From NCBI GenBank assembly GCA_963841565.1, contig CAWJCY010000006.1, positions 320,001-384,000 on the forward strand: 64,000 bases of DNA, in the 5' to 3' direction. The translations under genes and the position numbers were made by a program. The notes beneath the pieces are model-generated. The model did no database searches and was not told the DNA's origin. It was given only the letters and a program-made list of their open reading frames with translations. Source of the DNA: an uncultured Nitrososphaerales archaeon. GTDB taxonomy: Archaea > Thermoproteota > Nitrososphaeria > Nitrososphaerales > Nitrososphaeraceae. The stretch's first letter is position 1; each line of letters opens with the position of its first letter. This document shows positions 1 through 64,000 of this stretch, piece by piece.

Positions 1-64
1 TAATTATTTATGTTAGGTATATTGCAGACCAAATATTAATTAGGTAAGCCAATACATTTAGTCT

Positions 65-595
65 ATGCCTTCGAGAGGATACGAGACTATAGGATTGAAG
101 CCTGCGATCCTTCAGAGACTGCAGGCAGCTACTGATGAGCACTACCCTGGAATGTTCCTTCCTAGCGCACTGATAATCATGATGAATGAAATAAAACGAG
201 GCCACTATTCAGTCGAAATGCACAACCTGAAAATAGATTTCTCTGGCAGGTATTCCTCATTGACTCTCAGATCGGATGTGAAGGAATGGTTTGTTGAGAA
301 TCACAAAAATCTGAAGGAAGAATATAGTCAGAGATATAGAGCGGATAGTTTCACAAAATTCGCTAGTGTGTTTATGATAAATGTCTTCGAATCCAAATCG
401 ACCTCCAGGGACTACGTGATTAGACTAAAGGAAGCTGATTTCCGATGGTTAGAGGAGGAATATCAAAAAAGGAGGCAGGAATACAAAAGCCAGTTTGGTA
501 TTTACAATTTTGAGCGATTTGCTGATCTTTTTCTCAAGGATCTTTTTAATAGAGTCAATGCGGCCAAAAGGATTTTGACATATGAGGAAATATAA
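65..595 (+). CDS. Hypothetical protein with three ribbon-helix-helix-like repeats (putative DNA-binding)
   Basis: 176-aa ORF; repeated beta-strand plus helix units (GYETIGLKP, RYSSLTLRSDVKEWF..SFTKFA, DYVIRLKEADFRWL..NFERFA). Confidence 0.5.
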   Translation: MPSRGYETIGLKPAILQRLQAATDEHYPGMFLPSALIIMMNEIKRGHYSVEMHNLKIDFSGRYSSLTLRSDVKEWFVENHKNLKEEYSQRYRADSFTKFASVFMINVFESKSTSRDYVIRLKEADFRWLEEEYQKRRQEYKSQFGIYNFERFADLFLKDLFNRVNAAKRILTYEEI

Positions 596-958
596 TTGTC
601 TTAGATGGATATTTGTAGCACCTGACTGGTAATAATTCTTCAACTATTACAATTCTAGTTCCACTAAACTTAGGGGACAGTTTTGTTATCTTAAAAGCTG
701 CCTTTCAGTGGGTTTACATACAATTATATAATGAGAATAGCTGCAATTTTTGTAATTAAGTCTTGAGTACTGGTAACTGACTCTGGCTAGGATAACTCCT
801 ACGATCGAACACAAATGCATCACTATTGATTCAAATGAAAGAAATGTTAACCTCAATACTCCAATAGTTGAGAGCAGACCATAGTTACTCAATAATCATT
901 TTCTGACCTCACGTTAGAAATGTTTAAGACTAATGAACATTGACAGATAATACAGTCT

Positions 959-1459
959 TTGATTCATTTGATCCGAAATAGACCTCAGAGTTCCATCGTT
1001 ATCAAGGAAGAGATTATAAGAATTGTTAACAAAAATAAAAAAGATATCCCTGCTGACTATACACATTTCGTAGCTAAAGTCGAAGAAATTCTTATTCACT
1101 TTCCAGAATATGATCCAGAATGGAGTAATAGAACCGTCTTCAGACTAGTTAAGGTACAAGCATTGAATCCGATATATGATGATGAAGTCTATTTAGAAAA
1201 TATTCCACTCCCAGATGTTAAACATGATTTAGAGCTCGTTTTGAAAATGCTAAATTATATGCGTGAACAGAAGGGTTTTGAGAAGGTAAAAATGCCTCTA
1301 TTCATCCAACCGGACGAATTATATCACGCATATGCACAAGGAAAATTCGGTTATGAGATTAAAAATATTGAGTCTCAGCTGGTAGTAGTTTTTCAGAAGG
1401 GCTTGGTAGATTACGTTGGGTTTGTATTTGACTTCAAATTTGCGATACTTGAAGCTTGA
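959..1459 (+). CDS. Hypothetical protein
   Basis: 166-aa ORF with TTG start and normal globular composition; no motif recognised. Confidence 0.6.
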   Translation: MIHLIRNRPQSSIVIKEEIIRIVNKNKKDIPADYTHFVAKVEEILIHFPEYDPEWSNRTVFRLVKVQALNPIYDDEVYLENIPLPDVKHDLELVLKMLNYMREQKGFEKVKMPLFIQPDELYHAYAQGKFGYEIKNIESQLVVVFQKGLVDYVGFVFDFKFAILEA

Positions 1460-1472
1460 TAGATTACCTCAC

Positions 1473-1955
1473 TCATTTCACTAACAGTACAGGGCAGGGA
1501 GAATGACTAGTTATTGCAGAAGTTACGCTTCCGACTAGGAGGCGTTTAAACTTCGATAACCCCCTACTCCCAACAGTTATGAGGTCTACCTGGTTCTTTT
1601 GTGCATACTTTGTTATTATACCTACTATCGACGATCCGTCATTTTCTAATATCTCAGTCTTACTGCTAACTCCGTTCTTCTTTGCATTTTTTAGAATTGG
1701 TTCTATCCATTTGTTGGCTTCCCGAGACTTAGCCTGCAAGAATGCAGATACCATTTTCAGATCACCATATTTTGCACGTAAACCAATGACACCTCCTTGT
1801 TTAATATCCGGCAGCACATGCAAAATTACCAATTCTGCCTTTTCCAGCTTGCAAAGATGTATTGCAAAATTAGCAGCTCGAATTGAAGAGGCTGATCCGT
1901 CAGTTGCTACGAGAATGCGATTAACAGATATGGTATTTGAGTTATTCTCGTCCAT
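1473..1955 (-). CDS. Universal stress protein (UspA family)
   Basis: RILVATDGS N-terminus, DLITVGSRG..LVGSV..SPCPVLLVK C-terminus. Confidence 0.95.
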   Translation of the reverse strand: MDENNSNTISVNRILVATDGSASSIRAANFAIHLCKLEKAELVILHVLPDIKQGGVIGLRAKYGDLKMVSAFLQAKSREANKWIEPILKNAKKNGVSSKTEILENDGSSIVGIITKYAQKNQVDLITVGSRGLSKFKRLLVGSVTSAITSHSPCPVLLVK

Positions 1956-2248
1956 TAAGCAACTATTCTCTACCTGAAGTTCTATAAAAATATCATTCTT
2001 GAAAGTGTAGATTACGTATTACTTACGATGATAACACCTATTCCAATTTAACCGTTTATAAAACACTTTCATGCATTTTACTCTGGATTATTGAACAAGA
2101 TCAAAACTTTCGTTTTAGGATATTGATAACTGGACATGAAATAACGATTTGGATTGGAAAATAATGTTGTTTGTTAAAAAATTCGATTATCTGCAAATGA
2201 TGATTAAGGTCATTGACCGTAGTATTAAAACAGGCTACCAGATATGTT

Positions 2249-3685
2249 TCAAATTCTGATCACAGTGTCGATAAGTAACACTACAGTACCAGCTAACACG
2301 GTAAGAACCATAAATGGAAATCCAACCTTGATGAACCGGTTAAAGGTGATTCCATAATGCAGCTTTTCAGCTAGCCCTACCGCTATGATTGCCGCGCTAG
2401 AACCAATTAATGTCCCGTTACCACCAAAGTTTGCACCCAAGGATAATGCCCACCACAATGGACTTATATGAAATGAGTCGAATGTAGAAGCGATAACAGG
2501 ATTATCGTTAAGTGAATCAATTACTGGTATCATTGTAGCAGTAAATGGAATATTATCTATAAACGCGCTTGAGAATGCTGACAACCATACAACTATCAGA
2601 AAAGTAAACCAGGGATCTCCATTTGTTATATTAATTGCGAAATTTGAAAGTAAAGTTATCAAACCAGATTGTTGGGCGAATCCTACAATAATAAATAGAC
2701 CTGTAAAAAATAATAATGTCGTCCAATCAACTTCATGTAGTACTTGTTCTGGAGGAAGTCTAGTTATTATAAGAAGAAACGCTGCTCCACCCAAGGCAAT
2801 AATCGAAGGTTCAAGGTTAAGGATCCCGTGAAAAGCGAAAAGTACAATGACACCTATAAGAACTCCAAGTGATTTCTTTAAAGTCTTGATATCCTTTAGA
2901 TAAGCATACTCATTTTCTTTCATAATTCCATCGCGATCATTTATCCTATATTTTAATTCATTTCTAAACAAATATCTTAGCAAAAGCAGAGATACGCAAA
3001 ATGAAATGGCTACTGTTGGACCCATGTGTATGATAAACGCGTTAAAATCAATATCAGCAGCAGATCCAATCATGATATTAGGAGGGTCGCCTATTAGAGT
3101 AGCAGCCCCCCCTACATTAGATGCGAGTACCATTGCTATTATGAAGGGAATAGGAGATAACTTAATCGATCTAAATACTGAGATAGTTACCGGTACCATC
3201 AAGAGAACAGTGGTTACATTGTCGATGAACATCGATATTGTAGCAGTAATAACACAGAGCAAAATCATTAATTTCCAGAGGTTTCCTTTCGAGGCCTTTA
3301 TTGCTTTAATGCCTACGAATTGGAAAATACCAGTATTTGACATGATAGCTACAATCACCATCATTCCCAATAGAAGTCCGATAGTGTTAAAATCGATATA
3401 ACCCAAGATTTGATCAAAGCCATCGATCGTTTGGAAATTCCCGGCAGTGATCGCAATTGCAATAGTGACCACTGCCCCAAAAAGAGCAATAGTAGTTCTG
3501 TGAACCATTTCAAATGAGAGAACTACATATACACACAGCAATACCAGAGCAATCAGTCTTAATTGTAAAGATATTTGAAGTCCTATAAGATCAGGTACAA
3601 GCAATAATAGAAAGGAAAATAGAAGTATGACACAAATTCCAACTTCGTATTTAGTGTTTTTGTTGGTCAAGTATTTGATACACAC
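2249..3685 (-). CDS. ArsB/NhaD (P-protein-like) ion transporter permease
   Basis: Many TM segments; DNVTTVL, SNVGGAATLIGDPPNIMI, DNIPF, GANFGGNGTLIGSSA motifs. Confidence 0.9.
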   Translation of the reverse strand: MCIKYLTNKNTKYEVGICVILLFSFLLLLVPDLIGLQISLQLRLIALVLLCVYVVLSFEMVHRTTIALFGAVVTIAIAITAGNFQTIDGFDQILGYIDFNTIGLLLGMMVIVAIMSNTGIFQFVGIKAIKASKGNLWKLMILLCVITATISMFIDNVTTVLLMVPVTISVFRSIKLSPIPFIIAMVLASNVGGAATLIGDPPNIMIGSAADIDFNAFIIHMGPTVAISFCVSLLLLRYLFRNELKYRINDRDGIMKENEYAYLKDIKTLKKSLGVLIGVIVLFAFHGILNLEPSIIALGGAAFLLIITRLPPEQVLHEVDWTTLLFFTGLFIIVGFAQQSGLITLLSNFAINITNGDPWFTFLIVVWLSAFSSAFIDNIPFTATMIPVIDSLNDNPVIASTFDSFHISPLWWALSLGANFGGNGTLIGSSAAIIAVGLAEKLHYGITFNRFIKVGFPFMVLTVLAGTVVLLIDTVIRI

Positions 3686-4192
3686 AAGAGGACACTAAGA
3701 TATATTTGCAAAGCGTATATCCAATACACGATACGTTTTGAAAGGACGGATTCACAGAGCATAATCATTAATCCAATGAGTTCATCTCTCGTAGTATAAA
3801 TATGCTACGTTGTAATTTGTATAATGCATATTTGGCTGAATACCGCCGACTATATTTAGTCGTAGATTACTAATGTATGTACTTCCTTAATTGGCGGTAA
3901 TAGACCTATATCATAGTTTTTTATTTGGGTCGATTCTAATAATATTCAAGGTTTTTGGATCTCACATTATACTCTGTTTTTCAGATAAGTAGTAATAAAC
4001 TGTGATTAATAGTGTCTTAAACAGCTGATCTTTTAAAATTAATGTTTAACTAGAATATTTAAGGTTCTATTGCCAATGTGACTGCTGCGCTTAGGATTAG
4101 AATAGTTTATGCATGAGAAATAGCCAGCTGTGTCATTCTATGCGTAAATGGAGTTTTCGAGTATAACTTATTCATATAAACCCTAATATCAT

Positions 4193-5104
4193 TTGGATCC
4201 CAAATGCCTATGGAAATTGGATATTGAAATTAAGATACTCAGCCTCCTGCAATCTGTCCCTTTGGATAAATATTCAATCTATAAAATGATACCTACTGAA
4301 TCTAAATTTACGATCTCTAAGGCGATCAATAACCTTCAACAACGAGGACAAATTCATGTTGTGAAGTACAGAAAGGATAATAGAATAGGAATTTCTATCC
4401 CTTTGTACTCAGTATACACTCGTTCTGAAAAGAACAGTGAGTTACATCCTAGAGACGTGCTTGCAGGTATGACCCCTGATAGATACGCAGAGTACGAATT
4501 TGTGTTAAGAAATCTGATTTCCCTAGACATCAAGGCGAAAATATTAGATGTAGGTTCCTCAACCTCAGCATTCTCTAGTAAGATCTCAAATTTCAGTCGA
4601 AATGGATGTGAAATCATTGGTATTGACATAATCAATGAAGTATGTAGCCTTGGTTTCCCGTTAATGTTGATGGACGCAATGAATATCGGTTTTAAGGATA
4701 AGACATTTGATCAGGTGATATGTCTCAGCGCTATGGAACATATCGGGTTTGATCATCATGATAGAGTAGACGCCAAACTCAAAGGCCTTAATTGTAGAAT
4801 AAATGGCGATGCACTTGCAATGAAAGAAATTTGGCGAGTACTAAAAGATAAAGGGACTTTAATCCTTACAGTTCCCTACGGTAGATTAATTATCAAACAG
4901 CAAGATTATAGAGTCTATCATCAAGAATCACTTTCAATTTTGACCAATATGTTCTTCGTTGTAAAGAGAGAGTTTTTTGGCTTGAAAAAAGGTAAATGGA
5001 CTACGTGTAATGAACTAGAAGCAAACAATTCAACATTGTTAGAGTATTCAAGTCAGAAGTTTCACAGCGACATAATTGCATGTTTGCTTTTGAAGAAAAC
5101 GTAA
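4193..5104 (+). CDS. Class I SAM-dependent methyltransferase with N-terminal winged-helix-like segment
   Basis: ILDVGS motif I, IIGIDI, FDQVICLSAMEHIG, RVLKDKGTLILTVPYG; N-terminal IKILSLL..TISKAINNLQQRGQI. Confidence 0.8.
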   Translation: MDPKCLWKLDIEIKILSLLQSVPLDKYSIYKMIPTESKFTISKAINNLQQRGQIHVVKYRKDNRIGISIPLYSVYTRSEKNSELHPRDVLAGMTPDRYAEYEFVLRNLISLDIKAKILDVGSSTSAFSSKISNFSRNGCEIIGIDIINEVCSLGFPLMLMDAMNIGFKDKTFDQVICLSAMEHIGFDHHDRVDAKLKGLNCRINGDALAMKEIWRVLKDKGTLILTVPYGRLIIKQQDYRVYHQESLSILTNMFFVVKREFFGLKKGKWTTCNELEANNSTLLEYSSQKFHSDIIACLLLKKT

Positions 5105-5321
5105 GAGGAGGTTGGCTTACTATTTAACTGAGGATACTGCTTAAATCGCGTAATATTGAAAGAAGCGAAAGGGAGTATACTTGGGATCTTAAATTTGCTC
5201 ATTGTAGAGTTTTGTCAAGTACTATTCACCGTGCTATATAGCATTAAAAATATCCCTTGGCAATCATAAAGATGAATATGTCAAATCTAATAATACACAA
5301 ATATTCACAATTTACTTCGTC

Positions 5322-6641
5322 ATGTTCGACAATATGGAATCTATAGGATTCTTAACTCATCGACGACGTTCAATACTAACAGTAATTGGGGTATTTGGAA
5401 TCCTTGCACAATTGGCACTATTTGGTGCATACGAGAATGTAGTAGCGACTTCTAACAATGATGATGATCGAAAATTAGATATCCAATGCGAGACCGGTAA
5501 CGAAGATGTATGTCTAATAGCTGCATGCATGGGCCATCCTTGTGTCTGGTATCAAAATAGTAGCGGTGGCGTAGAAAGAAACTTTGATGTCGCTATTACT
5601 GAATATACTCCACCCAGTCGGGATACTTTGGATGAAGACGTTACATCGAATGTAATGCAGGTAGATGATGGGTGTGTGGAATCAACTTCTAATATCCAGT
5701 TGTTTAGCACTAGCAGAATGGACGATGCTAGGAGTGTTAGCAATGACGATGATGATGATGATGATGATGATGACGGTAATAATGATGACAATAGCAATGA
5801 CAGCGTCTTTGCGAAATTATTGGATAACGACTATGATACAAAATGGGAGGAAGAAGGATTCGGATCTTTCATACAAGCTGATTTAGGTTCAGTAGAACCA
5901 GTCTGCAATGTAGGGATCGCTTGGGACAAAGGGGATGACAGATCATACAACTTTGTAATATCTACTTCTGATGACGGAACCACCTTTACTGATGCTCTAA
6001 GAGGGACGAGCAGCGGATCTACCGAAGCATTAGAGACATACGAACTGACCGATGTAGATAGCAGATTTATCAGAGTTACAGTTTTTGGTAATAACGATGG
6101 CAACAATGATGAACACGATACAGCTGCAATAAATGAAATTAGAGTAGGAACTTCCATCTCGGCTGGTTCTCAATCTAATAACAACTCATCGAATGGACAA
6201 TCAGAGCTGTCAGATGAGTCACCGAATGCCAACAATACTGCTTCCTCGTCGACTAACTCAACTGAGATTACACCTGACGATTACATTTCTGAAGTAACTG
6301 ATTTGATGGTTACCGATGGATATAAAGATCGGGTACAAAAGCAATTTGCGGACACCAATCTTCCACCATCAGTCGATGACTTGAACATTAGAGCAGCCTC
6401 TGTGTCTTCTTTAGAGATTGAGCTGAAAGGTTCAGACCTCAGCAGTCCTGACAAATTGGATTACTCGGTCATAGACCTTCCAACGCATGGTATCCTAAAA
6501 GCCGGGACTGATCAAGGTCGTGTTCTATACTATCCAAATCCCGGCTATGTAGGTTCAGATAGTTTCACATACAGAGCAATCGACGACCAGGGCCTAGAAA
6601 GCGTTCTAGGAACAGTAGATATTGCTATCGAAGATCCCTAA
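5322..6641 (+). CDS. Secreted/surface protein with discoidin (F5/8 type C) domain and C-terminal Ig-like (Big_9) domain
   Basis: N-terminal hydrophobic segment; LLDNDYDTKW..FIQADLG..RFIRVTV..INEIRV discoidin; LPTHGIL..YYPNPGYVGSDSFTYRA Ig-like motif. Confidence 0.85.
   Translation: MFDNMESIGFLTHRRRSILTVIGVFGILAQLALFGAYENVVATSNNDDDRKLDIQCETGNEDVCLIAACMGHPCVWYQNSSGGVERNFDVAITEYTPPSRDTLDEDVTSNVMQVDDGCVESTSNIQLFSTSRMDDARSVSNDDDDDDDDDDGNNDDNSNDSVFAKLLDNDYDTKWEEEGFGSFIQADLGSVEPVCNVGIAWDKGDDRSYNFVISTSDDGTTFTDALRGTSSGSTEALETYELTDVDSRFIRVTVFGNNDGNNDEHDTAAINEIRVGTSISAGSQSNNNSSNGQSELSDESPNANNTASSSTNSTEITPDDYISEVTDLMVTDGYKDRVQKQFADTNLPPSVDDLNIRAASVSSLEIELKGSDLSSPDKLDYSVIDLPTHGILKAGTDQGRVLYYPNPGYVGSDSFTYRAIDDQGLESVLGTVDIAIEDP
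5745..5774 (+). repeat. (GAY)10 trinucleotide repeat encoding poly-Asp
   Basis: GAC(GAT)8GAC in frame in the discoidin protein. Confidence 0.95.
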
Positions 6642-6972
6642 ACAGACAGAGGAATTGTGATAGCGCCGCCTATTTGTTTTTGAAAAGCAGTTCTCAAAGG
6701 ATACCTGTATACCTGATGTGGGGACGTCCTATTTTTTATCAATTACATGTTCGATTTCCATAGAATGTTCAATATTTACACAGCAGAAAATATGCAGGCG
6801 AATTGGCTAAAACACAATATCATTGGTGACTTTTAAGAATGCCTAATACGTCCTCAATTCGTGATACTATTTTTTTCTAGGTTCTCTGGAGAAGGGTGTT
6901 ATCTTTTTTATTAATATATCTAGAGTAGTAGGTCGCACGCTGACAAGTAAATCATCGTTCTTCTAGTATTGC

Positions 6973-7362
6973 TTAATCTTTAGGGTTACCTATAATTAAT
7001 TTATTATCTCTCAATGTTATAACCAAAACTTTATTCTTAATTAATTTGCTTTTAAGTTCCCTATCAATTGTTGCTACAGCGCAATTATGACTACATGAAT
7101 ATTTTACGATAGCCTCGTCGGCGTATTTTGATGGGGGAAGACTAATCAAATTGAATTTAGACCCTATCAAAGATAGAGCCGCCGTAGCCATCCTTGATCG
7201 CTTTGGACCAGAATGACGTTCTAGCTGTCTTAGTTCGTCCGCTACTTTATTAGGAACAGTGAAATGTAGACTACCTAGAGATGATTCAATACTTTCAATA
7301 TTTCGCAACGGGTTCGAACCGAGAACCATCATAAAGCTGGTATCACATATTACCTCCATCAT
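6973..7362 (-). CDS. PIN-domain nuclease (Fcf1/Utp24-like)
   Basis: VICDTSFMM, V..EL, ADEAIV, VATIDREL PIN acidic motifs. Confidence 0.9.
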   Translation of the reverse strand: MMEVICDTSFMMVLGSNPLRNIESIESSLGSLHFTVPNKVADELRQLERHSGPKRSRMATAALSLIGSKFNLISLPPSKYADEAIVKYSCSHNCAVATIDRELKSKLIKNKVLVITLRDNKLIIGNPKD

Positions 7363-7656
7363 CCTGAGGAAGTCTATCACTGAGTATTAAATCAACTGTC
7401 CATTAGTCAACTTAACCAATCTATCTTGCCTTAGCATGAAAGAACAGAACTGTGAAAACTAGACTAATCGATCAAGCAGTGTGTTACTCCGATAGAGAAT
7501 TATCACCTAGAATAGTATTTATTATGTCACGACGAGAGTTTTATTTCTCTTTTGATGCGAGGAAGGAATCAAAATATATCTCTGCATTGGAAAAAGGAGA
7601 TAAAATGAAGAGTTAATGCGACTCTTGTTAATCTACATTACATTCCAATTAATGGA

Positions 7657-8208
7657 CTACGTATATGAATTGGTTCCAATATTCCTTTTTTCGAATGTAG
7701 AGTTAAAAATCTGATCATGTTGTAGCACGGCTATTCCTGTTACGTTGCCTAAAATTTCAATTAGTACTATCCAGTTTGGGGCGTCTAGATCCACCGGATT
7801 GTCTATTTCCTTAGCAATAGTGCGTATGAGCTCTAAAGACCTTAGGAAAGAATTGTGCCTTTTTTCAACCGACAATTTAAAGGATTCAGAAGAGGATATT
7901 TTCCTTTTGGACAACTCAATGGCCGCCATTGCTATTTCAGAGGAATTAGAATTTGTAACGGATTCGATTGGAATAACCCTCAAAACATACCTAAATCGCC
8001 AGTCTTCGGAATGTACTATAACTTTGAATTTTTCGATTACATGAAAAGGATCCAAGTTAGTGTTACCCGTTATTAATCCTGAAATATTTGTAACCTCAAA
8101 AAAGGCATCAGAGTCTCCAATATCATCAAGGAGATCCAGCATCTCGTCTATAGCATCAAACTCTCTGTATCGATAGGTTGTCGCTATGAGATTGAATTTA
8201 TTTAACAT
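7657..8208 (-). CDS. THUMP-domain RNA-binding protein
   Basis: FNLIATT, RVIPIE, SFKLSVEKR, VDLDAPNWIVLIEILG. Confidence 0.9.
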   Translation of the reverse strand: MLNKFNLIATTYRYREFDAIDEMLDLLDDIGDSDAFFEVTNISGLITGNTNLDPFHVIEKFKVIVHSEDWRFRYVLRVIPIESVTNSNSSEIAMAAIELSKRKISSSESFKLSVEKRHNSFLRSLELIRTIAKEIDNPVDLDAPNWIVLIEILGNVTGIAVLQHDQIFNSTFEKRNIGTNSYT

Positions 8209-8299
8209 AGTTCATCATCAAAATTAAGTTTTCCGCAAGCCTATGCGTGAGCTCTATTATTGCTATTCATTCTCCTTATGCTTTCCACTCTTCATATTC

Positions 8300-9496
8300 T
8301 TAATGTAAGTCAAGTACCTCTAGTCCGGGCATCGAGTCACCTGCTAGAAATCGAAGAGTCGCACCGCCACCTGTGGATACATGACTCACTTCTCCTTCCG
8401 AAACACCCGATGTCTTCATGGCCTGAAGGGTATCTCCCCCACCAACTAATGTCTTTGAACCACGCCAATATGCAAGGGCAATGCTTTTTGCAATATTTAT
8501 TGTTCCGTTTGCGAACATGGGGATTTCAAAGGAACCCATAGGGCCATTCCAAAATATAGTACCAGATCTGCTTCCCCCTATCTCTGAAGAATATTTTTGA
8601 GCGGTTTGAATCCCGATATCAAACCCCGCTGAACCTTCCGGAATATCTCCTTCCACCACTACTGCGGAAGAACTTTCGTTCGCTGAAGAAGACACTATGT
8701 GATCAATAGGGAGCATTATTTTTTCGCGGTAGGAGGATAGAGCCTCAGTTGCCCATGCCAAATGATCATTATCTATAAGTGAATTTCCGGTTTTTGATCC
8801 ATTTGCAAGCAGAAACGTATAAGCAGTTGCTCCTCCGAGTAGCAGCTTATCAGCTTTTGGTAACAAGTTCTCCAGTGCGCCAATTTTGTCCTTTATCTTG
8901 ACTCCACCGACAACAAGGATCAGCGGTTTAATCGGATTATCTCTTATCATAGACAAATATTCAACCTCCCTCTTCAGATTCAATCCAGCTGCTCTCTTAT
9001 CAAAAAGCGAAGCGGCGCCGTAAGTCGAAGCATGCTTTCTATGAGAAGTACTGAACGCATCATTAACATAAAAATCCCCCAATGAAGCAAGATGATTAGA
9101 AAATTCCTGGTCATTGAGTTCCTCTGCTTGATGAAAGCGAAGATTCTCTAACAAGAGAACGTCTCCTTTATCCATAGCTTCAATTGCCTTCTCGACTGCA
9201 CTCCCAACACAGTCACTGGCGAATTTGACTCTATTAATTGGAAGTATTTCTGAAAGCCTTTGAGTAACAGGTCTCAGAGAGTATTTTTTCTCCGAACTCC
9301 TAGGGCGGCCCAGATGAGACATCAAAATCAATTTAGCTCCTCGCTTAGTTAGATATTCAATAGTTGGGATAGCCATTCTGATACGATAATCCTCACCAAC
9401 AACGCCGTCATCTATACTGACGTTGAAGTCGACTCTCATCAACACCTTTTTTCCATAGTAATTCGAGTCATCGAAATCTAAAATACTTCTCATCAT
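8300..9496 (-). CDS. pgk: Phosphoglycerate kinase
   Basis: RVDFNV, MSHLGRP, LLENLRFH, VNDAFS, FWNGPMG, VSTGGGA. Confidence 0.97.
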   Translation of the reverse strand: MMRSILDFDDSNYYGKKVLMRVDFNVSIDDGVVGEDYRIRMAIPTIEYLTKRGAKLILMSHLGRPRSSEKKYSLRPVTQRLSEILPINRVKFASDCVGSAVEKAIEAMDKGDVLLLENLRFHQAEELNDQEFSNHLASLGDFYVNDAFSTSHRKHASTYGAASLFDKRAAGLNLKREVEYLSMIRDNPIKPLILVVGGVKIKDKIGALENLLPKADKLLLGGATAYTFLLANGSKTGNSLIDNDHLAWATEALSSYREKIMLPIDHIVSSSANESSSAVVVEGDIPEGSAGFDIGIQTAQKYSSEIGGSRSGTIFWNGPMGSFEIPMFANGTINIAKSIALAYWRGSKTLVGGGDTLQAMKTSGVSEGEVSHVSTGGGATLRFLAGDSMPGLEVLDLH

Positions 9497-9607
9497 TTTT
9501 GGTATGTAAATATGGAGTTCGGATTATAAGCCTTGTCACGAGTTTCGAACTGGTTGCTAATAGTTATACTACATGCATATTTCCCTAGAAAATTAGTTAC
9601 ATAGAAA

Positions 9608-10126
9608 TTAAATTGAACTTGGGGATGGATATTTCCTAATAACACTATTTGGTAGTGATTTATCGGAAGGGCATTTTCGATCCATTGATACAACACGTAT
9701 AGTCCTATCGCAAAGGAATTCGGCGGGAAATAGGGCAACTAGATAAACGTTGCCATAAACACGAGTATTTCCGTAGATTGGCCGCAATGATCGGAAGAAT
9801 CCGAAACTTCTCCACTTCGTCGCCTCAAGATAAGATTCCAGCTCAGCTTCTGTATCTAACACAAGCTCATGTTTATCAATCGTATTCGAGATTGTCTGAT
9901 TGACGTGACCACATGAAGGTGACGAAGCGTCATATTTGTCAAGTGTACAAGGTACATCTTCTACTAAGGTATCATCGTAGTTGATATGAATGATATTAGT
10001 CCTCGTGCATCCAGTATTGCCTGCCTCGCACATGCCTAATGTTAAACAATATTCATGATTGGCAATAACGTCACCTAACCCATTCAATATTCGAGGATCA
10101 GGTACTTCTAATTCTATAACCTTCAA
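9608..10126 (-). CDS. Hypothetical Cys-rich protein (possibly 3' part of a disrupted gene)
   Basis: 172-aa ORF, no family recognised; frame stays open about 15 codons upstream of the start. Confidence 0.4.
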   Translation of the reverse strand: MKVIELEVPDPRILNGLGDVIANHEYCLTLGMCEAGNTGCTRTNIIHINYDDTLVEDVPCTLDKYDASSPSCGHVNQTISNTIDKHELVLDTEAELESYLEATKWRSFGFFRSLRPIYGNTRVYGNVYLVALFPAEFLCDRTIRVVSMDRKCPSDKSLPNSVIRKYPSPSSI

Positions 10127-10155
10127 ATTCGGAACATGTGACCAAAATTTTGTAT

Positions 10156-10464
10156 TCAGTCTTTCAGCGGTTCAATAAGACCCTTTTCCTGCAGATGTTT
10201 ATTGAAATTTGCTGTGTCGACAGGATCGTAACGATGAAGACATGGCACTTGTAAGAAATTAGATGTAGAGCCTTCGAGTTGCGATGAGAAGGTAAAGATT
10301 ATAGCGTTTATCGTAGTACAGTAACGACAAATATATCCACCAATTCCAAATATCATTTCTTTTGAAAAGGAAAAGCCCTGCACGGAGAAGGATTGTTGCT
10401 TGGAGCGCTGAACAGAAAGCTGAGTTCTATTAGGTCCAAACGCAATTTCGGCAATAAAAAACAA
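10156..10464 (-). CDS. Hypothetical protein with CxxC..CxH (possibly 5' part of a disrupted gene)
   Basis: 102-aa ORF, GGYICRYCTT..PCLH. Confidence 0.35.
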   Translation of the reverse strand: MFFIAEIAFGPNRTQLSVQRSKQQSFSVQGFSFSKEMIFGIGGYICRYCTTINAIIFTFSSQLEGSTSNFLQVPCLHRYDPVDTANFNKHLQEKGLIEPLKD

Positions 10465-10603
10465 TAATTGTCAGAGTAAAATTTACTTTTTAAACTGCCA
10501 ATCTTTCTCGCGTATGTCTACCGCAATCAAAGATGATTTTTTTTCGAGTCATTTAGTTTATGAAAGATAATAGTGATATATTTGAACAACATTCTGAATC
10601 CTA

Positions 10604-10822
10604 TTGAGTAGGAGAAAGGGAAGACTACGAGAAATATTTAGTAAAGCGATATATGCAGATGATCCTCAACTATATATTGTTAGTTATCGGGACTTCGATT
10701 CAATCATGGATCTCCCTCTTTTAGAATTTGTCAGAGTATCCGAAAATTTTGACCTAATTCCCTTGAGCAGAATATCCAGCATAAGGCGAGAAAACAAAGT
10801 CTTATATCAAAAGAGTTGTTAG
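10604..10822 (+). CDS. DUF504/MJ1316-like RNA-end recognition domain protein
   Basis: LREIFSKAIY..YIVSYRD..IPLSRISSIRRENKVLY pattern. Confidence 0.7.
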   Translation: MSRRKGRLREIFSKAIYADDPQLYIVSYRDFDSIMDLPLLEFVRVSENFDLIPLSRISSIRRENKVLYQKSC

Positions 10823-11208
10823 TTCTCTCTCACTACAATGTTTCCTCTCATAGTGGCGGGATGGAGAGAGCAGTAATATTCAAATTCACCCGCTTTTTCT
10901 GAAGCAATTGCCGTAACAAAATCCTGTTCGGGTGATAGAATGGCTGTGTTGATATTCAATTCATCTACAATAAAATCATGCCTTACCAAATCTTTGTTCA
11001 CGATAGTCAGCTTGTTTGGCTCGTCGATCTTGGCATATATAGTAGGGTTAGTTTCGTTGAACAGGTTATCCTTGGCTACAAGCAATATACCTTCTCTTCT
11101 GTCAAGAGATGAGGGTTGCGGTGAATTCACCAGATTTCCAATACCCCATAAACCTCCAACAGTAATGAATGAGATAGCAATAATAGCAATAATGTTATTG
11201 CGGATCAT
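10819..11208 (-). CDS. Membrane-anchored cupredoxin (blue copper) protein
   Basis: N-terminal TM; RHDF and GEFEYYCSLHPATMRG type-1 Cu ligands (H, C, H, M). Confidence 0.92.
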   Translation of the reverse strand: MIRNNIIAIIAISFITVGGLWGIGNLVNSPQPSSLDRREGILLVAKDNLFNETNPTIYAKIDEPNKLTIVNKDLVRHDFIVDELNINTAILSPEQDFVTAIASEKAGEFEYYCSLHPATMRGNIVVREN

Positions 11209-11585
11209 TTTTTATTGATGACACCATATTTCAATTATATAGAGATCGACATACGTAGAGTGCTCTATTCTGCAAATAAGATTTGCATCCCTTTATGAAA
11301 GTAGGAGGAGTGACTCATCTTAGTTCGAAATATGAATATCTATTCTGTATTATATGTCTTCATTTCATGTTTAGCTTGTCCTATCCTTTGTCCAGGTAAG
11401 CTAAGTACACTTGAAATGGCTGAAGGTCTATCGTTTCAGCAAAAAAATAACACCTCTACTTGTTCTCAAACTAGTTCTCTGATATCTGTCATTAGAAATT
11501 CCTATACATTCCAATGAAGCGCGTCGTACTATGATTCTTGCAAACTAAGTCCATATGTCAACAATTGGTTAATTTTTTTGTGAGA

Positions 11586-11699
11586 TGCGGGAGGTGGGAT
11601 TTGAACCCACGGACCCCTTAGGGATGAGGTCTCCCGCCGCATGGATCTGAGCATCGTGCCAACGGTCTCACGCCTTTGGCCATGCTTGGCAACTCCCGC
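11586..11699 (-). tRNA. tRNA-Leu(CAG) with two predicted introns
   Basis: GCGGGAG/CTCCCGC acceptor stem, discriminator A, GTGGG-TTCAAAT-CCCAC T arm, long variable arm; removing about 14 nt and 15 nt gives a TGAGG/CCTCA stem around CTCAG and an 85-nt tRNA. Confidence 0.88.
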
Positions 11700-12270
11700 A
11701 TTTGCTTCTCAATTGAATAAACTGAGATTTATATCCTGGCAATCCGATTCCTGATTCCAGAGATTATTCGATTCCAATAGGATCGATGGTTAGGCACGCA
11801 GCTTTAGGTCTAGAATTGCTCAATTGGAGTAGAATTAAGTAAAGGATTTTCCTCTACTCTGCTGATGTTATTATGCTTAGGATAACGATCGAAAGTATGA
11901 GTCACTGTATCTGATTAGATCATAAGGAGGGAAACATCATATAGTATAATTAATCATGTCAGCATAAGGATTAAGCAATTAGTGTAAATATACCTCTTTC
12001 CAAGATCTAATTTTCCTCAAAGTTCATTGCGGAATCAGCGATTGGAGGGCAGCGATTATAACTTGACTCACCATTGTAGAAACTCGACAATTTTAGAGTT
12101 TTCTTTTGAAGTAATATCTACAAAAAAAATGTGAAAGGACAATTTGCATGTAACCTGGAATTTATATAATGCCAAAGCATTTCTTTGAACCCAGCATAGG
12201 AACATTCGCGCCTTTAGCCTCCAGAACGAATTCAGGAACAAACTTAAATTCAATTGCTGACATTATTCTC

Positions 12271-12946
12271 ATGTTGTACGAACATGAAGATATCCAGATT
12301 TCATGGACCGGCCATGATGGGTTTAAGATAAAAGGAACAAACAGCCAGAATAACCAATTGACGGTCTATGTCGATCCCTACCAACTACCCTCCAAGTATC
12401 AGAATCAGAATGACGCAGATGTAGTTTTACTGACCCATGATCATTTCGATCATTTAAGCATCGATGATCTGAAGCAAATTATTAACAACAACACAAGTAT
12501 AATATCAGCCACCGAGTGTGTTAATAAATTAGCTGGACTGAAATTGAAAGAGATTAGTGGAATTAAGCCAGGCGAAAAAACTACTGTTAAGGGTCTCGCA
12601 ATCGAAGCAGTTCCTGCATATAATACTAATAAAAAATTTCATCCCAAGTCTGATGGAAAGGTAGGATTCGTTTTAATAATGAACGAAAAGAGGATCTATC
12701 ATGCTGGTGACACAGATTTGATCCCAGAAATGGAATCTGTGGATCCAGATATTGCACTTGTTCCTGTCTCAGGTACTTATGTAATGAATGCGGAAGAAGT
12801 CTGCAAATGCTGTCAACAAACTAATTCGCCCCAAGAAAGTCGTAATTCCTATGCATTACAATGCTATTGTCGGCACTGAGGAAGACGCTAAGAAATTCAA
12901 AAATCTTGTTAATGTTTGCAAAGTGGAAATTCTTTCCAAAGATTGA
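12271..12946 (+). CDS. MBL-fold metallo-hydrolase (one apparent 1-nt insertion near 12800)
   Basis: WTGHDGF, VDPY, THDHFDH, IYHAGDTD; removing one T restores VVIPMHY and a stop at 12946. Confidence 0.9.
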
Positions 12947-13028
12947 AGAGGTTCAATCATAAATCTGGCACCCTAAGTAGACTGTTTTAAAAAACTTATA
13001 TATTATCAATTATTTCATATGAATGAAG

Positions 13029-13100
13029 ATGGCTGCTAAGAAAAAGGCAAAATCTGCAAAGAAAGGAGAGAAAAAATCAACCCGATCCTCAAAGAAGTGA
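13029..13100 (+). CDS. Small Lys-rich basic peptide MAAKKKAKSAKKGEKKSTRSSKK
   Basis: ATG..TGA 24 codons; TATA-like CTTATATATT about 25-35 nt upstream; T-rich tract downstream; below ORF-track cutoff. Confidence 0.65.
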   Translation: MAAKKKAKSAKKGEKKSTRSSKK

Positions 13101-13732
13101 TCATTTTATAGTTATCTGATCACAGCGGTTCTATGAGGTCGCTAAAGAAACTCTCTTATTCTTTTTGTATGATTTCATTGCAATTGATCCCTTTATGTTG
13201 AGTTCTTGTCTCAGTGAGAGGGTCTTGACATATTTCATTAAATTTGATTATTCCAATTATTGTTTAGAAAATGAGTTTATCCGATGATATTCTGTGGCCA
13301 TTTTATTCTTCAAATAGATCTTTCCTATTTCGAGGTTGTTGGTTTTGAAAAAGAAGTGGAAAGAGTCTTCAGGAATTGATTGCAACATACTGGACCAGCC
13401 TAGCTGCTTTATCTTTGTCGCGAATTCGACATACTTGATTGTTATTCTGGAACTTCAAATATTTTTAAGCAGCATCCCAAATGAATATTGATGATTGCGA
13501 CCTTTACAAGCGTATGAAACCCAACAAGAACTTCACATTTGAAGTGAAATTCTGCGTCGTAGTCTGACTGCCATTTTAGTTTTCAGATAGCAACAGGATA
13601 AAAGGTCTAGAGAATTCCTAATTTAAACAGTGATAGCCGAATTCTGTGCCAATGAAGTAGATATTAATACTTCATAGATCTAAAAGGGGAAACAGTAAAT
13701 ATAAAAAGCTCGAATGTATCGTAAAGGAACGA

Positions 13733-13856
13733 GCAGATGTGGCAGAGTGGTCTTCTCTAAATGAGAACAAAATAATGCGTCGGCCTTGAGTGAATCAAGT
13801 TAGAAGATAGCCGATTCGCCTTCGGGCGATCAGGAGTTCGAATCTCCTCATCTGCG
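13733..13856 (+). tRNA. tRNA-Ser(UGA) with two predicted introns (D-loop and 37/38)
   Basis: GCAGATG/CATCTGC acceptor, discriminator G, TCGGC-CTTGAG[18 nt]A-GCCGA anticodon arm, TCGCCTTCGGGCGA variable arm, AGGAG-TTCGAAT-CTCCT T arm; about 21-nt D-loop insert. Confidence 0.9.
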
Positions 13857-13864
13857 CCCTTTTC

Positions 13865-14968
13865 CTAAAATTCCTCCTTTCTAATGGTTCCTCGGCGGTG
13901 TTTCTTTGGCAGCTTTGAGCTGTGTGCTGATTTTATCCTTCTTTCCAACTTCGAGACTATTTCCTTCGATGCCGAAATTGGATCGTATGCCACTGCCTTC
14001 GCATCTACAATGCTGTTGTTTGTCATTATTCTTGCTCTAATGGAGTATTTCCTTGTCTTGTGCTTGTCTACGTAAATAGTGACCAATTGAATATTTTCTA
14101 ATCTTCCTTCAATCTTTTTCAGGAATTTTGTCATATTTCTTTCGATTTCATTTTTGTCATCCTCACTTTCAGGATCTGAAATGTGTATAAGGGTAGGACC
14201 TCCATACTTTGGAAGTAATAATTCGAGTGCATCTTTTGGTGTAACCACACCTATTGGACGTTTATTTCCTACTACAACAACTTCTTCATGATCCTTTAAG
14301 TCGCCAGTTAACTCATTTATTTTTGATCCTTGTTCCACAGAGTAAGCATTTCTCATCATATCCTTCACTTTTACGTCTCGTACTACAGCCATTGTACCTA
14401 CTCCAGGAGACTTACTCGCCCTCTCTCTGGGTTTGGATATGACGTGTGCAATATCCAAAACATTTACGATTCCTGTCAAAACACCATCCCTGTTGATAAC
14501 GGGTAAACGTGATATGTTGTACCTCCTCATTTTTGAAAGAGCGTTCCCAAGGGTATCGTCGCCCTCTTGTACTATAGCACCACTCATAATTGAATCCACT
14601 GTTGAATGACCAAACCTAGCGTTCACTACTATGTCCATCTCACTGACTATTCCTACAAGTTTGGAACTATCCTCAACGACTGGAAACGCGCGATTTCCTG
14701 TTCTTAGTATCATCTCAGTAGCTCGCTCTACCGTGACCTCACGACTTAGAGTCGGGGTTTTTGATATGAAACTCTTAAGCTTAGATCCAGGTAAGACATT
14801 AACTGAAAGAAATTCCTTTGCGAAAACCATTCCCAAATAGTCGCTGGTATCGTTCACAATAGGAATCTGGTTTAATCTGTGTGAATGCATTAGATTAAGT
14901 GCCTTTGAAACAGTATCTTCAAGGGTTAAGGAAATTACATCCTTTATCATAATGTCGCCTACTTTCAT
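13865..14968 (-). CDS. Four CBS domains fused to a C-terminal HPF/RaiA-like domain (putative ribosome hibernation factor)
   Basis: CBS repeats (QIPIVN..YLGMV, AFPVVE..LVGIVS, RLPVIN..LTGIVN, RPIGVVT); C-terminal YSIRARI..AKAVAYD..SKEIVSKLERRIK HPF-like pattern. Confidence 0.85.
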   Translation of the reverse strand: MKVGDIMIKDVISLTLEDTVSKALNLMHSHRLNQIPIVNDTSDYLGMVFAKEFLSVNVLPGSKLKSFISKTPTLSREVTVERATEMILRTGNRAFPVVEDSSKLVGIVSEMDIVVNARFGHSTVDSIMSGAIVQEGDDTLGNALSKMRRYNISRLPVINRDGVLTGIVNVLDIAHVISKPRERASKSPGVGTMAVVRDVKVKDMMRNAYSVEQGSKINELTGDLKDHEEVVVVGNKRPIGVVTPKDALELLLPKYGGPTLIHISDPESEDDKNEIERNMTKFLKKIEGRLENIQLVTIYVDKHKTRKYSIRARIMTNNSIVDAKAVAYDPISASKEIVSKLERRIKSAHSSKLPKKHRRGTIRKEEF

Positions 14969-15032
14969 TGTGTTTTATGATGATCCTAATCATTACATTA
15001 AAAACCTTCCTCTACTTATAACAAACGATCAG

Positions 15033-15215
15033 ATGGATAATAGACGCCTTATCATAATTGCTGCCATAATAATAATACTTATTAGCGTAGTCACAATATA
15101 TCTGGCCCCTTCCGACACGATTATCCCTCTTCCCAATCCTAATGAAAATAGCACACGCAACGATAACAACATTAGCACACCTTCACAAGGCGGTCTCAGT
15201 CAACAGTCTCCATAA
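15033..15215 (+). CDS. Small single-TM membrane protein
   Basis: MDNRRLIIIAAIIIILISVVTIYLAP followed by a polar Asn/Ser/Pro tail. Confidence 0.6.
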   Translation: MDNRRLIIIAAIIIILISVVTIYLAPSDTIIPLPNPNENSTRNDNNISTPSQGGLSQQSP

Positions 15216-15345
15216 AACAGCACTATGATAAAAGATAAAGAAAGTATTAAATGAATTATTGATTTTATCGGTTGTAGCTTTTGAGATCGACAAAGTGATG
15301 ATTTTGATATTCAAAAAAATGATCGAATGTTGCATATTTTGTTTG

Positions 15346-16611
15346 TCACACCGCCATCCCTGATCCGATTAATCTCCACCTATCAGATATCCTTCTGCTG
15401 ATAGCTACTCGGCTATTTGGTAACAAGCAGACTGGCTTCTTCAGTTTAATCTCAATTTTTGTGGAGTCTTTAACATTTGTAACTGTCCCTAACGTAGCAG
15501 CCGTGCCTATGTTCAATCTGAGAGGTTCTTTGATTCGAATAGGATCTACTCTTACTAGTTCTTGAGTTCCAACTGCAGTATCAAAAAGATAAACTTCGAT
15601 ACCTATACTATCTACGTTATCAGGCAGAGTGGATGGCTTTCCCACTACGGAACCGATGAGTGAATCACTCTTTATGTAGGTAGGATCTAACTTTGTTCCA
15701 ATTGCAACCAGACCACCAGGTCTAACGGATTCAACTAAACCCGCACCTGTTCCCAATGTTGAGATGGCGGAAGTAATAGGCTCATATCTACTCTTCTTCT
15801 CGTCGAAGAAGCCGGGCCTAATCTCGATCTCATCTCCTATCAAAAATTCTCCTTGAACTAGAGCTCCTCCTATTACACCACCTTTGACCCTTTGGACTTG
15901 AATACCAGGCTTGTTCACGTCAAAAGATCGCAATACATGCATTATGGGTTTATCGGCTTTGTTTCGAACCGGATTCTTCAGCTTGCTTTCTATGGCTTCT
16001 ATGAGAGCGTCTACGTTTACCCTGTGTTGAGCCGATACAGGAACGATAGGAGCCTCCTCTGCAGTGCTACCACTGACGAATGATTTGATCTGATCATAAT
16101 TCTCCAGAGCGCTCTCATATTCAATCAAATCTACTTTGTTCTGAACAATTACTATTTCCTTTATCCCCAATACTTGCAATGCCAAGAGGTGTTCTCGAGT
16201 TTGTGGTTGGGGGACTTTTTCATTTGCGGCAATAACAAGTATTGCTCCGTCCATCAGAGCTGAGCCCGAGAGCATATTCGCCATCAAACTTTCATGACCA
16301 GGTGAATCTACAAAACTGACTACGCGTAAAAGCTCCCCTGGTTTACTACAATTCACGCACGTTGGATTAGAGGAATAGCATCCTGGTGCCGGACAATCGG
16401 GGCACTTGTAAAAGGCTGCATCTGCGTACCCAACTTTGATAGTGATACCTCGCCTTAATTCCTCACTGTGGGCACTAGTCCATACACCTGTAATCGCTTC
16501 AACTAGTGTAGTTTTACCGTGATCGACATGGCCTGACGTCCCTATATTGATATTGGGTTGGTAACCATATTCTTTGATATACCAGTCAGGCAAGCTCTCT
16601 TTCCAATGCAA
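15346..16611 (-). CDS. eif2g: Translation initiation factor aIF2 gamma subunit
   Basis: GHVDHGKTT, RGITIKVGY, Zn knuckle, DSPGHE, QNKVD, RWRLIG; likely TTG start at 16611. Confidence 0.97.
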   Translation of the reverse strand: MHWKESLPDWYIKEYGYQPNINIGTSGHVDHGKTTLVEAITGVWTSAHSEELRRGITIKVGYADAAFYKCPDCPAPGCYSSNPTCVNCSKPGELLRVVSFVDSPGHESLMANMLSGSALMDGAILVIAANEKVPQPQTREHLLALQVLGIKEIVIVQNKVDLIEYESALENYDQIKSFVSGSTAEEAPIVPVSAQHRVNVDALIEAIESKLKNPVRNKADKPIMHVLRSFDVNKPGIQVQRVKGGVIGGALVQGEFLIGDEIEIRPGFFDEKKSRYEPITSAISTLGTGAGLVESVRPGGLVAIGTKLDPTYIKSDSLIGSVVGKPSTLPDNVDSIGIEVYLFDTAVGTQELVRVDPIRIKEPLRLNIGTAATLGTVTNVKDSTKIEIKLKKPVCLLPNSRVAISRRISDRWRLIGSGMAV

Positions 16612-16842
16612 TGATCTTCGTGAATTCACTGGGAATATTAAGGTAATCACAGGCTATTATGATTAAAAGAAGACGCCTTTGACTTAATTTCGAATCCGCT
16701 TAAAAGTTCTAATAAAAGACATCTTTTAATCCTATTGGCTTATCGGATTTCTAAGTAACGTAAGTCTGCGACCTGTCCATGATGATTTGATGCACGACTT
16801 GTATATTTACAAGATATAATTTGATGTGTAAACCCTAGGGTA

Positions 16843-17238
16843 TCAAGATTTGGATTCTTCTTCTCCAGACTGTTCAGTTGCCGATTTTTCTGGTAATTTT
16901 CCCTCAAGTAGTTTACAGTTCAGCTGATATATTTCCTCAGTAACCATATTGCCTCTAATTAGCTTTCTGATCCTAATGCCAGGATTACGGTTACGCATCC
17001 CTACACCTCGCGCAAGCAAGATATACTTTTTTACCCCTCCATGAAGATCTGGCCTCATTGGTGTACCTGATTTATCACTGCCGCCGGTTATTTGCATTTT
17101 ACCATTAATACCAACAACATTCGAGTCGATGACATCACCTATTTTTAACCCAAGTAGGGGATTTGCTACTTTGTCCTTTAACTCTTGACTAACACTTTTT
17201 CCAGTACTGTCTGAGATGACAACCTTGAATTGCGCCAA
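16843..17238 (-). CDS. rps6e: 30S ribosomal protein S6e
   Basis: FKVVISD..ITGGSDKSGTPMRPD..RKLIRGN. Confidence 0.97.
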   Translation of the reverse strand: MAQFKVVISDSTGKSVSQELKDKVANPLLGLKIGDVIDSNVVGINGKMQITGGSDKSGTPMRPDLHGGVKKYILLARGVGMRNRNPGIRIRKLIRGNMVTEEIYQLNCKLLEGKLPEKSATEQSGEEESKS

Positions 17239-17385
17239 TACACTACTACTTTGATCATGCAGCAGTTAGGGCTTTAATTAACTTTTGGATAATCTCCAAT
17301 CCTTTCTTGGTAATACGACCTTCGCTTATCAAAAACTTTTGGCTAGCCCAACCAAAACCAGGTTCAATAAGCAATTATTCGATGT

Positions 17386-17574
17386 CTAAAATCCACTCTT
17401 GTTCAAATTAGCCTGATAATCATCTGACATATTCTGGGCTATCCCCTTCATAGTCTCCAAGTACGAATCGTATGAAGAGCTAAACCCACAATGGCTACAG
17501 CCAACCTTTGTCATATCTTCATCGACTACTGCTTCACTTCTACACTTTGGACACTTTGCTTTCAACAAAGTCAC
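17386..17574 (-). CDS. Small zinc-ribbon protein
   Basis: CPKC..CSHCGF. Confidence 0.75.
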   Translation of the reverse strand: MTLLKAKCPKCRSEAVVDEDMTKVGCSHCGFSSSYDSYLETMKGIAQNMSDDYQANLNKSGF

Positions 17575-17833
17575 ACGTATAATTTGTATTTCAATCTGTA
17601 TTAACGTTTAGTTTCCAGCTCATGCATCAAACCATTGGCATATAATATTTTTTATTTTCTTAAATGAACAACTTAAAGGTTTAAAGAAGTAGTTCACCCA
17701 AATTTAGAATGAGCTCGGATGCCGATACTTTAACATGTTATTATTTTAAAGGCTTCATTTTAGCTGAAGTGTGTAAGAACGTCGGTGAATTTGATATCCT
17801 TAATTAGGTCTTCTCGCTGATCTAACTCTAAAA

Positions 17834-19039
17834 ATGATTCCCATAAACAGACCTTGGCTTAGTGATGAGGAGAAAAAGGAAATATTGATGGTACTAGACG
17901 AAGGTATTCTTACATCCCCTGCATTGGAAGGAGGGAAGAGAGTACAGGAATTTGAATCTCTTCTTAGGAGCTATTTAAGCATTAAACATGTGATTGCAGT
18001 GAACTCTGGAACTTCTGCGCTCTTAGCTGCGTTGTTAACATTAGGATTAAAGGAAGGCGACGAAGTACTTTTACCTTCGTTCACTTTCGTAGCATCAGCC
18101 AATTCTGTAGTCGCTGCTGGAGGTACACCAGTATTCGTCGACATAACCAAGGCTGACTATACTATCGACATTAAAGATCTTGCTACGAAGATCACGAAAA
18201 GAACTAGAGCTATTATGCCTGTTCACCTTTACGGTCATCCGGCGGATTTGGATGAAATACTTGAGTTAGCAAAGAGTAATTCTCTCGAAATAGTAGAAGA
18301 CGCGTGCCAATCGTTGGGTTCTGAGTACAGGAAGAGACAGACTGGAACTATTGGTTCGATGGGTTGTTTTAGCATGTACGCCAGCAAAGTACTCACATCA
18401 GGAGAAGGTGGTGCAATAGCAACAGATGACGATCAGTTGGCTGATCAATTAAGAATGATTCGCAATCATGGAATGGTAGAAGGTTATGACACTAGAGTAT
18501 TTGGTCTTAATTTACGACTTCCTGAAATAAGCGCTGCAATAGCAAAGGGCCAAATGAAAAAACTTAACGAAATGTTAGAAAAAAGAAGAAACAATGCAAA
18601 CTTGTTAACCGACTTGCTTTCACATTCTGATGTTGACGGATTCACAACACCGGCCGAACCAGAGGATGGTCACAAGAAATTCAATTGGTATCTTTATACG
18701 GTAGCACTGGACGGTCGACAGACTGAAAACAAGAATAACAAGTCTGATCTTCCAGACCATGCCTATAGCAGAGATCTAATAAAGGATGAGATGGCAAAAA
18801 CTGCAAAGATTGGGGTAGCCGTATATTACGATCCTCCAGTTCATTTGACTCCATACTACAGAGAACTTGTAGGATCTCGACTCCCAAACCAGGTCCGTGA
18901 AATGCCCAATAATCTGAAGACTACAGAATGGGCAAGTAAACACGTGCTTTCCCTACCTGTGCACCCGCTTCTTTCTAAACAAGATATTGAATACATTGCA
19001 AATAGCTTCAAATCAGCCAAAGAAAATATAACAAAATGA
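17834..19039 (+). CDS. DegT/DnrJ/EryC1/StrS PLP-dependent sugar aminotransferase
   Basis: VNSGTSAL, PVHLYG, VEDACQS, FSMYASKVLTSGEGG, LSLPVHP. Confidence 0.95.
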   Translation: MIPINRPWLSDEEKKEILMVLDEGILTSPALEGGKRVQEFESLLRSYLSIKHVIAVNSGTSALLAALLTLGLKEGDEVLLPSFTFVASANSVVAAGGTPVFVDITKADYTIDIKDLATKITKRTRAIMPVHLYGHPADLDEILELAKSNSLEIVEDACQSLGSEYRKRQTGTIGSMGCFSMYASKVLTSGEGGAIATDDDQLADQLRMIRNHGMVEGYDTRVFGLNLRLPEISAAIAKGQMKKLNEMLEKRRNNANLLTDLLSHSDVDGFTTPAEPEDGHKKFNWYLYTVALDGRQTENKNNKSDLPDHAYSRDLIKDEMAKTAKIGVAVYYDPPVHLTPYYRELVGSRLPNQVREMPNNLKTTEWASKHVLSLPVHPLLSKQDIEYIANSFKSAKENITK

Positions 19040-19092
19040 AATTGTCGACTATAGGCCATAAGTCTTAATATCGTTATTTTCTATGCGATGTA

Positions 19093-20272
19093 TTGCGACT
19101 TGTCATCTATACTGGTAAAGGCGGGACAGGAAAAACAGTAAGTGCATGTTCAACTGCGCTAAAGTTGTCTGGTCTGAAATCCAGAACACTTCTTGTTTCC
19201 GCCGACCCAGCCCATACATTAGGTGATGCATTGATGGAAGGTGAAATACGAGGTACACCTACAAGAATTTCCACTGACTTATACGCTGCTCAGGTGGATC
19301 CAGTTGTGGAGATGGATTCGAATTTCAAGACAATATTTTCTTACTTTGCATCGTATTTTCAGGCCAAAGGCATTGACGATACTATTTCATATGAGTTGGC
19401 CATGTTACCTGGGATGACGCAATTACTCTGTTTGCTGAAAATTGAAGAGGCAGTAAGAGCCGGAGATTATGATGTGATAATTCTTGACATGCCCGCATCA
19501 GGTGAGGCCTTGCGATTCTTATATTTTCCAAAACTTGTAGGAAGCTTAAGCATGAGGCTCTCAGGCCTTGCAGGCCTTGCCAGCGGCTTCGGTCGACTAC
19601 TTCAGCCGTACTTATCAGGCTCCGCTCTCTCAAGTGACTTGATGAAGGCTGAAGCAGATTTGCTTCATAAATTGGAGAAACTTTCAAGGTTAATTTTTGA
19701 CCCAAACGTAACTAGTCTCAGGTTAGTGGTTAACGCTGACAGCTTTAGCATGGAAAATGCAAAAAGGACATTAATGTCAGCTAATTTGTACGGAATTAAT
19801 GTAGACATGATTATTGTCAACAAGATCTTGTCTCAGATACGGAGTGAGGATAATTTCTTGGCCAATTGGGCGGATCTCCAACATGCTAAAGTGACAGAAG
19901 CTGAGATCTGACTTTTACCCATTGCCAGTTAAGGAGGTCCCTCTTTATAATGAAGAATTAAAAGGGATAGAGATGCTTAAACAAAACGCAGAAATCCTGT
20001 TTGGGAACCAGGATCCAAGTCAAATTTTTTATCATGAAAGGGTTTTTGAATTTAAAAGTGATAGTTCTGGCCTCACTTTGAAGGTGAAGGTTCCTTTTAC
20101 AAAGAACGCAGACTTTTTGGTTGAACGCATCTCAGACCGGATTACTATCAAAGTAGCTACGAACATAGGTTATATTGTGAATGTCGTTCCATTACCTGCT
20201 GTTACTTTAAAAATGAAACTCAAAGCCGCCCGATTGGGTGATAATGAATTAGTAATTTCGTTTGAGTATTAG
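19093..20272 (+). CDS. ArsA/Get3-family ATPase with C-terminal alpha-crystallin-like domain (1-nt insertion at about 19903)
   Basis: TGKGGTGKT, SADPAH, LPGM, ILDMP, IVNK; removing one G joins ORFs 19093-19911 and 19922-20272 (EARSDFYPLPVKEVP). Confidence 0.88.
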
Positions 20273-20396
20273 AAATTTAAAAAAATGAATCAAATTAGAA
20301 TACGTTTCAAAACTATGTATTCTTATGTCTAAATCTCCAATACGAATCCTTCATTACCTATAGATACTACATGCGCTAAGCTTTTTGTAATAGTCT

Positions 20397-20900
20397 ATGA
20401 ACAAGGTCTTATCAATTCTAATTGCAATAACTATATGCGCCATATATTTGGTCGGTACGGTCAGCCTTTTTGACCTTGTTCCTGCTAAGGCTCAAGATTC
20501 AAGTACTAGCCATTCAACTATAGAAAATCCACCCGTCATAAACCAAGACACATCACCACAACAAGCTAGCAACGACAAGGTTTCATTCAAGATTAAAGGA
20601 ATAGATTACTCTACCAAAATTGCACAGATATTAGTTACTATCGGTGGTAAAACTTATGCCAACACCTTTGATCCGATATCCTTGTTGGATCCTCATGATG
20701 ACGGTAATGGAGTTATACAGTTTAGTATGCTAATTCCTAAAGATGCTATAAAACCAGGAAGCTCATACACTGCATGCGTTAAGATCTTGGAGGACACCGA
20801 TAGCTTTGGCAATAATTTGGCGTGTCAGTCTGGCTCGACAGATGAAATACACTCCTTATCAGGAGAAAACCAAAACCAACTAGTGAATCTATATCTATAG
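20397..20900 (+). CDS. Secreted hypothetical protein
   Basis: Signal peptide ending AKA-Q; two Cys (YTACV, NLAC). Confidence 0.7.
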   Translation: MNKVLSILIAITICAIYLVGTVSLFDLVPAKAQDSSTSHSTIENPPVINQDTSPQQASNDKVSFKIKGIDYSTKIAQILVTIGGKTYANTFDPISLLDPHDDGNGVIQFSMLIPKDAIKPGSSYTACVKILEDTDSFGNNLACQSGSTDEIHSLSGENQNQLVNLYL

Positions 20901-21286
20901 TTATGGGTTACGCCTTTGATTCATGGAAATGAATCCTTTAATTCACAACACTGGTTTATTGGGTACGCGAGCACAACTGCGCCATGCGCTAGCGGTATGG
21001 GACAACGACGATTTCATAATATCACATATGTTTTTTTTTAGATCGTTCTGTCCCGCAATATCATTGCTAGATAGCGATCGAATTATCCTTGCAACACTAG
21101 CTCACAGGTCAGTCTGTAACTGGGCGATATCCGTTCAATAAAATATTCAAGAAAGCGTCAACACTAAGCTTCCTCTTTTTACATTTCTGATGATCTTATT
21201 GCGAATTTATCTATCCACATACTACTTTTTTATATATCACTTTTATCTTGACATTATTAAAGCAAATATATTTATTGATTAGAAAC

Positions 21287-21300
21287 TTAATAATTATTAA
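21287..21300. promoter_or_regulatory. Perfect palindrome TTAATAATTATTAA just upstream of the NikR-like gene (candidate autoregulatory operator)
   Basis: 14-bp palindrome 6 nt before the ATG; same half-sites upstream of the ABC operon; AT-rich so may be chance. Confidence 0.4.
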
Positions 21301-21306
21301 TACTGG

Positions 21307-21690
21307 ATGACAATTGTTAGTATATCCTTAAATGATGAAATTCTGAATGAAATGGACAAATTACAAAAGTCACTTGGATTTAGTGGACGATCTGAAATAG
21401 TTAGAGCAGGAATCAGAGGTATGATATCAGAAGAAAGATCGCGGCAGGATCTGGTGGGATACATCCATGCAATCCTTTTGGTTATTCATAACGAGGCTTC
21501 TGATGACGAAATAAGCAATCTAAGACACGCCTACGATGAATTGATAGCAACTCATCTGCATAGTAAAATTGACAGGGATAGGTGTCTGGAGATATTTTTG
21601 TTAAGAGGTGATGCGAAACCTATGAGAGATATGACAAAAAAATTTCAGGCTAATAAAAAGATGGATAATGTTCAACTGATAGCGATGTAG
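21307..21690 (+). CDS. NikR-family (CopG RHH + ACT-like) metal-responsive regulator
   Basis: IVSISL..GRSEIVRAGIR RHH; RH..THLH..RCLEIFLLRG metal-site residues. Confidence 0.92.
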   Translation: MTIVSISLNDEILNEMDKLQKSLGFSGRSEIVRAGIRGMISEERSRQDLVGYIHAILLVIHNEASDDEISNLRHAYDELIATHLHSKIDRDRCLEIFLLRGDAKPMRDMTKKFQANKKMDNVQLIAM

Positions 21691-22030
21691 ATAAAGGTGG
21701 TATCTTTTTCAGAGACCTCGGCCGCGTAATGAGTGATTAGATATCTTGGCCGGGAATTATTGCGTCTGGTGTATAATACCTCAAATTAATTTTGTCATCT
21801 GTTAGGTAAACGTATCTAGAAGGATAGGTAGGCGGATTTTGCAAGCATTTACTAGCCAACAAGAGAAGTTGATGATCTACTCCTAAGAGGAGAAGCTTGC
21901 GCCTTTAATCCGAAACCTCAGCCAGAGATAAATTTAGTGCCCTATTTACAACCAAAGATCTTCCATCCAATTATTTAACGTGACGAGAATAAATTGTAAT
22001 TGTCAGCGGCACACAGTTTTGGCAAACTTG

Positions 22031-22069
22031 TTAATAATAGTATTTATGCAAGAATGTTAAAATTATTAA
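22031..22069. promoter_or_regulatory. Inverted half-sites TTAATAAT-N23-ATTATTAA upstream of the metal ABC operon (candidate operator)
   Basis: Same half-site as the palindrome before the regulator gene. Confidence 0.35.
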
Positions 22070-22104
22070 TAACACTTATATTATTATTAGCGACATTTTG
22101 ATCT

Positions 22105-23070
22105 GTGGCAATTTATTATTGTATTATCCTTCTAACCGTTTTCTTTATTATTGCACCGGGCTGTTTGGTAATACACGCCTCTGGGAGAGGCGTGGCCCCG
22201 GAACACAATATTTCTAAAACTCTGCCCATTTCCAGTTCCAATTTATCTGATCCGATAACCCAACAAGTACCAAAAATAACTGTGGTTGCCTCATTCTTCC
22301 CCATTTATGAATTTGCGAAGCAAGTAGGAGGGGATAGGATAAATATTATAGCTCTCATTCCAGCCGGTGTAGAGCCACACGACTATGAACCCACGATCCA
22401 GCAGCTACAACAGGCAGAAAATGCAGATGTAGTATTCTTTAATGGTCTGGGATTTGAGAATTCCTGGATAGACAGGGTCACCAATGATAATTTGGTTGAT
22501 ACAAGTGCTCTCTCTAATTTGTCTCAAGGCAGCCAAATAAGAAATCCACATATTTGGCTGGATCCCGTCTTTGCAAAGGCCCAAGTACAGCAAATCGAAA
22601 AGGCGTTAATAGAAATTGATCCTAATAACAAACTATATTACCAGAAGAATGCGTTGAATTTTACAGATAAGCTAGATTCATTGGATTCCGAAATAAGAAC
22701 TGCACTTCAGCCCTGTGATAAGAAGGATTTTATTGCATTTCATGACGCTTTTGGCTACTTTGCCAAAAGGTACGGTCTAAGTCAACATAGTGTCCAAGGA
22801 GTATCACCAGAAGGAGAAGTTCTACCTCAGCGAATTGAGGAAACTATAAGATTGGCCAATGATCTTGGGCTAAAAGTTATTTATGCTGAGGAATTGGTAG
22901 ACCCTAGATTTGCTGAAGTGATCGCACAGGAGATTCCTAATGGCAAGGTACTCGTATTGAGCCCTTTGGAAGGAATTGAGAAAGACGAAGAGGACTCAGG
23001 AATAGGGTATCTTGACAAGATGGAACAAAATATTTCTAATTTGAAAGTAGGATTGGAATGCTTGACATAA
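22105..23070 (+). CDS. znuA: Zn/Mn ABC transporter substrate-binding protein (ZnuA/TroA family)
   Basis: VVASFFPIY, GVEPHDYEP, NPHIWLDP, FHDAFGYFAKRYGL. Confidence 0.93.
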   Translation: MAIYYCIILLTVFFIIAPGCLVIHASGRGVAPEHNISKTLPISSSNLSDPITQQVPKITVVASFFPIYEFAKQVGGDRINIIALIPAGVEPHDYEPTIQQLQQAENADVVFFNGLGFENSWIDRVTNDNLVDTSALSNLSQGSQIRNPHIWLDPVFAKAQVQQIEKALIEIDPNNKLYYQKNALNFTDKLDSLDSEIRTALQPCDKKDFIAFHDAFGYFAKRYGLSQHSVQGVSPEGEVLPQRIEETIRLANDLGLKVIYAEELVDPRFAEVIAQEIPNGKVLVLSPLEGIEKDEEDSGIGYLDKMEQNISNLKVGLECLT

Positions 23071-23867
23071 CTTCAGCTAATCCAATAGTGGAAATAGACC
23101 ACTTATATTATTGGTACGATTCTTCATTTCTTACATTAGATGATATTTCCTTTAGAATGGAACAAGCAGACCTGCTGGGGATAATAGGTCCCAATGGTGC
23201 AGGAAAAACCACTCTTTTTAATTGCATTCTGGGAATTCTGACAGACTATAGGGGTACAGTTAAACTTTTTGGAAAGGAGGTTATGAGGAATAGAAAAGCA
23301 TTGTTAAGCAAAGTAGGGTACGTACCTCAACATGCATCAATTGAACAAAGCTTTCCTGCGACCATAGAGGAGATTATTTCATTCGGATTGCTAGGATCCA
23401 TCGAGAAGTACAGTCGAAGTTATGCAAAGGACCAAGTGCTTAAAGCAATGCAGATAGTTGGATTAACTGATAAGAAGAATAAAAGATTCAATGAGCTATC
23501 CGGCGGACAACAACAAAGAGTCCTAATCGCTAAGGCCATGGTACATAATCCTAAGTTACTAATATTAGATGAGCCCACGAGCGGTATAGACCAAGAAACA
23601 CAGGATCGATTTTATGAACTAATTCGGAAGCTTAATGCAGAAGAAAAAATATCCATCATATTGTCTTCACACGATCTAGATGCTGTAAGTAAGCTTGCCA
23701 ATAAGGTCGCGTGCATCAACAGAAAAATGCATTTTCATGGAGATGCGAAAGATTTCTTCGGTGATGAAAACATGCTTAAGACTTATTATGAATCTGCGAT
23801 GCAGACGCATTTAAGGCTCCATCAATTCAACGCCAAATCCAATCCTCAGCAGCTTCCATCCTCCTAA
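23058..23867 (+). CDS. znuC: Zn/Mn ABC transporter ATP-binding protein
   Basis: GPNGAGKTT, VGYVPQ, LSGGQQQRV, LILDEPT, SSHD. Confidence 0.93.
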   Translation: MLDITSANPIVEIDHLYYWYDSSFLTLDDISFRMEQADLLGIIGPNGAGKTTLFNCILGILTDYRGTVKLFGKEVMRNRKALLSKVGYVPQHASIEQSFPATIEEIISFGLLGSIEKYSRSYAKDQVLKAMQIVGLTDKKNKRFNELSGGQQQRVLIAKAMVHNPKLLILDEPTSGIDQETQDRFYELIRKLNAEEKISIILSSHDLDAVSKLANKVACINRKMHFHGDAKDFFGDENMLKTYYESAMQTHLRLHQFNAKSNPQQLPSS

Positions 23868-23886
23868 AAGAAGTGGGTTTAATGAC

Positions 23887-24748
23887 ATGACCATTTTGGA
23901 AATTTTAGAGTTCGGGTTTATGCGAGCGTGCGTTAATCTCTGGCATTGCAGTTGCTGCTATATGTTCCGCAATTGGCCTATTTCTAGTGCTTAGAAAGCA
24001 TTCACTATTTGGAGATGCGATGTCTCACGTTGCCTTTGGCGGGTTGTCCATAGGACTATTCCTTAATTTATACCCAATATGGACGGCGTACGCCTTTACT
24101 TTAATTGCCGCACTGGGAATTACAAAAATGACTAATTCTATAAAGATCCCGCCGGATTCGTCGGTTGCAATTTTGCTTTCATCTGGACTAGCTGTTGGAA
24201 TAGTTCTGATAAGTCTGTCTGGTGGATTTTCTCTAGACCTTTTCAGCTTCCTGTTTGGAAGCATCCTACTGATTAGTACTCAGGATACTATTATTATTGT
24301 ATTTCTAAGTATTGGGATTCTTGCAATTATAGCAATAATGTATAGGAGATTAATGTACATTACTTTTGATGAGGAACAAGCTCGAGTAAGCGGGATTAAT
24401 GTAAAATTAGCAAACTATGTCTTCATCGTGCTCGCTGCAATAACTGTAGTCACATCTATTAGACTAGTAGGAGTCCTCTTGATATCTGCACTGATTGTAC
24501 TACCAAATATAACTGCAATATTATTTGGAAGAGGTTTTAAGAAAACTGCAATGATTTCAATAGGTATCGCTATTGTGTCAGTTGTGTGGGGGATTGTCAT
24601 TTCCTATTTAGCTAATGTCGCTCCTGCAGGTGCCATAGTCCTTACCAGTGTGGCTATATTACTGTGCACCATCGTTACGCGCAAAATTAGGAAATCAATC
24701 CGACCAAGGAAGCTGCCAGAGCCAAACATACAAAAGAGATCTCAGTAA
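23887..24748 (+). CDS. znuB: Zn/Mn ABC transporter permease (1-nt insertion at about 23924)
   Basis: Removing one G gives MTILEILEFGFMQRALISG..VLRKHSLFGDAMSH; FLFGSIL, VGVLLISAL. Confidence 0.92.
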
Positions 24749-25038
24749 TGATAAACATATTGTCCAATCAATCGTAAACAGATAAGAATATTCATGTGTC
24801 TAATTTGAACTGCGTGGCAAGTCGGCTTATTACCCCTCGAATTTAATTGCTGAATGATTACGGATATGACAGCTCACGAGTAATAGTGTTGCTTTCAAAA
24901 AATGCAACAAAGTAGTTAACGAAAAAAGATAGACTCGGGTATACGAAATTCTCATCCGTTACCTCCATTGAGAAACTTATCATATTCAAACCTTATTAAT
25001 CCTTGAATTGTCTATATAGGTGAACCTACTTTGGGGGT

Positions 25039-25371
25039 TCAATCGGCAAGCATATGATGGAAACACGAGCGCTCCCCTGTATGACAGGCTGGACGGTCAG
25101 ACTCAACAATGTATAACACTGCATCCAGATCACAATCCATACGTATTTCTTTGACTGGTTGTATGTTACCAGATTCTTCGCCCTTCATCCAAAGCTTGCC
25201 CTTCGATGTGCTCCAAAACCATGCGTTTCCAGTCATATTCGTTTTTTTCAACGCTTCTTGATTGACGTAAGCCAACATGAGTACTTCCTTGGTCTTGAGA
25301 TCCTGTACTACGACAGGGATTATTCCGTTCCTTTTTTCGAAGTTGACAGACTTCAATGATTTGCTTTCCAT
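25039..25371 (-). CDS. hisI: Phosphoribosyl-AMP cyclohydrolase
   Basis: VLMLAY, LWMKGEESGN, DCDLDA, ACHTGERSCF; likely start at 25371. Confidence 0.95.
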   Translation of the reverse strand: MESKSLKSVNFEKRNGIIPVVVQDLKTKEVLMLAYVNQEALKKTNMTGNAWFWSTSKGKLWMKGEESGNIQPVKEIRMDCDLDAVLYIVESDRPACHTGERSCFHHMLAD

Positions 25372-25778
25372 GCTTTGATATATCCTAAAATCAATTTGAA
25401 TGACTGCCAATAAATAACTAACTTTACATATTTTTAAACAAGCTTTATGAAGTCTGATGTAAAATATCAATCGGATGTAATATTATCACTAAATGATGTG
25501 CAATTCGTCTTCAAAACATATGTAACAGTGGGATTGCAGACATTCCTAGAGTTGAGATCATGACACCTAAGCTAGATTCGTAACCGCTCAATGGATCCTC
25601 TTCAACTTAAAGGGTATTATTATCAAATGTGAAAAACGGTATAATATTTATTATATAATCAAAATTGTCTTATTAATTGTAATTTATGAATAGCTTTTAA
25701 CCCGGCAGAGTCTTGATGGATCGAACCAATCCGCATATAGTTTAAATAAGATGTATCTCGAATAATTGCAGACAAAGT

Positions 25779-26315
25779 ATGCCAATTGATCCAGACTTTC
25801 CAAAGAATTCAAAGGTGATAGGTAAACATATTCTCGGAGATGGCGAGCAATACCACTATGTATGGGGGCCAGGAAGGACTGCTGAAGCTGCAGAAAATGA
25901 AGAAGTAAAGTCAGCATATACAGCAAGAGGAGAAGAGATAGTGCCTATAGGTGTGCACGGGACTATGGTAGCAGTAGACTGGGATTCATGCGTGGCCGAT
26001 GGGGCATGCATAGAGGCTTGTCCGGTTCAGGTTTTCCAGTGGTACAGAACTGAAAATGATGTACCTCCTACTGAGGTGACCAATGCTACCAGCAACGGAA
26101 CCGGTAGCGGTGAAAAGGAAGAGCGAAAGGATTATACTGACAAAGCTGACCCGATTAGGGAACATGATTGCATTTGGTGCATGGCGTGTGTCTCTGTATG
26201 CCCTCCTCAAGCAGTAAAAGTAGATCAGTCCAACCTGGAATTCCATGAGAAGGCATCAGGAACGTTTAATGAATCCCTTTCCAAAGGTAGTGCACCGCCG
26301 CCTCATGCGCACTAA
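25779..26315 (+). CDS. zfx: Zinc-containing-type dicluster ferredoxin
   Basis: MPIDPDF..GKH..H.VWGP..GVHGTMVAVDWDSCVADGACIEACP..CIWCMACVSVCP. Confidence 0.88.
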   Translation: MPIDPDFPKNSKVIGKHILGDGEQYHYVWGPGRTAEAAENEEVKSAYTARGEEIVPIGVHGTMVAVDWDSCVADGACIEACPVQVFQWYRTENDVPPTEVTNATSNGTGSGEKEERKDYTDKADPIREHDCIWCMACVSVCPPQAVKVDQSNLEFHEKASGTFNESLSKGSAPPPHAH

Positions 26316-26546
26316 ACCTTAAATTTTTTGTTAGGAATTTCTTTGTAAACTAACTAGCTAGATTGAGCTTTACCCAAAGAATCTTGTTCCGTGATTTCGG
26401 TACCGAACATGATTTGCTAGAGGTCGATGACTTGAATTTCGCAGCTAAATCGAAAGTGATGTAGCATTACGAAGCCCACGTATTTCTGAAGTGTTATCCT
26501 AAATCAAAGGAAAGTGGAATGTGGAAAAAATTTCCAGTGACTTATC

Positions 26547-27143
26547 ATGATTTTAGCGAATGATTCCTACATGGGTATCTTTATTCCCAGTGATATTCAA
26601 AATAGAATACTCCAATTTATGGATGGAAAATCGACATTCCCATTCATTCGTGGCGATGAAATAGTAGGAGTTTTTTTTCTCTTCGGCAAATACGGCAAGA
26701 TATCAAATGAGATCGACATTCTGAATGCCAAGGATCTAGCCCGCAATGGAATGAACCAGATAACAAAAGAGGTCAATTTATGCAATTCCATGTCAAATAG
26801 GACAACCTTTGATTTTGTTAGAGAAAACTATACTCGGAGGGCATTGCAGATTTCAACTGATTTGAGTAATTCATCAAAGAGGAATAGCATTAAGATACGA
26901 GACAGAATTTCTGGAGACCCGACTATATTGATAAACTGCTTTGCGCAACATATTGCTTACTATCGACAGGACTACTTTTTTGAACTGATAAACCCTCTAC
27001 GACCGGCCCAAATTCCAGAGCATCTCAGGGAAAAAATGGAATTAAGGATGTTGTTATTGGGTTTTAATTCGAAGAACTTGGAAAATCTACCATACGTTAG
27101 TGCTCTTGTGCCATTTTTTGACTGGTTGTCGACGATAGCTTGA
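26547..27143 (+). CDS. Hypothetical protein
   Basis: 198-aa ORF, no motif recognised. Confidence 0.65.
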   Translation: MILANDSYMGIFIPSDIQNRILQFMDGKSTFPFIRGDEIVGVFFLFGKYGKISNEIDILNAKDLARNGMNQITKEVNLCNSMSNRTTFDFVRENYTRRALQISTDLSNSSKRNSIKIRDRISGDPTILINCFAQHIAYYRQDYFFELINPLRPAQIPEHLREKMELRMLLLGFNSKNLENLPYVSALVPFFDWLSTIA

Positions 27144-27883
27144 GTCGCAAGTTCAATCTAGCATATAAAGATAAAATATCTATAGAAGAAATCATTATTG
27201 ATCCCAACTCATTATTTTCTTTTCCGATGATATTTTGATCGAACATAAAAACATGGAGTTGAATAGCAAGATCTGCATACCGTAGCTAAACTTTCAAACT
27301 TCGGAAAAGTTCTGGTACTCTTGCAAATTTTATGCTACTACAGATAACGTATGATGCATTAGACGAACAAAAGCCAATCATGAATTAATCATAAGACAAG
27401 TAAATTTGAATTCCTGTTCAGTTCGCTATTCTCAGCCAAACTTGCAGGAGAAATTAGACAAATTGACTTCAGATAGGACAGAATGCTTGTGGCTTCTCCC
27501 CACGTAGGTCATCTACCCTCTTACGACAGTACCGCTAATTGCTTTCTACGACTTGCACGTAACAATCATAGACCATTTGCATTTCGTTCAAATCAAGTTG
27601 GTCTAAGATTTCTATATGCAATTATTTTTGCCGTAAGAATATCCAGGTCATGCTCGCTACCACCACCTACCTTCTTGGGACATAAGGATAGGCTTTCACA
27701 TTTATCTATAGGTATAGTTATTATTTTCTGAATCGTGGTGGCTATTTAAGAGGAATCACATAAGCTGCGGATGAACGACTGGTATTTCAATTGCATGGCA
27801 TTTTTGCGGGGTGGAAGTCATGAACCAGCCCGTTAATCTGATCACAAAGAACATTAAGTACGTTTGAGTAAGGATCTGAATCA

Positions 27884-28315
27884 ATGAGCGTTCAAACTAA
27901 GTCAGATTATGAGATTTTATTGTCCCGGCTGCGAGATAAACTAGGGAACACTACAAAAAAACAGGCATCGAGACTCGAACTCCCTACTCCCCAAATAATC
28001 TGGGTTGGCCAGCGTACAATTTTTAGGAATTTCATGGACTTTCCTAAGGCATTAAACAGGGATCCCGAAAAGTTATTGTTATATTTGAACAAAGAACTTG
28101 CTTCGGCAGGATATATTGCTGGGGAGAGAGTCATATTTTTAGGAAGAAAGGAACCTTCATCTTTTGGAGCATTAATTGATCGATACGTAAAGGATTACGT
28201 CATCTGTCCCGTCTGTGGAAGCCCAGATACTAGAACTGAAAAGAGTAAGAAATTGGGTTTTCTTTTGTGCGAAGCATGCGGTGCGAAATCGTCCATAAAA
28301 GGGAACTATGCTTGA
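27884..28315 (+). CDS. eif2b: Translation initiation factor aIF2 beta subunit
   Basis: YEILLSR, TIFRNF, YVICPVCGSPDT, LLCEACGA. Confidence 0.96.
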   Translation: MSVQTKSDYEILLSRLRDKLGNTTKKQASRLELPTPQIIWVGQRTIFRNFMDFPKALNRDPEKLLLYLNKELASAGYIAGERVIFLGRKEPSSFGALIDRYVKDYVICPVCGSPDTRTEKSKKLGFLLCEACGAKSSIKGNYA

Positions 28316-28634
28316 ATCAATAATTGGATATTGCCCACTGGTGGGCAGTCAAACGCCCTTTTGAGTACGTGATATAATCATCGTTCTTGATCGATTATAT
28401 TTTGGTTTGACTCTTTTTCACCATAAACTATTATACACGTCTATCAGCGCATTGCTCTTCCGAATTGCACAATCAAAGTAGGCAGCTAAATATTCCCTTT
28501 CATGAAATATCAAAAGTTCCGATGCGTGTCAAATTATGCCATTCTTGCATAACTATTTTTTGCCTGGTGCTCGCAGAAATTTAACATTGGCCTCTAAGTA
28601 CCGTATCGCTCTGTATCTCGCGATGACAGCTATC

Positions 28635-28862
28635 ATGTCTCTCAACCCTGGTGCGACCTTAGGCACCGAAACACTAGAATCTACGAATGGATTCTCTACA
28701 GGACAGAGTTGGGGTGCCTTAAGAAAGGCTTGGAAGGGGTACAGAATTGCAAAGGTTCAGGCAGACAATGCTAGAATGACGGAATATGCCACCAAGATAC
28801 GAAAGATTCAAGGTGAGCTAGGGATAACCAGATCCACGTTTCCTAATCTAGGCATAGCCTAA
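28635..28862 (+). CDS. Small conserved-looking hypothetical protein
   Basis: GQSWGALRKAWKGYRIAK..YATKIRKIQGELGI..FPNLG; likely start at 28635 or 28623. Confidence 0.7.
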   Translation: MSLNPGATLGTETLESTNGFSTGQSWGALRKAWKGYRIAKVQADNARMTEYATKIRKIQGELGITRSTFPNLGIA

Positions 28863-29001
28863 TCTACTTTTTTAGAATCCGACTGCTGCAAATTAGGCCA
28901 CGCAATTAGCTAACTAGAATATACAGTCGAACAGCCATATTTTTTGTATTAATCGATATGTAATTATCTAGCTTTTTCTGTAGGTATTCTTCAAGGTAAA
29001 A

Positions 29002-29658
29002 TTGAGCGTAGAGAATTGCGAAAAGGATAATGCATCCAGCAATGAAGGCGAGGAAGAGGAGGAAATTATACGACAACAACAGCAACAACAGCAACAATCC
29101 CCCCAAGAAGATAAAGATCAAGAGTATATTATTCACTTAGAGAATGAACTTTCCCAGGCCGATGTAGAACTTCAGAAGGCCAAAGAAGAAGCCGACAGTA
29201 ACATGAATAAGCTGCGATATTTGATGGCAGATTTTGATAATTATAGAAAACGGACAGAAAGACAGATAGAATCGAAGATAAGCCAAGGAAAAGCAGAACT
29301 TATTTTAAAGTTTGTTTCTATTCATGACGATTTATCTAGGGCGATAGAGACTGCGAAACAATGCAAATCAGATCAGGTTGTAATAGAGGGTTTAGAAGGT
29401 ATTTTGAGGAACGTCGAGACTTTGTTTGACGCAGAAGGTGTTAAGGAAATTGAAACTACGGGTACTCCCTTTGATCCCAATATTCACGATGCTATTTCAT
29501 TCAAATACGATGACTCTGTTCCAGAAAATACTGTGATCGCGGAAATTAGAAAGGGGTACATGATAACTGACAAAGTATTAAGGCCTAGTTTGGTAGAAAT
29601 CTCTAAAAGGATAGTTAAAAATAGCGCTATTGACAGTAACAGAACAAAAGGAGACTAA
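29002..29658 (+). CDS. grpE: Nucleotide exchange factor GrpE
   Basis: ADFDNYRKR, FDPNIHDA, KGYMITDKVLRPSLVEI; N-terminal poly-E/poly-Q. Confidence 0.96.
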   Translation: MSVENCEKDNASSNEGEEEEEIIRQQQQQQQQSPQEDKDQEYIIHLENELSQADVELQKAKEEADSNMNKLRYLMADFDNYRKRTERQIESKISQGKAELILKFVSIHDDLSRAIETAKQCKSDQVVIEGLEGILRNVETLFDAEGVKEIETTGTPFDPNIHDAISFKYDDSVPENTVIAEIRKGYMITDKVLRPSLVEISKRIVKNSAIDSNRTKGD

Positions 29659-29664
29659 GAAGAA

Positions 29665-31586
29665 ATGGGAAAGATAATAGGAATTGATCTTGGAACTAGT
29701 AATTCTGCCGCATCGGCTATGATTGGGGGTAAACCATCTATAATACAAGCGGCTGAGGGAACCTCTATTGCAGGTAAGGCGTTTCCATCTGTTGTCGCCT
29801 TTACTAAGGATGGACAATTATTAGTGGGAGAACCTGCACGAAGACAAATGATATCCAATCCAGAAGGCACTGTACCTAGCAGCAAAAAGGAAAATGGGGA
29901 CTGACTTTCGCTTCAGCGTCTTTGGAAAGGAGTATTCCCCACAACAGATTTCCGCATTTATTTTGCAAAAAATAAAGAGGGATGCCGAGGCGTTTTTGGG
30001 TGAGAGTGTAGACAAAGCGGTGATCACTGTTCCAGCCTACTTTAACGACAACCAGAGGCAAGCGACCAAAGACGCAGGCGAGATTGCGGGACTTCAAGTA
30101 GTCAGGATAATAAATGAACCGACTGCAGCTTCTCTGGCATTTGGGCTAGATAAGATTCAAAAAGACCTAAAGATCGTTGTATTCGATTTAGGAGGTGGAA
30201 CTTTGGATGTTACTATAATGGAAATGGGAGGTGGAGTTTTCCAAGTGAAGAGGTACTGCAGGGGATACACAATTAGGCGGGACTGACATGGACAATAAAT
30301 TGGTAGATTACATTCTACAGGAATTTAAGAACCAGTCTGGTTTAGATGTACGTAATGATCGTGCAGCTATGATGCGAGTAAGAGAAGCAGCTGAAAAAGC
30401 GAAGATAGAACTATCAAACATGGTTAATACTGAAATTAACTTGCCATTTCTCGCATATGATTCTGCTACTGGTCCAAAAAATCTAATACTTCAAATTACT
30501 AGGGCAAAAATGGAAGAATTGCTAAGACCTATCATAGAAAGATGTAGGGGTCCAACTATGCAATCATTACAAGATGCAAAGTTGACTCCTAATGATATTG
30601 ACAAAGTAATACTGATAGGTGGTCCAACTAGAATGCCTATGGTTCGTCAATTTGTTGCAACTGTCATGGGAAAAGAACCTGAAAGAGGTGTGGACCCTAT
30701 GGAAGCAGTTGCACTGGGTGCTGCAATCCAGGGAGCAGTTATTTCAGGCGATGTGTCCACAGATATATTACTAGTAGATGTAACACCCTTGACGCTTGGG
30801 GTGGAAGTTTTGGGTGGCTTAAAGGAAGCCATAATAGAACGCAATACAACAATCCCTACCAAAAAGAGTAAAATATTTACTACTGCGGCAGACTATCAAA
30901 CTGCAGTAACAATACACGTAGTACAAGGAGAACGAGCGATGGCTGCAGACTGTGTTTCTCTTGGAATGTTCAATCTTTCTGGCATACCACCTGCCCCAAG
31001 GGGAGTACCTCAGATCGAAGTCACATTTGATATTGATGCGAATGGAATTCTGAATGTATCAGCCAAAGATCTAGCAACGTCCAAAGAAGCTAAGATAACT
31101 ATCACTGCAAATACTAAACTCGGTAAAGATGATATCGAAAGAATGAAAAAAGACGCAGAGCAGTTTGCTGAGGCCGACAAAAAGAAACGGGAAGAGGCTG
31201 AACTTAAGAACGAAGCAGACAATCTCGTCTATGCCGCGGAGAAACTGGTTAATCAGGATTTAAAAGACAAAATAAAGCCAGAACAGGTAGAAAGAGTTCA
31301 GAAAGCTTCGCAAGAATTGAAGGATGCCTTAGCATCAAATAACAGTGAAATCACTAAAGCAAAAATTCAGGAATTAAAGAACATATTAGGTGAAATAAGT
31401 ACTGAAGCCTATAAGGCTACCAGTGCAGCAGCAGCTGCGGCAGCGCCTGGTGCCGGAGGCCAGTCTGGTCAGACTGTAGACGAAGGAGCATCTAGTGCGA
31501 ATCAAACTTCGGAGACTTACACCGGCGGCGGAGGTAGTACGTCTACAGGTACTCAGCAGACACCACCACCACCACCCCCTCCATAA
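29665..31586 (+). CDS. dnaK: Chaperone DnaK (Hsp70), split by two 1-nt insertions (about 29875 and 30252)
   Basis: [67 protein letters not shown] across three ORFs that join on removing one base at each site. Confidence 0.96.
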
Positions 31587-31633
31587 TTATTGTTCATTGA
31601 ATGCTACTGATAGGGTTACTCATGCAGATATGA

Positions 31634-32779
31634 ATGGGAGACAAACAAATGGCTAACAAACGAGACTACTATGAAGTCCTTGGTGTACCTAAGAATGCAG
31701 GGAAAGGAGATATCAAGAACGCATATAGAAAACTAGCACTGCAATACCATCCGGATAGAAATAAATCTCAGGGAGCAGAGGAACGCTTTAAGGAAATTTC
31801 AGAAGCATACGCAGTCCTATCTGATGATGACAAACGGAAGCGATATGATACATATGGTCATGTAGGAACTGAAGAGGTATTCAGAGGCTCCGAGGCCAAC
31901 TTTGAAGAGATCTTTAAAGATATGGGCTTTGGAGGATTCAGAGACATTTTCGAGCAATTTTTTGGATCTAGAGGCGGCGTTGGAAGAGGTTCATCGGATC
32001 CGTTCGGATTCGGATTCAACTTTGGCGGTGCAAGACAGAAGGGCCGCGATATTCTGTATGATATAGATCTGTCATTAGAAGATGTTTTGAAAGGCAAGAA
32101 AGACGAAATAGAACTGCCTAAAATGGATAGATGTACAAATTGCAACGGAACAGGTGCCGCACCAGGCACAAAGCCGCGAAAATGCACTGTATGTAATGGC
32201 CAGGGACAGACCAGGAGGGTGTATAGTCAGAATCGGTTTTCCACGTTTGTATCATTGGAGCCATGTCGTACCTGTCATGGAGAGGGTGAAATAATTGAGA
32301 GGCCGTGTGGGACATGCAATGGATCAGGTAATATCAGAACAACAAAAAAACTACGATTGGAAATTCCGCGCGGAGTAGAGGATGGGATGACTCTTCAATT
32401 GCATGGCGAGGGAGAGCCAACAGAGAATGGGGTGCCTGGAGATCTTCTCATAAGAACTCACGTTAGACCACATCCAGAGTTTCAAAGACTCGAAGACGGT
32501 CACCTATTAACTAATCAAAATCTAAGTTTTACCGACCTAGCTTTGGGGACAGAAATAAGAGTTCCAACACTTGAAGGACAAGAAAAAGTCAAAATCTCTC
32601 CAGGAACACAACCGAATTCAATCGTAAAGCTAAAGGGCAAAGGTCTCCCAAGGTATGGGGGTTATGGGAGAGGGGATGAGCTTGTAAGAATAAATGTAAA
32701 GGTGCCAACGAAGATAAATGACGCTCAAAAGGCGCTGCTCAAAGAATTGGATAGAGAATTAAGAATAACTGGCGATTGA
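31634..32779 (+). CDS. dnaJ: Chaperone DnaJ
   Basis: J domain with HPD, G/F region, four CxxCxGxG repeats. Confidence 0.98.
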
Positions 32780-33360
32780 AAATTCCAAAGCATTGACTAA
32801 GCATCTATAACAATGCCTTTAGTATTCATCCAGTTGAAGTAGTATTTACTCACATCGATAGCATTCTTGACTCGGAAGCGGTAGTTGTATTGGATATCTT
32901 TAGTTTGAGTCTGCCCATTCAAATTGTAGAAAAATGATTGATCAATTCATCTTGGCATAGTTACTACTACCAGTATTGATGAAAGTGGTATGATTAATTC
33001 TACTGAAGCTGAAAAGGGTACCAGCTTTGAATTTTCTAACAAAATTATCTGACGGAAACCTCTTCAGATTAGGGCTTATATAGACATTGAAGGTAAGGAA
33101 TATTAGAATGAAGATATTTGAAGCTGGCTATCTGTCACATCAGGAACTAAATATAAACTGGACAGTGCCATTCAACGAGAAGACGATAATAATAGTGATA
33201 TTAATGGTAAAACTAGTAATCAGCAAAATGTCGAAAAGTCATGTTCATGAAAAATCCGGTTCTTAGCGGATCGAATACTTGAATGCTACTCGTAATTCAC
33301 CATGCAATGCAGAATTGAGTATAGCCTTATTCAAGATTAAGGTCGGGGGCGGCATAGTTC

Positions 33361-34296
33361 ATGAAAGTGATTGAAGCTTTAGGATTAACAAAATCATATA
33401 AGGGTTCTAAACACCCCGCTTTGAATGATATCTCACTGAGTATCGATTCAAAACAAATATTTACAATGCTGGGTAGAAATGGAGCTGGAAAGACTACCTT
33501 TGTAAGAATATGTGCTACCCAACTCATGCCCACATCAGGTAGAATATTGGTTCTTGGTCATGACATCGTAAAGTATCCCGATAGGATACGAAACCAGATT
33601 TCAGCAATCCCTCAGGAAGGCAGACCACTGAGAGCGTTGACGCCTTGGGATCATGTATACAATTGGTTAAGAATCAGAGGAGAAAGCAGTGATAATGCCA
33701 AAGTAAAAGCTGTGCAAATTCTCAAGAAGCTAGATCTTTATGATGCGAGGAATGTTCCTGCTATGAATCTATCAGGCGGCATGAAGCAAAAGGTCCTTGT
33801 TGCAATGGCTTTGGCACCTGACGCCCAATTACTATTCCTAGATGAGCCAACTATAGGCCTAGACCCGGTTTCTCGTCGACAGGTATGGTCGGCAATCAAG
33901 GAGTGGAAAGATCAGGACAGAACAATTCTGCTGACGACTCATTATATGGATGAGGCAGAACTGCTTGCGGACTATATTGTCATAATTGATAAAGGAAATA
34001 TTATAGCAAAGGGTACGATGAACGAGCTTCGCAAGATCGTTCCCTATGAACTTAGAATTGATGTACCCAAAATTAACCTAGATAAGAGTCTAATGTCGTT
34101 AGGCTCTGTCGTAGATTCAGGAGCTAATTTTGTTAGAATCTTTACCTATGAAACTGACGCGGAAAAGATTTATGACAAGGCCCTAAAGATGAATATTCAA
34201 TTTACCGTTTCTCCCATAACCCTCGATGATGTTTTCGTGTATCTTGTTGGGAATAAAAACAATGAGGGTAGCATCAGGTCTGAGAACGAGACATAG
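33361..34296 (+). CDS. ABC-2/DrrA-type ABC transporter ATP-binding protein
   Basis: GRNGAGKTT, LSGGMKQK, LFLDEPTIGLDP, LTTHYMDEA, TLDDVF. Confidence 0.93.
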   Translation: MKVIEALGLTKSYKGSKHPALNDISLSIDSKQIFTMLGRNGAGKTTFVRICATQLMPTSGRILVLGHDIVKYPDRIRNQISAIPQEGRPLRALTPWDHVYNWLRIRGESSDNAKVKAVQILKKLDLYDARNVPAMNLSGGMKQKVLVAMALAPDAQLLFLDEPTIGLDPVSRRQVWSAIKEWKDQDRTILLTTHYMDEAELLADYIVIIDKGNIIAKGTMNELRKIVPYELRIDVPKINLDKSLMSLGSVVDSGANFVRIFTYETDAEKIYDKALKMNIQFTVSPITLDDVFVYLVGNKNNEGSIRSENET

Positions 34297-34350
34297 TTTC
34301 TTATTGCAACTAGAGATTATGATGACAATTTGGTCGGTATTAATTTACCA

Positions 34351-34830
34351 TCATCTGCAGCACCTTCCTAAAGGTATTCGATGGCCATGTGGACACTTTC
34401 TTGGATGCTTTAGGAGCGTGCACAAGGCATCCGTAAAAATCTGTTTCATATGATGCTCAATTCCACAGACCATTTCTTCGTCTATTTCTATCTTCAATGA
34501 ATCTCTCATCAACACTTCCAATAGTCGTGTATTTCGGATCATCTGCTTTCCAATGCGTTCGCCTTCAGAAGTCATCCTTACCATGTTGCCTTTGCTATAT
34601 TCTACCAAATTAGCTTCGTCAAGTTTACGAAGCATTTGAACTACTGATGGTTGTTTTACATTCAGCAATTTTGCGATTGAGCTAACCTTAACCTCTTCGC
34701 CTCTTTCGCGAATATACCATATAGCCTTAAGGTACATTTCAACATGTTCAGATTCCGCAGTACCAATGTAGAGCTCTTCTTCTCCCAATACCATCTCCTT
34801 TTTTGAGCTTCTTGTTGAGAACGTCCTCAA
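34351..34830 (-). CDS. DtxR/MntR-family metal-dependent repressor
   Basis: EMYLKAIW, IAKLLNVKQPSVVQML, RLLE, IEH, CPHGHRIP. Confidence 0.93.
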   Translation of the reverse strand: MRTFSTRSSKKEMVLGEEELYIGTAESEHVEMYLKAIWYIRERGEEVKVSSIAKLLNVKQPSVVQMLRKLDEANLVEYSKGNMVRMTSEGERIGKQMIRNTRLLEVLMRDSLKIEIDEEMVCGIEHHMKQIFTDALCTLLKHPRKCPHGHRIPLGRCCR

Positions 34831-35086
34831 TGGGTTACCTTTTACAGTTTATAGACTATTTGTTATTAACTTTGTGTATATTTGTGATCGCGCATTGAAT
34901 AACATTACTTGATTGAAAAAGAATCGCTTGAATCGATAAAGTAAAACCCAAACAATTAGTGTGAAAATATGAGAATATAGTTTCGTATTGTATAGTGTTC
35001 ATTATTTAGTCCGGAGGCCCATTAAAACAAACCTCTTACTCTAAGATGGCATAATCTTCTAATAGCACTTCAGGCTATCTAAGTAT

Positions 35087-35440
35087 ATGTCTCAGAAACA
35101 TATTCTTGTTTCTAAGAAGAGGCACGAACTCGGCTTTGATACTATATCCCCTAAATGGGCGGAGCGCTTAAGCCAACCTCTCCCGATACTGATTTCTCTT
35201 AGATGGCTTGGATATTACTCTGAAATTAGGAGTGCGTCGCGATGCGTAGTAGGGGAAGCACACGGCTTCTCTTCATCTTACCTAAAAACATGCCCAGAGT
35301 GTAACAGATTTAGCATAAAATTCATGTATTCATTTCTAGTTCATTCCGAATCCAGATTGGAGAAAAATAAGGTGATGTTTGTACGTCATTGGAATGAGGA
35401 GCATGTACCTATTGATCTCGACTACAATTTTGGGACATAG
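35087..35440 (+). CDS. Hypothetical protein with CVVGEAHG..CxxC..HWNEEH putative metal site
   Basis: 117-aa ORF with clustered Cys/His. Confidence 0.65.
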   Translation: MSQKHILVSKKRHELGFDTISPKWAERLSQPLPILISLRWLGYYSEIRSASRCVVGEAHGFSSSYLKTCPECNRFSIKFMYSFLVHSESRLEKNKVMFVRHWNEEHVPIDLDYNFGT

Positions 35441-35722
35441 TAAGCGATCGTATTAGAATTAATCTCGTGTCTAGGCGGCCCTAATGTGTCCTATTTAGAT
35501 TGTCGTGAACGTGAGAGCGTTTACGGGTAATGCGAATTAGATACATCTGTATATTTTGTTTGTAGATTGTTGATAGCCATCAGCCCTTACAAGAAGGGGA
35601 TCTCCTAGCGACTGTAGAAGTTAAATTTTTTGAATTTCTGATAGTGAATTGCTTTGTCCAAAAAGGGAAAAAGATATGATTCCACTTCGAAGGAATGTGT
35701 CTTGCGGTAATTTTGCAGATAT

Positions 35723-37414
35723 TTATTCCATATCCATACCGCCCATACCGCCCATACCGCCCATACCGCCCATACCGCCCATACCGCCCATACCACCAGG
35801 AGGTCCAGCGGGTGCTTTGGATTTGCTGGAAGCAATAACATCATCTATACGTAAGATCATGGTTGCAGCTTCTGTAGCGGATTTGATGATTTGCTCTTTA
35901 ACAGTAAGAGGTTCCAATATATTTTGTTTGTACATATCTGCGACTACCGTGCTCCTAACGTTGATTCCTGTCCACTTGGAACCCTTACTCTGCTTAGCAC
36001 GCAATTCTGTCATAGTGTCGATCGGATCCATGCCGGCATTTTCTGCTAGCGTAAGAGGGATTGTGTCGAGTGCATCAGCAAACTTTTGAACAGCAAGTTG
36101 AGCTCTGCCTTCCAGGCTGCTCGACCATTGCCTTAACTCATTGGCAACATATGCTTCTGGAGCACCTCCACCCGCAACTATGGCTGGTTTTTCTAGCACA
36201 TCTTTAGTAACCATTAACGCATCATGAATTGACCTGTCTGCTTCATCTACGACTCTTTGAGAGCCTCCTCGAACAAGGATTGTGACGGCCTTTGGATTCT
36301 TACATCCTTCTATAAAGACCCATTTGTCGGTCTCGACTTTGCGCTCTTCGACCAGATTAGCGGCTCCCAGGTCTTTACTTGAAAGATCTTCAAGGTTGCT
36401 TATGATTCTTGCACCTGTTGCTTTAGCAAGCTTGTACATATCACTTTCCTTTATTCGTCTGACGGCTAGTATGCTTGATTTGGAAAGATAATGTTGTGCA
36501 ATGTCATCAATGCCTTTTTGACATAAAACTACATTTGCGCCTGCGTCTTTTATTTTGTCCACCATACTCATCAGCATTCTGTTTTCTTCTTCAAGAAACA
36601 TCTGCATCTGTTGCGGATCACTGATTCTGATCTCGGCACTCATTTCAGTTTTTTCGATCTCCAGCGCAGAGTTTATCAAAGCAATCTTTGCCTGTTCAAC
36701 CTTTCTTGGCATCCCTGAATGAACTACTTCCTTATCAAGAACGATTCCCTTTACGAGTTGGGTATCTCTTATTGCTCCACCTGCCTTCTTTTCGACCTTA
36801 ATGTTGTCTAGGTCAACTCTTAAACCATCTTTTCCTTCAATCTTTTCTGCTATCTGTCGTGTTGCATTTACCACTATTTCACTTAGGGTTGGGCTATCCT
36901 CGGAGACCAACTTGGAATCCATACTAGTTCTTGCAATCTTGATGAGCATTTCTTTGTCTGAAGTGTCGACTTTTATAGCAATTTTCTGCAGCAACTTTAA
37001 TGCATGCTCAGAAGCTGCGTTATAGCCATCAACGATCACTGATGGATGAACATCCTTGTTAATTAGGTCCTCGGCCTTCTCTATCAACGATCCTGCAAGA
37101 ACGACTGATGAAGTAGTGCCATCTCCCACTTCATTATCTACTGATTTAGAAACCTCTACCATCATTTTTCCAGCGGGATGCTGTACGTCGATTTCTTTAA
37201 GAATTGTAGCCCCATCATTTGTGATAGTCACATCTCCAAGAGAATCTACGAGCATCTTGTCCATGCCTCTTGGGCCGAGACTAGTTTTGACAACTTCTGC
37301 GACCAGTTTTGCTGCTGTAATATTATTTTTCTGAGCTTCCCTGCCTTTACTTTCTTTTGTTCCTTCCCTTAAAATTATCACTGGCATTCCACCAGCTGTA
37401 GTTTGAATTGACAT
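35723..37414 (-). CDS. ths: Thermosome (group II chaperonin) subunit
   Basis: [37 protein letters not shown]; GGM tail; AGGTG SD-like sequence upstream. Confidence 0.98.
35735..35797 (-). repeat. 9-bp tandem repeat encoding the (GGM)7 chaperonin tail
   Basis: (CATACCGCC)6 plus one variant copy on the + strand. Confidence 0.95.
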
Positions 37415-37785
37415 ATACTATATTCACCTAGTAGAACAATAGTGCACTGTAAAGCCACTTATTTAGTTTTACTTCTCTCTATAAGTGTACACATATCAAT
37501 ATAGCGCATCACGATTCGGGAGGCTTGTTTCAATAAGGATTTAAAAAAGATGTTGCGTCGAAACACTGGCCTTACTCCGAGCTAGGCAGCTCCTAATGAA
37601 GCAGAATAGGTCTTTGCTAATTTTTCATTTTATATTAACTACGCGTTTTTTCAGTTAAATAGGCGGAATGCGACGCAAGACCCTCCGTAAGTTATTTCTT
37701 AACGATAATCGTTGATTATTGACAGCAAGGCTTTCACGCTTTTCAGATTCTCAAGTCCGATGAGAAAACTAACGATTTCTTTCCA

Positions 37786-38199
37786 TTATTTCAGGCCTAA
37801 TTTCTCTTGCTTTTCAACAAATTTTTTCCTGAACTTGGGGACTTCAATTAATGATCTTTCGTGTGTGCCTTCGCCAATTCTTTCTAGCTTATCTGTGGCC
37901 ACTACTTCAAATAACACTCTCCTGCCTTCGAAAGAGATGATTTTAGCCTTCACTGTGATCTCTGCACCAACCGGAGTAGCAGCCAAGTGCTTAATGTTGA
38001 CTAGGGTGCCTACTGAATCCCACGTGCTGTCTACAATACATTCTTCCTTGACAAGCAATCTACAGGTCTCTTCCATTTCAGATATCATAGAAGGGGTAGA
38101 TAATACGTTCTCTCCTTCCCATAAGAAACTCGTTGTTTGATTGGTGGCGACTTTCAGATAACGTTCTTTTTCAACTCCGATCTTGGCTAGGTAACTCAT
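37786..38199 (-). CDS. Fluoroacetyl-CoA thioesterase (FlK)-like hotdog-fold thioesterase
   Basis: VLSTPSMISEME, SVGTLVNIKHLAATPVG, IGEGTHER. Confidence 0.92.
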   Translation of the reverse strand: MSYLAKIGVEKERYLKVATNQTTSFLWEGENVLSTPSMISEMEETCRLLVKEECIVDSTWDSVGTLVNIKHLAATPVGAEITVKAKIISFEGRRVLFEVVATDKLERIGEGTHERSLIEVPKFRKKFVEKQEKLGLK

Positions 38200-38516
38200 C
38201 GAAAATTATAGGAGCCGACAACTATATTATTAGCGTTATCATTCCAGTACAAACTGAAAAATTAGAAAGACAGTGGGAAATTTTCCCACCTGAAAAGTGC
38301 GACGGAATTATTGTTGCTACTGATAAACAATTTTGCAGCAAACGAATCTTTTTTGGTTTTTTACAAATTATTGTTAATAATTTAGTAGAACATTATTCTT
38401 TTAATTATTTGATGAAATATATGTAAAAATTGGATAAATAAAATGAGGATGCAATGTACAGACTGATTGAATAGAAAATAGAAAATATAAAAATAAAAAT
38501 ATGAGCTCGAGGTCGT

Positions 38517-38648
38517 TTATGAAGAACGGCGTGCGCCTGAAATTACTGCAAATGCAAGTCCTACTGCAAGGCCAAACGCTAGCGGAACCCATACCCCAAA
38601 GCTTTCCATAGAGAAGACGATTACTTGTTTTAGCAGTGCTTCGAACAT
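38517..38648 (-). CDS. Unannotated 43-aa single-TM membrane protein
   Basis: MFEALLKQVIVFSMESFGVWVPLAFGLAVGLAFAVISGARRSS; AGGTG directly before the ATG; T-rich terminator-like tract after the stop. Confidence 0.65.
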   Translation of the reverse strand: MFEALLKQVIVFSMESFGVWVPLAFGLAVGLAFAVISGARRSS

Positions 38649-38832
38649 CACCTATTGGAATATAAGACTTAGTATATTAGATTTACTCAGAATATCCTTT
38701 ACAAACCGATTGCGCTGCGTCATTGCAGACGGTGAATTGTATCCTTATTCGTCATGATTTATCTGGCCATGTTTGGTGCGAAGCAAAATGAAGTACGCTG
38801 TCCTTAAATTACCCTTTCATATCTGAACATAT

Positions 38833-39111
38833 ATGAAGATGCAGAAGGAGTTTCGGAAATTCTGCCCGAAATGTAAAACTCATACTACACAATCTATTTC
38901 AATATATAAGAAAGGTAAAGATAGGAAGATGGCATTAGGCGCAAGAAGACACGCTGAAGACAAGAAGGGCTACGGGGGACAGAAGTTTCCCGAACTCAAG
39001 AGAACAGCAAAGACCTCAAAGAAAATCACCCTGAAATACACCTGCAAGAATTGTCAAAGAAAGACCATGAAAGAAGGAATGAGGATCCGCAAATTGGAGA
39101 TCCAACCATAG
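38833..39111 (+). CDS. rpl44e: 50S ribosomal protein L44e (eL42)
   Basis: CPKCKTHT, KKGYGGQKFP, AKTSKK, CKNC. Confidence 0.97.
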   Translation: MKMQKEFRKFCPKCKTHTTQSISIYKKGKDRKMALGARRHAEDKKGYGGQKFPELKRTAKTSKKITLKYTCKNCQRKTMKEGMRIRKLEIQP

Positions 39112-39127
39112 ATAGGTGGTATTTGGA

Positions 39128-39325
39128 ATGAAGAAAAATATGATCCTAATACCTAAACCTCATACTACATTTATTTTAACTCAATGTAGTCAATGCGATG
39201 AAAAGAAAGTAATTTTCAGTCACGCTACAGCTGATGTTTACTGTAAAAAATGCGGTGCTATGTTAGTAAAAAGAACAGGATCGAAGGCGGAAATATTGGG
39301 CAAAGTTATAAGCAACCTGGATTAA
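39128..39325 (+). CDS. rps27e: 30S ribosomal protein S27e
   Basis: IPKP..F...CSQC..IFSHA..CKKCG..TGSKA; follows rpl44e. Confidence 0.95.
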   Translation: MKKNMILIPKPHTTFILTQCSQCDEKKVIFSHATADVYCKKCGAMLVKRTGSKAEILGKVISNLD

Positions 39326-39950
39326 TCCGCCCGAGTAGCTGTTCGGCAAGTCCTAGATCATTTGCAGTATTTATATTGACAATGAGCCGTATCTCATTTA
39401 CAATCGAATAGAATTCCTCGAATGGTTTGTCAGAGATAGACCTGCCCAGATAGAACCCACACACGCCCGTGTAACAGTACTCCTTGTTGCCGATATTAAC
39501 AATGCAACTGCAGGTCATGCCAACAGAGTCAACAAATGATCTTTCTGCTACCGCCACTGTACACGTATTCTGAGTAGATGGTGTGCACCTGTCAATCAAT
39601 TTTCTGACCGTATCTGAATTAAGTAAAGCTAAATCTGACGGAAATGTAAAAACTTTCTGTTCAGGCATTGAATTTAGAGTTTTGGACAGGTCCTTGGAAA
39701 ACCCCAGTCCGTCAGCAACAATTACTTCAATTTTGTTATCTTTTTTATAATTTCTTTCCAAAAGCTGTGTAGTGTGTGGAGAACAAGGGCTAGATACGCA
39801 CAGGATCCTGCTAAACTGGCTAGATAAAATCACTGCATGTAAGACCGTTTCAATTAGCGTTTTACCCCTTATGCGCGCTAGTGGTTTTTCAATATTATCT
39901 TGAGTGATGAATCTAGACCCTTTGCCACCACACATTATCACAGCTATCAT
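39306..39950 (-). CDS. cobY: GTP:adenosylcobinamide-phosphate guanylyltransferase
   Basis: MCGGKGSR..EKPL, SDL, NINT..DL; in cob cluster. Confidence 0.88.
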   Translation of the reverse strand: MIAVIMCGGKGSRFITQDNIEKPLARIRGKTLIETVLHAVILSSQFSRILCVSSPCSPHTTQLLERNYKKDNKIEVIVADGLGFSKDLSKTLNSMPEQKVFTFPSDLALLNSDTVRKLIDRCTPSTQNTCTVAVAERSFVDSVGMTCSCIVNIGNKEYCYTGVCGFYLGRSISDKPFEEFYSIVNEIRLIVNINTANDLGLAEQLLGRINPGCL

Positions 39951-40714
39951 AGTGAAATAAAACCCGACATAGATGATAGGAAAATCAGACAGGCTAATCT
40001 AACAATTTCGTTGGAAGCCCCCATAACATCTCCAGAAATTCCTCCAAAGCTCAAATGAGCAATGTATTGAATTAATCCTGCAACCAGAAATGCAACTGCT
40101 AAAGTGATGAGACCTTCGTAGCCAGTTACAAGAAACACGATAGCCAAGGTTATCAATGTACTAATTATGAATTTCGTTTTATTTTTCATTGCCAGGACAA
40201 AGGGTGAACTAAGACCATCCCAAGCTGCCTTGCCAAAATGGGCCTGTTCTACCATCATATATTTTGCAATAACCTCTGATGTCAATAAGAATGAAAGTAG
40301 AATGGTGCCATCACGAATTGATGAGAGTGTCGTAAAAATGCCTATAAAATATAAAATCAAAGCTGTTGCCCCAGCCGATCCTATTGAATGATCATGCATT
40401 GCATTTTTCTTTGATTCCCTTCCCCTCTTCACCATCAATCCATCGCCGAAATCAGCAAGTGCATCAGTGTGATGCAAGCCGGTTATCAAAGTAATAAACA
40501 GAACAACCAGAAGGCTTGTTATCTGAGGTTCGAACACAAGTGAAAGGCCGTATCCAACTAAACCTGCTGATAAACCAATCAGTGCCCCAACAAGCGGAAA
40601 CAGGTACATATTTGTCGCTGTGTATTTTATGTCGATCGGAGCTGATGGACCATGCCGAGCAGAAGGGATTATCGTCAAGAATGAGACAACTGCCATAAAC
40701 GGCTTATATACCAA
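39947..40714 (-). CDS. cobS: Cobalamin (5'-phosphate) synthase
   Basis: FLTIIP, FPLVG, TGLHHTDALADFGDG, GGISGDVMGASNE. Confidence 0.95.
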   Translation of the reverse strand: MVYKPFMAVVSFLTIIPSARHGPSAPIDIKYTATNMYLFPLVGALIGLSAGLVGYGLSLVFEPQITSLLVVLFITLITGLHHTDALADFGDGLMVKRGRESKKNAMHDHSIGSAGATALILYFIGIFTTLSSIRDGTILLSFLLTSEVIAKYMMVEQAHFGKAAWDGLSSPFVLAMKNKTKFIISTLITLAIVFLVTGYEGLITLAVAFLVAGLIQYIAHLSFGGISGDVMGASNEIVRLACLIFLSSMSGFISL

Positions 40715-41708
40715 AAATTAAGTTCCACCAACCTATTTGAGATAGGAGAAGAATAAGAGGAAGCGAAAAAAACAAACAGAAAAGCAGGGTGGTTAACTTC
40801 ATAATTTTGATGGCCAGCATACATTTATCAACTGTTAAGAATTCGGTCCCTTCACCTAAAGCATAGCTACCCATTTTCTCAAGTCTCACTCTTAAAGCAC
40901 CTGCCATAGAACTCATAGGGTATCCGGCATTGATACTGGTCGTTTTGTGGTGATCACGAATCAGTATCACCAGAGAATTTCTCCAATCTGCTTGAGCCAT
41001 ATAAGCCGAGACAACCATCAGAAGACCAGTTATACGAGCGGGCAAGAAATTGAAAATAGTATCTAGCTTGGCTGACATCCAACCTATATCCTCGTAGTAT
41101 GGATCCTTGTATCCGAGCATGGAGTCCAGTGTATTAACTACTCTATAGGCTATACACCCCACAGGGCCGAGAATTGAATAGAAGAACAATGGAGATATGA
41201 TTCCATCGACAGTGCTTTCGCTAATGGATTCGATAGTCGCAGATTGGATATATTCTTCATTCAAGCTACTAGTATCCCTCCTGACTATCATTGATAACCT
41301 GTATCTAGCTTCCTCCAAGTTCCCTGCCTCCATTGAACGAATGATCTGGATAGCAGATTTCTCCATTCCTTTCAATGCTATTGATATCTTTAACAATAGT
41401 GCAAACAGAATTAGGGTAATCAGTATCCCCGCGAAGTGAACAGTTAACGATGTCAAGGCTATCGTCAGCAGCGCTACGCCAGAAATAATACCACAGGAAA
41501 ACAAGATTCCTTTTACCTTTTCAATTTTATCCTTTGAAATAGAACTTTCTGTTACCCCACTATGTTTCAAATTTGAAGTTTTATATTCGATTAGTCTTCC
41601 GAGCCATGAAACTGGATGGTACCTATTTTTGGGGTCTCCAAATACTAAGTCTAGGAGTATCCCAAGTGCTAAGCCACCCCCCAGAAGAACAAACTGCTCA
41701 TAAATCAT
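40704..41708 (-). CDS. cbiB: Adenosylcobinamide-phosphate synthase
   Basis: DLVFGDP..HPV, ESISESTVDG, YRVVNTLDSMLGY, NAGYPM. Confidence 0.95.
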   Translation of the reverse strand: MIYEQFVLLGGGLALGILLDLVFGDPKNRYHPVSWLGRLIEYKTSNLKHSGVTESSISKDKIEKVKGILFSCGIISGVALLTIALTSLTVHFAGILITLILFALLLKISIALKGMEKSAIQIIRSMEAGNLEEARYRLSMIVRRDTSSLNEEYIQSATIESISESTVDGIISPLFFYSILGPVGCIAYRVVNTLDSMLGYKDPYYEDIGWMSAKLDTIFNFLPARITGLLMVVSAYMAQADWRNSLVILIRDHHKTTSINAGYPMSSMAGALRVRLEKMGSYALGEGTEFLTVDKCMLAIKIMKLTTLLFCLFFSLPLILLLSQIGWWNLIFGI

Positions 41709-42565
41709 TTTCTAATTCAAGTATATCCTTTGAAATCTTTTCTATGTCGATCATTGGTTCTATTTCTCTTACCAAATTTTGGATTTGCTCATCCAATGCA
41801 GTGTCAAGAACAGCATTTGTGTCACTCGAGTCTATACCATCAAGGGAATCCTCTTTTGGTAAGTTTAGTTTTATCTTGGCGACTACTCCGTAGAACTCCT
41901 TGTTTGTCATTATTTTGACAGTTGACATGGCCGATTCTAAAAGTGAATTATCGCCAAGAAATTTATTTATCATAAAGCCTCTGACAAGTTCTCTATCGGA
42001 GGGTTCTAGAAGCGAGCATTGTCCCTACGATACTGGCAAAGCATCCCCCTCTTTCTATGTCGGCAACTATGATAACAGGAGCGCTTACTTTCCTTGCGAG
42101 AAGCATATTTGCGACATCATATTGTTGGATGTTAATTTCGGCCGGGGATCCCGCCCCCTCCATGATAACTATATCATTGTCTTTTCTAAGGCCATCTAAA
42201 GAATTAAGTATGATCGGAAATGCATATTGCAACACAAATTTTTGGTAGTAATCTTTTGCGTGCATCTGTCCGTGGGAATGACCCTCTACTATTACATCAC
42301 TTACATAGTTACCGTGTGGTTCAAGTAGAATAGGATTCATTCTTACGTCAGGATTTTTTCTTGACGCAAAAGCTTGAACTGCTTGAGCCATTGAGATCCT
42401 CTCTGAAGTGCCTTCAATTTCGTAAATTTTTGATGACATATTTTGAGATTTGAATGGTGCAACCTTGTATCCTTTGTCAGCAAAAATCCTACATAACACA
42501 GTAACAATCGTAGTTTTTCCTGAACCTGAAGACGTACCTTGAATCATCAAGATTTTTGCAGTCAT
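41698..42565 (-). CDS. cobQ: Cobyric acid synthase, short form without GATase domain (1-nt insertion at about 42014)
   Basis: MIQGTSSGSGKT, PFKSQNMS, MNPILL, EGAGSPAEIN, DIERGG; removing one base joins GTMLLLEP..VRGFMINKFLGD..EDSLD; about 288 aa. Confidence 0.9.
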
Positions 42566-43650
42566 GGCTCCATTGATTTTAAGGCGTCCATAAGAATGGC
42601 GTTTTCTATGTGTTTTTTAACAGCTACCCGGATATGCTTTAGACCCATTCCTGTAAACGTCCTACAGTCACGTACCAATATTCCGCTATTGTTTAGGAGA
42701 TAATTACGCACTTCAATTGAACTTTGGTCTGAAACGTCTATCAAAAAGAAGTTGACGTCAGATGGCATCGGGGAAAATTTCGTCATCTTTTTTAGTTCGT
42801 TTATCATAAAATTTCTTTCGCGTCGTATCAGCCTTTTGGACTTCTCTAAATAAGATGTGTCCTTTAGAACTAACATTCCTAATTTTTGAGCTACACCATT
42901 TACGCTCCAAGAAATGCTGTTATCGAGCATGAGGTTTATCAAATTAGGATTACACACACAATACCCCAATCTGATGCCCGCTAAACTAAACGATTTTGTC
43001 ATCGATCTCAGTATCACCAGATTTTTGTAGTCTGAAACCATTTCGATCATGCTATTTTCTTTCCCAGATCCTTCTACTAATTCAATAAAACATTCATCTA
43101 TGAAGATCTGAGTATTTGGATCAATATTTTCAATTATTTTTCGCGCCGATATTGTTGATAATATTCCTGTTGGGTTGTTCGGATTACAAAGGAAAACTGC
43201 ATCGCACCCTTCATTTGATTCTTTCAATATTTTCTCAGCATCAGGCTCCCAATTCTTTAAAGGAATAAATTTGATCGTTGCTCCCGATCTTCTTGCCGAA
43301 AGTTCATACTCACAAAAGGTAGGTGCAGAAATTACCACCTTCTTGCGAACGAACGTACGCGTGAAAATGTGGATTAGCTCGGTGGCACCATTACCAATCA
43401 ATAACCATGTTGGATCTAACTCTAATCCTAAGTACTCTAGAATGCTATTCTTCAATTCCTTACAAGAGGGATCAGGATAAGTTGTACATAGGCTACCTAA
43501 TTCTCTACACACATCATTTAACAAATTCTTTGAAATTCCTAAAGGGTTGATGTTGGAGCTAAAATCGAGCTGAACCAATGCAGGATTAACTGAGTAAATT
43601 CCTCCATGAAAACAATCTTGATTCGGGCTATTTTGCATCATCGAATTCAT
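42562..43650 (-). CDS. cobD: L-threonine-O-3-phosphate decarboxylase
   Basis: HGG, DFSSNINPLG, GNGATE, CNPNNPTG, RSMTKSFSLAGIRLGY, ILVRDC. Confidence 0.88.
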   Translation of the reverse strand: MNSMMQNSPNQDCFHGGIYSVNPALVQLDFSSNINPLGISKNLLNDVCRELGSLCTTYPDPSCKELKNSILEYLGLELDPTWLLIGNGATELIHIFTRTFVRKKVVISAPTFCEYELSARRSGATIKFIPLKNWEPDAEKILKESNEGCDAVFLCNPNNPTGILSTISARKIIENIDPNTQIFIDECFIELVEGSGKENSMIEMVSDYKNLVILRSMTKSFSLAGIRLGYCVCNPNLINLMLDNSISWSVNGVAQKLGMLVLKDTSYLEKSKRLIRRERNFMINELKKMTKFSPMPSDVNFFLIDVSDQSSIEVRNYLLNNSGILVRDCRTFTGMGLKHIRVAVKKHIENAILMDALKSMEP

Positions 43651-43777
43651 CCACTAGCTAATTTCCTCCACCATTATAATTTAGATCCTGGAGATTAGGA
43701 GGCATTGGGCATATTTCTCTGAGTACCGATAGCATTTCGTGAAAAGATTATTAGTTGTAGTTTACTAAGCCAACCTG

Positions 43778-44854
43778 ATGTTGAAGGTAGCACTTATCGG
43801 CGCCACTGGAGCGGTAGGCCAAGAGTTTGTACTGGCGTTAAACAGACATCCGTGGTTCGAATTGTCTGCAGTCGTCTCATCTTCAAGATCTGCTGGAAAA
43901 AAGTATGTGGATTCGTTAAGGGATCCCTCTTCGGCAATTTTGAGATGGCATAGCAGAAACGAAATTCCTGAATACGTTCGTGATATGATTGTCACTACTG
44001 TAGATCATATCAGGCCAGAATCGTTCGATCTTGTATTTACTGCGCTGGAATCAGATGATGCTCTCAAAATAGAGCCCAATTTTGCAAAATCTGTACCTGT
44101 CATTAGTACTGCAGCAGCATTCAGATATGAAAGTGATGTGCCCATAATTATACCGGGAATAAATGAAGATCATATTGACCTGTTGAGCGTCCAGAAAAGG
44201 CAACGCAAATGGGAAGGCTTCGTATGTCCATTACCTAACTGCACCACTACAGGACTAGTGATTACACTAAAACCTATCATGGAAAGTGCAGGTCTAAAAA
44301 GCGTGATCATGACATCGATGCAAGCCCTCTCAGGGGCAGGTAGATCACCTGGTGTAGTCGCTTTAGACATTCTGGATAATGTGATACCGTATATTCCCAA
44401 AGAGGAGGAAAAGGTCCAAGTGGAGACGAAGAAAATCCTCGGTAAATTCGATAATGATTCTGTAAGCCCAGCTAATCTTAAAGTTAGCTGTACATGCACT
44501 AGAGTACCCGTATTGGACGGTCACACCGAAGCTGTATTCGTAGAAACAGAGAAACCTCTGGAACCAGATGAGGTGAAGCAACTCATGATAAACTTTTCAG
44601 ATTCAGTTACCGTCCGAAAACTACCTTCCGCCCCCAGAGATTACATCATCGTACACGACGATCCTACTAGACCACAACCTCGCGTCGATCGAGAGATCAA
44701 CGATGGGATGACAACTGTGGTTGGGAGATTAAGAAAGGACTCTGTCTTTGACCATGGCATAAAGTATGTGTTGCTGTCACACAACGAAAAGATGGGATCA
44801 GCGAAAGGAGCTGTTTTGATGGCGGAATTGTTAAAAGATAAAGGGATTCTATAA
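43778..44854 (+). CDS. asd: Aspartate-semialdehyde dehydrogenase (archaeal type)
   Basis: GATGAVG, PNCTT, MQALSGAG, DNVIPYI..EEEK, RVPVLDGH, RPQPR. Confidence 0.92.
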   Translation: MLKVALIGATGAVGQEFVLALNRHPWFELSAVVSSSRSAGKKYVDSLRDPSSAILRWHSRNEIPEYVRDMIVTTVDHIRPESFDLVFTALESDDALKIEPNFAKSVPVISTAAAFRYESDVPIIIPGINEDHIDLLSVQKRQRKWEGFVCPLPNCTTTGLVITLKPIMESAGLKSVIMTSMQALSGAGRSPGVVALDILDNVIPYIPKEEEKVQVETKKILGKFDNDSVSPANLKVSCTCTRVPVLDGHTEAVFVETEKPLEPDEVKQLMINFSDSVTVRKLPSAPRDYIIVHDDPTRPQPRVDREINDGMTTVVGRLRKDSVFDHGIKYVLLSHNEKMGSAKGAVLMAELLKDKGIL

Positions 44855-44944
44855 TCTTATTTATTCTTCTAAAAAACAGCACTATATTTTGAAAATAATA
44901 CATTTATTAACCCCGGTGGATGTAAAGATATCCAAGAGCTATAT

Positions 44945-45409
44945 ATGGGTAGAATAGACGATCTTGACTTAAAAATTCTCAGTGAGCTCTCCAAAGACGC
45001 TAGTATTTCTGTTCCAAAACTTTCCAAATCGATTAATGTTAATTCCTCGGTTGTATATAGCAGGATTAAAAGACTCCTAAAGATGGGTTTCATAAAGAAA
45101 TTCACTATAGTGATTAATGATGAGGCTCTAGGTTTCAACGTTAGAGCTCTCACTGGAATAAATATGGACTCAAAGATGCGAGATAATGTTCTAAATGAAT
45201 TGTTCAGGATTCCAGAAGTGCGAGAGGTTGCAGAAGTGACAGGAAGATTCGACATACTGGTAACAATGAGTTCTAAATCCCTCGACGAGATGCATCAATT
45301 AATATCAGAAAAAGTGGGCAGAATCGAGGGCGTGCAGAAGACAGAAACATTTATTGAAATGCGGAAGACCGTAAGAGAATTGCTCTATTCGCATTCAATA
45401 GCTCAATAG
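44945..45409 (+). CDS. Lrp/AsnC-family transcriptional regulator
   Basis: DDLDLKILSEL..RIKRL..G.IK, EVTGRFDI, GVQKTET. Confidence 0.95.
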   Translation: MGRIDDLDLKILSELSKDASISVPKLSKSINVNSSVVYSRIKRLLKMGFIKKFTIVINDEALGFNVRALTGINMDSKMRDNVLNELFRIPEVREVAEVTGRFDILVTMSSKSLDEMHQLISEKVGRIEGVQKTETFIEMRKTVRELLYSHSIAQ

Positions 45410-45503
45410 CCACTGGAATGGCGATCGGAAATTTAGATGGTAATATACGATATTAATATATTTAGTTAGATCATTACTGTCAACGTTGGAAGGACAATAA
45501 TAG

Positions 45504-46400
45504 ATGGATACCTTGACTACCTCTGCATCCTTTGGCAGAGTTTTCCGAGATTATTACGAGCTCACAAAACCAAAGATATGGTATCTATTAGTCTTTACTG
45601 CCTTTGCCTCCGCTCTAACAGCATCATTCCTCTTCGACATCCCGATTAGCGCGGGGATGTGGCTTCTTTTAATTCTCGGTGTAGCAGCAGGATCCGCGGC
45701 TGCTGACACTTTGACAGGATACAACGATCGCGACATTGATGCAATCATGGACCGAACAAAAGGGCGTCCAATTCCCTCAGGAAGAATATCCCCTAGAAAT
45801 GCCTTTATTTTTGGAATTATCCTAGCAGCAATATCACTTGTTTGTTCGTGGTTTTTGAATATTTACGCATTCGCGCTGATGGCATTTGGTCTATTTGATA
45901 ATATCATTGTGTATAGCAAATGGCTAAAACGAACCAGCCAGGCCAATATAGTTCTTGGCGGGTTCTCCGGAGGAGCACCTGCAATGATAGGATATGTCGC
46001 TGTCACTACACAAAGTATTGAGATTGGTATCATTATGGCTGGATTGGTATTCCTGTGGATCCCAACCCATATTTGGAGCCTTGCACTTCATTCGAGGAAA
46101 GACTATGCGAAGGCCGGGATACCAATGCTACCTGTCGTTCAGAATGAAAAAAAATCTGTTAGAATTATTGCAGTCACTACAATTTTAATGGTTCTTTTCA
46201 GCATTTTTCCTTTTTTTATCAACGAGTTTGGGCTTATTTATGTATTAACTGCTACGATTTTTGGTGCTGCTATGTTAGCTTTATCGCTATGGTTACTAAT
46301 AAGACCCAGTGAGAAGGCTGCATGGACCGTTTTTAAATTCTCTAGTCCCTACCTAACCGCAATCTTCATAGCTTTTATGGTTGACGCATTTTTTCACTAG
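45504..46400 (+). CDS. cyoE: Protoheme IX farnesyltransferase (heme O synthase)
   Basis: ELTKP, DRDIDAIMDRTKGRPIPSG, LKR, WIPTHIWSL, DYAKAGIPMLP. Confidence 0.95.
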   Translation: MDTLTTSASFGRVFRDYYELTKPKIWYLLVFTAFASALTASFLFDIPISAGMWLLLILGVAAGSAAADTLTGYNDRDIDAIMDRTKGRPIPSGRISPRNAFIFGIILAAISLVCSWFLNIYAFALMAFGLFDNIIVYSKWLKRTSQANIVLGGFSGGAPAMIGYVAVTTQSIEIGIIMAGLVFLWIPTHIWSLALHSRKDYAKAGIPMLPVVQNEKKSVRIIAVTTILMVLFSIFPFFINEFGLIYVLTATIFGAAMLALSLWLLIRPSEKAAWTVFKFSSPYLTAIFIAFMVDAFFH

Positions 46401-46414
46401 AATGTTGTGACGTG

Positions 46415-47128
46415 CTACTGTTTGCACAAGATCTTTTCACATTCATAAACTAATCGCGCTACAACAACGTGTGCCTCCAGTCCCATATTCGATATGCTGT
46501 ACAGGCTATCAAATTTCTCAGTAGTTGTTTTTGAAAAGTGCCCTCTAGGGAAACCACCCACTACGAATGCGCACGACGGCAATGTGTTTAAGGAGAAAGT
46601 GTCAGTGACAACCCTTTCCAAGGTCGAAGGAGCTCCAATCGAGGAGAAGCCAATCACTTGCCTTGGTCTTATTGTTTGCTCCACCAATTGGTTAAAGGTT
46701 ACTCCTTCGTTCAATTCCAACATTACTTTGGTCCCTTCTCTGTTCTTTATCCTCTTATTCTTAAAGAGGTCTGCCATTAATCCCTCAAATCTAAAATATG
46801 ATTTGGGAAACCGTATCCCTTCTCCTATGATAATGCTGTTGCTATCTATTGTTGAAATGTATACTCGGACCTTATTATTTACATAAAGTGGAGATGACAT
46901 AACGGCCGCCAATGAGAGATGCACAATGTCGGGCCTGCCATGTTTTGTTAAGGAAGGGTCAGTTTTCATTGCAGCATGGTGATAACTCCTATCAAGAAAT
47001 GTTTCTCCAGGATTCCTCCCTAGTCTTGCGGCATGAGCTCTCACTGCTTGATGATTTCTCAGATTTTGGGGAACCAGTTCCAATGCAGCTTCTGCGATAA
47101 CTATGGAGCATCCATATTCCTGCTTCAT
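46415..47128 (-). CDS. nep1: 16S rRNA pseudouridine methyltransferase Nep1/Emg1
   Basis: AEAALELVP, LDRSYH, GRPDIVH, PKSYFRFEGLM, VGGFPRGHF. Confidence 0.93.
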   Translation of the reverse strand: MKQEYGCSIVIAEAALELVPQNLRNHQAVRAHAARLGRNPGETFLDRSYHHAAMKTDPSLTKHGRPDIVHLSLAAVMSSPLYVNNKVRVYISTIDSNSIIIGEGIRFPKSYFRFEGLMADLFKNKRIKNREGTKVMLELNEGVTFNQLVEQTIRPRQVIGFSSIGAPSTLERVVTDTFSLNTLPSCAFVVGGFPRGHFSKTTTEKFDSLYSISNMGLEAHVVVARLVYECEKILCKQ

Positions 47129-47356
47129 GCAGTCAGACAGAAATGTAGTTCAAGGTGTCTATAAAATAAATCTATGTACTCTGTCGTGATAGTTGTCCAT
47201 TTTTATTGTTGGTAACAATTTTCAATGCAGAAAAAAATTTTCAACTGGAAGAAGCCAATTTCTAACTGCCAGCGAACCTTAGGGCGTAATAAATCAGCAT
47301 AATGGTTTATCTAGACCGATTTAGGATATATCACAATATCATCCAAAAGACGTAAC

Positions 47357-47644
47357 TTGGAAACGGCTAAGGAACGAATAGACATTTTAATTGATGCTGC
47401 ATTATATTATTCAAAGATAGATGACAGGCTATCAGATGATCAAGCCCGTCTGGCGAAAAAGATTGCAATGAGGGTTCGTACCAGACTTTCCTACAACATC
47501 AAACAACTTTTTTGTAAGCAATGCAAGCAATTGATCATCCCAGGAAAGAGTTCAAGAATTAGACTTGGGCGATCAAATACGAAATGTATCAGAATAACTT
47601 GCTATCGTTGCGGCCACATTTATCGGAAAGTTCTCTCTTCTTAA
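47357..47644 (+). CDS. rnp4: Ribonuclease P protein component 4 (Rpp21)
   Basis: AKERIDIL, FCKQC..LIIPG, TCYRCGHIYR. Confidence 0.92.
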   Translation: METAKERIDILIDAALYYSKIDDRLSDDQARLAKKIAMRVRTRLSYNIKQLFCKQCKQLIIPGKSSRIRLGRSNTKCIRITCYRCGHIYRKVLSS

Positions 47645-47849
47645 ATTCTCGAACCAATTCATTTTGCTTTCTTGTAAGAGTTGAAATGGAGCAATCAGTG
47701 GAACCGGGCCCTTTAGAATAAACCAAAACAAATATTCGATTTGGGATATAGCCAGTCGTACTCGGCGCTCAATGAAGACTTGAATCTAGAATTGAATAAA
47801 GTCGATAATAATTTATAAGGAGTTAGAAGAGGCTAATACAGAGTGTATA

Positions 47850-48299
47850 ATGGCAAAGGTGTATGATATCCCTGCTACAGACCTTATTGTAAAATTGGCT
47901 GAACGATTAAAGAAGGATAAAAAGATTGAGCCGCCAGCTTGGACGGTATATGTGAAAACAGGCTCTCATGTGGAAAAGATTCCCCAGAACAGAGACTGGT
48001 GGTATATTAGATGCGCTTCACTTGTAAGAAAGGTGTACCTGCACGGCCCAATTGGCACATCTGACCTAAGAAGTATGTATGGTGGAAGGAAAAGAATTGG
48101 GTACAACCTCGACCATCATCGTGATGCCGGTGGTTCGATTGTTCGAAAGGCGTTGCAACAACTAGAATCAGCTGGTTATCTGACAAAGAAGAAGCAAGGA
48201 AGACTAATGAGTGATGAAGGGATGAAGAAGATCGATAGACTTGCAACAGAGATCTTTAAGGAGATTCATACAATACCCAACTTGCAAAGATATGCCTGA
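47850..48299 (+). CDS. rps19e: 30S ribosomal protein S19e
   Basis: VYDIPA, PAW..VKTG, WWYIRCAS, YGGRK, RKALQQLE. Confidence 0.98.
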   Translation: MAKVYDIPATDLIVKLAERLKKDKKIEPPAWTVYVKTGSHVEKIPQNRDWWYIRCASLVRKVYLHGPIGTSDLRSMYGGRKRIGYNLDHHRDAGGSIVRKALQQLESAGYLTKKKQGRLMSDEGMKKIDRLATEIFKEIHTIPNLQRYA

Positions 48300-48317
48300 T
48301 GGAAAAGGGAAAGTAGG

Positions 48318-48608
48318 ATGTCTGTAAATCAACCTTCTCCAGATCCAAATGAAGAAGAATTAAAGAAACGTGAAGCTGAAACTGCAATGCGACAGCGCGC
48401 ACTGACATTCTTATTGGATCAAACTGCGAGACAAAGGCTTACCAACGTAAGAATGGTTAAACCTGAGCTAGCTACAGCGGTAGAGAATTATCTTATAAGC
48501 TCAGCTTCATCAGGGAGGTTGAATAGGGCGCTAACCGACGAAGAACTTAAGCAAATACTGTTAAATATACAACAGCCAAAAAAGGAATTTAGAATCAATA
48601 GGGTTTAG
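48318..48608 (+). CDS. PDCD5/TFAR19-like DNA-binding protein
   Basis: ARQRLTNVRMVKPELA..VENYLI..DEELKQIL; usual neighbour of rps19e. Confidence 0.92.
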   Translation: MSVNQPSPDPNEEELKKREAETAMRQRALTFLLDQTARQRLTNVRMVKPELATAVENYLISSASSGRLNRALTDEELKQILLNIQQPKKEFRINRV

Positions 48609-48736
48609 GTTAGCCATCTACTGAAGACAGTGTGAGGCGCTGAGTCGACGATAACTACAGATGGAATGTTTTTCACCCTCTCTAAATCGATTCCTTTGAG
48701 TTAACTATATTAAGTCTAGCGAGGGTTCTCAACTTC

Positions 48737-49787
48737 ATGAAAGCGAGCCATTTTCAGAGAATATAGCAAGGATCCTACGACGAATGTCAAGATCGAAGAT
48801 GCAGATATGCCAAAACTAGGCCAGAACGAGATCATGATAAAAGTGGAAGCGGCGGCATATAATTACAATGATCTTTGGGCAATTTGGGGGGATCCCATTA
48901 AGGTACCTCTGCCTCATATTTCCGGAAGTGATTCAGCGGGTCATGTAGCTGAAGTTGGTGAAAACGTTACTAAGATTAAGGTTGGAGATCGTGTGGTTTC
49001 ACATTCCAATATGAGCTGTAGGGTGTGTAATTTTTGCACCTCAGGCCGTGAATATGATTGTGCTGAAAGAACAATTTGGGGATTTCAGACTGGTCCTTTA
49101 TGGGGAGGGTTTGCACAATACACCCATTTACCAGAAGTTAACGTAGCAAAGCTACCTGATAACGTGTCATTCAATGACGCAGCAGCGATTTCCATGGTAG
49201 GGATGACTGCATGGCACATGCTAGTCGGAAGGGCCAAGATAACTCCTGGTCAAACAGTGCTGATTATGGGCGGCACTAGTGGAGTGGGAATGTCAGGAAT
49301 TCAAATTTCAAAATTGTATAACTGTGATGTCATCGCTACGGCAGGAAATAAAGAGAAAATGGACAAATGCCTTGAATTGGGTGCAGATCATGTCGTTAAC
49401 CATAGGGAGCCTGATTGGCACAAAAAGGTCAGGGAAATCACAAACAAACAGGGTGTTGATGTAGTGTTTGAACATATTGGGAAAGCTACTTTTGCACAAG
49501 AAGTATCTCTTCTTAAGATGGGCGGAACGTTAGTTGCAACTGGAGCAACGACCGGATATGATTCTTCGATCGACCTTCGGTATCTTTTCTTTAGAGGAAC
49601 TAATTTACTGGGTTCAACACAAGGAACCAAGGCAGACCTGGAAGAAGTAATACATTGGACAGATAAAGGCAAGATTAAACCATTAATCAGCACAGTTTTA
49701 CCATTTAGCGAAATGGTTCAAGGTCATGTCATGATGGCAAAGGCCGAACAAATAGGAAAGATATTGACAACGCCACACAAGCTCTAG
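48737..49787 (+). CDS. Zinc-binding medium-chain dehydrogenase/reductase (1-nt insertion at about 48745)
   Basis: Removing one G gives MKAAIFREY..; GSDSAG.V.EVG, C..C..C..C structural Zn site, GGTSGVG. Confidence 0.9.
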
Positions 49788-49802
49788 GCTTAACAGTAGT
49801 GA

Positions 49803-50666
49803 ATGTTCAGAACGTTATTGTTTATTCCAGGGAACAATAAGAGGTTCATCGAGAAAGCCAGGTCCCTGAACGCTGACATAATCTGCTTTGATTTGGAAGA
49901 TTCTGTGCCACTAAATGAAAAGCAAACTGCTAGGGATTTTGTGTCAGAAGCACTGGGCAAGAAGGAGGATTATGATAACAGAAACGTGTACGTTCGAATT
50001 AATTCGTACGAATCAGGTATCGCGATCCAGGACCTCGATGCCATAGTAAGTGATGAAATAGATGGGGTTGTGGTTCCTAAAGTTAACAATGAAAATGAAG
50101 TTAGCCACCTGGTTCGGAGATTAATCGAATTGGAGCGTCAGAATGCAATGAGCAAGAAAATGGGAATTATGGCGTCAATAGAGTCTGCTCAGGGACTAGT
50201 CAATTCGTATTCAATTGCAACTGCTGATTTACGGGTGAAAATGTTGGTATTTGGAGTGTTTGACTTTCTTAATGACATGGGACTAGATTATGTTCAAGAT
50301 GGAATTGAATATTCTTTTGCACGTGCAAAGATCCCAATCGACGCCAGGGCCGCCGGAATTGGCGCAATTGATGCGATCTGGCAAGAAGTTGGGGATATAG
50401 AAGGACTGGTGCGTGATGCAAGAACTGCCAAGCGATTAGGCTATCAGGGCAAATGCGTAATTCATCCTAACCAATTGGAACCAGTAGCTAATGTCTTTTT
50501 TCCAAGTAATAATGAAATTGAATGGGCTAGGAAGGTTGTACATGCCTTGGAAGAAACAATGGAAAAGGGCAAAGGTATTGGCGCAGTAACTGTGGACGGA
50601 AAGATGGTCGATGCCGCTCACTATCGACAAGCTAAATCTGTATTGGATTCCTTGAATTTCAAGTGA
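49803..50666 (+). CDS. CitE/malyl-CoA lyase-like HpcH/HpaI aldolase family protein
   Basis: RTLLFIPG, DLEDSV, VRIN, PKV, IESAQG, LGYQGKCVIHPNQ, GKMVD. Confidence 0.92.
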   Translation: MFRTLLFIPGNNKRFIEKARSLNADIICFDLEDSVPLNEKQTARDFVSEALGKKEDYDNRNVYVRINSYESGIAIQDLDAIVSDEIDGVVVPKVNNENEVSHLVRRLIELERQNAMSKKMGIMASIESAQGLVNSYSIATADLRVKMLVFGVFDFLNDMGLDYVQDGIEYSFARAKIPIDARAAGIGAIDAIWQEVGDIEGLVRDARTAKRLGYQGKCVIHPNQLEPVANVFFPSNNEIEWARKVVHALEETMEKGKGIGAVTVDGKMVDAAHYRQAKSVLDSLNFK

Positions 50667-50804
50667 CACGTATTCACATCATTCTATCCTCTGATCCCAT
50701 CTGAACTTAAGAGGAGGTCATCTTTTGTGATGCAGATTAGCAATGTTTCAAGATTAAAATAGTCACGAAATATAAGATCGAGACACTTTGTTATAAGATA
50801 CTTT

Positions 50805-50852
50805 AACACCACAACACCACAACACCACAACACCACAACACCACAACACCAC
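50805..50852. repeat. Perfect intergenic tandem repeat (AACACCAC)6
   Basis: Six identical 8-bp units, no spacers. Confidence 0.95.
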
Positions 50853-51074
50853 AAACCCTATCGCACTTCATATGTCGGGTGAAATTCATGAATAATTATT
50901 CCTTCTAGAACCCATTTTCAAGGGATCGTAATGCCTTGTCTGGGCGCTACCCACCTCCTATTTAAATTAGATTCTAGTGACACATCTCATAAAAAATATA
51001 CACCTGAACAGTTAGTAAATTTAATATATCCCAACCCATGCCTTTATTGAGTATATTTTAGGTGAATAGAGGAT

Positions 51075-52727
51075 ATGTCAATTCAACAAGGTTCAGCTGG
51101 TGGAATGCCAGTCTTAATATTGAAAGAAGGCGCTAGTCAGACTAAGGGTCGTGACGCTCAGAAGAATAACATAACTGCAGCAAAGCTTATAGCGGAAGTA
51201 GTCCGCTCAAGTTTAGGTCCACGAGGCATGGACAAGATGCTCGTAGATTCACTTGGTGATGTGACTATCACAAATGATGGAGCTACAATTCTTAAAGAAA
51301 TCGATGTCCAGCATCCCGCCGCAAAGATGATGGTAGAAGTCGCAAAGTCAGTTGATAATGAGGTGGGCGATGGTACTACATCCGCGGTCGTGCTTGCGGG
51401 AGCACTGATCGAGAAGGCAGAGGAGCTAATTGGAAAGGATGTTCATCCAACCATCATAGTAGACGGTTATAGAAGAAGTGCAATTAAGGCGATTGAAATA
51501 CTCAACAGTATCGCGATAAAAGTCCATGGCAATGATAAAGATCAACTTACAAAAATCGCCAAGACTTCGATGCAAACAAAATTAGTTTCCAAAGATTCAG
51601 ATCAGTTGGCAGAACTGATCGTTACTGCTTCTCTTCAAATTGCTGACAAATCAACGGGTGGATATAGAGTAGACTTGGATGATGTCAAAGTTGAGAAGAA
51701 GGCTGGCGGTTCATTGAGAGATACTAAATTGATAAAGGGCATAGTGCTCGATAAGGAAGTTGTGCACGGAGGAATGCCAAAACGAATCGAGAAAGCAAAG
51801 ATCGCTCTGATCAATTCGGCCCTTGAAATAGAGAAAACAGAGTTTGATGCAAAGATCAACATTAGCTCCCCTGATCAGATGAAGATGTTCCTTGAAGAGG
51901 AAAATAAGATGTTGAAAAACATGGTGGATAAAATCATTGCTGCAGGTGCCAACGTTGTCGTATGTCAAAAGGGTATTGATGACATTGCACAGCATTATCT
52001 GGCACGGGCCAATGTCTTGGCAGTTCGAAGGGTCAAAGAAAGTGATATGACAAAGCTCGCAAAAGCAACGGGAGCGAGAATTATAAGCAACCTTGAAGAT
52101 CTTTCGAGTAGGGATCTCGGCTCTGCAGATTTAGTAGAAGAGCGAAAAGTGGAAACAGACAAGTGGGTCTTTGTAGAAGGATGCAAAAATCCAAAAGCAG
52201 TTACAATACTTATACGAGGAGGCTCTCAAAGAGTTGTAGATGAAGCTGAGAGATCGTTACATGATGCATTAAGTGTCACAAAGGATGTTTTGGAGAAGCC
52301 AGCAATAGTTGCAGGAGGAGGAGCACCAGAGGCGTACGTAGCTGGAAAATTGCGCGATTGGGTAGGCACCCTTTCTGGCAGAGAACAGCTTGCTGCGGAG
52401 AAGTTTGCAGAATCATTGGAGGTTATCCCTCTTACCTTAGGTCAGAATGCCGGCATGGATCCAATTGATATTATGACTGATTTGAGGGCTAGACAATCGA
52501 AGGGTTCAAAGTGGAGCGGAATTGATGTCAGAAACGCAAGAATTGCAGATATTTCCAAGCTAGAGATCGTCGAACCTGTAGTTGTAAAGGAACAAATAAT
52601 CAAGTCAGCTACTGAAGCTGCATCGATGATCTTACGTATAGATGATGTTATTGCGGCTAGTAAATCGGGAGGTCCTCCTGGTGGAGGCATGCCTCCAGGT
52701 GGAATGGGCGGCATGGGTGAGATGTGA
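51075..52727 (+). CDS. ths: Thermosome (group II chaperonin) subunit, second paralogue
   Basis: [23 protein letters not shown]; TAGGTGAATA SD-like sequence shared with the other paralogue. Confidence 0.98.
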
Positions 52728-52830
52728 TCACATCTCGCTCAGAACTTCGACCTCTACAAGAAGTTTTCTAATTCCTTAGTGTTTTGTTTTTCCCTCAGCT
52801 TGGTTTTGTATTGCATTCGCTACAGAGGAT

Positions 52831-53055
52831 CTACTGTATTTGCAATTCTTTCTCGATTATGTCTCTTATAGAAGAACCAGTTTCTTGCAGCTCAAGTAAT
52901 TTTCTTAGATAATCTTCCCAAGAAATTTCTCCTAATGCGCTCTTCCAAAATTCATACCCTGAAGCTAATTTGTCAAACGATTTACTATGGTACTCGCAAT
53001 ACTTGCCAGAGGTTGTTCGAGAACAAACCAAACAAAATGCAGTGGGAGAAGCCAT
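52831..53055 (-). CDS. Small hypothetical protein with CxxC..CxxH
   Basis: CLVC..YCEYH. Confidence 0.7.
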   Translation of the reverse strand: MASPTAFCLVCSRTTSGKYCEYHSKSFDKLASGYEFWKSALGEISWEDYLRKLLELQETGSSIRDIIEKELQIQ

Positions 53056-53122
53056 ATTCTAGTACTTATTTAGACTCATGGTGATAAAAAAACAGAAGTT
53101 GGATACTGGTGATATTACGGTG

Positions 53123-53686
53123 TCATTCAATCACTTGGCCTAGTGTGAGTGGAACTCTTAAGGGCTCCGATATGGGAGATTCTTTTGTTGGATCGGTAAC
53201 TGTAACTACAGCTGTAACGTTCTTTAATGTATCGTTATTGAAAGTGGTTGCAAGTTGAATTGTACCCGTCTCATTTGCAGTTATTGGTGAAGGAAAAGAA
53301 GATGTTCTGATTAGGGTTTCGTTTGGAGCATATACCTCCATTATAGCATTTATTGGTTTGTTGATTACCTCTGAATTTGATACATTATAGTCTACAAAAA
53401 GCTTCACTTGATTCCCAGGATCGACCGTCAAGGGTATGTAGTGAGCAGCCGCAAGTTTCAGAGAGACGCTGTTAGTATCAAGACCTGTTGTTAGATTGGT
53501 AGTCAAATCTGTAGTTTGCTGTTGAGCAGGCTGGTTCGGAGTGGATTGGTTTTGTTGTTGAATTTCAATTTCAGGGAGATCGGTACCAGGTAATATTGTC
53601 ACTTGAGCGTAGGCGGGGGAAGAAACTAACAGTATTGTAATCAAGGGAAGAAAGACCGTCAACAGTCTTGTTACAGTCGAGGACAT
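53123..53686 (-). CDS. Secreted hypothetical protein
   Basis: Signal peptide ending AYA-Q; Gln/Thr-rich linker; beta-rich C-terminus. Confidence 0.75.
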   Translation of the reverse strand: MSSTVTRLLTVFLPLITILLVSSPAYAQVTILPGTDLPEIEIQQQNQSTPNQPAQQQTTDLTTNLTTGLDTNSVSLKLAAAHYIPLTVDPGNQVKLFVDYNVSNSEVINKPINAIMEVYAPNETLIRTSSFPSPITANETGTIQLATTFNNDTLKNVTAVVTVTDPTKESPISEPLRVPLTLGQVIE

Positions 53687-53760
53687 GGATTGAATCTGAT
53701 ATCAATCAGATATATATTCTATATTCAACTTTTTTTGATGGATTTGTCATTGTTAAGAAA

Positions 53761-55197
53761 TCATACTACTTCAACGTCATGAGGAAGGCTTTCGGTATAC
53801 CCTGCTGAGGTGATTTTTATAAACTTAGCATTCTTTTGCATTTCTGCTATTGTCTTTGCACCACAGTAACTAAGCCCAGAACGAAGACCTCCAACCAACT
53901 GCCTAATTATGTCAACCACGCTCCCTTTGTAACTTACCATTGCCTCTACACCTTCTGGCACGTAGTCATTCAGATCGTCTGATTCGATTACCTGTGATCC
54001 CTCTTCACGGTACTTTCTACCCAAAGATGCATAAAAGGAAGCCATTCCTCGGTACATTTTAAATTTCTTACCGTTCTTAACGAGTGTCTTGCCAGGACTT
54101 TCATCTGTGCCACCAAAGAGACTTCCAACCATAACAGAAGATGCTCCAGCTGCAAGGGCCTTAGTGGCGTCACCAGATGTTCTTATTCCACCATCTGAGA
54201 TGATTGGAATATCATAATCTTTTGTCACTTTGGCACTGTCGACGACCGCAGTGACTTGGGGTACCCCAGAGCCGGTAATGACTCGCGTAATGCATATGGA
54301 TCCAGAACCAACTCCGACTTTCACGGCATCTACTCCAGCTCGGATAAGATCTTTCGATCCATTTCCAGTTGCAACATTTCCTGCTATAAGTTCACAATTT
54401 GGAAATGCCCTCTTTATCATTTTTACCGCATTTATTGCGTTATCGCTATGCCCGTGCGCAATATCAACCACTATCACATCAGCCCCAGCTTCCAGCAATG
54501 TCTCAGTTCTTTCTAGAAAATCACCCTTGACGCCTACGGCTGCGCCTACAAGTAGTCTCCCCTTCTTATCCTTGGATGCGTACGGATACTGCTCCATCTT
54601 GAGAATATCTTTACTCGTAATTAGACCTACTATATGATATTTCTTATCAACTACCGGTAGCTTTTCTATTCTATGTTTATGAAGAATTTCTTTGGCTTCT
54701 TCTATAGTGATTCCTTTTTGGGCCGTGATTACACCTCTGCTCATTGAACCGGATACCTTTTTTGTTGGATTACTCTCAAAGGTTATGTCCCGACTGGTAA
54801 TGATGCCAATTAATTTGTGATCATTATCTTCAACAAGTAACCCGGAGACTCCATAGTTAGTCATTAGGTTTCTTACATCTGTTACGTTCATGTCTTGGCC
54901 AACTGTATACGGCTGCTCAATCATAACGGATTCGGATCTCTTAACCCTTAATACTTCATCAACTTGGTCTGAAATAGTCATAAATCTGTGTATAATCCCT
55001 ATTCCACCTTCGCGAGCTAGAGCGATCGCCATCCCTGACTCGGTGATCGTATCCATATTTGCGCTGATCAGGGGAATGTTAAGAAAAATATTTCTTGATA
55101 ACCTTGTCCTTAGGTTAGTTTGACTCCGAGAGATGATGTGTGATCTAGTTGGAACGATGAGAACGTCATCAAACGTTAGTCCCTCTGTAATCTCCAA
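53761..55197 (-). CDS. guaB: Inosine-5'-monophosphate dehydrogenase
   Basis: LTFDDVL, CBS pair, [32 protein letters not shown]. Confidence 0.97.
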
Positions 55198-55442
55198 ATA
55201 ATACCTTAATTAGGTGTTCTACAGAGGGATTATAAGTTTTGCCTTAAATTCTTGCCCTAATAACAGGCTAGATGTGGGATCAAAATTAGTCGAGTGGTCA
55301 GAGAAGATAACTTGTCATAATCAATATAATGACCATGCGAAGCTAATTTTTCATGAGTCGTTAGAACCAGAGTTGGGATACAATATACCAACAGATTAAA
55401 ATAATATTTCACCAAAAATTTGATGTTGCAGAGGCTTTATCT

Positions 55443-56124
55443 TTGAAAGGCACAAAATATAACATAGCAATATTTGACACATTTAAGACTCGAAAGGATA
55501 AGTTCACCGGTGAAGCGAAAAGACAGAGAGGGATTATCGCTCATCTTGCCTCTGAACAAAGCCCGGAGTTGCGTACGAGAACTTCCATTGCTCACGTAAT
55601 TGCGAAAAAACATGGGATACTATGGCAGAACATTTATTCAGGAATTTTTCGAGACCTTGACGAGGTCCTTATTCCTTCAGGCGTAGTAAAGGAGGGAGGC
55701 AGGCTCGCCCTTAAGACGTGGACCAAGAGCCCTTCAATTGGAAGGAGTGCCATTCTATGAATTAACTGAAGCAGGACTACTAGTGGCATCTTCCATCGAA
55801 GAGCTTGGAAAAGAGTATAGAACCAAGTCTTTAGAAGCATTTATTGGCTCGCTAAAGCCCGTGAGTAAAGAAGAAAAGATCCTCTATGATGGTATACTTC
55901 TCTTGATGAACATCGCTCCTTATTTTGTATCAAAAATAATCAACGAGTATATTCATTCATATAGTATTGGTGTAGTAGATAGCATTATACCTATGAATGT
56001 GACAAACTTTAAATCGGTTATCTCTGATCACATTGGAGTCGAAAGGGAGCTGCTTGATGCGTTTGTAAACTCAAATAAAGATCAGCAGACTCTCATTATG
56101 GATTTTATGAGGATTCTTACTTAA
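55443..56124 (+). CDS. Hypothetical winged-helix-like protein (1-nt insertion at about 55706)
   Basis: Two overlapping ORFs join as EGGRLPLRRGPRALQLEGVPFYELT on removing one C. Confidence 0.75.
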
Positions 56125-56439
56125 ATGAGCTAATGTTTTCTATTGATTCCGTTAAAAATAAACAATTTTCGGATCTTTTTAAGTTTTTAGGTGAATTAGC
56201 GTCAACTTTTGCAGCGAATCCGATAAGAAGGTCCCATCAATACGAGTGTCAAAAGATTCTTACTTTAGAAATGTGCTTCAAAAGGCATAACGTGTCTTAT
56301 GGTGGGTATAGACAGACAGGAAGAACGCCAACAAGAAATTCCAACAAATAAAAGATCTTTTACAGGGGCAAAAGAAGAATCAGAAACCTGGTTCTCATAG
56401 ATGAATCAACCTTTATAAAATAAAACATATTAGTATCAA

Positions 56440-59400
56440 TTGGATACTGGTCCTCTGTCCTTGGTGCATATAAAAAAACTAGAGGTCTACGGTTTCAAAT
56501 CGTTTGGTTTCAAGAATTCCGTCCTAACATTTGATAAAGGGCTTATAGCAGTTACAGGTCCAAATGGTTCTGGAAAGAGTAACATTCTTGACGCGATAAT
56601 GTTTGCTCTTGGAGAGAATAGCCCAAGGGTACTTAGAGTAGATAAATTTCAGTCACTTTTTCATGACAGTCAGAACACTCATCATAAGATGATTCACGTA
56701 AGCGTCACTTTTGACAATCACGATCGAGGTATCCCTATCGACTCGGACAATGTCACCTTGACAAGAGATATGGAAGGCCAGGCAGGAGAAAGTGAGTACT
56801 ATCTCAATGGGAAAAAAGTTACGAAGGGGACCATAGTCGAGCTTTTGGAGATCGTAATTGCCACTTCGAATAAGTTGAATATCGTACAGCAGGGGATGAT
56901 AACTAGAATTTCTGAACTCAATTCTGATGAACGGAGAAGAATTATTGAAGATATAATAGGTTTATCATACTTTGATGAGAAGAAGACTGAAGCACTAAAG
57001 CAGCTTGACGAATCAGATAGACGTTTAGAAGTTGCCTTCGCGCGAATCGATGAGGTCAGAAAGAGAATCGATGAACTTGAAATTGAAAGAAATGAACAAA
57101 TGAAATTTCTGGGTATCGAAAATGAAATTAAAAAATATCGAGCCATCAAGATTTCAAATGTTATCGTCTCAACTCGGTCAAAGACTGAATCAATAGAAAG
57201 CCGATTAAAGAGTTCCAGCTCTCGTTCTTCGACTTTGCAAGATGAGATTAGTCAATTGAATGCCCAAATCGAAGGTATCGAGCAGGAAAGGGCAAAATAT
57301 ATGAAAGAGTTGGATACAACAAATAAGGATAAGGCGTTAGTAGAAGGTAAGCTATCAAACATCGTCTATGAATCAGAAAGGAATAGAGCCGTTCTGAAAG
57401 AAGCGGATCAGCGAATCATAAATATTGAGAGAAGGCTGAAATCAATTGAACTCGAGAAGGTAGCTTTAGAAGATAAGCTGTCTGGTTCACGACTGGAATT
57501 AGAAAAGGTTGAGCAGAACATAGAATTAAAGAGATCCGAGATGAATAATCTCACATCTGAATTAAATTCGGCAAATTCAAAGATAGACAAGATAGCATCC
57601 ACGGAAGGTGTATATCATACAAAAAAGGTTAGCATTGAAGGGAGATTAAATGTTTTACTTCGAATACAGAGTCATTTCGAAGCAGTTGTCGCAAGATTAG
57701 AGGAGAGAAGGGCACAAATACAGAGAGATATTGACAGCACTAATGCGGAGGTCTTGTCGCAAAGAAATCAAATTTCTAGGTTTAATATTCTAAATCATTT
57801 GCAAAGTAAGGACCTCCAAATATATTTACAACATCTTCAATCTTGTAACAATTCTGCAGAAAGGCTTTTGGATACAAAGAAACGTACTGAGCAAGATCTC
57901 TCTACCTCATCACGACTTGTGGTTACTGCACAACACGCCGTATCGCATAGGTATGACGATTTTACCCAGGTCATGAGGAATCCAAATACAGAGTACTTTG
58001 CTATTTCAAGCTTGCTAGACGCCTCCGAGTACCTAGGAATAGTGGGATTAGTTCAGGACTTGATAAAGTTCGAAAGAGTCTATGAGAGGGCTATTCTCGC
58101 TGCCGCATCGGATTGGATGAGGGCAATTGTAGTATCCGACATAAAATCTATGATCTCACTTCTTAGGTATTCGATGAACAAAAAGCTACCCAGATTTAAA
58201 ATAATTCCTCTCGATATATTGAGGTATCACACCAGCAATTCTGAAATAGAGAGGCTTTACGAATCCGACTCTATTGGCATATTGGGAAGTTTAGACAGAT
58301 TTGTCACCTCAGCGTATTCGCAATTAGTGACGTTCCTATTTCGAGATATCGTACTTGTTCGAACATCATCGACTGGTTATGAGTTAGCAAGGAGAGGGTT
58401 CAAATCAGTATCCTTGGCAGGTATTTCATTCGAACCAAGTGGCGTACAAGTATCGATTGATTTCGGAACGAAAATCTTTGACATGAGCAAGACCGCTCTA
58501 ACGGCTGAGATTGTGAAAAAATTAGAGTCTTCTACAAGACATCTCAATTCTTTAGTAGAAATGAAAAAATCAAGCCTTGAAGGACTCGCAGACGATCTGG
58601 CGAAATTAGAGCAAATGGAATTTAAAGCCGAAACAAATGTCACAAGTTTACACGAAAGAATTTCTTCCGTTAAAGAGTCGATCTCTACAATGAAAGAATT
58701 GTTAAAGACACTAATCGATGAAGCCTTAACACTTCTAGAAAAGTGGGAAAGTACTTATAAGATGCAATTGGTGTTTGATGCCCGTCTATTTCAATCCAAA
58801 TCCCTAATGAGTAAATTAACGATGCTGTCAGAAAAGATAGACAAGCTGTACGGGAGTGGAGAATTTGCAAGTTTGCAAAGTGAAAAAAGCAATATAATGA
58901 GGGCTCTTGAGAAATCTGATCTAGAACTAAGGGAGAAGATTACCGAATCTACACCCATCAGATCAATGGTGCAAGCAATTCAACAAAAAATTAAGGAACT
59001 GTATGAGGAAGAGAATCAACTTCTAGATGAATTGCAACAGAAACGAAATGAATCAGATGAAATGCGAAAAAATCTAAATATTGTGGATTCTGAAATTTTG
59101 ACACTTAGACAGAAGGAACAGGACATTATTGATTCAACTGGGAAATCCTATGGGACAATTTCGGAGTACGAACAAAAAATAAAGATGATTCGGGACAATG
59201 AACGCAAGTTGTCAAGGGAATATTCTACTCTAGACCGCGATATTGCCATCTACAATAGGGACATCGAACAGCTAGGTATTAAATACGAAGAGCTAACAGC
59301 TGAGCTTAGGTCATTAAATTATGAAGAAAAGCCACAAGATCTAGATGTAGACATAATATTGGAGAATTTAAATGCGGAGTATGATTCTATAAGAAACAGG

Positions 59401-60012
59401 GTTAACTTACGCGCGAAGGACGCGTACTCTGAAATAGTTGAAGGTTATCGAAGTATGTCTGAACGGAGAAATGAACTTGAAATCGAACGTAATTCGATTG
59501 TCGAATTCATAGAGGAGATAGGTAAAGAAAGAAGCCAAGTATTTGATGATGCATTTTCCAAGGTGGACCAGAACATCAGACAGACATTTACCGAAGTGAC
59601 TGGTGGTGGATCTGCTTGGCTTGAAATTGAAAACCCAGCTGAAGAAACAAGTGGCATTATGCTGGTAGTACAATTTCCTGACAAACCTAGACGCGAATCT
59701 ACGTCGCTTTCCGGAGGAGAAAAAACTATGGCCGCAACAATATTTCTATTAGCATTGCAGTCACTAAAGCCCTCTCCCTTCTATCTCATGGATGAAGTTG
59801 ATGCTCATTTGGATGCTCAGAATACGGAGAGATTGCTAAGTGTTCTCTTAAGACGATCAATAAACAACCAGATTATAATGGTCACTCTGAAAGATTCTAC
59901 CGTGGCCAGGGCAAGTCTTGTTTATGGTGTATATCCTAAGGATGGTATTTCTCATGTCGTAAGGTATAATCATGGCAAAAAGCTAAGCCCAGGCTTACAG
60001 TCAAATCCATGA
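56440..60012 (+). CDS. smc: Chromosome segregation protein SMC
   Basis: GFKSF, GPNGSGKSNI, VQQG, coiled coils with hinge, LSGGEK, MDEVDAHLD. Confidence 0.97.
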   Translation: MDTGPLSLVHIKKLEVYGFKSFGFKNSVLTFDKGLIAVTGPNGSGKSNILDAIMFALGENSPRVLRVDKFQSLFHDSQNTHHKMIHVSVTFDNHDRGIPIDSDNVTLTRDMEGQAGESEYYLNGKKVTKGTIVELLEIVIATSNKLNIVQQGMITRISELNSDERRRIIEDIIGLSYFDEKKTEALKQLDESDRRLEVAFARIDEVRKRIDELEIERNEQMKFLGIENEIKKYRAIKISNVIVSTRSKTESIESRLKSSSSRSSTLQDEISQLNAQIEGIEQERAKYMKELDTTNKDKALVEGKLSNIVYESERNRAVLKEADQRIINIERRLKSIELEKVALEDKLSGSRLELEKVEQNIELKRSEMNNLTSELNSANSKIDKIASTEGVYHTKKVSIEGRLNVLLRIQSHFEAVVARLEERRAQIQRDIDSTNAEVLSQRNQISRFNILNHLQSKDLQIYLQHLQSCNNSAERLLDTKKRTEQDLSTSSRLVVTAQHAVSHRYDDFTQVMRNPNTEYFAISSLLDASEYLGIVGLVQDLIKFERVYERAILAAASDWMRAIVVSDIKSMISLLRYSMNKKLPRFKIIPLDILRYHTSNSEIERLYESDSIGILGSLDRFVTSAYSQLVTFLFRDIVLVRTSSTGYELARRGFKSVSLAGISFEPSGVQVSIDFGTKIFDMSKTALTAEIVKKLESSTRHLNSLVEMKKSSLEGLADDLAKLEQMEFKAETNVTSLHERISSVKESISTMKELLKTLIDEALTLLEKWESTYKMQLVFDARLFQSKSLMSKLTMLSEKIDKLYGSGEFASLQSEKSNIMRALEKSDLELREKITESTPIRSMVQAIQQKIKELYEEENQLLDELQQKRNESDEMRKNLNIVDSEILTLRQKEQDIIDSTGKSYGTISEYEQKIKMIRDNERKLSREYSTLDRDIAIYNRDIEQLGIKYEELTAELRSLNYEEKPQDLDVDIILENLNAEYDSIRNRVNLRAKDAYSEIVEGYRSMSERRNELEIERNSIVEFIEEIGKERSQVFDDAFSKVDQNIRQTFTEVTGGGSAWLEIENPAEETSGIMLVVQFPDKPRRESTSLSGGEKTMAATIFLLALQSLKPSPFYLMDEVDAHLDAQNTERLLSVLLRRSINNQIIMVTLKDSTVARASLVYGVYPKDGISHVVRYNHGKKLSPGLQSNP

Positions 60013-60064
60013 CTCTAACACACGGTGACAACTACAAAGACAAATGCCATAGTTAGTACATGAA

Positions 60065-61087
60065 TCAGTCATATAAAAAACATGAGACAAAATGATCCTT
60101 GCTACTCTCAGATTGCTTGGCTTTATGTTGATTACTAAGATTTGGCTCTTTTTTGCATTTATCCATTGAATAAAGACATCGAAAATAAAAATTACATCCC
60201 CCACTAAATATTTTCTCCCCTTCACGTATACGAATAGATCTTGTTTTTTGCAAGTTTGTAGGATTTGGTTCAGATACTGCATCGATAAGAGCTTGGGTAT
60301 ACGGGTGAAGAGGATTAAGTAAAACAGTATCAACCGCGCCCATCTCCACTACCTTCCCAGCGTACATGATTGCGATCTTGTCTCCAATGTATCTGGATGT
60401 GCTAAGATCATGTGTGATATACACATATGATATTCTGAATCTGTCTTTAAGATCTTTCATTAGCTCCAATATCCCTGCTCTGACCGATACATCTAGCATT
60501 GATACAGGTTCGTCTGCAATTATAACAGCAGGTCTAAGAACCAGAGCTCTTGCAAGAGCGACTCGTTGCCGCTGGCCGCCAGAGAGAGAATATGGATAAT
60601 TACTAGAAAGCTCGACGACAGGCTCAAGTTTGACATCCTCCAACGCCTTGTATACCTTTTCATGTCGCTCCCTTCTTGAGCTGCCTTTTTCGTGGATAGT
60701 AATTGGCTCCATTATGATATCAAGGATTTTCATTCTCGGATCGAGTGATGTATACGCATCTTGGTGTACCATTTGGACACTTCTCCTAAACTCCTTAAGA
60801 TCTGCATCCTTCTTCTTTGTGATCTCATTACCCTTGAATATTATTTGACCTTCATCTGGATCTATTGCTCGCAATAGTAGTCTAGCAAGCGTTGATTTTC
60901 CTGAACCTGATTCACCTGCAATAACGTAGACCTGACCCTCATCTAGTCTTAATGATACGCCGTCAACTGCCTTCACGAGAGAAACCGGGCCTGCTCTCAT
61001 CGCGCTCATTAAACCCTTTGACATGCGAAAGTATTTTTTCAGGTTTTCAGCTCTGAGTATTTCTTGCAAGAATATAGAATAAAGCAT
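60065..61087 (-). CDS. Oligopeptide/dipeptide ABC transporter ATP-binding protein (OppF/DppF-like)
   Basis: AVDGVS, GESGSGKST, LSGGQRQR, ADEPVSMLD, HPYT, C-terminal Cys motif. Confidence 0.95.
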   Translation of the reverse strand: MLYSIFLQEILRAENLKKYFRMSKGLMSAMRAGPVSLVKAVDGVSLRLDEGQVYVIAGESGSGKSTLARLLLRAIDPDEGQIIFKGNEITKKKDADLKEFRRSVQMVHQDAYTSLDPRMKILDIIMEPITIHEKGSSRRERHEKVYKALEDVKLEPVVELSSNYPYSLSGGQRQRVALARALVLRPAVIIADEPVSMLDVSVRAGILELMKDLKDRFRISYVYITHDLSTSRYIGDKIAIMYAGKVVEMGAVDTVLLNPLHPYTQALIDAVSEPNPTNLQKTRSIRIREGEKIFSGGCNFYFRCLYSMDKCKKEPNLSNQHKAKQSESSKDHFVSCFLYD

Positions 61088-61633
61088 ATATTTTGCATAT
61101 ATACACTTTTTTCCCGGTTTGTCATGTGCTTTGTGAAATAGCCAAATCAGTTCGTAAATTCCATGTGGAAAACCTATCTGAGTCAGTTAAACGGGACCAC
61201 TAATAAGCGAGGTTATAAAAAAATTGATTCTACGTCAGCGAAACACAATAATCACTACTCGTCACATATTTTAATCACGACAAATCCTATTTCAACTCAA
61301 AAAATAAAAGTGTGATCCGTGAGTAATCAAAGGATGTCATTACAGAGATAAGATCAACCCCAGATAACCATGTTAGCAAGAGAATATCCCATCAGCCACC
61401 AGCTACCAAGGCTATTGAAGCTACGAGGCAATTATTGGGACAATAAATGTCGATGCAGTAAAAAAAGGGGTGAATTCATTAAGATAGTTTTTCTTTTTTT
61501 AATAGTATACTAATGCACAAGTGGGTCATAGAAAAGGCATGTAAATACAGTTTAGTTATCCAAACTCTTGTATTATCCCTAAAATGGAATAAAATCAAAT
61601 ATGGTCATATCTAGCAACGAATTCATCTGATTG

Positions 61634-62254
61634 TCATTTTGGTCTGAATAAGTCATTAATGCTCTTAAACTTCTTGATCTTCGTTATTATGACCACAGAA
61701 GTTATGGATATTGCAAGAACTAATGCAGCAAGTGGGCCAAATTCTGGAACAATGTGTGTCCCAGTGATCTCTATCTGCTCGGATCCGTTACCGAATTCTA
61801 TACGCAATATCCTCGCTTGAGTATTGTTCATGATTTCATCATAAGGTACGAACTGTCCATCAATAAATACGGCATACTCATCGTCCGCGTTCGATTGCTT
61901 TTTAGAGTCTATAACATCTCTTGGAAGTTCGATGGTCAATATCCCATCAGAGACTGCCGAGATTTCAGCAGCCAGTGTTATATTATCTCTTTGGACCCAC
62001 ATTGCCTTCAATTGATTGTCTCCACTGATCTGATATCTGATCTGAAACGAAGCATTCCCTATCTCTAATGCTTTGGTATTCACAAGATAGGAAGCAGCAG
62101 TCTCATTTTGTTGAGATATCATCTCATTTTCCTGTCCGTATGCAGTAAAGGAGGAAATTCCGATAAACATGAATAATGCCAGTACTACGAAGCCGGTTAA
62201 GAGAAAATAATGTTGTCGTAATATTTGGACTTTAGCGGCACTAATTGAAAACAA
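61634..62254 (-). CDS. PEFG-CTERM sorting-domain surface protein
   Basis: Signal peptide; IELPRDVID; C-terminal VPEFG plus TM plus basic tail. Confidence 0.92.
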   Translation of the reverse strand: MFSISAAKVQILRQHYFLLTGFVVLALFMFIGISSFTAYGQENEMISQQNETAASYLVNTKALEIGNASFQIRYQISGDNQLKAMWVQRDNITLAAEISAVSDGILTIELPRDVIDSKKQSNADDEYAVFIDGQFVPYDEIMNNTQARILRIEFGNGSEQIEITGTHIVPEFGPLAALVLAISITSVVIITKIKKFKSINDLFRPK

Positions 62255-62423
62255 ATTTCTCAGGTTTAGTTGAAGATAGTGGTTTTAAAGCTTTGGCTAT
62301 TCGTATAATGTTTTCGCACGAATCAGTTGCATTGCTCCATTTACTCTAACATGTAAGGTTAGTTCATACTCTCAGGTTACATCTAAATAGGCAGCCTGTC
62401 GTATTGGAAGAAGGTCATAGGAA

Positions 62424-63707
62424 TTGGACGCTGTTGCAGGAACTAAGTTCCGAGAATTGAGCTTGACTGATAGACTAGATCTAATTAAGAAGAATGCTTC
62501 TCTTGAGGACAGGGACATCCATTTTCTCAAGGATTCAGCGAATAGCTTGGGTTTTGATAATGTGAATAGAATGATAGAAAATGCGATAGGAGTATTTCCC
62601 GTCCCAATGGGAATTGCGACAAACTTTTTGATTAATGACTTGGACTATCTTATCCCTATGGCAATAGAAGAGCCGTCTGTGATTGCTGCTACAAGTAAAG
62701 CGGCAAAAATAGCCAAACTCACAGGCGGATTTCACGCTGAAGCAGATGATTCTCTAATGATTGGTCAAATTCAAGTGATCCCAGATGATAAACCTCATGA
62801 GGCAATCTCAAGAGAGATTCTCAAGAAAAAAGATGAACTGTATAGGATTGCCAGTTCCAAGGCTAGATCGTCAAAAGTAGTAGAAATAAAACTCAGAGCC
62901 GTCCAAGACGAGAGCCAGCTAGGCATGGGCACCATGATAATTGTTGAACTTATAGTCAACACTCATGATGCGATGGGTGCCAACGTAGTGAATACGATGT
63001 GCGAAGCAGTCGGACATACCATTGAGAGTATTACTGGCGGCAGGACGATATTGAAGATCCTTTCGAACTATTCGGTGCGGAGACTGGTTAGATGTAGAGC
63101 TACATTCCCGAAAAATCAAATTGGAGGAGATATCGCCGTAGAACGAATCCTATATGCATATGCTCTAGCCTATTCAGATGTCTACAGAGCTGTTACACAC
63201 AACAAAGGTATCATGAACGGTATTGATTCAGTAGCATTGGCGACTGGGCAGGACTTCCGTGCTATTGAGGCTGCCGCTCACGCTTATGCTAGTAGAGGAG
63301 GTCGTTACAGGTCATTGTCAAAGTGGTTTAGAGATGAAAATGGTGATCTTGTTGGTGAATTGGAAATGCCTATGGCTGTAGGGATTGTGGGTGGAGTGAC
63401 AAAGGTACATCAGATGGCCGCGACGAGTTTAAAGATTCTAAAAGTCAATTCTTCCCAAGAACTTGCGATTGTAATCGCATCTGTGGGTCTAGCTCAGAAT
63501 TTTGCAGCGCTACTCGCATTGGCTTCTGAAGGGATCCAGAAAGGGCACATGAAACTACATTCAAGAAATATTGCTTTTATGGCAGGGGCAAGAGACGATA
63601 TGATAGACATTATATCCGAACATCTTGTCAAGGAAGACAAAGTAAACCTGTCTAGAGCTAAAGAATTGATGGTTAAATATAGCCAAGACGGTCAAATCAA
63701 TGATTAG
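62424..63707 (+). CDS. mvaA: HMG-CoA reductase, class II
   Basis: MIENAIG, PMAIEEPSV, DAMGAN, ILSN, HNKGIMNG, GQDFRA, EGIQKGHMKLH. Confidence 0.95.
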   Translation: MDAVAGTKFRELSLTDRLDLIKKNASLEDRDIHFLKDSANSLGFDNVNRMIENAIGVFPVPMGIATNFLINDLDYLIPMAIEEPSVIAATSKAAKIAKLTGGFHAEADDSLMIGQIQVIPDDKPHEAISREILKKKDELYRIASSKARSSKVVEIKLRAVQDESQLGMGTMIIVELIVNTHDAMGANVVNTMCEAVGHTIESITGGRTILKILSNYSVRRLVRCRATFPKNQIGGDIAVERILYAYALAYSDVYRAVTHNKGIMNGIDSVALATGQDFRAIEAAAHAYASRGGRYRSLSKWFRDENGDLVGELEMPMAVGIVGGVTKVHQMAATSLKILKVNSSQELAIVIASVGLAQNFAALLALASEGIQKGHMKLHSRNIAFMAGARDDMIDIISEHLVKEDKVNLSRAKELMVKYSQDGQIND

Positions 63708-63746
63708 ATATATACAAAGGATCTGGCAATTCTCAAGCATTTAGCC

Positions 63747-64000
63747 ATGTCTATAGTTAAGTTTGCAATTCCAAAAGGCAGTATTGAAGATGCAACATTT
63801 AGAGTACTCGAACAAGCATGGCAGACTGTTAGTGGTCATGGACGAACATATCGCATCAAACTCAGTGATCCAGATATCGAAGTGAAAATCCTACGCCCTC
63901 AAGAAATTCCTACTTATGTTCAAGAAGGTTTCTACGATGTTGGAATAACTGGTAAGGATTGGGTCAGAGAAGCCAACGCATATGTTTCTCCTTTGCTTGA
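63747..64000 (+). CDS. hisG: ATP phosphoribosyltransferase (5' part; runs off window)
   Basis: MSIVKFAIPKGS..LRPQEIPTYV..YDVGITGKDW. Confidence 0.95.
   Translation, partial: MSIVKFAIPKGSIEDATFRVLEQAWQTVSGHGRTYRIKLSDPDIEVKILRPQEIPTYVQEGFYDVGITGKDWVREANAYVSPLL

Follow-up and report, generated by a model that had tools for sequence, protein, structure and literature searches.

Archaeal ribosome hibernation factors that join a tetrad of CBS domains to a domain resembling bacterial HPF/RaiA were described twice in 2026. HibA was described in P. abyssi and T. barophilus (Madru et al., Nat Commun 2026; PMC13324472), in a text that cites PDB entry 9SR9 and that gives a layout of four CBS domains (residues 1-269) followed by an HPF/RaiA-like domain (residues 270-392). 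The C-terminal domain is reported to bind the 30S subunit and the CBS module to bind the 50S subunit in three conformations, with a loop of residues 190-207 inserted into the peptidyl-transferase centre (PTC). According to the same account, inhibition of in vitro translation by HibA depends on the C-terminal domain, and T. barophilus cells deleted for the gene contain ~60% fewer 70S ribosomes in stationary phase and show a longer lag and delayed regrowth (PMC13324472). AHA of Haloferax volcanii (HVO_2384) is an independent description of the same family (Souza et al., EMBO J 2026; PMC13728122), and there its HPF domain is reported to occupy the bacterial HPF site and 'loop 3' of its third CBS motif to enter the PTC. 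One of the nine HPF-domain queries named in that study is a Nitrososphaera viennensis protein, A0A977ICN8, which means that the occurrence of the family in Nitrososphaeraceae has already been published. A related architecture is seen in Dri of Thermoproteota and SriA-D/ARC of Methanosarcina, which are described as CBS-tetrad-only hibernation factors that lack the HPF domain. Dri is reported to carry a long loop at the same site, between CBS3 and CBS4 (PMC13324472), but to sit on the 50S subunit in the opposite orientation (PMC13728122).

The gene examined here lies in a 64,000-nucleotide stretch of DNA (the window) from a soil ammonia-oxidising archaeon of the Nitrososphaeraceae, and very probably encodes a ribosome hibernation factor of the HibA/AHA type. 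Its product is an uncharacterised orthologue in the family published in 2026; the system is already known, and no new kind of system is represented. The original prediction, made from the DNA letters, had placed an open reading frame of this architecture at the site, and the ORF list and translation bear this out: the frame is intact at exactly the predicted coordinates, opens with ATG, encodes 367 residues plus a stop codon and contains every peptide that had been quoted (Table 1). This ORF is far from a chance reading frame. A database search returned 465 homologous proteins at E <= 0.001, and each of the 120 listed matches at E <= 4.3e-121. An alignment of 40 sequences, which was the source for both the full-length structural model and the conservation counts given below, retains 61 invariant columns at identities down to 53%. 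The putative promoter element upstream of the gene is an A/T-rich octamer with a purine-rich stretch before it, both identified by eye.

Table 1. Features of the CBS-HPF gene and its putative promoter, in window coordinates.
Feature	Position	Strand	Basis
Complete HibA/AHA-family CDS, CBS tetrad + HPF/RaiA-like domain (family very probable)	13865..14968	(-)	ORF list, translation, 9sr9_H alignment
N-terminal CBS tetrad, residues 1-254, two Bateman pairs	14207..14968	(-)	PF00571, Foldseek
CBS3-CBS4 long loop, residues 181-198 (~HibA 'PTC loop', AHA 'loop 3')	14375..14428	(-)	alignment
HPF/RaiA-like C-terminal domain, residues 258-350	13919..14197	(-)	domain model, fold searches
Basic C-terminal tail, residues 351-367	13868..13918	(-)	composition, pLDDT
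Putative TATA-like box, ~30 nt upstream of start codon	14997..15004	(-)	inspection of sequence only

Assignment to the HibA/AHA family is anchored by alignment to a solved protein over nearly its whole length. A phmmer search of PDB sequences places chain 9sr9_H first (E 2.3e-21), in a single alignment of residues 14-347 with residues 17-370 that includes the C-terminal domain, and a profile search extends the match to residues 2-353 against 5-385 (E 4.7e-46). This chain of 392 residues was deposited under the name 'Dehydrogenase' in eight entries (9sr9-9srf and 9t7h). A second chain with the CBS-HPF fusion, 9l96_a, is matched by the profile at E 3.7e-37; a literature search for PDB code 9L96 found no paper, and the AHA structure, given as 12DM in the cited text (PMC13728122), was not among the structure-search matches. 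The likeness to HibA is thus one of CBS tetrad plus HPF-like domain in end-to-end alignment, and AHA has the same fusion. The homology to P. abyssi HibA is nonetheless distant, as the phmmer E-value indicates, and at 367 residues the window protein falls 25 short of the 392 in HibA. The hosts differ as well, a mesophilic soil ammonia oxidiser here and hyperthermophiles for HibA, and the window protein is known from its sequence. The statement in the original prediction that a similar archaeal CBS-HPF family had recently been reported, and that the protein might not be wholly new, proved accurate, as HibA (PMC13324472) and AHA (PMC13728122), both of 2026, are that family. Our search for literature on a factor of this type in ammonia oxidisers found incidental mentions and the AHA paper alone. 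Database names are uneven: many JGI homologues are labelled 'CBS domain-containing protein/ribosome-associated translation inhibitor RaiA', and NCBI records read only 'CBS domain-containing protein'.

The C-terminal domain shares its fold with HPF proteins and is distantly homologous to them, though by sequence it is not counted among the PF02482 members. [quoted passage not shown] Foldseek searches with this model returned solely CBS-tetrad matches, and because they were silent on the C-terminus, residues 255-367 were modelled alone, on an alignment of 19 sequences (pLDDT 84.4, pTM 0.70). The fold search that had been proposed for the last ~100 residues against HPF/S30AE was positive with both programs used. 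In VIA-align comparisons with 48,161 representative chains, each of the best 16 rows is either an HPF/RaiA/pY/MPY/RafH-type chain or comes from a hibernating-ribosome entry (Z 13.5-9.8), led by 5x8r_y (Z 13.5, rmsd 2.2 over 96 residues) and including E. coli HPF (4v8h_AX; Z 11.7, rmsd 2.6 over 95). The first different fold below them is the dsRBD of Dicer-like proteins, from Z 8.4 downward. Among the listed Foldseek rows, ranks 1-39 are likewise HPF/RaiA/YfiA/pY or hibernating-ribosome chains, another fold first appears at rank 40, and the best match is V. cholerae HPF (4hei_A; E 5.6e-6, TM 0.80 normalised to target, rmsd 2.3). Chain identities within the ribosome entries matched by Foldseek were read from entry titles, and sequence identity in the structural alignments with HPF-type chains is 11-21%. 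In fold and topology, residues 258-350 thus resemble bacterial HPF/RaiA (YfiA, pY) and plastid PSRP1 (PF02482); the 30S binding site is presumed, by homology with HibA/AHA, to be that of bacterial HPF. The domain differs from its bacterial counterparts in being fused to a CBS tetrad, neither standing alone nor followed by the C-terminal dimerisation domain found in long HPF.

Sequence profiles place the domain less decisively. The Ribosomal_S30AE model PF02482 scores 19.8 bits over residues 283-349 of the whole protein, 22.3 bits against the domain alone and 22.1 bits in a six-frame search of the genome, in each case under the cut-off of 23.7. The HPF part of the original prediction therefore stands on fold, profile matches and homology to solved HibA. 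Since the profile built from the 19-sequence alignment (357 positions) took in CBS columns, a further profile was built from nine C-terminal-only sequences, all of them short. Searched against PDB sequences, it ranks E. coli HPF first (4v8h_AX, E 0.008), followed by P. abyssi HibA (E 0.031) and a second E. coli HPF chain (2rql, E 0.2), and four of its nine members match PF02482 at E <= 1 (best E 3.4e-7). The sequence links of the C-terminal domain alone to solved structures are weak (E 0.008 to HPF, 0.031 to HibA). A phmmer search with residues 255-367 against 1.84 billion representatives, a method too insensitive for this purpose, returned 21 proteins at E <= 0.001, no bacterial HPF among them. 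Conservation of the HPF core is pronounced, with Y299, D301, H303, T305, K307, Y308, S309, R311, R313, A323, K324, A325 and D329 invariant across the 40 aligned sequences. Beyond the fold, the basic tail that had been noted at the C-terminus is apparent from composition, with eight K/R against two D/E in the last 22 residues (346-367), and residues 352-364 have pLDDT <50 in the full-length model.

The N-terminal two thirds of the protein contain the two CBS pairs originally proposed, recognised as four PF00571 stretches (E 3.2e-34; 117.5 bits against a cut-off of 24) and as four CBS units in the model. NCBIfam models gave partial CBS-type matches only, far under their cut-offs. The best Foldseek match of the full-length model is 9znf_4, a CBS chain in a Methanosarcina ribosome entry with SriA/SriB (E 3.1e-20), and AMP-bound 3ddj (E 1.4e-18), MJ1225, ribosome-bound Dri (9e7f_3, E 1.4e-16; also 9e6q_3) and many AMPK-gamma chains (E ~1e-15, TM ~0.55 normalised to query) are matched as well. 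The tetrad is thus structurally close to those of Dri and Sri, but membership of that group was rejected because the window protein has an HPF-like domain. It is similar also to eukaryotic AMPK gamma, from which it differs in having no kinase partner and in its fusion to a predicted ribosome-binding domain.

Among the best-conserved parts of the protein is the loop that connects CBS3 with CBS4 (residues 181-198). It matches the PTC loop of P. abyssi HibA in length, in a gapless alignment, and in the 40 sequences P180, R183 and K186 of this region are invariant and E182, S187 and G191 nearly so. Residues 182-194 fall below pLDDT 50 and are predicted to be disordered in the full-length model, as would be expected if the loop orders only on the ribosome.

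The ribose-phosphate site of CBS domains is formed by the motif G-h-h-[S/T]-x-x-D. In the window protein the CBS4 copy is canonical and invariant, with T243 and D246 present in 40/40 sequences, and the CBS2 copy is near-canonical, with S109 in 33/40 and D112 in 40/40; the CBS3 copy is partial (N169, D172) and that of CBS1 is degenerate. This pattern of conservation fits binding of adenine nucleotides without proving it.

An alternative reading of the gene concerns the role of the tetrad as an energy sensor. A protein of this family could bind ribosomes through a CBS tetrad that is merely a structural module for docking on the 50S subunit, with adenylate playing no part in regulating engagement, and we regard this as a genuine possibility of somewhat less than even probability. 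The degenerate CBS1 and partial CBS3 motifs point in that direction, as do the P. abyssi data, in which the native HibA complexes are reported with no nucleotide seen and the three ribosome-bound conformations were much the same with 5 mM AMP or ATP added (PMC13324472). This lack of effect weakens the 'sensor' part of the original prediction. Against a purely structural role stand the reported affinities of the P. abyssi CBS module for AMP, ADP and ATP (Kd 12, 65 and 113 uM, respectively), with no binding of GTP or GMP (PMC13324472), and the two AMP molecules described on ribosome-bound AHA, which lie between CBS3 and CBS4 in sites corresponding to AMPK-gamma sites 3 and 4 (PMC13728122). The strict retention of T243, D246 and D112 is also hard to explain without a ligand. 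Adenylate sensing by the window protein is plausible, and the narrower proposal that nucleotide binding gates its engagement of the ribosome is tenable, if a little short of an even chance.

The possibility that the CBS tetrad regulates some other target, as in an HhpR-like transcription factor, with a generic dsRBD- or gp25-like module for RNA or DNA binding at the C-terminus, appears very improbable. What speaks for it is a weak match to the NCBIfam model HhpR (NF053603), but this reaches 49.7 bits against a cut-off of 520, tenfold under it, and covers residues 1-115 only, and an HhpR-type identity was rejected on these grounds. The C-terminal side of the argument draws on dsRBD folds at Z 8.4 and below and on the gp25 model PF04965, which scores 23.2 bits over residues 251-318 of the whole protein and 21.1 bits against the domain alone (cut-off 27.2) and is precomputed on five of the 120 listed homologues. 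No gp25 chain was among the fold-search rows listed for Foldseek or VIA-align, an absence that does not exclude that family; the sub-threshold match was taken as chance or fold-level resemblance, and gp25 identity was set aside. HPF-type chains fill the VIA-align top 16 and the listed Foldseek ranks 1-39 before any other fold, and the whole protein, C-terminal domain included, aligns to solved HibA. That the gene is a decaying or non-functional copy can be dismissed with near certainty: one related genome within the genus lacks it and a second carries it split, but the frame is intact here, the invariant columns include HPF-core and PTC-loop residues, and the gene is intact in 11 of the 13 other genomes of the genus. 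A ribosome hibernation factor of the HibA/AHA type is the reading carried forward below.

The host assembly comprises 2.05 Mb in 13 contigs and is 88% complete. It encodes an archaeal amoA (PF12942, E 1.4e-118), and the close homologues of the window protein are in records whose titles read Nitrososphaeraceae or Nitrososphaerales archaeon, those at 52-58% identity being from Nitrososphaera sp. and Ca. Nitrosopolaris; the premise that the host is an ammonia oxidiser therefore holds. Within this 88% complete assembly we found neither a standalone HPF nor a second CBS tetrad, the sole PF02482 signal being the window gene itself. The other matches to the window protein in the host genome are a CBS-pair ORF of 161 residues and a CBS stretch inside an ORF of 482 residues.

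The distribution of the gene was surveyed in 40 other genomes, including 13 of the same genus and 11 from other genera of the family. In the same genus it is intact in 11 genomes (one of them, G013, unpublished), split at residues 123/124 in G001 and without a full-length match in G010, a genome ~97% complete in which the best of the matches listed has E 2.5e-5. The gene may thus be dispensable in some relatives, or those two assemblies may be faulty. Among the 11 genomes of other genera, seven carry the window type and two a divergent type, and two have no full-length match among those listed. Gene absences are tentative throughout, as they were read among the matches listed and ten further matches lie outside these. 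Two divergent subtypes of the factor occur in Nitrososphaerales. Separately, 17 sets of RNA reads (soil, rhizosphere and mangrove) share 0.06-0.19 of the sampled words with the sequence, values that are no evidence of transcription or habitat.

The gene neighbourhood offers less insight into function. Upstream on the same strand lie a zinc-ribbon ORF, rpS6e and eIF2gamma (identified with Pfam), followed by the window gene after a 377-nt gap before its start codon. The same block, running from zinc ribbon through S6e and eIF2gamma to HibA, is present at each of the three loci from the genus that have long flanks (L029, L030 and L031), and eIF2gamma adjoins the gene in eight of nine short same-genus loci, the ninth (L008) having too little upstream flank to judge. 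Outside the genus, the block recurs in one other genus (genome G015, locus L017) and is absent from the loci of the five further genera compared within the family (L012-L016), although the upstream flank of L012 is just 630 nt. The proximity to eIF2gamma and rps6e in the original prediction is therefore real, but as a hint of function it fails in the five further genera. Because the block is limited to this genus and one other, the adjacency is best viewed as a lineage-specific rearrangement and weak evidence for function, and a functional link to eIF2gamma or S6e was rejected.

A more widespread neighbour is represented in the window by an ORF of 87 codons at 14952-15215, which is homologous to the divergent upstream neighbour of the gene in those five other genera. 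A divergent neighbour of this type is found in 57 of the 79 genome contig loci whose upstream sequence spans 300 nt or more. Outside the genus of the window, the homologue of the 87-codon ORF is mostly the membrane-anchor N-terminus of a long protein, and in one locus (L084) that long neighbour is a GSDH-family dehydrogenase (PF07995, E 5.1e-90).

[quoted passage not shown] The N-terminal tetrad would dock on the 50S subunit, with its conserved CBS3-CBS4 loop probably entering the PTC. With one domain on each subunit, a single polypeptide would clamp the empty 70S ribosome, blocking translation and protecting the ribosome during starvation. What sequence and models show directly is the architecture, the fold, the relatedness to ribosome-bound proteins of solved structure and the retention of residues in the PTC loop and HPF core; that the window protein binds ribosomes, inhibits translation and holds adenine nucleotides in its CBS sites is inferred from its characterised relatives. 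The most far-reaching version of this proposal holds that the protein is the sole HPF- or CBS-tetrad-type factor of its host and that AMP or ATP at CBS2 and CBS4 gates ribosome engagement, so that ammonia starvation is coupled to ribosome storage. As a whole this combination is unlikely, though not negligible. If true, it would constitute a regulatory link beyond that demonstrated for HibA in P. abyssi or AHA in Hfx. volcanii.

The comparison with HibA and AHA settles the annotation of a gene so far named 'CBS domain-containing protein'. It also indicates that the archaeal hibernation factor described in 2026 is carried by ammonia oxidisers of terrestrial habitats, where the supply of substrate makes their activity in soil come in pulses, and that it is apparently the sole factor of its kind in them. 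The HibA/AHA protein is thereby a concrete candidate for the preservation of ribosomes under ammonia starvation.

The flanks of the HibA gene, which encodes the window protein (a CBS tetrad followed by a C-terminal HPF-like domain), carry RNA genes, small reading frames and an apparently frameshifted gene. An intron-containing tRNA-Leu(AAG) gene and the HibA gene converge, with about 10 nt between the end of the tRNA gene and the HibA stop codon. This tRNA was called by neither ARAGORN run without its intron option nor Rfam at the gathering score; in E-value mode, Rfam gives a partial match of 20.3 bits at 13793-13848. The farther tRNA match, found by Rfam above its cut-off and not called by ARAGORN with or without the intron option, is probably also an intron-containing tRNA.

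Features near the HibA gene (positions in the window)
Feature	Position	Strand	Evidence or remark
tRNA match, 114 nt	11586-11699	-	Rfam, 34.2 bits, cut-off 29
Metallo-beta-lactamase-fold gene	12169-12946	+	PF13483, E 2.2e-24
Lysine-rich ORF, 25 codons	13023-13100		inside the ORF-poor stretch
C/D-box snoRNA-like match	13083-13127	-	sub-threshold, 17.4 bits
C/D-box snoRNA-like match	13092-13164	+	sub-threshold, 23.7 bits vs 43, E 0.13
tRNA-Leu(AAG) gene, 38-nt intron	about 13733-13858	+	ARAGORN with intron option
ORF, 87 codons	14952-15215	+	one predicted membrane helix; divergent from the HibA gene

The metallo-beta-lactamase-fold gene appears to be frameshifted near the 3' end: the alignment of relatives to its 236-aa ORF stops at about residue 223, and an overlapping ORF in another frame (12788-12946) seems to continue the protein. 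Beyond it, the roughly 770 bp at 12960-13730 yielded no ORF of at least 60 aa, and nothing else was found there than weak, sub-threshold C/D-box snoRNA-like matches and one 25-codon ORF.

Upstream of the HibA gene, the small membrane ORF overlaps the first 17 nt of the HibA coding sequence. No Pfam match was obtained for this ORF. In 57 of 79 loci, a homologue of it is the immediate upstream neighbour of the HibA orthologue. Outside the window's genus, the homologue in most of these loci is the anchoring N-terminus of a long protein; at one locus (L084) this long protein belongs to the GSDH family of dehydrogenases (PF07995, E 5.1e-90). Within the window's genus the anchor part alone is left, and the ORF is therefore either a rearrangement relic or a small membrane protein that has been kept.

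The HibA orthologue itself was not found intact throughout the genus. In G001 (C11:32813-33914) it occupies two adjacent frames, with the break at residues 123/124, and in G010, a same-genus genome about 97% complete, no full-length match to the window protein was found among the matches listed (best E 2.5e-5). Gene loss or assembly error could account for either state.

Beside the window-type orthologues, those close to the window protein, the order Nitrososphaerales contains a second, deeply divergent CBS-tetrad and HPF-like subtype. It was found at ten loci (L019-L028; genomes G035, G032, G040, G028, G024, G038, G026, G036, G017 and G039), with members in Ca. Nitrosocaldus sp., Ca. Nitrosotenuis cloacae/sp., a Nitrososphaeraceae archaeon and a Thaumarchaeota archaeon. 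Full-length matches in the search of 41 genomes place it at 21-27% identity to the window protein, and among the matches listed no genome of the 41 holds both subtypes. The conserved signature of the C-terminal domain differs between the two. A C-terminal profile built from 9 of the 10 divergent proteins (L022, not caught by the motif pattern, was left out) aligns with the window-type C-terminal profile over 99 columns (hhalign probability 93.8%, E 1.7e-7), and it also matches S. aureus HPF structures (6qbz_A, E 0.002). PF02482 (Ribosomal_S30AE, HPF/RaiA) is weak in this subtype, with hits in two of nine proteins scanned with Pfam (E 0.014 and 0.0026). The HibA paper (PMC13324472) describes the Nitrosopumilaceae as having no identifiable factors, a statement on which the divergent subtype may bear.
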